A stretch of 64,000 nt of DNA from Eledone cirrhosa (lineage: Eukaryota). How positions within the stretch are numbered: the first letter of the stretch is position 1; each line of letters starts with the position of its first letter. The notes below the pieces were generated by a model. The model was given only the letters and a program-made list of their open reading frames with translations, was not told the origin of the DNA and made no database searches. A program made the position numbers and the translations under genes. Shown here in pieces: positions 1 to 64,000 of the stretch. The stretch lies in assembly GCA_964016885.1 (NCBI GenBank), contig OZ024741.1, positions 375,534,001 to 375,598,000 on the forward strand. Direction: 5' to 3'.

Positions 1-798
1 ACGTATTATGTTCACTATTTTCCGTTCATTGCCAGGGAACATCTTCACGAACCAAAGTATCATCTTCCTGTTTTCCTTCGGTTGCAACGTTTTACAAAAT
101 ATTTACTTCTGCGTTCACAGATTGATTTTTTTTAGTTTCAGAAAATCCCGTTAAGGGTGAAAGCAGCGATTCTTTGCTTAAACATTAATCTGTTATTTTA
201 ATATATGATATAAGCAAGGCAAGCTAGCCCAGTTACACTTCTTGCCAATAAACATTAACCCTTTGTGCGCCATTCATCTAACTGTAGACTAACAAATACC
301 AGCTAAACGGAGCATTGACAAAAACGATGGCAAATGAATCTTCGAGGTAAGCAGTTTCCTCCCGAGCTGTTAGTTCACGTGGGATTCTCTGCTACACCTT
401 TTCATAATAATACAGAAAAACGTACTGCTGTCACTCCTTCCTCCAAAAGCCGTACAAAGTGGACATGTGCATCGGGCAGATGGATCGGGTGCAAATCTAC
501 ACCAGGTCTACGCGAGATATTCGCAAGGGACTGCACTGAGAGGGATAGAGAGAAAGAGTAACTTAGTGGAAAGAGTGCGAATGAACTTTTGAGGTAAGTA
601 GCATACGCTTTACTGCTATGACACTGGAACCTTCTGCCAACTTAACCTGTGACTTTCTCTTTCACATTTACTCCAAAAGGCCAAAACTTCTTAATTTTCT
701 CTTAATAAAACAAGTTTCCTGTCGGTATATTTTTGAGTTTTTAACAGGCACTCACAAATAAACGTTTCTCATTGGAGGTGCTATTACCAATGTTCTTA

Positions 799-826
799 CC
801 CGTGCAACGCCGGGATACATTGCTAG
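799..826 (+). mobile_element. Helitron-type 3' terminus (extent of body upstream uncertain)
   Basis: GC hairpin CCCGtGCaacGCCGGG, then 8 nt, then CTAG|T, the canonical Helitron end. Confidence 0.6.
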
Positions 827-944
827 TTTCATTTAAAAGTTTACATATGTCAGCGAGCTATGGTTTTTTTGTACACAAAATTTTTTTGTTTTTTTAAAAT
901 CAAGTCTCAAAATTTACTCTATTGATTCACTTGAAAATATTTAA

Positions 945-1165
945 CCTTTTAACATTTAAACCAGTTGTATCCGGCCAGAATTCTCTCACCTCTTTCTGTT
1001 GAAAACAACTGTAATCAGCGACTCATACTGATGTTAAGGTATTATTCTCGAAATAAATAACATCAAAATCTCTTAGATTCGATATTATGCAAGATAATTA
1101 TGTGAGATAAAGTCTTTACAGTGAAAATATAATAGTAAATATAGAGTAATGTAAATTCTAAAGGG
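945..1165. mobile_element. Degenerate piggyBac-type MITE
   Basis: TTAA-CCTTT ... AAAGGG-TTCA termini. Confidence 0.4.
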
Positions 1166-1317
1166 TTCAACATTATTTTTTTCTAATTCTGTAAACATGA
1201 CAAGGCACACAACTTCTTAAGAGCCAATAAACTTCAGAGAAGAAAATGTTTTGAAACTTTTCTCCTATCTCTTCACAAGTATAAGTAAAATACTTTGCTT
1301 TTAAGAAGTTTAATCTT

Positions 1318-3120
1318 AATATAATAATAATAATAATGAAATTATTGTGTACAGTGCTCAGGTGCACTACAACTCATCAAAGGTGCATGTATAGTACATA
1401 GAATAATGTTCAAATGTCAGGAAAATGAACAGTGTATGAGTCATGATATACATGTGTGCGCGTGTATGGAGGAGGATATCAGGTGTAGTGTTGGCGAATT
1501 TCAGGAAGTATGGAGGTTTTAAAGGATGCAGTGTCTCAGCTGCTAACAACTGATGCAGGTAGTTTCTTCCATGCTTCAGCAACTCTGAGTGTGAAAAAAT
1601 GTTTCCGAAAGTCATGGGAGCTGTGCTGTTTTCTGACTTTGTGGGCATGTCCACGTGTGTTAGACACATGGAAATCAAAAAGGTGCTCAGAGTTGTTGTT
1701 GGTAAGATGGTTAATAATTTTGTGGGCATTTACCAAGTCAGTTGTCAGACGTCGGAGCTTTAATGTATCCATGCCCAGGGAAGCAAGGCGTTCAGAGTAT
1801 GGTAGGTGCCTGATGGAGGGTATTCGCTTGGTTGCACGTCCCTGAACAGTTTCCAGGAGGTCAATGTTCTGAGCAGGATAGGGGTTCCAGACTGGTGATG
1901 CAAATTCTAAGTGTGGCTGCACCATAGCTAAATACAGCTTTAAATACATAGCTGGAGAGTGGCTGACAAAGGTCTTGCTGAGTGATGCTAAGACACTCTC
2001 GACCTTCTTGACAATTTTAAAGACGTGCTTCGTCCAACACAAATCGCTGCTGACAGTAATGCCCAGGTCATGTTCACAAGAAGACTTCTTGATATTAGTG
2101 TGGTGGAGGGAGTATGTGTATGCTGAATTTTTCGTCCCAAAATGCCACATTTGAGAAGCAGGTACGTAACACCTTCAAGACCAGGAGAAGCATGGTTGCG
2201 TTTATTCTTAAGGTGATGTCGCAGCATTTTAGGTGTAAATTCTATAGTTGTTATAGAATCCGATGTCAGAAGTGGTGGAGATGGTACATTTAGGTCTTCA
2301 ACAGTGAAAATGCCTGCATAGCATTCAGCAATGAGTTCTGCGCATTCTTTGGGGTCGTCAGTAATCTGGCTTGTGTGGGAATTGCGAAGAGGACCAACTG
2401 GAGAGTGAGGCCTCTGCTTTGAATGAACATATTTCCAGAACACCTTACTGTCAGGGTTGGTTGCTATGTGCTGTTCAAATTCAAGCACTGCCTTTTTTGT
2501 CACCTGCTTGAGATGGTTGGATGATTTATTTCGCATTTTTATATTGATATCTGATTTATGCAGTTTGTATTCATGTTCAGCATTACGTTCTTTGCTGGCA
2601 AGTTGGACCGTGCAGTCTCTCAAATTGCACTTTTGGGACGTTTTTTCTGCTTACATGGCACTGATGCTGCACGTACTGTCAATATTGAGTTCAGGATGTT
2701 CTGAAGTATAGTGTTGACATCTCCAGAGTCGTAAAATTCAAGCCAGTTTGGGTGTTGCAGCAACAGTTCCAGTTGGAGATGGTTGTGGTTTTTGTTACTG
2801 CCGATAAAAGACAGATTGGCAATGATCATAGCATGATCAGAGTTACCTAAAGGTTTCTCAGTAGTAACACTAACAACTGTTTCAGGAATAGGGGTGAAGA
2901 GTAGATCCAAAGTATTGTTGGGGAGGTGACTACTTGGAACCAGTTCGAGTTCAACACTAGCACAAGAAAATCATTTGCACTTTGCGGCCAACGAAATGTT
3001 TCCCAGTCAATCTCGGTGATTGAAGTCCCCTGCAATAAAAACATAAGCGGCTGTTTTCCTGGCAGCAGCTCTGAGGATATCACAAAGCTGTGTGTCCTGA
3101 TGGTAAACAACTCCAAGTAG
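1318..3120 (-). mobile_element. CR1/L2-group LINE ORF2 relic (APE C-terminus, linker, C-terminal domain, (ATT)n tail; RT core deleted)
   Basis: LDLLFT...LGNSDH endonuclease end; FWKYV linker; DLGITVSSDL, PHLEFASPVWNPY, TRGH, RKHFFTLRVAEAW CR1-type C-terminus; 3' ATT repeats. Confidence 0.88.
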
Positions 3121-3507
3121 AAGTGTTGACATGGTCATACATATATCACAAAAAAAATACTTCTTGCTGCAATTGGTTCAAAATCAAGAAATAATAAATC
3201 TTTGTTTAACTATGCCTTATCTTTCCACCAGGACTAAACATAAACACGCAACCTTACATCACTATCTTCTTTAAGGATATAATCTCTGCTACCAATACAG
3301 TATACAGCTAAGGCCATATTACTAAATATCCATAGTAAATTGTCTTCTTTCATGAAACAATCTAAAATTTGGAATAGTTTTCAAACAAATTTTTGACAAC
3401 ACAAGGATTGCTCTAGAATTTTGTTTTATAAGCAACAAAACCAAGAGTTGTGTTAACCCACTTACATCTGCTGACTCATATAGTCGCAGTACAAATATTT
3501 TTCTATC

Positions 3508-3715
3508 TACTTCTTCCTGAGAGGATCATGGGAGCAGATTCCTCAAACACTTCTTCCAGAGAGTCCTGTCAGAAGCAACCATCTCCAAGCGTGACCAGTT
3601 AAGCTCATGGATGTTATCCAAACATCTTGCTCAGGAGTCTACCCGAGTCTCTTGCCAGTTGGTTTGCCCATAAAATCTGTCCAGCAATTATTTCCTGAGA
3701 CATTCTAACCACATG
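3508..3715 (-). mobile_element. RTE (Expander-like) LINE 3'-end fragment
   Basis: Degenerate C-terminal coding remnant ending in a GAA-rich tail. Confidence 0.4.
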
Positions 3716-3898
3716 TCCAGATTTCTTCCAGAGAAAGAGATATAGAGGAAGAATCCACCCCAGTACTAGACTGGTACGTTTTTTTATCGACCTCAAAAGG
3801 ATGAAAGGTAAAGTTGACCATGGCAAGATTTGAACTCTAAGAACAGAGGGTCGGAACAAGTACCATAAAACATTCTAACTCCTCTACCAATTTGCTGC
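3715..3898 (-). mobile_element. tRNA-derived SINE with Meta/MESC-like central domain
   Basis: Minus strand: B-box GAGTTCAAATC, then gtcaactttacctttcatccttttgaggtcgataaaa...gtaccag, a motif repeated many times in the window. Confidence 0.65.
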
Positions 3899-4004
3899 AC
3901 ACACACACACACACACATATATATATAACATCAAATTTAATATAGAAATGGCTTCTACTGGATTAGACCTCTAGAAGCCATTTCTATATTAAATTTGGTC
4001 GTGA

Positions 4005-4417
4005 CACAGGATTGGGATCTCTGCGTTATACAGAAGACCTGCCTTCCCATGAGCACAGATTGAAGCATACAGACCTTTCACATCCTAACACTCCACCCCA
4101 ATCTCCACACACTCTTCCCACCAAAGCCCCTAGCCCACATTGTAAATTTGGTCATGTAGGTGTCGCAACAAAAAGCATCCAGCCAACACTGTAAGGTGGT
4201 CATGACAAAAAATACTCAGCCTACATTGTAATGTGGTCGTGTGTCACGATAAAAAGCAACCAGTACTCACTGTAAATATGGTTGGCATTAGGAAGGGCAT
4301 CCAGCCAAAATCAGTTCTGTATGAGTAAGACATGGTCATATGACCTCAATTTGCCTCAAATAGGACCTGTCTAATCCATGTTAGCATGGAAAATGGACGT
4401 TAAACGGTAATGATGAT
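4005..4417 (+). mobile_element. RTE LINE 3' end/3' UTR (family B) with 48-bp modules and (GAT)n tail
   Basis: Colinear with the 3' ends of the RTE copies at 35040-35445 and 54835-55270. Confidence 0.75.
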
Positions 4418-4619
4418 ATTTTGTAATCAATCATTTTTATGATCCACATCAGTTCTTATTGAAATACTGTCCCCTTTTATAAGCCTGCAATGCTCTTTTA
4501 AACACCAATAACTTTGCAGAATATACTAGATATATTTTATCAGACCATAAACACTAAACATTTTTCCAATATGATCTGAACTGAAGTATCAGTTCTCATA
4601 GGTAGTATTTGATTCCAAG

Positions 4620-4940
4620 CAGAGGCTCTCCAAGTGGGCACTATCACCCCTTGGGGGCATTGAGAAGGTCCAGTGGTCGCTGGGGCCCAAGGAGGTAGTG
4701 GTAGGGGTTTAGAGATGATATAATAATATATTAAATATCAAATGATACATACTATATATAAATATAGTAAAATAAAACATATAATATCTATTTACATATA
4801 GTATATATTATATATAAATTAACAATTTTATTTATTATATATTATTTTCAATTTGCATGTAGGCAGGTCTCTCTGGAAATAGACGTGGTGGGTGCAGAGG
4901 GCATTGAGTGGCTGTGGCCCAAAAAGTTTGAGAACCTTTG
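4620..4940. mobile_element. hAT (Charlie-like) MITE
   Basis: Imperfect TIRs CAGAGGCTCTCCAA / TTTGAGAACCTTTG. No 8-bp TSD recognisable. Confidence 0.5.
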
Positions 4941-5147
4941 GATCACTTGATATCTACATGCACAGCACTCCAAAAGTGCTTATTAATTTTACTTTTCTTC
5001 CCATCAATCTCAGAAGTCTTATTATAAGTAAGAACTGCTGGTCTTCTTCCTCTGATTTAGGCATGAATTAAACAAAATAAATAATTTTAAGTTTTAAATT
5101 AAAAAAAAAAAAAAAAATTAAAATAAAAACAAACATTTTTTTATGTA

Positions 5148-5153
5148 TTTATT
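5148..5153 (-). promoter_or_regulatory. Probable ATP5PB polyadenylation signal (AATAAA)
   Basis: tttatt on the plus strand about 150 nt past the stop, followed on the minus strand by a GT/T-rich tract. Confidence 0.55.
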
Positions 5154-5300
5154 ATCCTTATAATTCTAATTAAGTTTTTATAGAAAATCTCCAGTAGACA
5201 AACAAGTCTAGTGACCAGAGAATCTACTAAACCTAACCCACCTTCTCCATCCCTCCAACAATTCCAGTTAGTTTACTAGTAACATCACTAGTCAATAAGT

Positions 5301-5357
5301 TTAAGCTGCAGATAAATTCTTCAGTTCTGCAATACATTTTTTGATGCTCTCTTTTTC
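5301..5357 (-). CDS. ATP5PB: ATP5PB coding exon 8 (EKESIKKCIAELKNLSAA-stop)
   Basis: Conserved EKExxxKCIxxLKxL C-terminus, tttcag acceptor, TAA at 5303-5301. The spliced CDS is 795 nt (264 aa). Confidence 0.96.
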   Translation of the reverse strand, partial: EKESIKKCIAELKNLSAA

Positions 5358-5869
5358 CTGAAATAACAAAAAAATGTCAGAATACATTAAAAAATAGAAA
5401 CTCAAGATGGAAACCAAAACACACACAATATGATTAGCATTTATAGTTGATATAAAGGAATGTGATATAACAGAGTCCAAGGAAGAGAACTCTTTGATAT
5501 GAGTTAATTTCATGTATTTTCTTGTTTAAATTATAAAATATAAAGAATTCTCACACCCATACACCAAGGATTTGGGGCAGGTTGGTTACAAAAGGGTTAA
5601 AAGTGATTATCTAATTTAAAAGCTTAGTTTGAAACATGAAATTTAAATTATTGATGTATGCTAGTAGTGAAAACACCTTCAGTATTGACCCTTATAATAA
5701 AAGAAGGAATGTGAAAAAGATTTCATTGTATAGAGCTGAACAGTCTCCACTCTGTTTCAACATTCTCAGTTAGCTCCAGGAGTTCTCTGAATTTGGATGC
5801 AATAATATCTGCATATCTGGTCCAGATTTCCTTATCTGTCAATGCTTCCCACTTTGTAGGTTTTACATA

Positions 5870-7163
5870 CAAGGGGGGATCAAAAAGTTTGCGGAATTTT
5901 TCAGAAAATAATCTATTTTTCAAAAAATATGATCTACCTTCAGTTGCCATCCAGGTCAATACACTTCACAAGGCGATGCGTCCAGCTTCGTAAGCCGTCT
6001 CTAAAGAAAGTTGAAGGCCTTGTTCGAAGCCATGTGTTGGCAGTGTTTTTAGCTTCTTCAACACCACTAAAACGGGTTCTTTTTAGCATTTCTCTGAGTT
6101 TTGGAAAGAGGAAAAAGTCTGATGGGGCTAAATCTGGATTATAAGGCGGGTGAGGAAGCACTTCCCATCGAAATTATCGAAGAACTTCTTTTGCAACCCG
6201 CGCAGAATGCGCTGGTGCATTGTCATGGTGAAACAAGATCCCACCATGAAGTTTCCCCTTTTGTTTCTTGACTAATGCCTCTTTCAGCTTCCTTAAAACA
6301 TTTGCATAGTAAGCTCCTGTCACAGTTCTTTGACCTTCAAGATAATCTATTAGTATCACCCCATCTGAATCCCAGAAAATGGTGGCCATCACTTTTTGAT
6401 CCGACTTTTGAGATTTGAACTTGATTGGCCCCGATGATCCACGCGGAAGCCACTGTTTTGATTGCTGTTTGGATTCAGGATCATACTGGTAGATCCAGGT
6501 TTCATCTCGGGTGATGATTCTGGTCAGGAAATGCTCTTCATCAACTTCAATTTTGTTTAATATCGCCAGACAGATCACTCCGAAGAATCAGCTGATCAGG
6601 GCGCAACGCTTTTGGGACCCATCGCGCTGAAAGCTTGCTTAGTCCCAAATTATCGCGCAGAATTGAATTTGCCGAACCATATGAAATGTCTAGGGACTTA
6701 GCTAATTGATTAACTGTTATTTTTCGATCTTCTTCAATTAAAGTCCGAGCAGCCTCAACGTTTTGGTCATTTTTTGATGTTCCTGGTCTTCCACTGCGAT
6801 GGTCGTCTTCAAGGTTGTCTCTCCCTTGTTTGAATCGCTGAATCCACTTGTAGAGAACAGTTTACTTTGGAGCAGTAGTACCGTAAACTTTAACTAAAGC
6901 CTCCATAATCTGTGTCCCTTTCCATTTGAGTTTCACCAGAAACTTGATAATCGATCTTATCTCAAAATAACTATTTTCTATTGTTCCAAAAAGAGGTTTT
7001 TAAAGAGTGTCAGTACTGTACAATAGTCCGTGCATAACTGACTGCAAGTGACTATTAGCAAGGTAAACACCCAGTGACAATGTTCTGACATGTTTAATAT
7101 TGTTTTAACCTGATTTTCTTTCTTGCTACGATAAAATTCCGCGAACTTTTTGATTCCCCCTCG
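5870..7163 (-). mobile_element. Full-length mariner (DD34D) transposon in ATP5PB intron 7
   Basis: 31-bp TIRs caaggggggatcaaaaagtttgcggaatttt / cgagggggaatcaaaaagttcgcggaatttt (3 mismatches). TA on both sides; 1294 bp. Confidence 0.95.
5925..6982 (-). pseudogene. mariner transposase pseudogene
   Basis: HTH region (EIRSIIKFLVKL...KWIQRFK...RSGRP), SARWVP, TRDETW, HHDNAPAH, PPYNPDLAPSDFFLF. Interrupted by stops and frameshifts. Confidence 0.93.
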
Positions 7164-7179
7164 TATATATAGATATATA

Positions 7180-7455
7180 TGACACACCAAAAAAGCGCCC
7201 TATCCATCCTGTGAGGTGGTCGTGCTGCTGACACAACAAAATCCACCCAGTTAGAAGGTTATTTTGGTGCCACAATAAAAAGCACACAGTCTACACTGTA
7301 ACATGGTTGGTGTTAGGAAGGGCAATCAGCTGTAGAAACCTAGCTAAAATACAGATCCGTATCTGCAAGACATGGTCTCCTGACCTGACATGTCTCAATG
7401 TGACAACCCGTCTAACCTATACAAGCATGGAAAAATAGATGTTAAATGATGAAGA
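7180..7455 (+). mobile_element. RTE-tail retroposon fragment
   Basis: 48-bp-module remnants, the ggttggtgttaggaagggca motif and an RTE-like tail. Confidence 0.6.
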
Positions 7456-7535
7456 AAGAAAAGAAGACAATATGGTAAGTTGAGATATGAAGTAAGAAAT
7501 AAAATAATAAATGGGCAACTGAATAGACAACATAC

Positions 7536-7637
7536 CTGTTGAGGGGTTATACTCTTGACTACGTTGTTAACAATCCAGTTCACCATGTGTTCTTGCTCAA
7601 ACTGACGTTTAGTACTCACAACAGCTACATGATAATC
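7536..7637 (-). CDS. ATP5PB: ATP5PB coding exon 7 (DYHVAVVSTKRQFEQEHMVNWIVNNVVKSITPQQ)
   Basis: Conserved DY...EQEHMVNWI..V.KSITPQQ. tttcag acceptor, gtatgt donor, 102 nt. Confidence 0.97.
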
Positions 7638-7652
7638 CTGAAAAAAATGAAC

Positions 7653-7683
<31 letters not shown>

Positions 7684-7774
7684 TTGGGAGTTACCAGTTT
7701 AAACTAGTAAGACCATTGCAAGAACTTAGCCATCGGGCACTAACTCTTTACTATATGTATACATATGTATGTAT

Positions 7775-7808
<34 letters not shown>

Positions 7809-7832
7809 ATATATATATATGTATGTATGTAT

Positions 7833-7863
<31 letters not shown>

Positions 7864-7954
7864 AATATGGAAAGTTATATTTAAATTGTTGGGTTACAAC
7901 TAGTAAATATTTATAACTGATATAAAAGCACTCGACAAATATTTGGAGTATATT

Positions 7955-8139
7955 TACAATATTAAATAAATGGAAACTATATTTATAAAACCATATTTAT
8001 TTCATTATATATATTTCAGGGATATCATATTAACAATATGCTATGCCTTCCTCAGACAAAATACAATATAAACAGTTTTATAGATAAAATGAAATAAATA
8101 TGGTTTTATAAATATAGTTTCCATTTATTTAATATTGTA
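7955..8139. mobile_element. Penelope-like pseudo-LTR remnant flanked by ~50-bp inverted repeats
   Basis: tacaatattaaataaatggaaactatatttataaaaccatatttatttcatt and its reverse complement enclose a hammerhead core. Confidence 0.6.
8000..8061 (-). ncRNA. Type I minimal hammerhead ribozyme motif (Penelope-type)
   Basis: TTTTGT-CTGAGGA-[AGG.ATA.CATATT gtt AATATG.TAT.CCT]-GAAA-TATATATA-ATGAAA. Intact core and palindromic stem III loop. Confidence 0.7.
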
Positions 8140-8245
8140 TATATATATATATATGTATGTAAAAGGTAAACAGAAATAATAACACAATCGGTACAGTATA
8201 TGGAAGGGATATATTAGGATAATGTTTGATATAGCGGGAAGAGTG

Positions 8246-8281
8246 TCTTAACGTTTCGGACGCTAGTCCTTCTTCAGAAGA
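8246..8281 (-). ncRNA. Type I minimal hammerhead ribozyme motif (Penelope-type)
   Basis: TCTT-CTGAAGA-A-GGAC tagc GTCC-GAAA-CG-TT-AAGA. Confidence 0.72.
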
Positions 8282-8359
8282 AAGAATGAGTGTGAGTTGG
8301 AATTGTAAAAAATGCCTTTAGATAAAAATAACAGGTCCATTCATCTATATATATATAAT

Positions 8360-8708
8360 GGAGGCACATGGCTTAGTGGTTAGAGTAATGGACTGGCAAT
8401 CGAAAGGTTGTGAGTTCAATTCTCAGACCGGGTGATGTGTTGTTTCCTTGAGCAAGAGACTTTATTTCACATTGCTCCAGTTTACTCAGCTGTAGAAATG
8501 AGATGATACGGACTGGGGTCCCTATCATTCCACTGCAAAGTGGTCGTGGAGGTGCCACGGCAAAAAAGCACCCAGCACTCACTGTAAATGAGGTTGGTGT
8601 TAGGAAAGGCATCCAGCTGTAGAAATCAAGCCAGCATCAGTTCCCGTCCCACCCTTGCAAGCAGGGAAAAGCGGACGTAAAATGAAATGATGATAATGAT
8701 GATGATGA
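8360..8708 (+). mobile_element. tRNA-derived CORE-SINE with RTE-derived 3' tail
   Basis: A-box TGGCTTAGTGG and B-box GAGTTCAATTC. CORE-like ccttgagcaag..ctttatttcacattgctccagtttactcagctgtagaaatgag. Tail matches the RTE 3' end at 36193-36246. A near-identical copy is at 57035. Confidence 0.85.
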
Positions 8709-8814
8709 TATATATATATATATATATTTTTGAAGAGATTGTTTTGGTAAAAACATGAGCAAGCAGGAGAAAGCCCTCAACAATCGCAGTTTTTAGTTAT
8801 GATGGAGATTTTTA

Positions 8815-9210
8815 TAAAAATAACAAAATAAGATACTGAGGTTACATATATCGTTTAATCGTAATAATTATTTCCACGGTTCTCCATGCAATCGAGAAAT
8901 CTTTCATGCATTTGTTGTTGTTATGAGAACGGTATCCTCCGATGAAATCTGATTTATTTGATATGTCGCAGCAGGGAAAAAAACACATCCTTCAGGTCGT
9001 GTGCCCATATGTCTGTTCGGCACACGATCTCAAGGACGTGTGTTTTTTCCTGCTGGCAGCATATCAAATACATCAGATTTCTTCTGAGGATACCGTTCCC
9101 ATAACAACAACAAATGCATGAAGGACTTCTCAATTGCATAGAGAACCGTGGAAATAATTATAATGATTAAACGATTTATGTAACCTCAGCATCTTATTTT
9201 GTTATTTTTA
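8815..9210. mobile_element. ~400-bp fold-back (palindromic) element/MITE
   Basis: Two ~190-bp arms are reverse complements with scattered mismatches around a short spacer near 9007-9018. TA-rich flanks. Confidence 0.8.
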
Positions 9211-9221
9211 TATATATATAT

Positions 9222-9690
9222 ATCATCTTCGTTTAATGTCCATCTTCCACGCTAGCATGGGTTAGATCGGAGTTGTCCCACTTGAGGCAAGGTTGGATGT
9301 GTGACCGTGTCTCGCTCATATAGGACTATCTGGCAGGTTTTCTACGGCTGGATGCCCTTTCTAACACCAACCACATTTACAGTGTGGAACTGGGAACTTT
9401 TTACCGTGTTACCTACATGGCCACATTACAGCGTGGACTGTGTGTTTTTTTGTCATGACACCTACACGATCTCGATATCTCATTTATTTGGACTGGATGT
9501 TGTGGTACCAACTTTACAGAGAGAGGGTGGTGTTGGTGGGAGGATAGGGTAGGGGTAGTGAATTGGGGTGTATATTTGGTTAAGAGGTGCCTACTGACTG
9601 TAGGTTTCACTTTGTACTTAGGCAAGGTGGGTTTTCTGTATTACTGCGTAGCGCCAAAGATCTCGGTCCAGTGACATTGTCTTAGAGAGA
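9222..9690 (-). mobile_element. RTE LINE 3' end (family B)
   Basis: Colinear with 32335-32830 and 54835-55280. Confidence 0.8.
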
Positions 9691-10679
9691 ATATATATAT
9701 ATATATATGGACAATATATATATATATATGGACAAAAATATATTTTAACAATTGTCAGTGTAAAATCATCTTTATATTTTAATTATGAATAAATGAATGC
9801 TGCAAAAAGCCTTTCCACAAAGATTAAATGATATTCTGACATCACTAATGGTTATCATAATCATTTTTAGTCATAATGATAATAACAACAATAATGGTTT
9901 CAAGTTTACGAAAGTTAAGGAATAAGGAAAGTACCTTAAATCAAACAAGCTCTGTACAACAAGATGTTATAGTTAACAGATTTCATCTCAGAATAGAGAA
10001 CAGTTTTTCTTTCAAACACATATATAAATAACACGACTGGTAAGGATTTTTCATCAAATGTATGTATATATGGAAGTAAATGAAATTCAAAGACCACCAC
10101 CATAAATGAAACTTAAGGGTCAGTTTGCCTCGTGGTCCCAACCGAAAGGATGGAGAAGACAGTGAGGGAGACAATCTGGAACAACCACTCCCCCTTGTGG
10201 GGCTTGCATTTGTGGATAGCCTACTCCACTCCGATAGCAGTGAGCAGGGATGTGGTCTGAGGGCCAAGAATGCAGGAAGTCTGCACTGTCACATCTCATT
10301 TGCAATGTGCTTAATTGGAATGATACACAACCATTTCTTTAAAGCAATATTAACTTTTTTGATATCATATATTTTAAAATCTTTTTCAAAAATAATTTAA
10401 AATTTAGAGCAATTTAATAATATAATTCACTTTATAATTATTCAGCTGGTGTTTGGAACATAATAAATGGTTTCCTGCAAAATTATGATGGAAGATTTTT
10501 AGATAAACACTTTAAAATAAATAGTTGTCTATCACAGAACCATGGACAGCTTGGTAACTTAAGCGTTAAGGAATGTAAATATTTTCAGAGCATTTATCTC
10601 AATACATGTCACTAATGGCCTGTGATTTAAGAAAGAAAACCATTGATATATCTCAGACCATGAATAATGTATTTATGGC

Positions 10680-10988
10680 CTTGTAACTCCTGGAGTCAGG
10701 GGGAAGGGGCAGCGCTATAGGGATATATGGCATTTCTTGGGCATTTTAAGCCTGGCAGAGCCCATCTCTCTCGAGGTTGGAACACAGCAGATTTTTTCCA
10801 GAGAAGGATAGAAAGTGAGAGAGAGGAAGTTAAAAAAGAGATATAGAAGAAGAATCAACCCTAGTACTATACTGGTACATTTTTTTGTCGAACTTGAAAG
10901 GATGGAAGGCAAAGTTGACCTCAGCAGGATTTGAACTGAGAGAGCATAGAGCCGGAACAAATACCCCAAAGCACTCTATCCAACATTT
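10680..10988 (-). mobile_element. Meta/MESC-like tRNA SINE (long-tail variant)
   Basis: Central ctttgccttccatcctttc...gtaccag motif plus tail ending gagttaca, shared with 14672, 49880 and 50610. Confidence 0.65.
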
Positions 10989-11139
10989 TACCTTCCCTGC
11001 CCATTTGCTACCTCACGAATAATATATATGTGTATATGAACGAGTGTGAAGGAATGTGTGTGAGAGAGAATGAGTGAGCATGTGAGAGAATGAGAGAGTG
11101 AGTTTGGAAAATGAAATGAGAGAGTAAGTGTGAAAGAGT

Positions 11140-11600
11140 GAATATGTGTGTATGGAAACCTCGGAGTGGGGAAACCCAAGAAGACCTGGGATGAGGTGAT
11201 AAAAGCTTATTTTGCCCAATTGCACCTCTCAAAGGTGATGGCATCGGATCAAGACCTCTGGCATTGCGCAGACCCGACTTCCCATGGGTATAAACCGAAG
11301 CATATAGACAGTATGCCCCCACCCACGTCCCACTGTAAAGAGGTTGTGTAGGTGCCACGACAAAAATCACCCAGTCCACACTGTAAAGTGGTCGTGTAGG
11401 TGCCATGGTAAAAAAGCACCCAGTACTCACTGTATATGAGGTTGGTGTTAGGAAGGGCATCCAGCTGTAGAAATCAAGCCAAAATCAGTTCCGTATGAGT
11501 AAGACATGGTCACCTGACCTAGCATTGCCCATAACAGGACAACCTGTCTAACCCATGCTAGCATGGAAGAATGGACATAAAACGGTGATGATGATGATGA
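11140..11600 (+). mobile_element. RTE LINE 3' end (family B)
   Basis: GVGKPKKTWDEVIK...DQDLW coding end, then the 3' UTR module and (GAT)n tail. Confidence 0.8.
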
Positions 11601-11741
11601 AAGGGAATGGGAGTGAATGAGTAAGTGAGCGACAGTTTATATGAATGTTTGAGCATATATGACTAGATTTTAATTTGTGTACGCATCTACATAAATGTAT
11701 TATGCATATGAATGCAAGCACACGTGATATTTCTACATTAC

Positions 11742-11819
11742 CAATCGATTCTTCACATCCAAGTAGGCTTTGTTCAGTCTTTGACGATAAGCTGATTCAA
11801 GCTGAAGACCAACATTTTC
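11742..11819 (-). CDS. ATP5PB: ATP5PB coding exon 6 (ENVGLQLESAYRQRLNKAYLDVKNRL)
   Basis: 78 nt, missed by the ORF track. Matches the subunit b ENxxLQLExxYRxRL...VKxRL motif. cttcag acceptor and gtaatg donor. Confidence 0.95.
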
Positions 11820-11899
11820 CTGAAGATACAAAGATATGAAAATATAAACAAAACATAAATCACTAAAGTTGAAAGAAAAAAAATAATTAGGATATTAAA

Positions 11900-12133
11900 C
11901 CCTTTTGTCACCATATTCTTACGAAAGGCATTACTATGATTCTCAAATAGTTTTGAAAATAAAAATTCATAGGAATTTACTAATATAACCTTCTCATTAT
12001 TAAGCTGGTGTTTGGAACATAACTCAACAAAGGTTCTTACATAATATTTCGATGGATGGTTTTTTGATAAATATAAACACTTTAAAACTAACAGTTTGGT
12101 ATTATAATATAAGGGGGAGTGGTATCAAAAGGG
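11900..12133. mobile_element. piggyBac-type MITE
   Basis: CCCTTTTG ... CAAAAGGG-TTAA termini. Related copies near 10340-10570, 12720-12952, 18581-18797, 47961 and 51040-51136. Confidence 0.6.
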
Positions 12134-12962
12134 TTAAGTAATATGTAATATCAGTTGATCATTGAAAGGATATGTTAAAGGAATTTTGCTGTTTTCTGTT
12201 AAGAATTGTATGGTGTTGTGACATAGGAATATGAAGGATTTACATTACAGGACCTGTAAGTAATAGCTGAATTAAAAGTAGGTGTATGGTAGAGAAGACT
12301 GTTGTACAGCAGGGAAGGTAGAAATACCTGCAGTAGTTGTATGCCAGTGAAGGGAGAGGACTCTGAAATATATACCACAAAGCTGTAGTTGTTATTGTCT
12401 AGGCCTAAGTCACTACTGATCAAGAAGATCTATGATTTCAAAGATATTCTAGTCATGCTAATCTAATCTTTACAGACAGTTTATCATAGACTATATTATT
12501 TAATGTCTTTCTTTCTTTTCTTTTTTTGTTAAGATAGGACATGATTTGAATGAGATTCGGTTGCTACTTCTAGCATGTTAAGCAACTGTGTAGAACCTGT
12601 CGAAACCATATTAATAAAGACAGAGGTAGATAGATAATAGGTATTAAAAAAAACAACAATAAAAGAAGGCATGTTTAGTTCATAACTAAATAGTCTAAGT
12701 ACTGACTCCTTCATTATCATATTTCTAATGAAATACACTGCCTATGATTTTCAAATTATTTTGAGAATAATCAAGAATTTGGAAGGATTTAGTAATGTAA
12801 CTAAATCATTATTAATCTGATGTTTGGAACATAAATGTTCTTACATAAAATCATGTTAAAAAGTTTTTATATAAATATAAACACTTTAAAATAAACAGTT
12901 ATGTATCACAGATCCAGGGATAAATTCGGGTAGTTCAGTATCAAAAGGGTTGGAAAATGTAC

Positions 12963-13091
12963 CTTTTTGGCTTCAAACAAATATTTCTGCCCTTCAGTGC
13001 TCCAAATAGCTTCATTACATTCCTTTATTTCAGTCTGAAATGATGATTTAGCTGTAGCTATTGGCTTAGCATAGGTCTCATCATAAATTCT
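12963..13091 (-). CDS. ATP5PB: ATP5PB coding exon 5 (RIYDETYAK...EGQKYLFEAKK)
   Basis: 129 nt, phase 0/0, ttgcag acceptor and gt donor. LFEAKK precedes the conserved EN..LQLE. Confidence 0.93.
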
Positions 13092-13149
13092 CTGCAAATA
13101 AAATAACAGAACTAGTAACAACTGATTATGTCTTCAGTGCAATTAAACC

Positions 13150-13450
13150 TACATCATACTCACCATAGCACCATTCACAACACCCCTGCCAACATTGTAA
13201 CTATCACAACACCACCAAGGCACCCATCACAACACTGCAACAATCATCATAACACTCCTGACATTAATAAACCTGTCACAAAACTCTAAACATAGCAACA
13301 ACTACCACAACACATCCAAACATTCTAACAACCATCACAACATTATCGACATTAAGACACCTGTCACAACACTAATGACAAAGTTAACAACTAGCATAAC
13401 AGATTCAAACATAGCAACAACCACCACAACACAGCCAACATAACAATTAT
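13150..13450. repeat. Degenerate CA-rich minisatellite (~22-bp period)
   Basis: Recurrent (c/a)atcacaacac / caccacaacac units. Confidence 0.5.
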
Positions 13451-14671
13451 ATCGCACATGGTATCTTACAGTGGTAAACTATACCACTCATGGTACCTGG
13501 TTACAACTATACAAGGTAATTCCTCTTACATACATTCCAGTTTTGGAATCTATACAGCTGGATGCCGTTCCTGGAAGCAGCAACTTTACAGTGTGCACTG
13601 GGTACATTTTATGATGGCATATATAAAAAAAGAATTGTAATTCTTGAGAGTGTTCCCAATAATTTAGGGTATCTTCAGACTTCTGTTTTAGAAAAAAATT
13701 ATGTAATCTTCATATCTAGTTAAATACCACATGGATTACTTGGAGAAATTAGAGTCATGAGCAGTAGTCTAACGTATTTAAAAACATTTTCATAGAGTAG
13801 CAATATAGAAAGGTTTCTTGTAGAGAAAGTTTTCAGCACAAAATTGGTGAGTTCACATTACATTGTTAATGGCCTGGGGTATTGTTGGAAAAGAATGAGT
13901 TGAGATAAAACTATGCATATGCTAAAGACATATTCAGTGTTTGCACTTATTTCCTTCATCATCATCATTGTTTAACATCTGGCACCCTTACTAGCAATAA
14001 ATAGTTAGACATATCACAGACAGGTCAGTACTCCAGCAGAACCTCTGACCTCCACATGCGCGGGGAGCCTGACACATGATTCTGGATTCCGCCAAATGCA
14101 TTTTATTGTGGAGCCAACACTAGGGAAGTTGTCATGTCTATGGCATAGCTTAAGTGTTTTCCTCACCTTTTGTTTGGCAAGTTTTCTATGGCTGGATGCC
14201 CTTCCTATCAGCAACCACTTTATAAAGTGTACTGGATATGTTTATAGTGTAGATCACCAACACTAGAGAGGTTGTCCCGTCCCTGTTACAACTAAAGAGT
14301 CCTCATGATTCTTTGCTTGGCAAGGTCTCTATGGCTGGATGCCCTTCCTATTACCAACCATTTTACAAATATACTAAAATGTGTGTGTGTGTTCCTGTTT
14401 ACAGATTTCTTAAATGATATAAAATACTTTGCATTAATACTGTACATATAGTCTCTCAAAGTCTCAAAGTTAGCAGACAATATTATGACTAGTTTGTTTT
14501 CTATTCTTATGTTAGTGCCTGATATGACTGAATACTCATCATGGAAATTCTATACATATGATAGATAGAATGTAACGCTCAGCAGTAAGCCTATCATATT
14601 CCTGGCATGCTTGATTTGTAGGTCAAGTATTTATCTCATCTCTCAATCAAATATCCTGCCTAACTATATAT

Positions 14672-14915
14672 GTATGGACCTGTAACTCCCGAAGGAGTTG
14701 TAGGGGTGCTATATTGACATTCAGCGTTTCAAGAGCATTTTTAAACCTAGCAGAGCCCATCTCCTCTCCAGGTCTGAATACAGCAGATTTCTTCCAAAGA
14801 AGAAAAGAGTGAGAGAGAATGGAAATGAGAAAGAGATATAGAGGAAGAATCGACTCCAGTACTATATTGGTACTTTTTTTATCGACCTCAAATGGATTAA
14901 TGGCAAAGTTGACCT
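14672..14915 (-). mobile_element. Meta/MESC-like SINE, 5'-truncated
   Basis: Same central domain and tail as 10680-10988. Confidence 0.65.
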
Positions 14916-15054
14916 CCTGCCTAACTATAGTCACATACAAGTGTGTTGAAATAACTAAGCGTGGACTATCCCTACGTCATTATCCCAAACTCCATCAGAC
15001 TACAGGCAGAGTTAAATGTAAACTATCCAACATTAATAAGTTGTTAAACCTTAC

Positions 15055-15218
15055 CTGTTGCTTCTCTTCCAAAAGTTTAGAGATACCTGGACCAACTTTG
15101 TAAATCATGACGAGGAAGGCACAAGTAAATCCGATGACATCAGCGAAACCGTGGTCAATTACCCAAATTTCCTTGGACAACAGAGTAGCTATTAAACTGG
15201 CTCCAAGCACATACGGAC
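15055..15218 (-). CDS. ATP5PB: ATP5PB coding exon 4 (G-PYVLGASLIATLLSKEIWVIDH...KVGPGISKLLEEKQQ; membrane segments)
   Basis: Continues the TGVTGPY...LSKEI motif of subunit b. cag acceptor, gtaagg donor, 164 nt. Confidence 0.96.
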
Positions 15219-16138
15219 CTGTTACAGAACAACAAACGATAAGATTTAAGGTTTCATGCCCACCCTTGACAAAAGCTGAAGCAAACTTACAAAATTTAAT
15301 ATAAAAGTGTCTTTCTTAGATATCATGTTCTCTTAGTAACATCAATGTTGAAGTAGATTTTAATTGCTTGGCTGCAGTGGGGGAAGAAGGCCAGCATTTG
15401 TAGCCATTTGCAAAGCCTGTGTCTAGTGAGAGTGGGGGAAAGTTAGAAAGAAACTATGACTTATGGGTTTCTGCAGTAGGAAGTAATGCATCAGGTTTAA
15501 GACCTGGTCGAAATACTTTCAACAGAGTGGATTCTGTCAAAAGCAAACACAAGTCAATTAGTGCTGTTAAACTGGACAATGGATTAAGTCAACCACCCAA
15601 GAACAAGTCAAGCCATCTGATAGGTTTTTATAAAGTCTCTGTTTTCCTAATTCCACTAACATAACTTGGATTGATTTGAGGCTATGGTTGCCTTTCAAGT
15701 CAACTCAGATCATGTGAGCTTGCAGTGTGGAATGAGAACATTAGATCTCAAAGACAAAAAGACACAGGACTTGTGATTCATGCTCTTAAATGCGCCCAGT
15801 ACACTTTATAGTGTACTGGTTGCATTTTATTGTGATACCAACACTACAGATATCCTCAGCTAAACTGGTAGGACTAAAGGGTCCTCAGCAGAGATAAAAT
15901 ATCCTTGAATGGACTAAAAGGTTCACAGCATGACTAAAAAGTCCTTGGTAAGACTAAAGGATCCATGGTAGGGTTAAAGTGTCCTCTCCACCTTACCCTC
16001 TAAAAAAAAGGATGTATTACATAATGTAGTCTTGCATACATTGTCTATGTGATAAGCTGGTCTTGAACAAGGTTGACTTGGGACTAAACAATAACAAGTC
16101 ATACAGAGATCTACACACACACACACATATTCACTAAC

Positions 16139-16335
16139 CTGTGACACCAGTCTTAGGATAAAGTTCTTCAAACCATGTTGAGGGAATGAAGCCAAATTTG
16201 ACACTTTTTGTGTTCTCCCGCATGGTTGGATGAGGAAAGTTCTTGTAATCCCTCTCAGGGCCAAAATATCTTTCATTAGCTGCATCCCAGTTTTTCACTT
16301 GTTCAACAATAGATGAGCTCTGTCTGACAGGAATT
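16139..16335 (-). CDS. ATP5PB: ATP5PB coding exon 3 (IPVRQSSS...YFGPERDYKNFP...KFGFIPSTWFEELYPKTGVT-G)
   Basis: Subunit b signature GFIPxxWFxxxYPKTGVTG. Poly-T/cag acceptor and gttagt donor; 197 nt. Confidence 0.96.
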
Positions 16336-16349
16336 CTGAAAAAAAAAAT

Positions 16350-16912
16350 AACAGTTTCTAATTTAGGCACAAGGCCAGCAATTTTAGAGTGAAGGGAAAA
16401 GTTGATTTAAATTAACTAGTATTTTATTTTATTGGCTCCCACCCCACTCCCTGAAAAGATAAAAGACAAAGTTGACCTCAGCAAGAGTTTAACTAAGAAT
16501 GTGAAGAGCCATAAATAAATACCACAAAGCATTTTGTTCAACAGACTAATGATTCTGCCAATAATAATAATTGTTTCTACATATGGCACAAGGCCATCAA
16601 TTTGATGGGAAGGGGGAAGTTAAACTGACCCCAGTGGTTCTTTATTTTACCGACTCTGAAAGGATGAAAGGCAAAGTTAACCTCGGAAGGATTTGAACTT
16701 AGAACATAAAAGTCAGTAACTAAATGCCATGAAGCATTTGTCTGATGCGATACTGCCAATTCACTGTCCTTCTGCCAAAATTAATAATTTTTTCTTATTT
16801 AGGCACAAGGCCAACAAATTTGAGGAGAGGGGATTAAATTGACCTCATTGTGTTACTGGTACTTTATTTTATCGACCATGTAAGGATGAAAGGCAAAGCT
16901 AACCTTGGCGGG
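16350..16912 (-). mobile_element. Three head-to-tail Meta/MESC-like SINE copies in ATP5PB intron 2
   Basis: ggcacaaggcc tail motif at about 16366, 16585 and 16802, each followed by the gaaaggcaaagtt central domain. Confidence 0.7.
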
Positions 16913-17230
16913 ATGTGCAATGTAAATAGAGCTTGGATGAACTGAGGGAGAAGCTGAGTTTAAGAGGAATCCAAGGTGTGCAGGAGAAATGACTGTGTTG
17001 GTACAGACGTGATGTGCATGGATGATGATCGATGGATGAAGAGGTGCCAGGAAATGCTAGTGGATGGAAGCCACAGCAGAGGTGGTAAGAGCTGACCTCA
17101 AATCGCTGAGACTCACAGAGGAGATGAAGAAATGTGGCAAGTGGAGAGATGCTGTGCTGAAAAGGATCCGTCCAACCGATGTAGGCATGGACAAATGGAC
17201 GTAAAAACGATGATGATGGTGATGATAACA
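16912..17230 (+). mobile_element. RTE LINE 3' end (family A)
   Basis: RWMCN...DELREKL...KWRDAVLKRIRP remnant with (GAT)n tail, like 35890-36246. Confidence 0.75.
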
Positions 17231-17579
17231 ATGAATATGGTATCCAGGAAAAAGATGAGTGACAGCTGGTTGACGATACTGCATTGCTGGCAGAATCCAG
17301 AAATAGTCTATAAGAGCTGTCTTACTATCTGAGTAAAGCTAGACTGAGAATGAATGCAAAGACAAAGGCTAAAATCCTTGATAAACTAAAAATCAGTGGC
17401 ATGTTAGTAAGAAAATGTTTGATGAATTCTCCATTGAATTCAACAATGAGCATTCTGGTGTTTGAGCAACTGGATGTCAAGCTCATGAATTAATGTACAG
17501 TGATTGTGTATTGCACAAATACGTGCACCCTTAACAGGGAGATTCAGTGTAATGACGAATCAGGTATGATTCATCTGAT

Positions 17580-17710
17580 GGGTTTCCACACAATTTGTCT
17601 ATCCAATTTCACTTAACCTGAGGCTTTGGTAATAACACTTGTCCAAGATTGAACCTGGGACTTCATGATTGTGAAGCAAACTTCTTAACCATTCAATCAT
17701 GCCTGTGTCT
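17580..17710 (-). mobile_element. tRNA-derived SINE fragment
   Basis: Minus strand gcatgattgaatggttaagaagtttgcttcacaatcatgaagtcccaggttcaatc carries A/B-box-like motifs. Confidence 0.5.
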
Positions 17711-17751
17711 CACAGGAAAGAACATAAGTTTGTGAATAGAACATTACTTAC

Positions 17752-17791
17752 TGTTTTCTACTGATCTGCTTCAACACACAGCCCCAATGGC
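17752..17791 (-). CDS. ATP5PB: ATP5PB coding exon 2 (G-HWGCVLKQISRK-Q)
   Basis: ttttgcag acceptor and gtaagt donor. The 40-nt exon bridges phase 1 to phase 2 and is open in frame. Confidence 0.8.
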
Positions 17792-18129
17792 CTGCAAAAG
17801 AAAGAAATTATAGAAACTAAATTGTAATGTTTGTTAAATCTCTTATCAGCCAAAAAGAGCTTTAAAGTTATTTCAACTCTAAACAACTAACCCTCTACAA
17901 GGTAAAATTACTGCATATGACACATTTTTTCTTTCAGCAATGTAGTCCCTTCACATAATAGAGTTATTTCTCCTGCCTCTAACTCTTTTCATACCAATCT
18001 GTCTCTAGACCTACCATACAAAACTCTTTTTAAATGAGCTCATATTTGAATGTAAACCTCCCATCATAGTTTTATGTAAGAACCTTTTAAATAGTGTTAT
18101 AAACACCAATATCATATACCTTTCTGTCC

Positions 18130-18405
18130 ATGAGTTGTAGGGACACCATTTCAATATAGGGTGCCTGTGTCATTTTAAACCAGGTATAAGCCCATCCCTC
18201 TCTATATTTGACCACAGCTGATTTCTTCAGAGAAATAGAATGAGAGAAAGAATCACTCCTAATACAGGTACTTTATTTATCGACCTCAAAAGGATGGAAG
18301 GAAAAGTTGACCTCAGTAGGATTTCAGCTCAGAGAACTGAGAGCTAAAAAGAAATACAGCAAGCATTTTATCTGATGCTCCTCTGACTTCCAATTCACCA
18401 CTTTA
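18130..18405 (-). mobile_element. Meta/MESC-like SINE
   Basis: atcgacctcaaaaggatggaaggaaaagttgacc central domain. Confidence 0.6.
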
Positions 18406-19221
18406 GGGTGATACATACCAATAAATAAACAAGTTAATTATTTTACTAAATCCATTAAAACTCTTGATTGTTATTTTTTCAATCGATTTGCTCACAAGCA
18501 AACGTATTTTGTTAAAAATATGATTATGAAAATGTCAATAACCAACCTCTCTTTAGTGATATACCTCTTATGCCAGTTAACCCTTTTGATACCAAAACAC
18601 CCGAAACTGTCCCTCATTCTATGATACATAGCTGTTTATACCTATCTAAAAACCTTCCATCATAATTTTGTGTGGGAACCTTTCTTATGCTATGTTCCAA
18701 ATACCAGCTATTAGTTAATCTTTTCAAATTCTTGATTATTTTCAAAATTATTTGATAATAAGACAGTATCTTTCATTAAAAATATGGTAATGAAAGGTAG
18801 AATACTGCACACCTTACTATATTAAATAAAGCAAACCATTCTGTTTTGAAATACGATTTCAAGAAATAGCATAACATGAGTATAGCTGATTGGATCACTG
18901 ATGTCAACTTTGCCTTTCATTACTCCAGAATCCATAAAAGAAGACTCAGTTGTTATGTTCTGAGCTAAATTTGAACAGAAACCCCTCTCATAAAATCTAA
19001 GAAATCGATATACAATGGCGTCCCTTTACAAGCACACCTGCAGCCCACACAAAGGTTTTTACAGTGCAAGCATGTTTTATCTTCGTAATATAAAATAAAA
19101 AAAATTGTTGTAATGTGCGCAATTAGTTGTCATGTGTAGCCCATGTGGCCTGCGAGGGACCCTCAGTTTGACATGCCTGCTCTCGATTGCTCAAGCTGAT
19201 AGAAATAACCAAACACACTTT

Positions 19222-20150
19222 CATCATCATCCCCATATTATGTCCGTTTTCCATGCTTGTATGGGTTAGATGGACCTTTTCCAACACAGCATCCTTCCAC
19301 TTATTGCAACCTTTCATCATCTGAGATTCAGTGACTTGAGATCAACTCTCACAACCTCTGCCCATGTCATCCTTGGCCTCACTCTACTGCAGTTATCATC
19401 CACTGGGAGTTCTTGACACTTCTTCACCAAATGATCATCAATGCCAGTCATTGTGTATGAGACTATCATGTCTTATCTAACTGATTATGCAGGTGACTAA
19501 TTTGACTTTTACATCCCCAGAAAATTTCAGTGACTATCTCTGATGAACCAAATGGCCTTACCATTTTTCATTTTTGTTAATAATAACAAACTTATGGAAT
19601 GAATTTAGAATTTAGAATCATCTGCTTGTCACGTTTTTTTAACAAATAAAAAATCAATCTGGCTTGTGTGTTCACCTGATTGCTAGGTGATCAGGTGGTT
19701 GGTTAATTTCCTGAAGTTAGTGTTGTAAAGAGTTATTTCATTCCCATTACAGAATTCTATGTCTTGCCCCTGCTCTTCATTTCTCACACCATAACCATAT
19801 CCACTGTGAACTTTAGTGGTGCTCAACACATACAAGTGCTGCTCAACATGTTCATTGAAGTTGCCAGCTAGGATGATGATGTCACTCTCATCTGTAACTG
19901 AGGTTGTCTGTAAGAGTTCCTCAAAGAAGCGATCTTTTTGTTCCTCACTTAATCCTGTTTGTGGTGCATGACTAGACATAATTAACACCATTCTATGATT
20001 ATTTTGAGCTTGATAATTGTGTCACTTTAACTACCACAAACTAACCCTAATCCTACACAGAAAAGCTTATATCTATGTTGTTTTCCTGTAAGTAGTCTTG
20101 CTGAGGTGTCACTCCATCTCACCTCTTGAACACAGCATTGTTTAACTGTA
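19222..20150 (-). mobile_element. RTE LINE fragments (3' end 19222-19440; APE endonuclease 19670-20150)
   Basis: APQTGLSEEQKDRFFEEL...LAGNFNEHV...GYGYGVRNEE...NTNFRK..HLIT is an RTE-type APE domain. Confidence 0.8.
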
Positions 20151-21443
20151 CAATTGCTTGATGACGGTTGAGAAATTCATGCACATGGCAAGGTTAACCA
20201 CCCCACTACTGTGCACAGAACTAACTAGTTACTAACTAACTGTTAGTCCTGTTGTGAATCTTATATTCTGTGCTGGTTTCAGCAAGTTTTTTCTGGTTGG
20301 ATGCCTGTCCTACTTTACAGCATGGACTGGGTGCATTTCATCATGTCACTGGCACTAGAGAATTTCTCTGGCCGAACAGAAGACTCTCTCCAACCCTGTA
20401 TCAGTTTTAATTTAGAGTGACAGCTCTCTTAGACAGGTTGCCTTTGCTAACGCTTGCAGAGCCCATATCTAGTCTTGCCTTATTTATTCAGCATGACTGC
20501 TCTCCTGTTCTCTGCAGTTTACAGAGCCCAAGTCTACTATTATTTGAAAGAAAAAAAAAAAGAAGAGTGAGACATGAGATCCAGTTCCTAATATTACAAG
20601 ATGGTCACGATTGAAACCCTTTTTATGTTAGGAAGGGAAAAGCAGCACCTACTGCTCTTTTTTCTTCTTCCAAAATTTGGGGGAAGAAATCCTCAAACAG
20701 AAACCTGGACTCACTGATTACAACAGAGTGAAATGTGCTAAAGTTACTCAAGAACAACATTGTCATAGGGTTAACCAACAGCATCAATACATAAGCAGAT
20801 GGCCGCATAGTAAATCGTCACACTAGTGAATCGTCACACTAACTCACTTTGTAGCAATGTTGATAAGTTAGAGGTCTTGAGCTTATGTAAGAAATAAGCG
20901 TTACACAAAGTAGAAAGGTGGATGTTAATTCGCCCGTGAAAGCCAGAAACAAATATGTTTTCTGCTGTGGCCTGTAGATTCAAGGACGGACGGAAGGGGT
21001 GGAGGTCCTCATAAACACAGTCTCTCCCTCTCTCACAAACATGAATAAGAGGGCATAAGAGAAAAACCGAAGGTGAAATTTTACTCTAATTTTAAAAGAG
21101 AAAAAATGTAACAGAAGTTTTAAAAAATAAACAATTCTTCGTACCGGTAATATATATATATATATATACATATATATATAAATAAATTAGCAAAAACAAT
21201 TTCAAAACTATTACATAAGTCAAATTATTTTAAAGGTCAGAAAAGACAATGTTATGAAGCTAATATAGTTTATATAGATATAAAAATAGTGATTAGTGTA
21301 GCTGACTTTGTAGAAGAAATATTGGACTAAAAATGCTTACATGTGTAACCTATGAATATATCAGCCATGTGTAACTTTCAAATACATCGGTTTAGTTAAT
21401 GAGGCTGATATCAACAAGGTCATTATAATATTATGTTTGGTAA

Positions 21444-21489
<46 letters not shown>

Positions 21490-22057
21490 CACTTAAGACC
21501 TGCAAGCGGAGAGGACAATGAAATAGGACATTATACAGCAATCCTATATAACAGTGTCCTTAAAGTCAGAATCGCTAGACCTATGTTTTGTGAAGTACAA
21601 ATAATAAGCGTGGCTGATTTTCAGAGATGACGAGTGATAAGAATCAGAAATCACAAAATAATATTAATAAAATGTCACCTTTGAATACACCAGTCTGATC
21701 GTTAGGGTAGATATCAACAAGGGCATTCTGATATAATGGTTAGTAGTCTTTGTGTGTGTATAATATATATATATATATATATATATTCTACTAACCATTA
21801 TATCAGAGTGTTATAACATTTGCTTTCTTTGATTTACATAGATATATGAATAACACAGGTGCACGTTTAGATATATTTCAAAGAGTGCAAACGAGGGAGG
21901 ACAGAACGAGTAGAGAAATTTGCTGTCAAGGTCAATAACATTACTTAAGAACAACAGCAGTATTTCCAACCAAGTTTATACAGAAAATATAGCATAAAGT
22001 ATTATCTCATAAATTGCAGTTAGATGCATCTATGTGTGTGCATGTAAACAAGCTTAC

Positions 22058-22085
22058 CAGATCTCAAAGTCTTCACTGCCAGCAT
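22058..22085 (-). CDS. ATP5PB: ATP synthase peripheral stalk subunit b, coding exon 1 (MLAVKTLRS-G; start of mitochondrial presequence)
   Basis: Minus strand reads ATG CTG GCA GTG AAG ACT TTG AGA TCT G|gtaagc. Strong donor, phase 1, compatible with the next exon. Basic/hydroxylated residues fit a targeting peptide. Confidence 0.8.
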
Positions 22086-22799
22086 AACCGGGATATTATA
22101 GTCAACCTGTCTTGTCTAGTAAGGAAATGGATGTCCGACAAATGTATTACTTCTTACCGTTTCGTACTTACTCTTCGGTTTAAACAGTATATATAAAAAT
22201 ATAAATATAATAGAGCTATGGTAATTCTAATGTGGTCGATTCATAACTTTTGATTACGTCTATAGTGAAATTTAATTGTTGTCTTTAAATTTATTTTTTA
22301 TTGGAACTCAATTTCCTTTATTTTCGTACAAATTGTCTGACGTTTGATATTAAGGGGAGATTATTCAGGAAATCTTGTCCCTAAAATAGAAACAATTATT
22401 CAGGAAATCTAATTTAGAGTAGACCTTAAAGAAAAAAACGAAAAAAAATTACGTAAGGATTTCTTTATTCAAACTTTAAGTATTCAGATATGTATTCTAA
22501 GCAATGAGATATAACGTGATTTTCATGCATATTATAAAGAGACAAGGAATACAAATTGAAGTGTCTCCGAATGGTTTGTATTGTGCTTATAGCTATTACT
22601 GTAAGGATAGTTCAAGGCCGATCTAATTACTTTAGTGCCTATACTTGATTTATAATCATGGTGTTTCACATAGAAATAGAATTCATGAAACCTTATAAAT
22701 ATGAGACACAAAAATATACAATCAAAGCGAAAAAGCCCCGTCAATTCAACACTAAGTGCGTCAATCGGTCACACATCACAAGGTGTTACGGACTCTTCC

Positions 22800-23290
22800 T
22801 CTAATGCTTTTCGAAGCAAACCTGCACGCTCGCAGCATTATAGCAGGTATTGGCCGTCTATGACGCTGAAACAATCAAGCACCCTCACAAGCATCACCCA
22901 GGACCCTCACAAGCATCACCCAGCACCCACACGAGCATCACCCAGCAACTCGGTAAGGCGAGCCTCTAACGATGACAAGAACTTCGTTGTCTGCAGCCCA
23001 GCTCCCACAAACATCTCGAACGCCACAGGCAGAAAGACATAATTTAGCAATAATTCCCTGTATTTTATAATTTGATTTGATTCCGTTCGGCAACGGAAGC
23101 AGTGACTGTCATATTTACCACAGCATCCAGGATACGGGAGGGAGCAAAAGAGTCACTGATTATAATGCTCCAGATTAAACATCTACTTCTTACCCAGAGA
23201 CAAAGGGTAAAGACCATCTGGTCTCTTCCCATTAATTCTGGATAATCCAGCCGGCTCCAGAACTGGGGAGGGGGGGGGGGTATTTACCCG
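22800..23290 (-). mobile_element. CRE-clade non-LTR retrotransposon 3' fragment (restriction-like endonuclease domain)
   Basis: Reverse complement is colinear with 27075-27480 (GKRPDG...SFAPS...KY...PVAFE...). Contains an internal ~21-bp triplication at 22884-22947. Confidence 0.8.
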
Positions 23291-24237
23291 AGCTAGAGCA
23301 CGCTTAATGATTTTGTTTCCTCATAACTTTCTTATTATTGTTCTGTAAGATAATAGTAAAATGTCAAGCTTAAAAGAAGTAAAAGTTTCAGAATGCAGCT
23401 TATATACATATTTTTTCGCCTCCATTGCGGTTTTGCCCTCATCAGTGTGGTGCTCCCTTGGAGCCCCAATTACTGACTGAACTTTCGAGTTCCTTTTTCG
23501 ATCGAATATGGCTAACCATGAGCAACTATTAAAAAACCTTGAGGCTTTTGAGTCCCTCCAAGGTTTTTTTATACATAGGAATTACTTGTTGATTCCTAGG
23601 TTGTATTTTCTCAGAGTTAGCCCCTGTTATAGACTCTCGTCGTCTCTCCAACACTATGACAACTTAATCTTCAGTGAACTCAAATGCTTGGTCAATGTCA
23701 AACTTTCTCCAGATTCCCGTGATCAGGCTCTCTTGACCAAACGGTTTGGCGGTCTATATTTGCGTAAATGCTCATTTCTGTCTCTTTCTTATTTTCTTTC
23801 CTCCATCCATGCTTGTTCCTTTTTGGTAGGTAACATCCTCTCATTTCTGACATGGACTAGTTCCTACAGTGGAGAGAGCAGGGTTTGTCAGTTCCTGATA
23901 CAGATGAAGATAGATGGAAGCAGAAAGTATGGGATAATCTGCATTCAAGTGATACCTTCAACTCTCTTTGATCACTCTGATCAATTTTCAAGGTGTCACC
24001 TACTTTCTGCAGACCCAAAATTCTTGGGGGCCTTGGTTGATGCCCTGCCTGTGGCCAATATTGGTGGCCTTCTCAGTCTGGATGAGCTATATTGTATGCA
24101 GAGTGGAAGGTGATGTATATGGGGGTCTGAGATGTCGCTGTGGTAGGCCCCTCGACTCTGCAGGCCTCTATGGTTTGTCTTGCCTCTTGAATTCTGGTCG
24201 CTTCACCCGCCTCACTGAGGTAAACCTGATCATTCAG

Positions 24238-24313
24238 TGGGGTCAAGATAGGAGCGTCCACACCGCAGCCCTTGGAGTATCAATAAGATTGACAAGATAT
24301 TGCTAATCCTATC
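24238..24313 (+). ncRNA. HDV-like self-cleaving ribozyme at the 5' end of the Vingi-like LINE
   Basis: P2 GATAGGA/TCCTATC; P3 GCG/CGC with L3 TCCACAC; P1' AGCCCTT then GG (P1.1 with L3 CC); P4 AGTATC/GATATT; J4/2 GCTAA. P1 5' strand TGGGGTC is imperfect. Confidence 0.82.
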
Positions 24314-27052
24314 ACCACCACAACAGTTATAAGCTACAAAACAGCCAAAAGTGACGCTGAAAGCTACAAGCCACAAAGCTACGGAGCGCCAAGAGAAAAT
24401 GCCATGCCTAGAGATAGACAGAGTTTGATGTCAGAAAGGAGGGACTTCTTCAAGACCAGCATTGACAGTCATATCTGCAAACATTGAAGGGCTCTCCTCT
24501 GCAAAACAAAGCATCTTAGTCAAGCTATGCAGCAAGCAACACTGTGATGTTCTCTTCTTGCAAGAGACACACAGAGGAGTGAAAACAACCGGTCCACCAT
24601 ATCTGAAATGGCCCTGGCCATTGAGCGACCCCATCAACAGTACGATGTTTGTAAAAACAGGCGTACTTATAGAAGAAATGGACATGTCAGATGACATGAC
24701 ATCAAAGTCTTATCTGTTGAGCTAAACAGTGTATAGTAGAATCTGTCTATAAACCACCACCTGTAGACTTTATCTTTTCCCAGCCAATCCCCAAAGTACC
24801 CAGCAAACCACAGATCATTATAGGTGATTTCAATAGCCACAGTACCCAGTGGGGCTACCCTGAAATGAACAAGGATGGAGAAGCAGTGGAGGACTGGAGT
24901 GATACTAATCAACTGAGTCTTATCCATGTCCACAAGCTATCACATTTGTGTTTCAGTGCTCGCTGGAAACATGGCTATAACCCAGATCTCACCATCATTA
25001 CAAGCAACATTGCTGGACTGTGTAAAAAGACAGTGCTGGATCCTATTCCATAAAACCAACACTGTTCAATTGGGATCCTAATCAATGCAGCTGTAGTCCC
25101 AATTATTGGGCCTTTTAAAAGGTGCTTCAACTACAAGAAAGCAGACTGGAAAGGTTTCACCAACGAGCTGGAAGAGAAGATCAAACATATAATGCCAACA
25201 AGCAATAACTACAACCTCTTTGCTAACCTGGTGCTGAAAACTGCCTGGAAACATATCCAATGAGGCTGTAGTTGAATATATACCTGGACTTTCATAGGAA
25301 TGTACAGAACTCTATGCCAACTATATCAGCATGTTTGAAGCAGACCGCTTCTCAGAAGAAACAACTGCCCAAGGCGAGAAGCATTGCCCAAGAGCGAAGC
25401 AAGACCTGGAATGCTTTTATTAAGTCTATGAACATATACAAAAAACAGCAAGAAAGCATGGACACTTATTCACAAGATACGCGGTGATCCTAAAGCAGCC
25501 CCTCAGCACCTTAAAGCCACTGCCAACCAAGTTGCTAGCCAATTGCTAGAGAATGGAAAGAGTGGAAATAGAGGAAAGAAGATCAAACTAAACCGCAAGA
25601 AATACACTGTGAACCTTGCTTTTACAAGACCGTTTATCATAGAAGAGCTGGAAAGCAGGAATCTCTACCTTCAAACCAGGAAAAGCAATTGGACTAGATA
25701 ACGTCACAGGTATGGTAGCCAGTGTGGCGTTTGTCGACCTCTCAGCTGCCTGACACAGTCAACCACAGATGTCTCCTGGAGACTACAAGAGACACCTGTC
25801 TGACGGAGTTGATTGAAAGCATGCTTGGAAACAGGCACTTCTTTGTTGAACTAAGAGGGAAAAAAAAGCAGATGGTGAAGACTCAAGAATGGCCTCCCAC
25901 AGGGAAGTGTGCTTGTTTAATTTCTCTTCAACATCAACACCAATGACCAACCAAAAAGTGCATACACTCGCCGCTTCATCTATGCAGACGATCTTGGCAT
26001 AGGTACACAATATAGAGTCTATATTCCACAAAGTTGTGGAATATAGACTCTTCAATGCTCTGGAAGAGCTAACACCTTATTAAGAGAACCACCTACATGC
26101 AAATCCATCCAAGATGCAGGTGTATACCTTCCACCTGCGAAACCGTGAAGCCAAGCACCAACTGAAGGTCAACTGTTCAGGAATCCCCCTTGAACATTGT
26201 GAGCACCCAGTCTATCTAGGTGTAACTCTGGACAGGTGTTTCTCTTTTAAGATCCGCATTGAGAAGACCAAGTGCACAGTGAATGCGAGAAACAACATCA
26301 TCCGCAAGCTCACTGGCACAACCTGGGGTACAAACCCACAAACTCAGAAGTCAACTGCACTAGCTCACTGCTACTCAGCTGCCGAGTATGCATGCCCAGT
26401 ATGGGAGTGAGCTGTCCATGTCCAGAAACTAGATCCTGCTATCAATTCTAGCTTCCGCCTCATCACAGGCTGCCTGAAATCTACACTTACGGACCGTCTA
26501 TATATCCTGGCAGGCATAACTCCACCAAAGATATGACGAAGTGCAGCAAGCAAGAAAGATCATCAACAACTGACTACAGATGAAAAACATCCTCTCTTCA
26601 GCCATGTGCCAGCCAAAAGCTACGTTAAATCCAGAAAAAGTTTCCTAAAGAGCGTCATACCCCTTGGAACATCAAGATAAGTAGTGAAAGAGTCACTGGC
26701 TGGGAAGAAAAACTTAACAACCTCCCATCTGTAACAACAATAAAGCTAAAGGTGAGCAGATACAAACTATGCAGTATGGAAATGCCTAAACAGACTAAGA
26801 GCTGGTGTTGGACATGCAAAAGTCACTCTTGCAAAAGGGGATATTTAAAGGATGGGGAGATGGTGTATGACTGTGGCATCAAACCACAGGCTACACAGCA
26901 CCTCCTGATATGCCTCTGCTGCTATACCACTGCACAGAATTGGACTTGGCAGAGTTTAATGAGAAAGGACAGCAATGTGTTCAGCTGTAGCAAAACCACA
27001 TCTAGCTCAGTTTTGTAACTGACACTCTTGTGGACCCGACAAGAAGAAGAAG
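24238..27052 (+). mobile_element. Vingi/Ingi-type LINE, both ends present, with an internal RT deletion and decay
   Basis: APE: TVISANIEGLS..K, LQETH, GDFNSHSTQWGY, SARWKHGYNPDL. RT: AFVDLSAA, GLPQGSVL, FIYADDL. Then FHLRNREA..L, YLGVTLDR, YSAAEYACPVW and a (GAA)n tail. No ORF1. Confidence 0.88.
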
Positions 27053-28003
27053 CAAGCCCTAACTTGGGTAAATATCCTCTCAGTTCTGGAGCCAGTTAGG
27101 TTATCCAGAATTCCTGGGAAGAGACCAGATGGTCTTATCCTTGGTTCTCGGTAAGAGTTAGATGTCTCATCTGAGATGCCACAGTCAATGACTCTTTTGC
27201 TCCCTCCTACATCCTGGATGCTGTGGTAAATGTGAGGGCCTCTGCTTCCATAGCTAAACAGAATAAAATTCTAAAATATTAGAAATTATAAACAATCTCT
27301 TTTTCCCAGCCAGTAGAATTCGAGACATTTGCGGGAGCTGGGTCACTGACAGCAAAGTTCTTTCCATCATTAGCAGCTTACTTTACTGAGGTATCAGGTG
27401 ATGCCCATGAGGGTGCTTGGTTATTTCAGCACCTTAGCCTTGCCATCACCTGCAGTAATGCTGTGAGCATGTAGATTTGTTTTAAAAATTTCCAATGACC
27501 CTTGTGGTATGTGAATAATTGATGCATTTTGTGTTGAAGTGATGGTTTTTTTCTTTTCCTTTTTTTTTCTCACTTTAATTATATATTTTTGCATATTATA
27601 TTTATAAGGTTCCTAGCAATAATAAATTGATTATTATTATTGGGGTTAAAAAATATACCGTACATTAAGTAATAAAGTAACAGGTTTCATATTGATCCTA
27701 CCATACAAGAAATATCAACACAATGTATTAACAGAATATTTCTAGCTCGATAATACAGAGTATAGAAATATGTTTGTTATTGTTATGTGAGTAAATTTAT
27801 ATCTATGTTCTTTGACTTAGCTCAAAGAGAGAGAGAAAGAAAGTATCATGTCATAAGGCTTGGCCAAAAGCTAAATTAGTGGCAAGTGGCCAGAAGTGCA
27901 GTCTTTCATATTTGTGTAGCATTGAGCATCATAGAGCTGGGGGAAAAACTATTAGAAATTCTATAGCTTAAAGTATGGAAGGTGGAAAGAAGGCTTCAAA
28001 TAT

Positions 28004-28004
<1 letters not shown>

Positions 28005-28034
<30 letters not shown>

Positions 28035-28437
28035 GCATCACCATTTTATGTTCATTCTTCCCCTCTAACATGGGTTAGACAGGTTGTCCTGTTGTGGGAA
28101 ATGCCAGGTTGGGTGACCATGTCTTGCTCATATGGGAAGTGATTTTGGCTTGATTTCTACAGCTGGATGCCCTTCCTAACACCAACCTCATTTACAGTGA
28201 GCACTGGGTGCTTTTTTACCATGGCGCCTACACGGCCACTTTACAGTATGGACTGGGTGATTTTTTTGTTGTTACTCCTCCATGACCACTTTGCAGTGGG
28301 AGAGGTTGGAGGCATATTGTCTATATGCTTCAACTTCGGCTTGTACCAGTGGGAAGTTGGGTCTTCTGTATTACTGCATAACGCCAGAGGTCTCGGTCCT
28401 GTGTCATCGCCTTTGAGAGGTGCAATTGGGCAAGGTT
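28005..28437 (-). mobile_element. RTE LINE 3' end (family B)
   Basis: Reverse complement of the 11200-11600 type with a (CAT)n tail. Confidence 0.75.
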
Positions 28438-28438
28438 A

Positions 28439-28487
<49 letters not shown>

Positions 28488-29629
28488 TATATCATCATCA
28501 TCACTGTTTAGTGTCCATTTTTCCATGCTTGCATGAGTTAGACAGGTCATCCACGTTGGGAGACAAGTCTGGCCAGAGTTGGCTATGCCGTATCTTGCTC
28601 CAATGAGGACTAAATTTGGCTGGGGATTTTACAACTGGATGCGTTTCTTAACACCAACCACATTTACATATATATATGTGTGTGTGCATGTGAATCTGTA
28701 ACTCCTGGTGGAGTAATAGGAATGCTGTCATAGTATACAGTATTACCTAAACCTAGTAGAACCCATCCGTTCTCCAGGTGTGAATACAGGTGATTTCTTC
28801 TGGAGAAGAAGGGAGAATGAGAGAGAGAGGGGAAGTAAGAAAGAGATATAGAAGAATTGATCTCAACACTGGATTGGTACTTTTTTTTATTGACCTCAAA
28901 AGTATGAAATGTAAATTTGAAATTTGAACTCAGCACAGTGAGCCACACTCAGTGGCTAGCTACCAACAATTTAACCACTGGTTTGCTAAGCTGTCTAATT
29001 TTTGACCACAGCTTTTTGTATTTTGGAAAATTAGAATTTGGTAATAAAATATCACTTCATTAATTTAATTTTAATATAGGATAAAAACTGGAGTTTGTGA
29101 AAAAAATCAGAATGTAAAGTTCGGAAGATAACTAAAATTGATTTAGAGGTTTATAGAATATAGCACTTTGGTGCTTTGGCCCTTCATGTAAGAATGAGGA
29201 AATTGTAGGTAAAACTATAAATAAATATTTGGAATACAGCTAACTCTTCAATATAAACAGCATTTCGAGGTGATTGCTTCTGATAAGACCCTTTAAAAGG
29301 GATGTTTGATCATTCTGCTCCCATGTCCTTGTCAGAAATAGAAGAAGAATTAATATTAAGATATTCAATGAAGTTTACATAAAAAAAAAATATTATTCAG
29401 TAAGGAAATAGTATTTGCTTAACTCTTAACTCACTGTACCACATGAAACTGCATAAGCAAAGTATTTTGGAAAAATACGAAACAGCACTATGATTGCATC
29501 ACATTAAGTCTTTAGCATAATACTACAAATTTTCATAATGATCTGACCATTAGTAAAGATACTGTAAACATTTGAATTAGGCCTTTGGATGCTTGCCTTT
29601 ATGAATTAATTTGTGTTGGCACTCACAAT

Positions 29630-30190
29630 GTTGATGTTGTTGATGGCTTTTGCTACCTTGGTGATGTGACAGGAGCTGGTGGGGGCTGTTCTTCTGCTTC
29701 AATCACCAGATGCAGATCTGCATGGAAATCATTTTGAGAGCCTTTACCAATTCAGACTGGATGGTGCCTATCCTTTGAAACAAGAGGCAGAGTGTTCAAT
29801 ATCTGTGTTCCATTTGTATTGAGGATAAATTGCAGTTGGAGAGAAATGAAAATGCTATGGTTTGCTGGATGTATGGTGTCAAAATCTCAGACAGAGTCCA
29901 TATGGCATCTCTCTACCAAAAATTAAAGATACTAGTACTTGTCTCTGTTTTAAGATCATGCAAACTGCCAGTTTGGACATGTGAACCGTAGTAGTGGGTG
30001 GATACATTAATGTACCAAGATTGTGGCCACTGGTAGATGGGGAAGGGGGTGCCCATCTAAGATGTGGGAAGAGGTAATCAGGGATGATCTGAAAGCCTGG
30101 AACCTGAAACAAACACTGGAGAGATGCTTAGAAAGACTAAAAAACATCCAATGCCTGTGATAAATAAAGAAGACGTTAACCAGACAATTA
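29630..30190 (+). mobile_element. Old RTE LINE 3' fragment
   Basis: FCYLGD..GAGGGC...RSAWKSF.ELLP, LERNENAMVCWM and WEEVIRDDLK remnants. Confidence 0.7.
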
Positions 30191-31589
30191 TGATAATACT
30201 TTTAAATATTTTCTGCCAGATCAATACAGGATATTAAGAGATAATGGCTATTATTAGCTTAATTATTTTGGCAAGTAGAAGAGATAATTTTGGACATGTT
30301 TCAGATGTTTCAAACCTCATCAGCAAAGCAGAAATTTCTCTATACTTGTCAGAACTGTTAAATTGCTTGGTGTTTTCATTAACATGCAGTAATAAATTTA
30401 ATTCTATCTGATTTAGGTCTCTTGTATAGAATACAGGGAAAAGAAAAGCCATATTCACTACTTTGGCTCTGCTGTTAACTGTGGGTGAAGTGAACACAAT
30501 TGGTTGGAGGAAATTATCCTGGAGATCTGTCTCAAATGCTTGCTATAGAATGGACTCTGCTGAAATATCCCAAATATCAGGGAATGGGGTGTTAAACTAG
30601 GTGTCAGATTAAATCTACCACAGTATACCTGATATGTCAAAATGTTGATTTCCAGCTTAGGTCCAAGGCGACATAAAGAGAAGGACAGGCTATTATATTG
30701 ACTTTATTGTTTACTTGGTCAAGTCAGGCTTCTACCTGCTACATGTAACATGTAACCCAATACAACCTGCTTTATGGTCGAGTGGTCGCAACTAAACCAG
30801 CTCCCCTGCCAGACCCTGGTCTGGTGAGGAGGGTTAGAGGAATCCTAGCAGCACAAAAAACTAGAGCTTTTAAAGGGCAGATGAACTTTTCATAGTCATT
30901 GGTCATCCACCCCAATTATTGGTTAAAAATAGCCTCACCATCCTGAAATTGGTCAAGTATGGTGAGTATGGCTACACCCCTGGTATGACCAAAACTAAAC
31001 AGAAAGTGGTGGAGGTCAACCAGTGCAGGCTTCATCTAACAGGAGTGAGAAGGCCTGGAGTGGATTTGATTGGCTTATTTGATTGGTACTTATTCTCACA
31101 ATTCTGAAAGATGAAAGTCAAAGTCAAACTCAGTGGTATTTGAACAAAATGATATGTAAATAAACACTTCATTGATTCTGTTAATCTGTCACTTCTTGAT
31201 TCTATTGGTTGAATATTCTTCAGATATGTGTACCCTTAAAGTAATTCTTAGGGAGATTTAACATGATACAGCATGTGACAGGCTTCAAAATTTTGTTTTT
31301 GAGCTCTATTGGTCAAGCGTCACCCACTAAACCAATATCCCCACAAAGCCTGCTTGGTGAGGTGGGTGACATTTAAACACTGTAGGATGAGAAACAAAAC
31401 TCAAGGGTGGATGATGTCATCAGAGTCAATGGCCATCCAATGCATGTTTATATGTTTATGTAAATCTGAAGTCTGTGGTGTTTGTAGTCTCTGGTCATCT
31501 TTGTTTTTGTTTGTTGATAGTTTAATGTCTTCAAACATGCAGAGAATGGCTTTCTTGTCACACGTGTTGGCATATTTCATGCCAATATG

Positions 31590-33340
31590 CTTTTCCCTAT
31601 GCCTCATTATCTGGTGGACTCTTAGAAAACTAGGAGTAGATGAGTGGCTTCTATAAGCTATACAAACCATGTATAGAACAACAGTCAGGAAGAGTAGAAT
31701 TAACAATGACTATAGTGAAGAATTTAGCATGCAAGTGTCCATCAGGGTTAAGTCCTTAGCACTCTCCTGTTTATTATTTCCCTACAGGCTATAACAGAAG
31801 AGTTTAAGACTTGATGCCTATGGGAACTTCTAATAGCTGAAACTAGGCAGAATTAGAGAAGAAAATCCAAACCTGGAAGCGTGGCCTAGAATCAAAAGGT
31901 CTTACAGTTAATTTGTCAAAAACCTAGTATGTAGAAAGGAAAACAGGGCCCAGAATCCCTCAAGGAAATGGTCTTGCTCAGTGTGCAGGAAAGGAGTAGG
32001 TAGATATTCCATCCTATGTCCCAAATGCAAACTATGGGTACACAAGAGTTGTGGGATCACAGGCAGGCTATCAAAGAACTTAGAGTTTATATGTGGACAA
32101 TTCTCAGGTGCAGTAAATAGCATAGGTCCACTGTTTACCAGCTCCTTCAAATGCTCTGTAGAAATAGTCGACAGTTTCTGTTACCTAGGTGACCAAATTA
32201 GCAGTGAAGGAGGGTGTTCCAAAAGTACAGTAGCCAAATTAAGAATGGGATGATGAAAATTCAGGGAGCTAATACTGCTGCTAGCTACAAAAGATTTTCC
32301 CCTCAAAATGAAAGGCAGATTTATGATGCATGTATCATCATCATCATCATCCTCATTTAACGTCCACTTTCCACGCTAGCATGGGTTAGACGGGAGTTGT
32401 CCCACTTGAGGCAGGGTTGGTCGGGTGACCGTGTCTCGCTCATATAGGACTATCTGGCAGGTTTTCTATGGCTGGATGCCCTTCCTAACACCAACCACAT
32501 TTACAGTGTAGAACTGCAAACTTTTTACCATGTTACCTACACGGCCACATTACAGGGTGGACTGTGTGTTTTTTTCTCGTGACACCTACGCAATCTCGAT
32601 CTCGATCTCATTTATCTCATTTATTTGGACTGGATATTGTGGTACCAACTTTATAGAGAGGAGATGGTGTTGGTGGGAGTGGGAGGATAGGGTAGGGGTA
32701 GTGGATTGGGGTGTATATTTGGTTAAGAGGTGCCTACTGGCCTAGGTTTCGCTTTGTACATAGGCAAGGCGGGTCTTCTGTATTACTGCGTAGTGCCAAA
32801 GATCTTGGTCCAGTGACATTCTCTTAGAGAGGTGCAAGTGTGTAAGGTCGGAATTTATCAGATCGTCCCAGGTTTTTCTGGGTCTACCTACTCCGTAACT
32901 ACCATCAATTTTGATCGCCCTGCACTTTTTTGTGAACAGCAATGTTACATGGTAGTGAGACCTGGCTTTTGTGGGCAGAGAACCTGTGAAGATTGGAAAG
33001 AAATGAAGCCTGCCTGCTCTGATGGATGTGTAATAGTAATATACATGAACAGCAAAGCATACATGGGCTAAGAGAGAAACTAGGCATAAAAGAGATCAGA
33101 TGCAATGTGCAGGAGAGGAGATTGTGTTGGTATGAACATGTGATGCATATGAAGGATGACAGCTGTATAAAAAGGTGCAGAGCGCTCAAAGTTGATGAAA
33201 GCTTGAGATGAGATGAAGACTTGGAATGAGGTGATAAAAGCTGACCTTGCACAATTGCACCTCTTTAAGGCGATGACACAAGACTAGGATCTCTGATGTT
33301 ATGCAGTAATACAGAAGAGCCATTTCCCATTGGCACAGGC
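31590..33340 (+). mobile_element. RTE LINE RT/C-terminal relic with a nested antisense RTE 3' end at 32335-32931
   Basis: IWWTLRKLGVDEWL...PHD-like finger...FCYLGD...YDAC is interrupted at 32334 and resumes (TAMLHGSETW) at about 32932. Confidence 0.85.
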
Positions 33341-33930
33341 TGAAGCATACATCTCGTATGCACTGCATTCGCCTCCATCTCCCTTTCCATACACCTCCAA
33401 CATCCTATCATCTCTCACACACACACCTATACCTATCTTCCAATCCCCATATGCCTCCCCCATGAATTTTAAAGGATGACAATGATGATGATGATGATAT
33501 ATATACATACACACACACACACATATATATATATATACATCTTCATTGTTATTTTTAAATCAACTTTTCCATGCTTTCATGGGTTGGACAAGACATCACA
33601 AGATAATGTGTTACAGCTGAATGCCTTTCCAATGTTTTACAGCTGAATGCCTAACCCTTTTAGTCATTTCTTTTGACATATAATGATATGGCGTTCTTAT
33701 TCTAAACTAGATACAGTTATATATATATATAATGCTGCTATTGTGTTATATATATATAATGCTGCTATTTCTAATGGCAGGACATTGACCTGTCCACCCT
33801 ACCTTTTGTCTTTGCACACGGCACCAGACAGAATTATTTCTTTCATCATTCGCTCTCATTTCGGAATGGTTTTGTATGGCGTCAGTTTGTGATTTGAACT
33901 CGGGAATTTTATATTCTCCGAGGGACAAGA

Positions 33931-34012
33931 GCCCTCTGAAGATTGCTCCTTTCTCAATGGAAATTCGCTTGGATTTTCCGTTTATTCTGGAGCATGAAAC
34001 CGCGGTAAAGGC
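33931..34012 (+). ncRNA. Hammerhead ribozyme motif with enlarged stem II loop (Penelope-type)
   Basis: GCCCT-CTGAAGA-T-TGCTCC[39 nt]GGAGCA-T-GAAA-C-CGCG-G-TA-AAGGC. Palindromic tetraloop in stem III and GUA cleavage triplet. Confidence 0.7.
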
Positions 34013-34082
34013 ACATAGTAAGTAGCGCGAATTTTAAAAAATTTATTTTAAAACATTTTCTCAATTTGCTAGACCTTGATTG

Positions 34083-34139
<57 letters not shown>

Positions 34140-34142
<3 letters not shown>

Positions 34143-35445
34143 TATAGTGAAAAATTTAGCATAAAAGCAGGTGTTCACCAAGGCTCCGTCCATAGCCTCC
34201 CTCCTGTTTATCATTGTCCTACAGGCTATAACAGAAGAAATTAAGACTGGCTGCCCATGGGAACTTCTATATGCAGATGATCTAACTCTCATAGCTGAAT
34301 CTATGGCTGAACTAGAGAAGAAATTCGAAACATGGAAGCATGGCCTAGAATCAAAAGAGCCTTCAAGTTAACTTGTCTAAGACTAAAGTTCTAGTATGTA
34401 GAAAGGAAAATAGGGCACAGGTGTCCTCTGGGAAATGACCATGCTCAGTGTGTAGGAAAGGAGTAGGCAGAAAATCCGTTCTATGCCCCAAATGCAAACT
34501 ATGGGTTCATAAAAGATGTAGTGGGATCACAGGTAAGCTATCTAAGAATGTAGATTTTATATGTGGCCGATGCTCAGGTGCAATAAGTAGCAAATGCTCA
34601 TTGGATACTAACTTCTTCAAATGCCAAGATGGTTCTATAGAAATAGTAGACACTTTCTGTTACCTGGGTGACAAAATCAGCAGTGGAGGAGGATTTTCTG
34701 AGACCTGGGCATTGTGTGCAGAAGATCTGCACAGATTGGAAAGGAACGAAGCATGCATGCTCTGATGGATGTGTAATAGTAATATACATGAACAGCAAAA
34801 CGTAAATGAACTAAGTGAGAAATTAGGAATAAGAGAGACCAGATGCAGTTTACTTGAGAGGAGATTATGATGGTATGGTCATGTGATACGTATGAAGGAC
34901 AACAGCTGTATAAAAAAGTGCAGGGCTATAAAAATTGATGGAAGCTATGGAGTAGCTAGACCTAGAAACACCTGGGATTTCATGATAAAATCTGACCTTG
35001 CTCACTTACACCTCTCTAAGACAATGTCACTGGATTGAGATCTTTGGCGCTATGCAGTAATACAGAAGACCTGCCTTCCCTTACATACGAACTTGAACCT
35101 GCAGTCAGTAGGCACCTCTTAACCCAGTATACACACCACACAACACCCCCACTCCATCCTCCCACTTCTGCCCACACAACCCTTTCTCTGTAAAGTTATG
35201 TTGGTGCCACAGAACATCCAATCCACACTGTAAAGTGGCCATGTAGGTGTCAGAACAAAAAGCACCCAGTCCACACTGTAAATGTGGTTGGTGTTAGGAA
35301 GGGCATCCAGCTGTAGAAAACCAGCCAGAAACAGTTCTATACGACTGAGACACGGTCATCCGACCAATCTTATCTCAAGTAGGACAAAACCGTCCAACCC
35401 ATGCTAGCGTGGAAGATAGACGTTAAACGATGTTGATGATGAAGA
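34140..35445 (+). mobile_element. RTE LINE 3' part (family B) with internal deletion
   Basis: VHQGS, WELLYADDL, PHD-like finger, then FCYLGD fused directly to ETWALC; 3' UTR and (GAT)n tail. Confidence 0.88.
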
Positions 35446-35449
35446 CATA

Positions 35450-36246
35450 TATGGTATAAACTCAATAAAATGTACACAATGCAGATCTGGGTTACACAAG
35501 AAATGTAATGGGATACCAGGCAAACTAACAGGCATGGAAAACTACATATGCAATAGATGTACAGGGAAATTTGCCAATAGGAGTTGCAGTGATAGACACA
35601 TTTTTCAAAAGCAGGTAGGTTTATAGAAGTGGTTGATAGCTTCTGGTACCTAGGTGATCAGATTAGCAATGGGGGGGGGGGGATTCCGAGACCATACTAT
35701 CTAGAATAAGAACAGGTTGGAAGAAGTTTAGGGAGCTGCTTCCTCTGTTGACAAAGAAGGGTTTCTCCCTGCGTACGAAAGGCCGGTTATATGATGTCTG
35801 TGTGAGATGCGCGATGCTGCATGATAGTGAGACATGGGCAGCAACTGCAGAGGATATGCAACGGCTGGAGAGAAATGAAGCAAGCATGCTCCGTTGGATG
35901 TGCAATGTCAATGTGCGTGAATGACCAAGCATAGATGAGTTGAGAGAGAAACTGTATAAGAGGGATTAGTTGTAGTGTGTGAGAGAGAAGACTGTGATGG
36001 TATGGACATGTGATGCACATGGAGGATGACTGCTGGGTAAAGAAATGCCAAGAAATCCTAGTTGAAGGAAGACGCAGTAGATGAAAACCACAAAAGGCAT
36101 GGGCAGAGGTGGTGAGAGTGGACCTCAGATCCCTGAAGCTCACGGAGATGACAAAGGACCGTGACAAGTGGAGAGATGCTGTGCTGAATAGGACCCGTCC
36201 CACCCTTGCAAGCAGCGAAAAGCAGACATAAAATGATGATGATGAT
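35450..36246 (+). mobile_element. RTE LINE 3' part (family A)
   Basis: RIRTGWKKFRELLPLL..KGFSLRTKGRLYDVCVR...SETW...LERNEASMLRWMC; short 3' end with (GAT)n. Confidence 0.88.
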
Positions 36247-36269
36247 ATATAAGAAGGCTCTTCAGTTGC

Positions 36270-36730
36270 GATAACCAAAAACTTCTCTAGTGCTGGTGCC
36301 ATGAAAATGCATCTAGTACACCCAATAAGGTGGTTGGTAACAGGAATGACACCTCACTGTAGAAACCATGCCAAAAAGGTTTCAGATAACTCTTCAGTTC
36401 TGTCAAAAGCAGGACAACCTCATTAGTATTGGTGAGTTACACATCCTGTACACTCAGTAAAGTGGTTGGTGATAGGAAGGGCATCCAGCAATAGAAAGAT
36501 TTCCAAACAATGGATCAGGAGGAATCCTAAGTTGTATCAAATACATGAAAACCTCCTTAGTGTTGGTAATCTACATGATAAATGTACCCAGTACACTCTG
36601 TAAAGTGGTTGGTGATATGAAGGGCATCCAGTCATAGACAACCTGTCCAACGAAGGATCTGGAGGATTCTTCAGCTGTGTGAAAGATATAAAAGCCTACT
36701 TATTGCTTGTGTAATGATAAAATGCACTTG
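36270..36730 (+). repeat. Degenerate tandem repeat (~125-140 bp, 3-4 units) of a retroposon module
   Basis: gtacac...taa(a/g)gtggttggt.a...gaa.g.ca recurs at about 36316, 36448 and 36592. Confidence 0.6.
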
Positions 36731-37004
36731 GTGGGATGCAGGATTATATGTAAACAAGATGCAGGCCTCCAGCCCAGCTGAGAGGTCAGTAGTCTCATGT
36801 ATTTTGTGACTGTCTATAAAGACCTGTCCAATTCTTACTAGCATTGGTAATATATATATGTGTGTATAAATAATATATATATATTTGTGTATATATATAT
36901 ATATATATATTTATTTTGGTTGTTTTGGAAGCCTCAACAATGGAGATGGGTAAATCTCTGGGTAACAGAATCCGGTGGGGAAGAGAGAGATGTAAGGGAA
37001 TGTA

Positions 37005-37300
37005 GAATGAGATGTATAGTGTGTAGAGGAATGTAGGAAAGAGCGTAAAAAATAAAAATAATAACATGAGATTGAGTTACCTTGGGAGAGATTTATTTGT
37101 CCCTATATTTCGGATTCGCATCCATCAACTGGGGGGTTTTCCGTGTGGGGGGGGGGGGGGAGTTATCTGTCGGAGAGCAATGGTACGTGACCTCTGCTGT
37201 CCGCTGTTTGTGACTAACTGAGTAACTCCCAAGGTAACTATCTCGTGTTATTATTTTTATTTTTTACTCTCTTTCCTACGTTCCTCTACACACCATAAGT
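37005..37300. mobile_element. Penelope-like pseudo-LTR remnant with ~70-bp inverted repeats and a decayed hammerhead
   Basis: gtgtagaggaatgtaggaaagag..aataataacatgaga..gttaccttgggag is mirrored at 37225-37292. Minus strand 37100-37134 reads CCC-CAGTTGA-T-GGAT gcga ATCC-GAAA-TATA-GGG. Confidence 0.55.
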
Positions 37301-37682
37301 CCTTCATTCATCATATATATATATATTTATATATCCAGCGAATGTAATGTCAAGTTACTGTAGGTTCACCCAGGAGAGCACTCATGTTTAGGTTCACGTC
37401 AGTGGTGAGGTGTAGAGTTACAGACATTTCTATGCTTTATATGTTCATTCTGTCATTACAACAGTAGATATCTGACAAGCTTTTGATTCCAGTGTCGGGC
37501 CAGATCGATACAGTGAGCTGATCAATACTGAAACGCACGTCACCAATCAATAAACGTAATGAAAGCTTAACAAATCGTCCTTGTATAATTATATATATAT
37601 ATATATGTAGACATGGAGATATATATATTATAGTATATACATACATACATACATACATATATATATATATAGTATATACATG

Positions 37683-37725
<43 letters not shown>

Positions 37726-38282
37726 GAGAGGTATAGAGATTGTTTTAGCAAGAAGCTAACAGCATTCTATAACATATATGCGACTATAACGTCAAGATGG
37801 GAATATATATATATATGTATATACTATAATATATATTGAGGGTTCTTTCTTTAGTGATTACAATCCTGCAACTATATATACATAAATGCCTTGTGTTATT
37901 TACTTTTGTCCCTTTCTCTTCTGACTTCAAATCCTGCCTAGGATATCTTTAAGTGTTCATACTTCTGAGATCAATAAAATAAGTACCGTTAGAGTAGTGG
38001 GTGTTAATATAATCAAATACACACTCACATACGCACACACAGACACACACATGCGTAAACAACCACGAGCAAGAAAGAAAGAGGTACATATATATATAGA
38101 GAGAGAAGGAGGGAAAGATAGAGGGAGAGGTAAAGCATGAAGAATTTTTCAATGTGTATATGTATGAGTGTGTATTTATTTATATTTGTATGTGTGTTTG
38201 TGCATATGCCTGTGTATTTGTGTATGCGTGTCCGTAGTAAAATTATTATGAGCTTCCATCTGATGCTGTGTATGACATTGAT

Positions 38283-38457
38283 GTCGCTACTGCTGCTACT
38301 GCTACTGCTGCTACTGTTGCTGCTACTGTTGCTGCTACTGCTGCTACTGTTGCTGCAGTTGTTGTTGCAAACAGTGTTTCTGCTACCAGAGCAGCTGTTG
38401 CTGTTATTACCACCACCATCACTAGCTACTACAATTACTACTACTACTACTACTAAA

Positions 38458-38515
<58 letters not shown>

Positions 38516-38593
38516 GCACCACTACTACTACTACTACCTCCTCCACCCTCTACTATAATACTACTATACTACTACTACTACCTCCTCCACCCA

Positions 38594-38635
<42 letters not shown>

Positions 38636-38678
38636 CACCACCACTACTACTACTACCACCACCACCACCACCACCACC

Positions 38679-38749
<71 letters not shown>

Positions 38750-38825
38750 CACCACCACTACTACTACTACCACCACCACCACCACCACCACCACCACCAC
38801 CACCACCACCACCACCACCACCACC

Positions 38826-38872
<47 letters not shown>

Positions 38873-39098
38873 CACCACCACCACTACTACTACTACCACC
38901 ACCACCACCACTACCACCACCACCACCACCACCACCACCACCACTACTACTACCACCACCACCACCACCACTACTACTACCACCACCACCACCACCACCA
39001 CCACCACCACCACCACCACCACCACTACTACTACCACCACCACCACCACCACTACTACCACCACCACCACCACCACCACCACCACCACCACCACCACC

Positions 39099-39159
<61 letters not shown>

Positions 39160-39212
39160 TCACCACCACTACTAATACTACTACCACCACCACTGCTACT
39201 ACTACTGCTGCA
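38283..39212. repeat. Compound trinucleotide microsatellite (CTG/CTA/CCA)n, ~0.9 kb
   Basis: Direct inspection. Explains the poly-L/P/T/V ORFs. Confidence 0.97.
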
Positions 39213-39469
39213 GTGCTGCCTCTGACTTACTGTTGATGCTAAATTATCTATATTGATCGATCCAAATCAGCCGACAATTTTGTATGTGTAGTGTATATAG
39301 TGTATACAGTGTGTGTATGTAAATATATATGTATGTATATATGTGTGAGTGTGTGTGTATGTGTATGTATGTATTACGGATGGTGTGTGTTTTTGTGTAG
39401 AGTTATGTATAGTATATGTGTGTGAGTATGAGAGAGATGTATGTGCAGGTTGATTATTTCTTTAATTGA

Positions 39470-39930
39470 ATTGTATGTGTTGTAAATGTGTATTATAAAT
39501 GTGTATCTGACAGATGTGTGTTTGTGTGTTAGTGTGTGTGTTATAAATGTGTATGTGACAGATATGTGTTAGTGTGTGTGTTATAAATGTGTATCTGACA
39601 GATGTGTGTTTGTGTGTCAGTGTGTGTGTTATAAATGTGTATGTGACAGATATGTGTTAGTGTGTGTGTTATAAATATGTATGTGTCAGATGTGTGTTAT
39701 AAATGTGTGTTATGCTTTTGTGTTTGACAGATGTGTGTTAGTTTGTGTGTTATAAATGTGTGTCTGACAGGTGTGTGTTGTGAATGTGTGTTATGTGTGT
39801 GTGTCTGACAGATGTGAGGTTGCGTATATGTGTTGCAAATGTTGGTGTTTTCGTGTGTCTGACAAATGTGTGTTTGTGTGTGTTTTGAATGGGTGTCTTA
39901 CAGATGTGTGTTTGTGTTTGTGTGTGTGTA
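39470..39930. repeat. GT-rich minisatellite (gtgtgttataaatgtgtat(c/g)tgacagat)
   Basis: Repeated units of about 40-50 bp. Confidence 0.8.
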
Positions 39931-40734
39931 CATTTTGAATGTATGTCTGAGTGTGTTTGCATGTGTGTTAATGTATGTGTTTATTGAGAAAGACACCAAA
40001 GAAAACAGTAAAGGGGGGGGGGGTCTATGGGTATTTGTGTGTGCTTGTGTCTGTTAAAGAAATGAAGAAGATAAAGAGACAGAATTCTATAGTATTTTAC
40101 TAGAAAATACTACTTGTTAAAGTGTGATTCTATTCCTTACCTTATCTTTCTCTCATCTACTCTTTCTTTTCCTCTCTCTTTCCCTCTCTCTTTCTCTCTC
40201 TCTTCCTCTCTCTTTATAACTATCATACTTTCTCCTCCTCTTCCTCACTTTTCCTTATCTATATAACATGCATATATCCTTATAGACATATCCATATGCA
40301 CACACACATGTGTGTTTGAGTGATCTGTGTGTGTTTACATTATAATATATATATAAACGATGATGATGATATATATATATATACATATATTTATAAACAT
40401 ATATGTATAAGTGTACATGTGAGCGTGTGTATGTATATGTGTGGGCAGTGCAATATATATATATATATAAATATGTATATGTATTTACATCTGAACACTT
40501 TTGACAATCTACCCCCCTCTCTCTCTTGTTCCTTAGCTCTTTTACTCTCTTCTTTTCTCTCATCCACACCCACTCTTCCACTCTCCTCTCTATTAAATCT
40601 CTTGCACCATTTTCCCACCTGATCTTTTTCTCTTTCTCTTTATCTTCCTTTCAATATCCCCCTCTCTCTTTTTTCTCTTCCTCTTTGTATCCCCTCTCTC
40701 TCTATTCATTTCTATCAACACCTGTTCCCCACAA

Positions 40735-41125
40735 CTATCACCACTGACACCATCATCAACACCTCCTCCACCACCACCACCACTACCATAACCATCACCA
40801 ACAGCACCACCACCATCATCAACACCACTGCCACCGCCATCAACACCATCATTAACACCAACACCATTGCCATCGCCACCACCACCATCATCAACATCCC
40901 CTTCCACCACCACCACTACCGTAACCACCACCAACACCACCACCACCACCACCATTACCACCACCACCACCACCATCACCACCACTACCACCACCACCAC
41001 CACCACCACCACCACCATCACCATCACCACCACCACCACCATCACCATTACCACCACCATCACCACCACCACCACCACCACCACCACCACCACCACCACC
41101 ACCACCACCATCACCACCATCCATC
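40735..41125. repeat. (CCA/TCA)n microsatellite
   Basis: Direct inspection. Confidence 0.95.
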
Positions 41126-42740
41126 ATTCCATGAATATTAATCATGTAATGCCCTGTTGCTAGGGATTACTATGATGTCTTGCATCCTCCACAATCATAT
41201 CAGCATAATTCATTCACAAAACAACAGCAGCAACAACAACAACAATAAACAGCAAATTAAAATAATCTATATACTCTCCCTCTCTCATGCCTCTTGCTTT
41301 CTTTTCTCTCTTTCCCTCTCTATCTTTCTCTCCATCTCTTTCAGTCTCTTTCTCTCTTGCTCTTTCTTTCTTACTTTCACTTTTACTTTCCCTCTCTCTC
41401 ATGCTTCTGTTACTCTCTTTTCTACCTTTCCCTCTCTCTCTCTTTATCTCCATTTCTTTATATCTCTTTCTCTCTCTCTTTCTTACACTCTCCTCTCTCT
41501 CTCTCTCTCTCATTCTTACTCTGTCTCTCTTCTCTCTCTCTCTCTTTCTTACTCTCCCTCTCCCTCTCTCATCACTTCACTGTCTCAACATACACACACA
41601 TAAATTAATACTACACTCATTCTACTTCTTTTTTTCTCCTCTCTATATTCTCTCTTCCTCTTTCTCCTACTACTTCCTCATCATCTCTCTGTCATTCAGT
41701 CTCTCTCTCTCTCTCTCTCTCTCTGCCATCTCATCATAGATTTTCCTCTACAATGGATGCCGTAGCTTTACTCCAAGCTCGGCTTGGCTATTTCATTTCA
41801 TTCTCTCACATTTAAAAAAATGGCCAAAATTTTCACGCCAGCATCAGCATATAACAACAACAGCAACAACAACAATTACAACAAGACAATTATACACACA
41901 ACATCAAACGTGTATACATATATATAAACAAAAACATACATCATATATACATCATATACGCACCCAGTGTTTGTTGGTTGTTGTGAAGGAAATTACAAAA
42001 TTGATATCATCTGTCATCTCTAATCAACTGGACATACCATCAGAGCCAACAATAACACTGTTGTAAAAACCATAATTATTATAACAACAACAACTACTAT
42101 TATTACAAATACTGCTGCTGTTGTTGTTGCTGTTGCTGCTGCTGCTGCTTGACACCATTGGTCAGTACCAATATAACAAAACTTGACCGTCATGTTGAAA
42201 ATACAGCGGGTACCATGTCCAGACATAACGTTCAGGTAAAATATGTCTAATACATTATGTACACCCTGTGTATTATGTTTTGTTATTTTGTTGTTTAGTT
42301 TTGGTTCATTAGGGTTAGTCCTTTGCAAGATGGACTATGTATGGATTCACATTTCTTATATATATGTGTGTGTATGCGTGGGCACATGTAATAAGCCGCT
42401 CACTGTGAACACGACGGAGTTCCATAGCTATCGATAAACACCTGATGACATTATCCATGGTTGTAATAAATGCCTTCCGCTATATGTGCATGTGTATATA
42501 TATATATATATTGTTATACTTTGGACTTTGGGAGGGTCATGTTGCACACACCAGTTGCTTTCACTCCAATTTATTATAAATTAAAAAATAAAAAAAAAAA
42601 ATTTTTTTTCAAAAAATTTATAAATTTCCGGTTGGTTGGTGCGTGTATTTCTTATTGGCAACATGACCCTCCCAAAGTATAACAATATCGGTTTCAACAC
42701 ACGTTTTCAGATAAAGAATCTTGCTAAACAAATTCAGAAA

Positions 42741-42776
<36 letters not shown>

Positions 42777-43255
42777 GCACATATAGTGGAAGGCATTTAT
42801 GTATATGTGTATATATTTTATATATGTATATATTTGTATATATATTTTGTGTCCTGTTTTTATCCTGTAAAAGTCAACAAGTACTTAATACTGCATATAT
42901 ATAGTATTGGCATTACGGAGTGTAATGTATGAATGTATGACAAGCAATATTACATATCACAAATCCAGACAAGGCTGATTGCCTTTGAATATGGGTTTGT
43001 GATTATGACACACACAAATACATACAAAAGAGTCTGATATGCTGTCAGTTAATTTGCTAGAAATAGTAACCAAATATTCCTACCACATCCTATAAAAATG
43101 GAAGGAAACATTGGTTAGTATAGTCCAAGATATTTAAGAGATTAAGATAGAAAGAAGATGAGTTAGACATGGTGAGAAATCATTTCATCATACTTTCCTC
43201 TTGATCTTATGACATGGGGGTTAGACAACAACACACATAAAATGTCTGTATGATG

Positions 43256-43407
43256 TAAGTATGTATGTATGTATGTATGTATGTATGTATGTATGTATGT
43301 ATGTATGTATGTATGTGTGTGTATGTATGTATGAATATATGTATGTATGTATGTGTGTGTGTTAGTATGTATGTATGTATGTATGTATGTATGTATGTAT
43401 GTATGTG

Positions 43408-43439
<32 letters not shown>

Positions 43440-43495
43440 TGTATGTGTGTGTAAGTGTATGTATGTATGTATATATATATATATATATGTATGTA

Positions 43496-43526
<31 letters not shown>

Positions 43527-43560
43527 GTGTGTGTAAGTATGTATGTATGTATGTATGCAT
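43256..43560. repeat. (TATG)n microsatellite
   Basis: Direct inspection. Confidence 0.95.
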
Positions 43561-43771
43561 GAAATGATAATAATTATTCTCATTATGGTTGTTGTTGTTG
43601 TTCTTCTGATATTATTATTATCATTATTATTAAAATAAAAACCATTATTATAATAATTATGAATTTCATATCTCAGTCATTGATGTTATTTAACTGGAAA
43701 ATTTACCCTAATGAACATCAAGCCACTACCTGCAGCCTCCGATATTCAGGATGTTTCGGAGGGTCCTGCTG

Positions 43772-43804
<33 letters not shown>

Positions 43805-43896
43805 CCCATCATCATAATCATCGTCATCATTATTATGTCACAGAGACTGCGTCATAGAATTGGGTTGTGCCATATTATTCAGAAAATACTCTGTGA

Positions 43897-43946
<50 letters not shown>

Positions 43947-44112
43947 AAATGTAACACATAATACATTTTTATATGTATATATATATATATATACATACAT
44001 ATATATATATATATATAGTAATAATAATGATAAATGTGAAGACTAAAATCCGAAGAGGGCTTGTTAAAGATAATATATATATAAAAATATATAAAACCAT
44101 AGAGCAAATATT

Positions 44113-44239
44113 TATTAAAATAACAGATTAAAGTTTAAGCAAAGAATCGCTGCTTTCACCCTTAATGAGATCTTCTGAAGATCCCATTAAGGGTGAAAGC
44201 AGCAATTCTTTGCTTAAACTTTAATCTGTTATTTTAATA
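44113..44239. repeat. 127-bp near-perfect palindrome centred on a hammerhead-like core
   Basis: Two 63-bp arms around position 44176 with two mismatches. Contains CTGAAGA-T-CCC attaa GGG-T-GAAA. One arm recurs at about 139-204. Confidence 0.85.
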
Positions 44240-44261
44240 TATATATATATATATATATACA

Positions 44262-44436
44262 CGAGGTGGTGCTGAAATGTTCCTGGCTTTGGGTGAAAGA
44301 AAATACAGGAGGAGCAGTTAATAATTTTATTCAACATATTCCCCTCTCAGAGTCACACACCTATTGCAGTGGTCCTACCACCCCTGTAAAAGTAACAGCT
44401 CTACCCTTTTGTGATACCCTTTTCAACACCACCTCG
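44262..44436. mobile_element. mariner-derived MITE
   Basis: TIRs CGAGGTGGTG(C/T)TGAAA at both ends, within (TA)n. Confidence 0.75.
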
Positions 44437-44622
44437 TATATATATATAATTGGAATGACTAGATCTCCACATTATTAAACCATCTAACATAAATACTATA
44501 TATATATAAGTATATATATATATATATACAATCCATGTCACTGTGAAGTGGATTTTAATGACACTGATGAAACATATATATAAACTATATTCATGCATAT
44601 GTATATATATGTGTATGTCTCA

Positions 44623-44653
<31 letters not shown>

Positions 44654-44748
44654 CTGTATATATAAATATTTGAAAAGTAAACAATACAGCAATACAGTAC
44701 AATGAAGATATATATATTAGTTTAATGCTTGATATAGTAGGAAAAGAG

Positions 44749-44784
44749 TCTTAATGTTTCAGACACTAGTCCTTCATCAGAAGA
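44749..44784 (-). ncRNA. Minimal hammerhead motif, same family as 8246-8281
   Basis: TCTT-CTGATGA-A-GGAC tagt GTCT-GAAA-CA-TT-AAGA. Flanks resemble 8160-8290 and 54610-54730. Confidence 0.6.
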
Positions 44785-44953
44785 TAGAAGGAGTAATAAA
44801 AGAAGATAGAAAGAAAGAGGCGAGTGAAAAGAGGAAGACACAGGGAAATATGTATGCAAATATATATTAGATTTGAGGAATACATGGAGGAATTCGAGAT
44901 ACATATATTTGTTTTGTATACTGTTTGTTTATCATCATCATCATCATCATCAT

Positions 44954-44988
<35 letters not shown>

Positions 44989-45769
44989 TCATGATCATCA
45001 TCATCATCAGCAGCAGCAGCAGCATTGATATTCTTAATGTGCAGTGAGTATTGGACTAAATACCTTGTTGGTATTTAGTTATGTCCCTTTGTGTTTGGAG
45101 TTCACCCACAAATGGTGTGATGTTTTTGACCTTCACCTCTTTTGGTTTCAGTCTAGAAATAGGTACCAGTAATATATTGATGTTGATTGGTAGAAATCAC
45201 TATACTCCTTTCCTATAAACTGTGACATCATCATGCCAATGGGAGAAACAATCATTATTATTATTATTGTTATTACTGTTATCGTTCTATGGAAGCTTGT
45301 TCTAATTCAACAAAAGCTTGCTATTTGTACTATACAGTTGGGGTTGACAGTGTGTTGGTATGTTGTGTGTTGTATATGCACATATGTGGCGGGTGTCAGT
45401 GTATGTATGAATGCTTGGGTGTATATTTGAGTGTGTATATGTATGTGTGTCTGGGTGTACTGATACCTGACCCTAAAATTTTGTGGGAATCAGATTTTAA
45501 ATGCCTAAATGCACATATACATCTGTGTGTGAGTATAATATTTAGACACACACACACATGCAGACAAACAGACAGACATATATGCATATATATACTTACA
45601 TATACATACACATGCACATACACACACTCGTAATAATGCATATGTATATATATATATATATATATGCATGCACATATATGTGTATTTTTTCCTCTTATAT
45701 ACTTTATAAACGGTGGTGGAAGGATGAACATAGAGTGCAAAAGGGAGAAAGTGAGAGACCGTATAATTC

Positions 45770-45811
45770 CCCCTCGCTATAAATTGTTGGCCTTGTGCCT
45801 AAATAAGTAAC

Positions 45812-45861
<50 letters not shown>

Positions 45862-46290
45862 GAGGGAGGTGGATTGGTAGTATTGGTAGAGAGTCAGAAA
45901 ACATGGTTTGTGGCATATATTTATGGCTCTTTACGTATTGAGTTCAAATCTCTTTGCCTTTCTTCTTTACGGGTTTGATAAAATGAAGTACCAGTAACGT
46001 ACTGGTTTGATTTAATCCATTTTCCCCTCCCCAGAATTGCTGGCCTTGCGCCTAAAATAGAAACCATTATTATTATTATTATTTGCATAAGGAGGTGGAT
46101 TAGCAGTCTCGGTAAAGAGTCAGACAACATGCTTTGCAACATTGAATTATGGCCCTTTATGCTCTGAGTTCAAATCCTGCTGAGGTTAGCTTTTCCTTTC
46201 ATCCTTACAGGGTTGATAAAGTGAAGTACCAGTAACACTCCAAAAATTGTTGGCATTGTGCCTTATTTAGAAACCATTATTATTATTTGC
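45770..46290 (+). mobile_element. Head-to-tail chain of Meta/MESC-like SINEs separated by (ATT)n
   Basis: Tail ggc(c/a)ttg(t/c)gcct...aacc(att)n ends at about 45812, 46066 and 46276. Heads ggaggtggatt(g/a)g at 45865 and 46091. Confidence 0.75.
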
Positions 46291-47257
46291 ATGAGAAAAG
46301 GGAATTCCAGATGGTAGCTGTTAGTCAAAACATCATGTATTATTGAATTAGGTCAACAACACTCCAATCTGTGTTCAACCCCCATTGTGGTTGATATTGC
46401 CTTTAAATCTTTTATTACCTTGTTTCTAATAAGAGACACTACATTATGATTTCCAAATAATTTTGAAAATAATCAAGAATTTGCTGTCATTTAGTAATAT
46501 AATTTTCTCTAAGCTGTTGTTTGGAACATGATTTATCAAAAGTCTTATTATAGAAATGTATTAAAACACACCCAGCCCACTCTGTAAAGTGGTGATGCTG
46601 GTGCCATAATGAGAAAAAGCCAGTCCAACCGGTAAGGTAGTAGTGTTTGTACCATGATGAAAAGCAATCAGTCCACCCTGTAAAGTGTTAGTGTTGATGC
46701 TACAATGAAAAACACTCAATCCACTCTGTAAAGTTCAGAGTCGCAATAAAATGCTTACAATATACACTGTAAAGTGTTGGCATTAGGAAAGATATCCAGC
46801 TATAGAAACCATGCTCCCAGTACACACTGTAAAGTGGTTGGCATTAGAAAAGGTGCTCAGCCATAGCAACCAAGCCAAAAATGGAGTATCCAAGCAAGAC
46901 ATAGTCACCCGACCTGTCTAACCTCAGTATGTGACAACTCATCTAACTTATGCATGCATGGCAAATAGACATAAAATGGTGATGATAATAATAATGAGGA
47001 TGAAAGACAAACAAACAGTTTTGTATTGTAGAACTAGGGTCAGGTCAGTTTCAAAAGATTTTGGTATGAAAATGTTTAATATTTCTGTGGTTGATAAAGC
47101 AATGACCAGTCATACACATATGTCAATTTATTTAACTTTATCCTTTCCTTTCATGATACTAATGTAAGAAATTGTAACGCTCTGATTTGACCTCAGTGAC
47201 AAATCAATTATTTCTGTATATATTAATATATTTTTTGAAGACACATGATTTAGTAGT

Positions 47258-47580
47258 TAGAACATTAGGCTTGCAATTGGGAGATTGTGAGTTTGATTCT
47301 CGGACCAGGTAATGCATTGTGTCTATGAGCAAGACAAATTATTTCATGTTGCTCCTGTTTAGTCAGCTGTAGAAATGAGTAGAGAGGTCACTGGTATCAA
47401 GCTGTATCGGCCATCGCCTTTCCATGGACAACATCAGTGGCATGGACAGGAGAGACCAATATGCATTGGTGACTGTTAGTCTTCCACAAACAACCTTGCC
47501 CAGACTTATGCTTCGGAGAGGAACTTTTTAGGTGCAAATTCCATGATCATACATGACCAAAGGGTGTCTTTACCCATTTT
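47258..47580 (+). mobile_element. CORE-SINE with a different 3' half
   Basis: Same tRNA head and CORE as 8360, then an unrelated body ending gggtgtctttaccc-T-rich. Confidence 0.65.
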
Positions 47581-48246
47581 TTACTATATAATTTTTAATA
47601 GTCTAAGAAATGACAGCCAATAGAGGCACTTGTCCTTGGTGGTCTGGCTCATCCAGGATCTTTGGGATCCCTTAATTGGCTCTAGATATTTCAATGAACC
47701 CATAAGGATGAAGGCAAAGTTAACATTGACATGAAATAATGATGATAAAGATGAATAGTCTTAATTTAATTGTGAGATTTCACTGCATTATTGAGTGCAG
47801 TTCTATGGACCGTGTGTAGACGCAGTGTTTTATTTTTGTTTTTGTTTTTTTTTCTGTTGTATTGAAAGTATTCTACGTAGTATATATGCAATGCCTAGTA
47901 GCTGTAGTGGATTAAGGGGAGGGCTGACTGGGCTGTTGCCAGGGGCCCCACAATATTTAACCCTTTTGATACCAATCTGCCCAAAACTGCCCTGTTTCTA
48001 TGAAACAAAACTATACATTTTAAAAGGTTCTTACTTAAATTAAAACCTTTTAACATAATTTCATATTAGAACATTTTGTTATGTTTCAAATATCAACTTA
48101 ATGAAATTATAATTTTTGTAAATCTTTCTCAAATTCTACATTAATCAATTAAAATACAAAGTATTAGAAATATGCTGACGACAAGGTTAAAGAAGAAGTA
48201 GTAGTAGTAATAGTAGTATTAGTAGTGGTAGTAGTAGTGTTAGTAA

Positions 48247-48278
<32 letters not shown>

Positions 48279-49033
48279 ATAGTATATTGCATAGTAAAGT
48301 TAAGGGGTAGGTGAAAAATGGGCTGGAGGAAAACATTTAATTCTCTACCACCTCCTAAGCTATAACTCACCTCCCTCCTATATACCTATATCAATACACG
48401 AGCCAAAAGTGCCTCTATGTGGTCACTTGACTTGCTAACATTTCTAGTCAAATCTCCCCTGAATTGTACTTTGCTGTTTTAAAAACAGAAAAGATACCAC
48501 AGTGGCTAATGTAGTTGCTGACATAAAAAAAGTGGAATAGTCATGCTTGGAGTGTCTTTCATTGTAGGTTTACTTGATTGCTGTTGACTTGGGCTAAATA
48601 ACAAGAACAACATTTACATATATACACACTTTCACATGTACATGAACATACATACAAATTCAAGTACACATGCATATACATATATACATAAACACACACA
48701 CATACAGGCATATGCATGTATATACACAGATATATACGACTCATATACACTTAGATGCCTACATACAGATGAATATTATAGCTATGTACTGAGCTCTTCG
48801 TCTTTTCGTCCCTCTCTCATTCTTACTCTCTCTTGTTGCCTCTCTGTGGGTCTCTCTTGATGTCTCTCTCCTCTCTGTACCTCTATCTCTGTTTCTCACG
48901 TGTCTTCTATCTCTCTCACTCTCTCTCTTTGCTGCCATCTTGATCTTTATATATCTTTACATATAGTCGCCATTTTTTCATCATTATAAACATTCTTCAC
49001 CGCTTATCTTTATATACATATTCATACACGCAC

Positions 49034-49064
<31 letters not shown>

Positions 49065-49271
49065 TGTATGTATGTATGTATGTATAAATGTATATATGTA
49101 TGTATGTATAAATGTATGTATGTATCTATGTCTGTATGTATTAATGTATGTGACATTGTGTATATTTTTGTTAGTGTGTAAATAATGCGTACATATCTAC
49201 TTGCATACATATTATCTACACTTCCACCATACTTACGTACACACACACAGAAGCCCACAAATGTAAATCCA

Positions 49272-49856
49272 GTATTTCTTTAAGGCATCTTCTTCATGGT
49301 AAGCTTTAATTAAACCTGCCTTCTGAGCAATATCCTCTTCACAATGCTTATGGGCCTTCGTGACCTTTGTCCTGTGAACCTTGGCTTGGTCATTGAGTTG
49401 TTCAGTTTCCTGTTTCTCAGCCTTATTCTTGTGGATGTATTCCATTAATACATGCTTATTCTTAAAGATGTGACCTTTGCATTTCAAATAAAGATCATGG
49501 TATAAGTGCTTGTCTATTTCTTGGATTCTCTGTTTTTCTTTAGAAGTCATCATAGCACACATGATGACAAATCTAAAGAATTTTCTGGCACATTTGAGCA
49601 ATGACTGTTCCTTTCCTTTTACCAGGACCCTGGTGTTTTCCTTTTCCTCATGCAATCTTGTTTTTCCTGACACAAGCACAGGAATGGACATACACACATT
49701 AGTGGATAATTAAACCATTTTTCACTAATTTCTTGATATTTGGCCTGAATTGGCATTGGCTATTTCACTGGTTTCATTGGGATCATGACTAACTTTGTTC
49801 CGGTCACATTTAAGGACAGCAGCTGGAAGCTACTTTTGGAGACACAAGTTACTCAT
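49272..49856 (-). pseudogene. RPL19: Processed pseudogene of 60S ribosomal protein L19
   Basis: Intronless: MSNLCLQK*L.AAVLKC..NKV..DPNETSEIANANS ... [34 protein letters not shown]....LNDQA. Contains stops and frameshifts. Confidence 0.95.
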
Positions 49857-49879
49857 GGTTACTAGCAGCTATAAAAATG

Positions 49880-50200
49880 AATTACCAGAGTTGTTAGAAC
49901 GTTGGATATAATGCTTTGTGGTATTCATTTCGGCTCTCTGCTGTCTGAGGTAAAATCCTGCCGAGGTTACTTTGCTTTTCATCCATTTGAGGTCTATAAA
50001 AAAGTACCAGTCAAGTACTGGGGTCAATTCTTTTACTTCCATTCTCTCACTCTCTATCTCTCTTTGGTAGAAATCTGCTGTATTCAGACCTGGAGAGGAT
50101 TGAGCTCCAGCAAGTTTTAGAAATATTGTATATGCCCTAGAAATGCTGTATATCAACACACCACCCCTACGACTCCTTCAGGAGTTACAGGACCATCCAT
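49880..50200 (+). mobile_element. Meta/MESC-like SINE (long-tail variant)
   Basis: Central domain plus tail ending ggagttacaggaccat. Lies tail-to-tail with the copy at 50610-50920. Confidence 0.7.
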
Positions 50201-50609
50201 TTATATATACATACATATATACATACATGCATAAATACATACATACATATGTACATACGTTCATACATACACACATATGGATGCCAGATTTTTTAATAGG
50301 TACAACATATCTCTTTGAATTGTAAAAAGTGATTAAAAGGGTTGGTGTCAGGAAAGGAAACTGGCTGTAAAACACTACTTCAAAATGTCCCATCCAACTC
50401 ATGCCATCATAGTAAGACAGACATAATGATGTTGACATATGATGATGACAATTTCTTGATATAACACGTAATACATATAGTTCTGTATCTTTTTGATATA
50501 TAAAAGGATTTATCACAATGTGCTCAATGTCACAGTCAATAGAGCTATGTACATTTCTGCACAGTTATAACTTGAAATATACTAGGATCAACACAATTAT
50601 ATTGCTAGG

Positions 50610-50920
50610 ATGGAGTTATAGGGGCATCATATTGAGATACAGCATTTCTAGGGCATTTTAAAACCTGGCAGAGCCCATTCATTCTTCAGGTCTGAATACA
50701 GCAAGTTTCTTCCAGAGAAGGATAGAGAGTGAGAGAATATAAGTTAGAAAAAGATATAGAAGAATCAACCCCAGTACTAGACAGGTAGTTTTTTATTGTC
50801 CTCGAAAGGCTGAAAGGCAAAGTTGACCTTGGTGGGATTGAACCCAGAGAGTAGAGAGACAACATGAATACTGCAAAACATTCTTTCTGACATTCTAATG
50901 ACTCTGCCAATTTGCTGCCT
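50610..50920 (-). mobile_element. Meta/MESC-like SINE (long-tail variant)
   Basis: Reverse complement of the 49880 type. Confidence 0.7.
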
Positions 50921-51144
50921 TATATTATTAGACTTTAAAGTAAATGTTTATTAAAATTACACCAGACTATAAACCTAAAGGTTTAAATACCTACTAAGAA
51001 GTATAATGGAGTAAAGATCATCTATTGAGCACTTGAACTCTTTTGATATCGACCTATAATAACCCAAATTTTTAATTATTTTCAAATTTGAAAATTACTA
51101 ATGGTGTCTTTCATTAGAAATATGGTAACAAAAGGGTTAAATCA

Positions 51145-51660
51145 TCACCTTTCAGCCTCCATCTGCTTTCCTGTCACTACAGTGCCGGCCACCTTCCATG
51201 CCATGCTGCTCTCAATGAGGTCATAAAGCATGCCTTGGATTCTGCAAGCTTCCCCTCCCACCTTGAGCCGGTGGGGCTGCACCAAGGGGATGGCAAAAGG
51301 CCAGACAGCATGACCACTTTCCCCATTCCGCTCTAGTAAAACCCTCATCTGGGATGCCATATGCAGCGACACATTTTCCAGTGGCAAACTAGGTCAGTCT
51401 GCAACTAACCCAGGCTCTGCTGCACTTCGGGTTGAGGAGGGTAAACTCTCTAAATATCAGTCGCTCTCTGACAGGTTTTCTGTCGAGCCACTAGCAGTGG
51501 GGACTTCTGGTGTCCTTGGCCTTAGGGCTACCTCCCTACTCACTACAATAGGTGCTGAGCTGGCTAGCCACAGCTGTGAGCCTCGCGAGATGGAATGGAT
51601 CTTCCAGCGCATCTCCCTCACATCCTCCAGGGAAATGCCTTATCTATTCTGTCTGCCAGG
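51145..51660 (+). mobile_element. CRE-clade retrotransposon RLE-domain fragment (second subfamily)
   Basis: HAALNEVIKHAL...GDGKRPD...LIWDA.CSDTF...KY..L...PLAVGTSGVLG...EPREMEWIFQRIS. Confidence 0.82.
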
Positions 51661-51829
51661 GCCGTGGGGAGGCCAGCCCATGGGACCCCATTTGCTCATA
51701 ATAGTGAGAGATGGGGAGAGTGAGAGTGACGGAGGCAATGACAGTAGGACTTCGGCTCCTCTGTGTTCAGATCTGGCATACGTGTGTATGTATATTTACT
51801 TCTATTCATTCAATATTATATATTTAGAA

Positions 51830-52441
51830 TACGGTGGATTGGCAGTATCGGTAGAGGGTCAGACACCATGCTTTGCAACAAAGAGTTACGGCCCTTTATG
51901 GTCTGAGTTCAAATCCCGCTAAGGTTAACTTTGCCTTTCATCCTTACGGGGTCGATAAAATAAAATACCAGTAATGTACTGGGTAATTGCTGGCCTTGTG
52001 CCAAAAGTAGAAACAATTATATGTTTAGAATACATTTACATTTACAAGAAAATTTGTAAGTACACATCTCACTTGTTTGTTTGTTTTTGTAGTCATTTTA
52101 TGAGTAAAAACAGCTATTTAAAAGTGAAACAAATCTATAAATAGTTATTTCAAATAATACAAATTATTACTATTGCCTATAACATCAGTGACATTTCATT
52201 AATTAAGTGGGGGCAGTGGATTGGCAGTATCGGTAGAGTGTCGGATGCCATGCTTTGCATCATAGAGTTACGGCCCTTTATGACCTGAGTTCAAATCCTG
52301 CTGATTTTAACTTTGCTTTTCATCCTCACGGGGTTGATAAAATAAAGTACCAGTCACGCACTGGGGTTGATTTAATCGACTTTCCCCTCCCCACAAAAAA
52401 AAAAAAAAAAATTCCTGGCCTTGTGCCTATATAAGAAACCA
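51830..52441 (+). mobile_element. Two Meta/MESC-like SINEs (51830-52017 and 52210-52441)
   Basis: ggattggcagtatcggtagag head, gagttcaaatcc B-box, ctttcatcct.acggggt.gataaaataaa.taccag centre. Confidence 0.78.
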
Positions 52442-53644
52442 TTAATTAAATGGGGGAAGACAAAATAAAATGAGTGGAAGAAATAGAAAGAATGATTAAG
52501 CAACGAAAGAACAGTGGCAGAGCCATGTCCTGCAAACAAAACGGCAAAAGTGTTACCACAGAGAATGGCCAGAGACACCCACTACATCAGACACCCCACC
52601 TCATGGTCTCCCTCTTGAAGCAACTCTCCATCTTTCCGACATTATAAGTTGTTTTCTATAAAGAAAAATGATGCTTGGTTTTTTTTTCTTCTCTCACGAG
52701 ATTCCTGGGATCCAAATCTACAATAAATAGAAGCTATGTCCTTACAGACACCATTTTATTTTTTCACTGAAGATTGTGTGGTAAGCATAAAATCTGGAGT
52801 AATTCAATAATTATGAAAGTGGTATTCTCCAGTGAATTTATACATTATAACTGCAGATGTACAGGAACGCACACACTCATACAAACACACATATGCAGCA
52901 CATACAGACAAACACATACACATACAAAGATACACGCACACACGCACACACACACACACACACACACATGCATAAACATACACACATACATGAATTTACA
53001 AACCAACCTACATACATGTATGTACAAACTCATAAATACACACACACACACAAACAAACATAAATACATGCATGTACAAACACCCACACACATACACACA
53101 CACAGAGACAAACACATACATTAATGTACCATCATACATACATGTACGCACAAACACACACAGACAGAGACAGACACACACATATTGTGAGTCAAATAGC
53201 CATGAATATAGAATTGTGAGAAATCAAGATATTGATGAGGAAACGAGGATAAAACTGGTCAATATAAGTAGATCAATACGGAAACCAACTAAAAAACGAA
53301 GTAATATAAATATTTTTGTGTTTACAGGATAGTTTGGGAGTGTGTATATATATATATATATATATGTGTGTGTTTATATATACATTCACACATATAGACA
53401 CATATATGTGTGTGTGTTTATATATACATACACTCATATAGACACATATATATGTGTGTCTGTTTATATATACATTCACACATATAGACACGTGTGTGTG
53501 TGTGTGTTTATATATACGTTCACACATATAGACACGTGTGTGTGTGTGTGTTTATATATACATTCATACATATAGACACACATATATATATGTGCCTGTG
53601 TGTATCACCACCCTTTTCCATTGCCTTTACAACCCTGCCCCAGT

Positions 53645-54598
53645 GACCAGCCCACACTGTAATGTGGTCATGTTGGTATCACGACAAAAAGCACCCAGCC
53701 CACACTGTAAAGTGGTCGTGTTGGTATCACGACAAAAAGCACCCAGCCCACACTGTAAAGTGGTCATGTTGGTATCACGACAAAAAGCACCCAGCCTACA
53801 CTATAAAGTGGTTGTATTGGTATCACGACAAAAAGCACCCAGTCTACACTGTAAAGTGGTCGTGTTGGTATCACAACAAAAAGCACCCAGCTCACACTGT
53901 AAAGTGGTCATGTTGGTATCACAACAAAAAAGCACCCAGCTCACACTGTAATGTGGTCATGTTGGTATCACAACAAAAAGCACCCAGCCCACACTGTAAA
54001 GTGGTCATGTTGGTATCACGACAAAAAGCACCCAGCCTACACTATAAAGTGGTTGTATTGGTATCACGACAAAAAGCACCCAGCCCACACTGTAAAGTGG
54101 TCATGTTGGCATCACAACAAAAAGCACCCAGCCCACACTGTAAAGTGGTCGTGTTGGTATCATGATAAAAAGCACCCAGCCCACACTGTAAAGTGGTCGT
54201 GTTGGTATCACGACAAAAAGCACCCAGCCTACACTGTAAAGTGGTCTTGTTGGTATCACGACAAAAAGCACCCAGCCCACACTGTAAAGTGGTTGTATTG
54301 GTATCACAACAAAAAGCACCCAGCTCACACTGTAAAGTGGTCATGTTGGTATCACGACAAAAAGCACCCAGCCTACACTGTAAAGTGGTTGTGTAGGTGT
54401 AATATTAAAAAGCACCCAGCCCATACTACATAGTGGTTGTGTAGGTGTCATGACAAAAAGCACCCAGCACACACTGTAAATATGGTTGGTGTTAGGAAGG
54501 GCATCCAGCCAAAGAAACCAAGCCAGAAATAGTTCTGCATGAGCAAGACCCGTCGAAAATAGTCATTAAACAATGATGCTGCTGATGATGATGATGAT
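53645..54598 (+). repeat. 48-bp tandem array (~17 units, to ~54480) continuing into a retroposon 3' segment
   Basis: Unit cacccagcccacactgtaaagtggtcgtgttggtatcacgacaaaaag, followed by ggttggtgttaggaagggcatccag and a (GAT)n tail. Confidence 0.93.
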
Positions 54599-54689
54599 AT
54601 AAATATATGCAAAAAATAAACAGAAATAACAAAGCAAATGACACAGTACAAAGAAGAAATGTTTAACACTTGATATAGTAGGAAAAGAG

Positions 54690-54725
54690 TCTCAATGTTT
54701 CAGACACTAGTCTTTCATTAGAAGA
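54690..54725 (-). ncRNA. Decayed minimal hammerhead motif (8246 family)
   Basis: TCTT-CTAATGA-A-AGAC tagt GTCT-GAAA-CA-TT-GAGA. A core G is mutated. Confidence 0.4.
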
Positions 54726-54834
54726 TAGAATGAAAAATAAAAGATGAAATAGAAAGATAGAGATTGGGAAGAGAAAAGAATGGAAAAAATGCTTTTTGAG
54801 AAAAACACGATTGTATTCAGTCAGCCATTTTGGA

Positions 54835-56820
54835 TCATCATCATCGTCATCATCATCGTTTAACGTCCATGTTCCACGCTTGCATGGGTTTGGACGGGAG
54901 TTTTCCCACTTGAGGCAAGAGTGGTGGTCTTGCTCACATAGGACTGTCTGGCGGGTTTTCTACAGCTGGATGCCCTTCCTAACACCAACCACATTTACAG
55001 TGTGGGACTGGGAGGTTTTTACCGTGTTGCCTACACGGCCACATTACAGCGTGGACTGTGTGTTTTTTTGTCGTGACACCTACACGATCTCATTTGTTTC
55101 GGCCTGAATGTTGTGGTACCAACATAACTTTACATCGAAAGGGGCGGTGTGGATGGGGGGGGGGCTGTATTTTGTTAGAGATGCCTACTGACTGTAGTAG
55201 GTTTTACTTTGTATTTAGGTAAGGCGGGTCTTCTCTATTACTGAGTACCGCCAAAGATCTCGGTCCAGTGACATTGTCTTGGAGAGGTGTAAGTGTGTGA
55301 GGTCGGAGTTTATCAGCTCGTCCCAGGTTTTTCTGGGTCTGCCTACTCCGTGGCTACCGTCTATCTTTATTGCCCTGCACTTTTTTATACAGCTGTCGTC
55401 TTTCATGCGCATCACGTGACCATACCAACGTAGCCTTCTCTCGAGTAAACAACATCTGATCCCTCTTATTTCTAATTTTTCCCTTAGTTCGTTTATGCTT
55501 TGCCGTTCACGTATATTACTATTACACATCCAGCGGAGCATGCAAGCTTCGTTCCTCTCTAGTCTGCGTATATCCTCTGCACACAATGCCCAGGTCTCAC
55601 TGCCATGCAACGTTGCTGTTCGTATGCAGGCATCATACAACCTGCCTTTTATTTTTAGGGAGAACCCTTTAGCGGCTAATACTGAACTTTTTCCATCCAG
55701 TTCTGACTCTAGCTACTGTACTTTCAGAGCACACTCCCCCACTGCTGATTTTGTCGCCCAGGTAACGGAAGCTGTTCACTATTTCTATAGAACCCTCTGC
55801 GCAATTGAAAGAGCTAGTATTTTGTGGGCACTTGCTGCTACTTATTGCACCAGAGCACCGGCCACATGTAAAATCTATGTTCTTAGTTAGCTTACCTGTG
55901 ATCCCACTACATCTTTTATGCACCCATACTTTGCATTTGGGACATAAAATGGAGTTTCTACCTACGCCTTTCCTACACACTGAGCATGGCCATTTCCCGG
56001 AAAGGACCGCCGCCTTATTTTCTTTCCTACAAACTAGAACTTTAGTCTTAGCCAGGTTAATTTTAAGGCCTTTTGATTCTAGGCCGTGCTTCCATGTTTG
56101 GAATTTCTTCTCTAGCTCGGCCATTGATTCAGCTATGAGCGTTAGATCATCTGCATATAGGAGTTCCCATGGGCAGCCGGTCTAGAACTCCACTGTTATA
56201 GCCTGAAGGGCAATAATAAATAGTAGGGGGCTAAGAACAGAGCCCTGATGAACACCAACTTTTACGCTAAACTCTTCACTATATTCGTTGTTAATTCTAA
56301 CCTTGCTCACTGTTTCTTTATGCATGGCTTGTATAGCTCTCACAAGCCATTCGTCAACACCTAGTTTTCTAAGAGCCCACCAGATAATGGAACGGGGGAC
56401 TCTGTCAAACGCTTTCTCCAAGTCAACAAAAGCTAAGTATAGGGGTTTACTTTTAGCTAGGTACTTCTCCTGTAGTTGTCGTACAATGAAAAGAGCGTCT
56501 GTGGTACTTTTGCCTGACACAAACCAGAACTGCATTTCATCTAGATCAATTCTCTCTCTGATTAGTTGCGCTATTACTTTTTCCATGACCTTCATGACCT
56601 GGTCGATTAATGCCTCTATAGTTACTCCTATCTAGGGCGTCTCCTTTACCCTTGTAACAGTTAACGATGATGCTGCTACGCCAGTCCTTCGGAACAACTC
56701 CATTCTGTATGACTTGGTTTACTATCCGGGTGACCATGGTGTGTCCCACCGTACCAGATGCTTTCAGCATCTCAGCAACTATTTCCGAAGGCCCAGCCGC
56801 CTTACCCGTCTTCATATGTT
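54835..56820 (-). mobile_element. Relatively young 5'-truncated RTE LINE (family B): RT, PHD-like finger, C-terminus, 3' UTR
   Basis: KAAGPSEI..EMLK, KGKGD...NYRGI, FVDLEKAFDRV, VHQGSVLSPLLF, YADDL, FRYLG, GRPRKTW. Long open segments with few disruptions. Confidence 0.95.
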
Positions 56821-56832
56821 TCCTTACCCGTC

Positions 56833-56877
<45 letters not shown>

Positions 56878-57034
56878 TTAGTATTGACAATCATGAGAAT
56901 GAGTATTCAACACCATAGTTGATATTGATATCTTCTTTATGAATGCCAAGTTTGGATCTTGTAACTCTGGTTTCTGCTGTGCACTCACATGGTCATCAGA
57001 TCCTGTAAATATGTTTGTATATATATATATATAT

Positions 57035-57375
57035 GGAGGCACATGGCTTAGTGGTTAGAGCATTGGTCTTGCAATCGAAACGTTGTGAGTTCAATTCTCA
57101 GACCGAGTGATGTGTTGTTTCCTTGAGCAAGACACTTTATTTCACAATGCTCCAGTTTACTCAGCTGTAGAAATGAGATGATAGAGACTGGGGTCCCTAT
57201 CATTCCACTGCAAAGTGGTTGTGTAGGCGCCACGGAAAAAATGCACCCAGCACTCACTGTAAATGAGGTTGGTGTTAGGAAGGGCATCCAGCTGTAGAAA
57301 TCAAGCCAGAATCAGTTCCCGTCCCACCCTTGCAAGCAGGGAAAAAGCAGACGTAAAATGAAATGATGATGATGA
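57035..57375 (+). mobile_element. CORE-SINE with RTE tail
   Basis: Colinear along its whole length with 8360-8708. Confidence 0.85.
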
Positions 57376-57744
57376 TATATATATATCATCATCATCACCA
57401 TTTAACGTCTATTTTCTCATGCTTGCATGGGTTAGACAGGTTGTCCACGTTATGAGACAAGACTTGCCAGCTGACCACATCAATTTTACAGCTGGATGTG
57501 ACAAGATATGATGCCTATTCACAAAAGTTTTGAATTGATATTTTGAAAAAAATTATTTACAAGAAACAAAATAAGAATAAGATTTAATAATGTAATTTTG
57601 ATTTGATATATTACAAAAAATAAAGTTTTCCAATTTTTCATGCATTACATTTTACATTGAGTAATATTGAAATGCAGAGTTTTTCTCCATAAATTATATC
57701 ACTGATTTAAAATCAATCATCATTTTCTTACAAAAAAATGTGTG

Positions 57745-57775
57745 AAACGCAGCAAGGCGCGGGTAATTTGGCTAG
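57745..57775 (+). mobile_element. Helitron-type 3' terminus
   Basis: Decayed GC hairpin cgcagcaaggcgcggg, then CTAG|T. Confidence 0.5.
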
Positions 57776-58064
57776 TATATATAAATATGTACACACACAC
57801 ATATATATATAACCATATATAGACATATATATATGTCAGGGCTTTTCAACAACAAGACAAGATATAGTACCCCATACCTTGTCAAATATGGTGTCTCTGG
57901 ATGAGCTCTGGGGTGGAGCTGAGAGTGAAGAAAAACTGGCTCCCATTGTCATTATATATATATATATGTGTGTGTGTGGAGTATCTCCATGGATAAAAAG
58001 CCAAGGAAAACATGCTCAATCTATTGCAAGAAAACTTATTTAGTATAATTGAAATTTAATTCAC

Positions 58065-58268
58065 TTAATATGTATGTACAACCTTAGGTTTTGAGGTCCA
58101 GTTATGGCCCCCACTGTATAGTAGAGGAGCCATTCTAATGCTGGCCTTTCATTATGATAATTTTGTCCTAGCACTCGATAAGAGGCCAGTGTATTGGAAC
58201 AGCTCCCCCACTATACTGTGGTGGCCATAACTGGACCCTGAAGCCTAAGGTCTTGCATACATGTTAAA
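58065..58268. mobile_element. Fold-back MITE-like palindrome
   Basis: ccttagg..ggtccagttatggcc.cca..gtatagt is mirrored by actatac..tgg.ggccataactggacc..cctaagg. Confidence 0.65.
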
Positions 58269-58461
58269 TGCATGAAATATAGATTATACTATCATCATCA
58301 TCATCATCATCATCGTCGATTAACATCTATCTTCCCCGTTAGCATGGGTTAGACGGGTTTGTCTCAGTTAGAGGCAAGTTGGGTTGGGGGATTGTGTCTC
58401 ATTCATATAGGAGAGTGTCTGGCTGGTTTTCTACAGCTGTGTGTGTGTGTGTGTGTGTGTG

Positions 58462-58547
<86 letters not shown>

Positions 58548-59487
58548 TATATGTTTGTGTGTGTTTGCCTTTCAGTGCTTGCATGTGTTGGATGAAACTT
58601 CTCCACGACAGCATCCCTCCATTGTTGGGTTCTTACGACATCTTCTCTGTGCGGTTCAGTGTCTTGAGATCAGCCTTCACCACCCCCGCCTTAGAGTTTC
58701 TCTTCCACAACTGCCTTCTACTTGGAGCTTCTGTCAATTTATATGGTTCTCTATTGCCTCTCTTTCAGTTTCCCCAGACCTGTTTTATCAATTTTATGGT
58801 TCTACTTACAGTATTATTACCCTGTCATGTTCCTTTTCATCTGGCTGCAACCTTGCTCAACCAGCAATCTCAGCATAGATACATACATACATGATGGCTG
58901 CAAACTCTGCTAAGAATATTGTCAGATTATAGAGTTTGGCGCACTTTTAGGCTACAGCCAGCCACATGAACCTGTAACATATCCTGAACAAGCAATGCCT
59001 GTGCTTTGAAGGTTTTTTAAGTCGTGAAAGGCCTTGCACTCGTCCAACCCACTCTCTGAGCATCGAAAACACTACCTGAAAAGGAGAACTGGTCAACATC
59101 ATCAGATGCTTCTGAAGCCACAGGTTTCCCTCTTCTAGAAAGGTGTTGTGACAACAACTGGGGGTCTTTCACTTGCAGGTAAAAAAAAAAGTACTAATTG
59201 GATGGCCGTTGACTCTGCTGAGTTTGCCAGGTCTTGTATTTCATCCCACAGGGTGTCCAAATATTTGGTGAGGTTGACGGTTTAGTTGCCGATGACCTGA
59301 CCATGAGACAGGTTGTATTGGGTTACATGTTACCAGTAGCACTCGAGAGTGAACTGACATAATACATACATACATATATACATACATGCATAGATAAATA
59401 CATACATATATGTATGCGTGTTTTCATCCCAAACTGATATGAATAAATGTTACTACATGTATTGTGTACTTTTGTCGCCGTTGTCAT

Positions 59488-59547
<60 letters not shown>

Positions 59548-59699
59548 GTACATGGAGATGTAAACTTTTTTAATGGAGTCCTCTCACTTTATGAACAGAT
59601 CGATTCTGAAGTCAGGTCTATCACATCGATGTTGTCTTGAGCCAATTATATAGAAAGTGCATGTAATGGTTGATATTAAAAAAATGCATTTTAAAGTCA

Positions 59700-60480
59700 A
59701 ACGTCATTGCATTTAGAAAAGGAGTAGGCATAAACTCTGTATGATCTACACAATGTAAATTTTGGATACACCAGAGCTATAGTGGGATATAAGGTAGAAA
59801 AACAGGAAGAGAAGACTCTCTATGTAAAAGATGCACAGCGGTAATCAAGAAGAGAATCAGTGATATAAATATTTTCCAATCAAATGAAGATTCCATAGAA
59901 GTGGTTGATAGCTTCTAGTATCTTGGTGACCTAATTAGAAGCAGAGGAGGTGCTCTGAAAGCATTATAGCTAGAATAAGTTTAGGATGGAAGAATTTTCG
60001 AGAGCTACTCCCACTGTTGACAACAAAAGGTTTCTCTCTATGTACAAAAGGTTGACTGTATGACACCTGTGTGCAATGTGTGATGCTACATCATAGTGAA
60101 ACATGGGCAGTGACTGCAGAAGACATGCGTTGACGAGAGAAATGAAGCAGTCATGTTTTGTTGGATTTGCAATATAAGTGTGAGAGAAAAGCAGAGCTTG
60201 GATGAACTGAGGGAGAAACTGGGTTTAAGTGGAATCCAAAATGGTGTGCAAGGATAGTGATTGCTGTGTTGGTATGGGTATGTGATGTGCATGGATAGTG
60301 ATTGCTGGATGAAGAAGTGTCAGGAAATCCCAGTGGAAAAAAGCTGCAATAGAGGTAGATCAAAGAAGACCTGGGCAGAGGTGGTGAAAGCTGATCTTAA
60401 ATTGCTGAGATGAGAAAAGATGATGAAGGAATGTGGAGAGTGGAGAGATGGTATGCTGAAGAGGGCCCGTCCAACCAATA
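59700..60480 (+). mobile_element. RTE LINE 3' relic (family A)
   Basis: RKGVGINS, IEVVDSF.YLGD, GWKNFRELLPLL, HSETWAV and KKTWAEVVKADL remnants. Confidence 0.8.
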
Positions 60481-60568
60481 CAATTGTAGAAAAGTGGCAG
60501 TGACTTTCTGGCTGTTGAACAAAGCAAAGGAAGGTATTCACCAGTTTGCTATTATTTTACACAATATA

Positions 60569-60962
60569 CGAGAGCAATCCCAAAAGTAAGGTCTCCTTCC
60601 GATATTGCAACTTTTCCGTTAAAATCCTGTGGATGGTGCTTCGGAAAACCTCAGGAACCAAAATGCAGAGAGCATCCAGAGTGATCCGCTGATCTTTACG
60701 CATGTTTTCCTCGGAAGCAGACCTTACTTTTGGGATTGCCCTCATATATAATAACTGCGCGAAATTTGCACTTGGTGGTAGCGTTCAATGGCAGCTCCAT
60801 TCTCAACGGCTGCCAAGCCAAGATTGAGCATCCCAGCGAAGTGCGCGCATGCTTGTTTGGAAGTGAAGGAAGCACCAATCACAACAGTGTTGCCAACAGC
60901 CGTACGAACAGTTTCTCTGTGTCCCCATCGCTTTGGAGACCTTACTTTTGGGATTACTCTCG
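60569..60962 (-). mobile_element. Composite mariner derivative with three TIRs
   Basis: TIR cgag(a/g)g(c/t)aatcccaaaagtaaggtct at 60569 (forward) and ending at 60744 and 60962 (reverse). Transposase fragments MELPLNATTKC..RAVI and RITLDAL....VFRSTIHRILTEKLQYRK. Confidence 0.82.
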
Positions 60963-61032
60963 TAGTATATATATACTTAGATTTTGTATTTCTTTTGCAA
61001 TATTTCTTATCTGAAAACAAAATAGCAATTTA

Positions 61033-61081
61033 GTCACTGAGGAGGTCACAGAATGTGTGACAAAAGAGCTTTGACAATAAA
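61033..61081 (+). ncRNA. Minimal hammerhead motif (GAAA decayed to AAAA) followed by AATAAA
   Basis: GTCA-CTGAGGA-G-GTCACA gaatg TGTGAC-AAAA-GAGC-TT-TGAC-AATAAA. Confidence 0.6.
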
Positions 61082-61517
61082 CAAACAACCATCTGGTTAT
61101 TAAACCAACCAACTGGAAATTTGTAATAAATTGAAGCTAAAACCCACAGGTGCATGTGTTTTTATTGGCAGCATGACCCCCCCCCCCACACACACACAGT
61201 ACAACAGTATACACACACACATATATATATGTATATATAGGACAACCTCTTTAGTGCTGGTGCCACAATAAAATACACTTGGTAGAATGCAGAACTGTAT
61301 GTAAATGAGATGTAACCACCCAACCTGTCTGTGGTAAGGTTAGTGACTAATGTATGTATGTGTATATGTATGTGTGTATATATGCATGTGTGTATGTATG
61401 CGTGTGTGTATGTATGCATGTGTGTATATATGTGTGTGTGTGTGACAGCTCACACCTATGCAGGTTTAGCTGGCCTCCTCCAAGGTATATCTCATTGGAG
61501 GTGTATTGGGTAATTTA

Positions 61518-61688
61518 ATGATAGGGACCCCAGTCCTATCATCTCATTTTTACAGCTGAGTAAACTGGAGCAATGTGAAATAAAGTGTCTTGCTCAAGGA
61601 AACAACACATCACCCGGTCCGAGAATTGAACTCACAACCTTTCAATTGCAAGCCCAATGCTCTAACCAGTGAGCCATGTGCCTTCATG
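61518..61688 (-). mobile_element. CORE-SINE head and core
   Basis: Reverse complement of 8360-8530. Confidence 0.8.
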
Positions 61689-62354
61689 TATGTATATATG
61701 TATGTATGTGTGTATGTATATATACTTATATACCTAGGCATGAATGTGTGTTGTGTAACAAGAGAGTGTTTATGTCTATAAGAAATGCTATGTCTGTATG
61801 TATGCCATGTGGGTGGTAGTAAACGTGATTGCGATGTGACACTGAGGCGTGGGACTGATATTCTTAAATGGTTGCTGTAATAAGACAGAATCGACATATA
61901 ATATATAATCTGCTGTCATTGTTGTTGTCACTATTATTATTTATTTTATTATTATTATCATTATTATTACTACTACAGGTGTTGTTGTATTGATAAGATA
62001 CAGAAATTATTATTAATGTTATTATTTAGGGATTTTTCCTTTGTTTCCATTTTTTTTTGTTACATCTTTTGTTTTCATTTCCTTTTTTTACACACAAAAC
62101 CCCATATTTGTATCGTCTTGTATCATCCTCTGCTGTCCTTAATGAACTTTTTGTAAACCCTTTGTGGTTAATAAAGAAATCATCATTAAAATAAATAATT
62201 AAGAAATAAATAATAATTATTAGATCTTTTAGTAGGTGTTTTATACTAGTTAAGCTCAGAATATTATCAACATAATTTATCATAAACATTATCACTAGCT
62301 TTGTTATTATGGTTTTCATCAGATCCTTCCTCCTCTTCTCTTTCCTACTCCTTT

Positions 62355-63280
62355 GTCACCACCACCATCACCACCCCCATCACCACCACCAATACCACCA
62401 TCCTACCCCCTCCACCTCCACCCCACCACCAATCCATCACCAACACCACCATCCTACCACCTCCACCCCATCACCACCACCAATACCACCATCCCACCCC
62501 CGCCACCTCCACCCCAACACCATTCCATCACCAACACCGCCATCCTACCACCTCCACCCCATCTCCACCACCAATACCACCACCCCACTCCCACCCCCGC
62601 CACCTCCACCCCCAACACCATTCCATCACCAACACCACCATCCTACCACCTCCACCTCATCACCACCTCCAATACCACCCCACCCCCACCCCCTCCACCC
62701 CAACACCATTCCATCACCAACACCACCATCCTACCACCTCCACCCCATCACCACCACCAATACCACTCCCACCCCAGCCACCTCCACCCCAACACCATTC
62801 CATCACCAACACCACCATCCTACCACCTCCACCCCATCACCCCCACCCCCACCCCCACCCCACCCAGCCCCCTCCACCCCAACACCATTCCATCACCAAC
62901 ACCACCATCCTACCCCCCATACCCCACCCCACCCCAGCCACCTCCATCCCAACACCATTCCATCACCAACACCACCATCCTACCGCCTCCACCCCATCAC
63001 CACCACCAATACCACCCTCCCACTCCCACCCCAGCCACCTCCACCCCAACACCATTCCATTACCAACACCACCATCCTACCGCCTCCACCCCATCACCAC
63101 CACCAATACCACCATCCCACGCCCCTCCACCTCTACCACCACTCCATCGCTGCCACTGCCACTTCCATCACCACCACTATCACCATCATCACCCCACCAC
63201 AACCATTCTACCACTGCCACCACCACCACCATCATTCCACTACAACCATTCTACCACTGCCACTGCCCCCACCATTATCA
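62355..63280. repeat. C/A-rich complex tandem repeat (~80-90-bp higher-order unit)
   Basis: Recurrent cacctccaccccaacaccattccatcaccaacaccaccatcctacc. Explains the Pro/His/Thr ORFs in all three frames. Confidence 0.92.
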
Positions 63281-63329
63281 CCAACAACTTCAAATTCACC
63301 ATAAATGGGGTGCTAAAATATTTTCACTT

Positions 63330-63670
63330 AGGTGGTGAATATTACACCAGTTCCCCTTTGGAGGTGAATATTACACCAGTTTCACTTTGGAGGTGAATAT
63401 TACACCAGTTCCCCTTTGGAGGTGAATATTACACTAGTTTCACTTTGGAGGTGAATATTACACCAGTTTTACTTTGGAAGTGAATATTACACTGATTTCA
63501 CTTTGGAGGGGAATACCACACTATTTTCACTTTCACTTTGGAGGTGAAAATTTCACCATTTTACTTTCACTTTTGAGGTGAATATTACACCAGTTTTACT
63601 TTGGAGGTAAATATTACACCAGTTTTACTTTGGAGGTGAATATTACACTGATTTCACTTTATGGGTGAAA
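63330..63670. repeat. 29-bp minisatellite (~11-12 units)
   Basis: Unit ggaggtgaatattacaccagtt(t/c)(c/t)(a/c)cttt. Confidence 0.92.
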
Positions 63671-64000
63671 TTTGTTTTGAATGAATATGGCCTTCAAAAC
63701 AGTCGGAAATTGGTAAAAAATCATTACAGAATGGAGTTGTGAAATAAAAACTATACTCTAAATGACATTTAAAATTTTATAAATATATTCTCTACTCATG
63801 AGAATTTCAAAACCACAACATCTAAACATAATCTGTTGATTAGCTACCTCGACTTATACATCCGGTTTGGATTTTTGTCCATTTCTCAGATAAAAAATGG
63901 TGGGTGTGTTTGCTTATATTCAAGTATATACTGTTACTCTATCTGTCACCACTGTCAATAAATATGTACCTCTACATGGTGTCTTAGGTGTAATAGACAC

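Follow-up and report, generated by a model that had tools for sequence, protein, structure and literature searches.

We asked whether the head of the LINE that interrupts a host repeat in this 64-kb stretch of DNA (henceforth ‘the window’) could have served as a self-cleaving ribozyme of the HDV type, and at which base such a ribozyme would begin. The insert occupies about 24239-27052 of the forward strand, to which all coordinates below refer. The host repeat, whose upstream part was searched over 23980..24238, is broken exactly at the start of the element and resumes at about 27050-27056 (aligned over 27053..27250). The repeat is multi-copy (40 scored of 593 candidates), and its translation contains motifs of a reverse transcriptase (RT) followed by a Cys/His knuckle and a restriction-like endonuclease, which make it CRE-like; Pfam gave no name for it and the Atlas clusters are unnamed. 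The earlier note on this DNA, which placed the fold where a host CRE frame is interrupted, was right about the interruption, which is exact, but its CRE label has no name from Pfam or the Atlas behind it.

The HDV-like fold spans 75 nt (24239..24313), with the cut predicted between T24238, the last host base, and G24239, which is base 1 of the element (G1). Its helices P1, P1.1, P2, P3 and P4 follow one another in the order of the nested double pseudoknot, and the window copy breaks two of the pairs. P1 consists of six pairs between 24239..24244 and 24267..24272, opening with G24239·U24272 and ending in a distal pair that is broken by A24267 (G in 28 of the 34 other copies in the alignment described below). 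It is followed by the 2-nt linker J1/2 (AA, 24245..24246) and by the 5′ strand of P2 (24247..24253), which pairs with 24307..24313; across the 35 rows of that alignment, 93.9% of P2 cells are paired. P3 (24254-56 with 24264-66, spanning 24254..24266) encloses a 7-nt L3 (24257-63). J1/4 (24273..24275) reads GGG in family A, as we call the family of the window copy, and starts with T24273 in the window copy itself (G in 30/34 other copies), so that one of the two P1.1 pairs (24258-59 with 24273-74) is broken. P4 and its loop occupy 24276..24301 (stem 24276-81 with 24296-301), a region that differs among copies in 9-nt length steps, and the 5-nt J4/2 (24302..24306) holds C24303, the predicted catalytic residue equivalent to C75 (C in 30/35 rows). 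The stretch 24044-24320 is identical in three contig sets, all from one sample. All of the motifs listed in the earlier note are present at the coordinates it gave, as is the mismatch it saw at the distal end of P1; the GG that it took for P1.1 is, in the family, part of a GGG.

A strict HDV descriptor matched the window, both strands included, at only two places, 24239 and 56422; the second match has a 26-nt linker and no clear P4 and is probably due to chance. Could the first also be a chance arrangement of short helices? The nested (pseudoknot-free) minimum-energy fold of the window copy shows no excess stability (z -0.75), and the Rfam CPEB3 model (RF00622) scores 24227-24313 at 22 bits (E 0.02), under its cut-off of 35. 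Both results speak for chance, although the former is expected because the fold is a pseudoknot.

The start of the element could be fixed by several comparisons. T24238 aligns with T or C at the empty site in 11/11 other host-repeat copies examined and, since these empty-site copies run through its equivalent and on into the sequence that in the window lies beyond about 27050-27056, it is host DNA. Among 35 copies of the element the -1 column is variable (T14, A11, G7, C3), and column conservation rises from 11-16/35 before G1 to 24-34/35 from G1 onward. Junctions were scored in 38 anchored family A sequences (37 loci and the window), counting tail-adjacent duplications that scored at least 7. 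A target-site duplication was scored in 16/38, and 12 of these 16 fit a junction exactly at G1, the predicted cut site: in five the duplication stops at G1, and the other seven run on only through G bases that the element start also has. The four that depart from G1 are L044 (+1), L059 (-12), L066 (-4) and L070 (-2). In a related family, B, a tail-adjacent duplication was found in 5/16 loci, four fitting G1 and one ending 2 nt earlier. The window copy has no flanking target-site duplication of 7 nt or more; its own is either very short or decayed. The fold thus lies at the 5′ junction of the element as the earlier note had claimed, starting at G24239 rather than T24238, and copies begin at G1 instead of well upstream, the case that the note had named as telling against it. 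The 7-nt P1 that it drew from T24238 is off by one base, and the mismatch that it assigned to the first position of P1 falls outside the helix. For family A, a 7-bp P1 register is rejected by the junctions, the empty sites and the -1 column; a register shift confined to the window copy alone is possible.

Other features of the junctions were apparent. At 11 of the 16 G1-fitting junctions (within L043-L076 and L219-L228) the target continues with G (binomial p about 2e-5, computed at the G content of the window), and the host site in the window likewise continues with G in most host-repeat copies. Such continuation with G, which matches the first bases of the element, hints that the end of the cDNA anneals to target DNA. 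L075 has a tandem duplication of the six bases that open the element at its 5′ junction.

Searching the window’s own genome with the 5′ region gave at least 41 matches (40 of 136 candidates scored), and a separate search with a 22-mer gave 10 exact matches. We retrieved 38 family A loci and aligned 34 of them with the window copy (35 rows), excluding L060, L062, L073 and L077, in which the ribozyme is partly deleted or replaced. The family register is a 6-bp P1 with G·U first (in 22/35 rows), a 2-nt linker, a 7-bp P2 and a 3-bp P3 closed by a 7-nt L3; three G then lead to P4, and the C75 equivalent lies in a J4/2 of 5 nt. The family majority forms a standard pair at 21/21 positions counted and also has the U20·G25 pair in L3 that the window copy, with A24262, lacks. 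Over the alignment, 85.8% of cells pair, compared with 37-46% when partners are slid. Ribozyme length is 66, 75, 84, 93 or 102 nt in 27/38 sequences, the changes being located in P4, where a 9-nt tandem unit is gained or lost. All pairs and core bases are intact in only one of the 35 rows, L068. Covariation within the family did not exceed that of shuffles (376/500 reach the same percentage paired), which is expected because copies decay after insertion but which also counts on the side of chance. Hence, of what the earlier note proposed to look for, the restored P1 pairing is found in the family consensus, and covariation is found across families (see below) and not within family A.

A few family A copies are near full length (L043 measures 3,026 nt from G1 to the duplication), and many are short and two-ended, 100-200 nt in length, with a small piece of UTR between the ribozyme and the 3′ tail. 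Among the short ones, copies of ~100-215 nt with differing breakpoints (L049, L055-L058, L061, L064, L065, L068, L069, L071, L073 and L075) are non-autonomous, and none of them has lost either the ribozyme at the head or the tail at the 3′ end. Inspection by eye for a 2A peptide, or for a conserved frame across the ribozyme, led to rejection of both, the upstream frame being inconsistent among six long copies.

A protein search of the same genome returned more distant families whose 5′ ends carry HDV-like folds built from other helix sequences. Against RF00622, four family B loci scored 55.6-61.7 bits, L118 39.3 bits and L110, a family C locus, 43.3 bits; five of the six family B and C loci scanned were above the cut-off (39-62 bits), and L119 and L107 gave no match. 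Two of four other family A copies scanned matched, at 23 and 31 bits. We then used metagenome LINEs chosen by protein alone: 80 loci, of which 23 reach the N-terminus and 19 have at least 200 nt to scan. The strict descriptor, which was written after families A and B had been seen, matched 6/19 of these upstream windows (four distinct families) and missed 13/19; on controls it matched 0/166 windows and 1/190 shuffles. By eye, some of the missed loci look 5′-truncated or decayed, and L124 and L133 have no clear fold. A relaxed parser resolved 9/14 representatives and left 5/14 unresolved. With L118 omitted for its closeness to family B, eight distinct families remained, in which 119/120 pairs hold when each strand is matched with its own partner, compared with 545/840 when partners are swapped between families, and only 1/40,320 permutations reaches the own-pair count. 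As parsing itself selects for pairing, the weight is carried by the swapped-partner figure and the controls. All eight families have in common G1, the G of L3, and the C of J4/2 with its A.

On these sequence comparisons the HDV-like fold is real and family-wide. That it should be a chance arrangement is strongly disfavoured and, in our judgement, highly improbable: the same fold stands in the same place in eight families with different helix sequences, the descriptor finds nothing in 166 control windows, and sister families exceed the cut-off of a curated ribozyme model. As a separate observation, the N-terminus of the predicted protein P0022 resembles a translated family A ribozyme, so that this more distant element may have a head of the family A type.

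What kind of LINE carries this head? The body contains a single broken ORF (24404..27005) for an AP endonuclease (APE), an RT and a C-terminal Cys/His motif, running from the ATG at 24404 to about 27005 with many stops and frameshifts and with about 325 bp missing at 25708; it is followed by a 3′ end motif and an (AAG)n tail (27030..27052), common to full-length and short copies. In six long copies the ATG lies 133-186 nt past G1 and opens a single ORF, APE then RT, without ORF1. RTE elements also have a single-ORF layout. Both the endonuclease and the RT domain are present in relatives of 900-1052 aa, and Pfam matched RNase H in none of 8 full-length relatives. Vingi is defined as lacking RNase H, unlike Ingi (PMC13708176), and 5′ ends of sister families match the Repbase-named Vingi-2_Gav. 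Judged by this architecture and this 5′ match, and not by a tree, the element is most likely a Vingi LINE, as the earlier note had suggested. Among the hosts named for its relatives are notothenioid fishes, sea urchins, lancelet, aphids and Anolis; a 22-member protein cluster from Anolis carolinensis, not named Vingi, shares 58% identity with P0005 across the RT region. No relatives were found in viral contigs, and the PDB matches were only to L1, R2 and group II intron RTs. Within the window, the closest named proteins to the decayed fragment at 24721-25053 (P0001-P0004) come from Antarctic notothenioid fishes and are 83% identical to it, and the N-terminus of P0004 is nearly identical; if the host is an invertebrate, such fish-like proteins suggest horizontal transfer. 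P0188, an Anolis carolinensis protein annotated as synaptotagmin-7 isoform X1, falls inside the LINE protein cluster and is probably a misannotation or an exonisation.

The window copy itself has suffered more damage than the earlier note, which rightly thought it might be impaired, had recognised. In addition to the broken P1 and P1.1 pairs, A24262, overlooked there, stands at the equivalent of G25 (G in 25/34 others), T24300 makes a wobble in P4, and loop positions also differ from the family majority. In a C. briggsae ribozyme, G25A left no visible cleavage at 60 s, and a C:U pair in P1.1 was compatible with fast cleavage (PMC13635239); G30A is present in active CPEB3 variants (PMC8233481). 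We therefore call this copy impaired mainly because of the G25 change, the P1.1 mismatch and G30A being tolerated in active ribozymes. Having lost the G25 equivalent and one pair each in P1 and P1.1, it probably has little or no activity; it is a fossil that probably does nothing now.

Given that the fold exists, lies precisely at the 5′ junction, persists in short two-ended as well as full-length copies and covaries across families, we consider it quite probable that 24239..24313 is the decayed head of a LINE, most likely Vingi, whose HDV-type fold in progenitors cut before G1 and freed a unit-length RNA. An active element would be transcribed inside a longer host RNA, and its first 66-102 bases would fold into the double pseudoknot. 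By analogy with the HDV class, Mg2+-dependent cleavage before G1, with the equivalent of C24303 as general acid, would leave a 5′-OH at G1. The fold would remain on the released RNA, target-primed reverse transcription would copy up to G1, and each new copy would in this way inherit the fold. HDV-like ribozymes are known with a P1 of 6-7 bp, a range that includes the 6 bp seen here, but linkers of 0-1 nt crippled another such ribozyme (PMC4908430), and the J1/2 linker of family A, at just 2 nt, counts against cleavage. In 17/35 rows the base at -1 is a pyrimidine, which could lengthen P1 at the expense of P1.1, an effect reported for L1Tc and R2 (PMC3185411).

The junctions at G1 are equally explained by an internal promoter that initiates at +1 and so do not separate cleavage from initiation. 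The 5′ segment might accordingly act mainly as an internal promoter for RNA polymerase II, in the manner of Pr77 in L1Tc, where promoter start and cut site coincide (PMC3185411, PMC8256844), with the ribozyme secondary. We regard this as unlikely, in that helix sequences change between families and the pairing and catalytic core are kept, a sign that the structure of the RNA has been under selection; a promoter and a ribozyme are, moreover, compatible and may coexist. Another reading has the fold kept as a structural cap or protein-binding handle that no longer cuts. The R2 ribozyme fold protects the 5′ ends of template RNA, according to a review (PMC13708176), short two-ended copies here keep the whole fold, and the short P1 and 2-nt linker of family A would suit such a role. 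Retention of the bases common to the eight families (G1, the G of L3, and the C of J4/2 with its A), which serve chemistry, together with junctions at the predicted scissile bond, nevertheless makes loss of cutting quite improbable. We thus retain self-cleavage in progenitors as the preferred reading, which supports the interpretation given in the earlier note.

This reading has close precedents. L1TcRz/Pr77 of the trypanosome L1Tc-ingi elements, a sister clade, and of their short derivatives NARTc and RIME has an HDV-like fold in its first ~75 nt, heads an APE-type LINE that is cut at its first base, and is common to two-ended non-autonomous derivatives (PMC3185411, PMC5786205). The first base of L1Tc, however, is C and its P1.1 is a single pair, compared with G1·U and a two-pair P1.1 in family A; the host here is a large-genome eukaryote, probably an animal, and the protein of the present element is without RNase H. 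Ribozymes of R2, R1, R4, RTE and LOA/Baggins perform the same 5′ processing from co-transcripts in other LINE clades (PMC5786205, PMC6765202). Vingi is not among the six ribozyme-bearing clades named in PMC5786205. Known Vingi elements (Vingi-1_Acar, Vingi-1_EE and Vingi-2_Gav) resemble the present one in having a single ORF with APE and RT and no RNase H, a length of about 3.0-3.1 kb and internally deleted derivatives. The passages on Vingi that we examined mention no ribozyme for it; other papers or patents may already include Vingi examples. In the octopus, mollusc and cephalopod literature the ribozyme phrase was not found among the best matches, which is weakly informative. The present locus adds a LINE clade, apparently unlisted, to the bearers of HDV-like 5′ ribozymes, with junction evidence from many insertions, and family A provides a natural variant in which P1 has 6 bp and the linker 2 nt. 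Platforms for RNA-only gene insertion make use of Vingi-1_Acar 5′ UTRs (PMC13708176), and if Vingi 5′ UTRs carry an unrecognised ribozyme, the design of gene-writing templates would be affected.

The scores of family B against RF00622 raise the further question of how these heads relate to the mammalian CPEB3 ribozyme, which has the same fold. Compared with the Rfam consensus, the metagenome locus L129 (55.6 bits) has 35 matching bases in the first 38 ribozyme positions and 11 in the last 12. Counted by eye in the supplement to PMC5786205, Vingi-2_Gav 2-74 agrees at 38/40 and 14/14 consensus positions, and the P4 arms of SINE2-1_AMi equal the consensus arms. The 3′ end of SINE2-1_AMi, labelled unknown in that source, closes with a motif like the one at the 3′ end of the present family and may come from Vingi. 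According to a review, no more than six nucleotides are invariant across the HDV class (PMC8256844), so identity of helix sequence argues for descent rather than convergence. The CPEB3 ribozyme differs in being intronic, conserved and present once, no element having been described next to it, and family A is more distant from it (22-31 bits, 6-bp P1, two-pair P1.1). Domestication from mobile elements has been suggested in general terms (PMC7761336), and our search of the literature on origin and exaptation did not find ‘CPEB3 ribozyme’ among the best matches. We think it likely that HDV-like heads are general in Vingi and that the mammalian CPEB3 ribozyme was domesticated from the 5′ end of Vingi, either of an element itself or of a short derivative; the direction of descent and the insertion event at CPEB3 are what we infer from sequence likeness. 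According to PMC8233481, no outgroup of the CPEB3 ribozyme is known outside mammals. If our reading is true, Vingi heads would be the missing outgroup for the evolution of this ribozyme, and its source would become testable.
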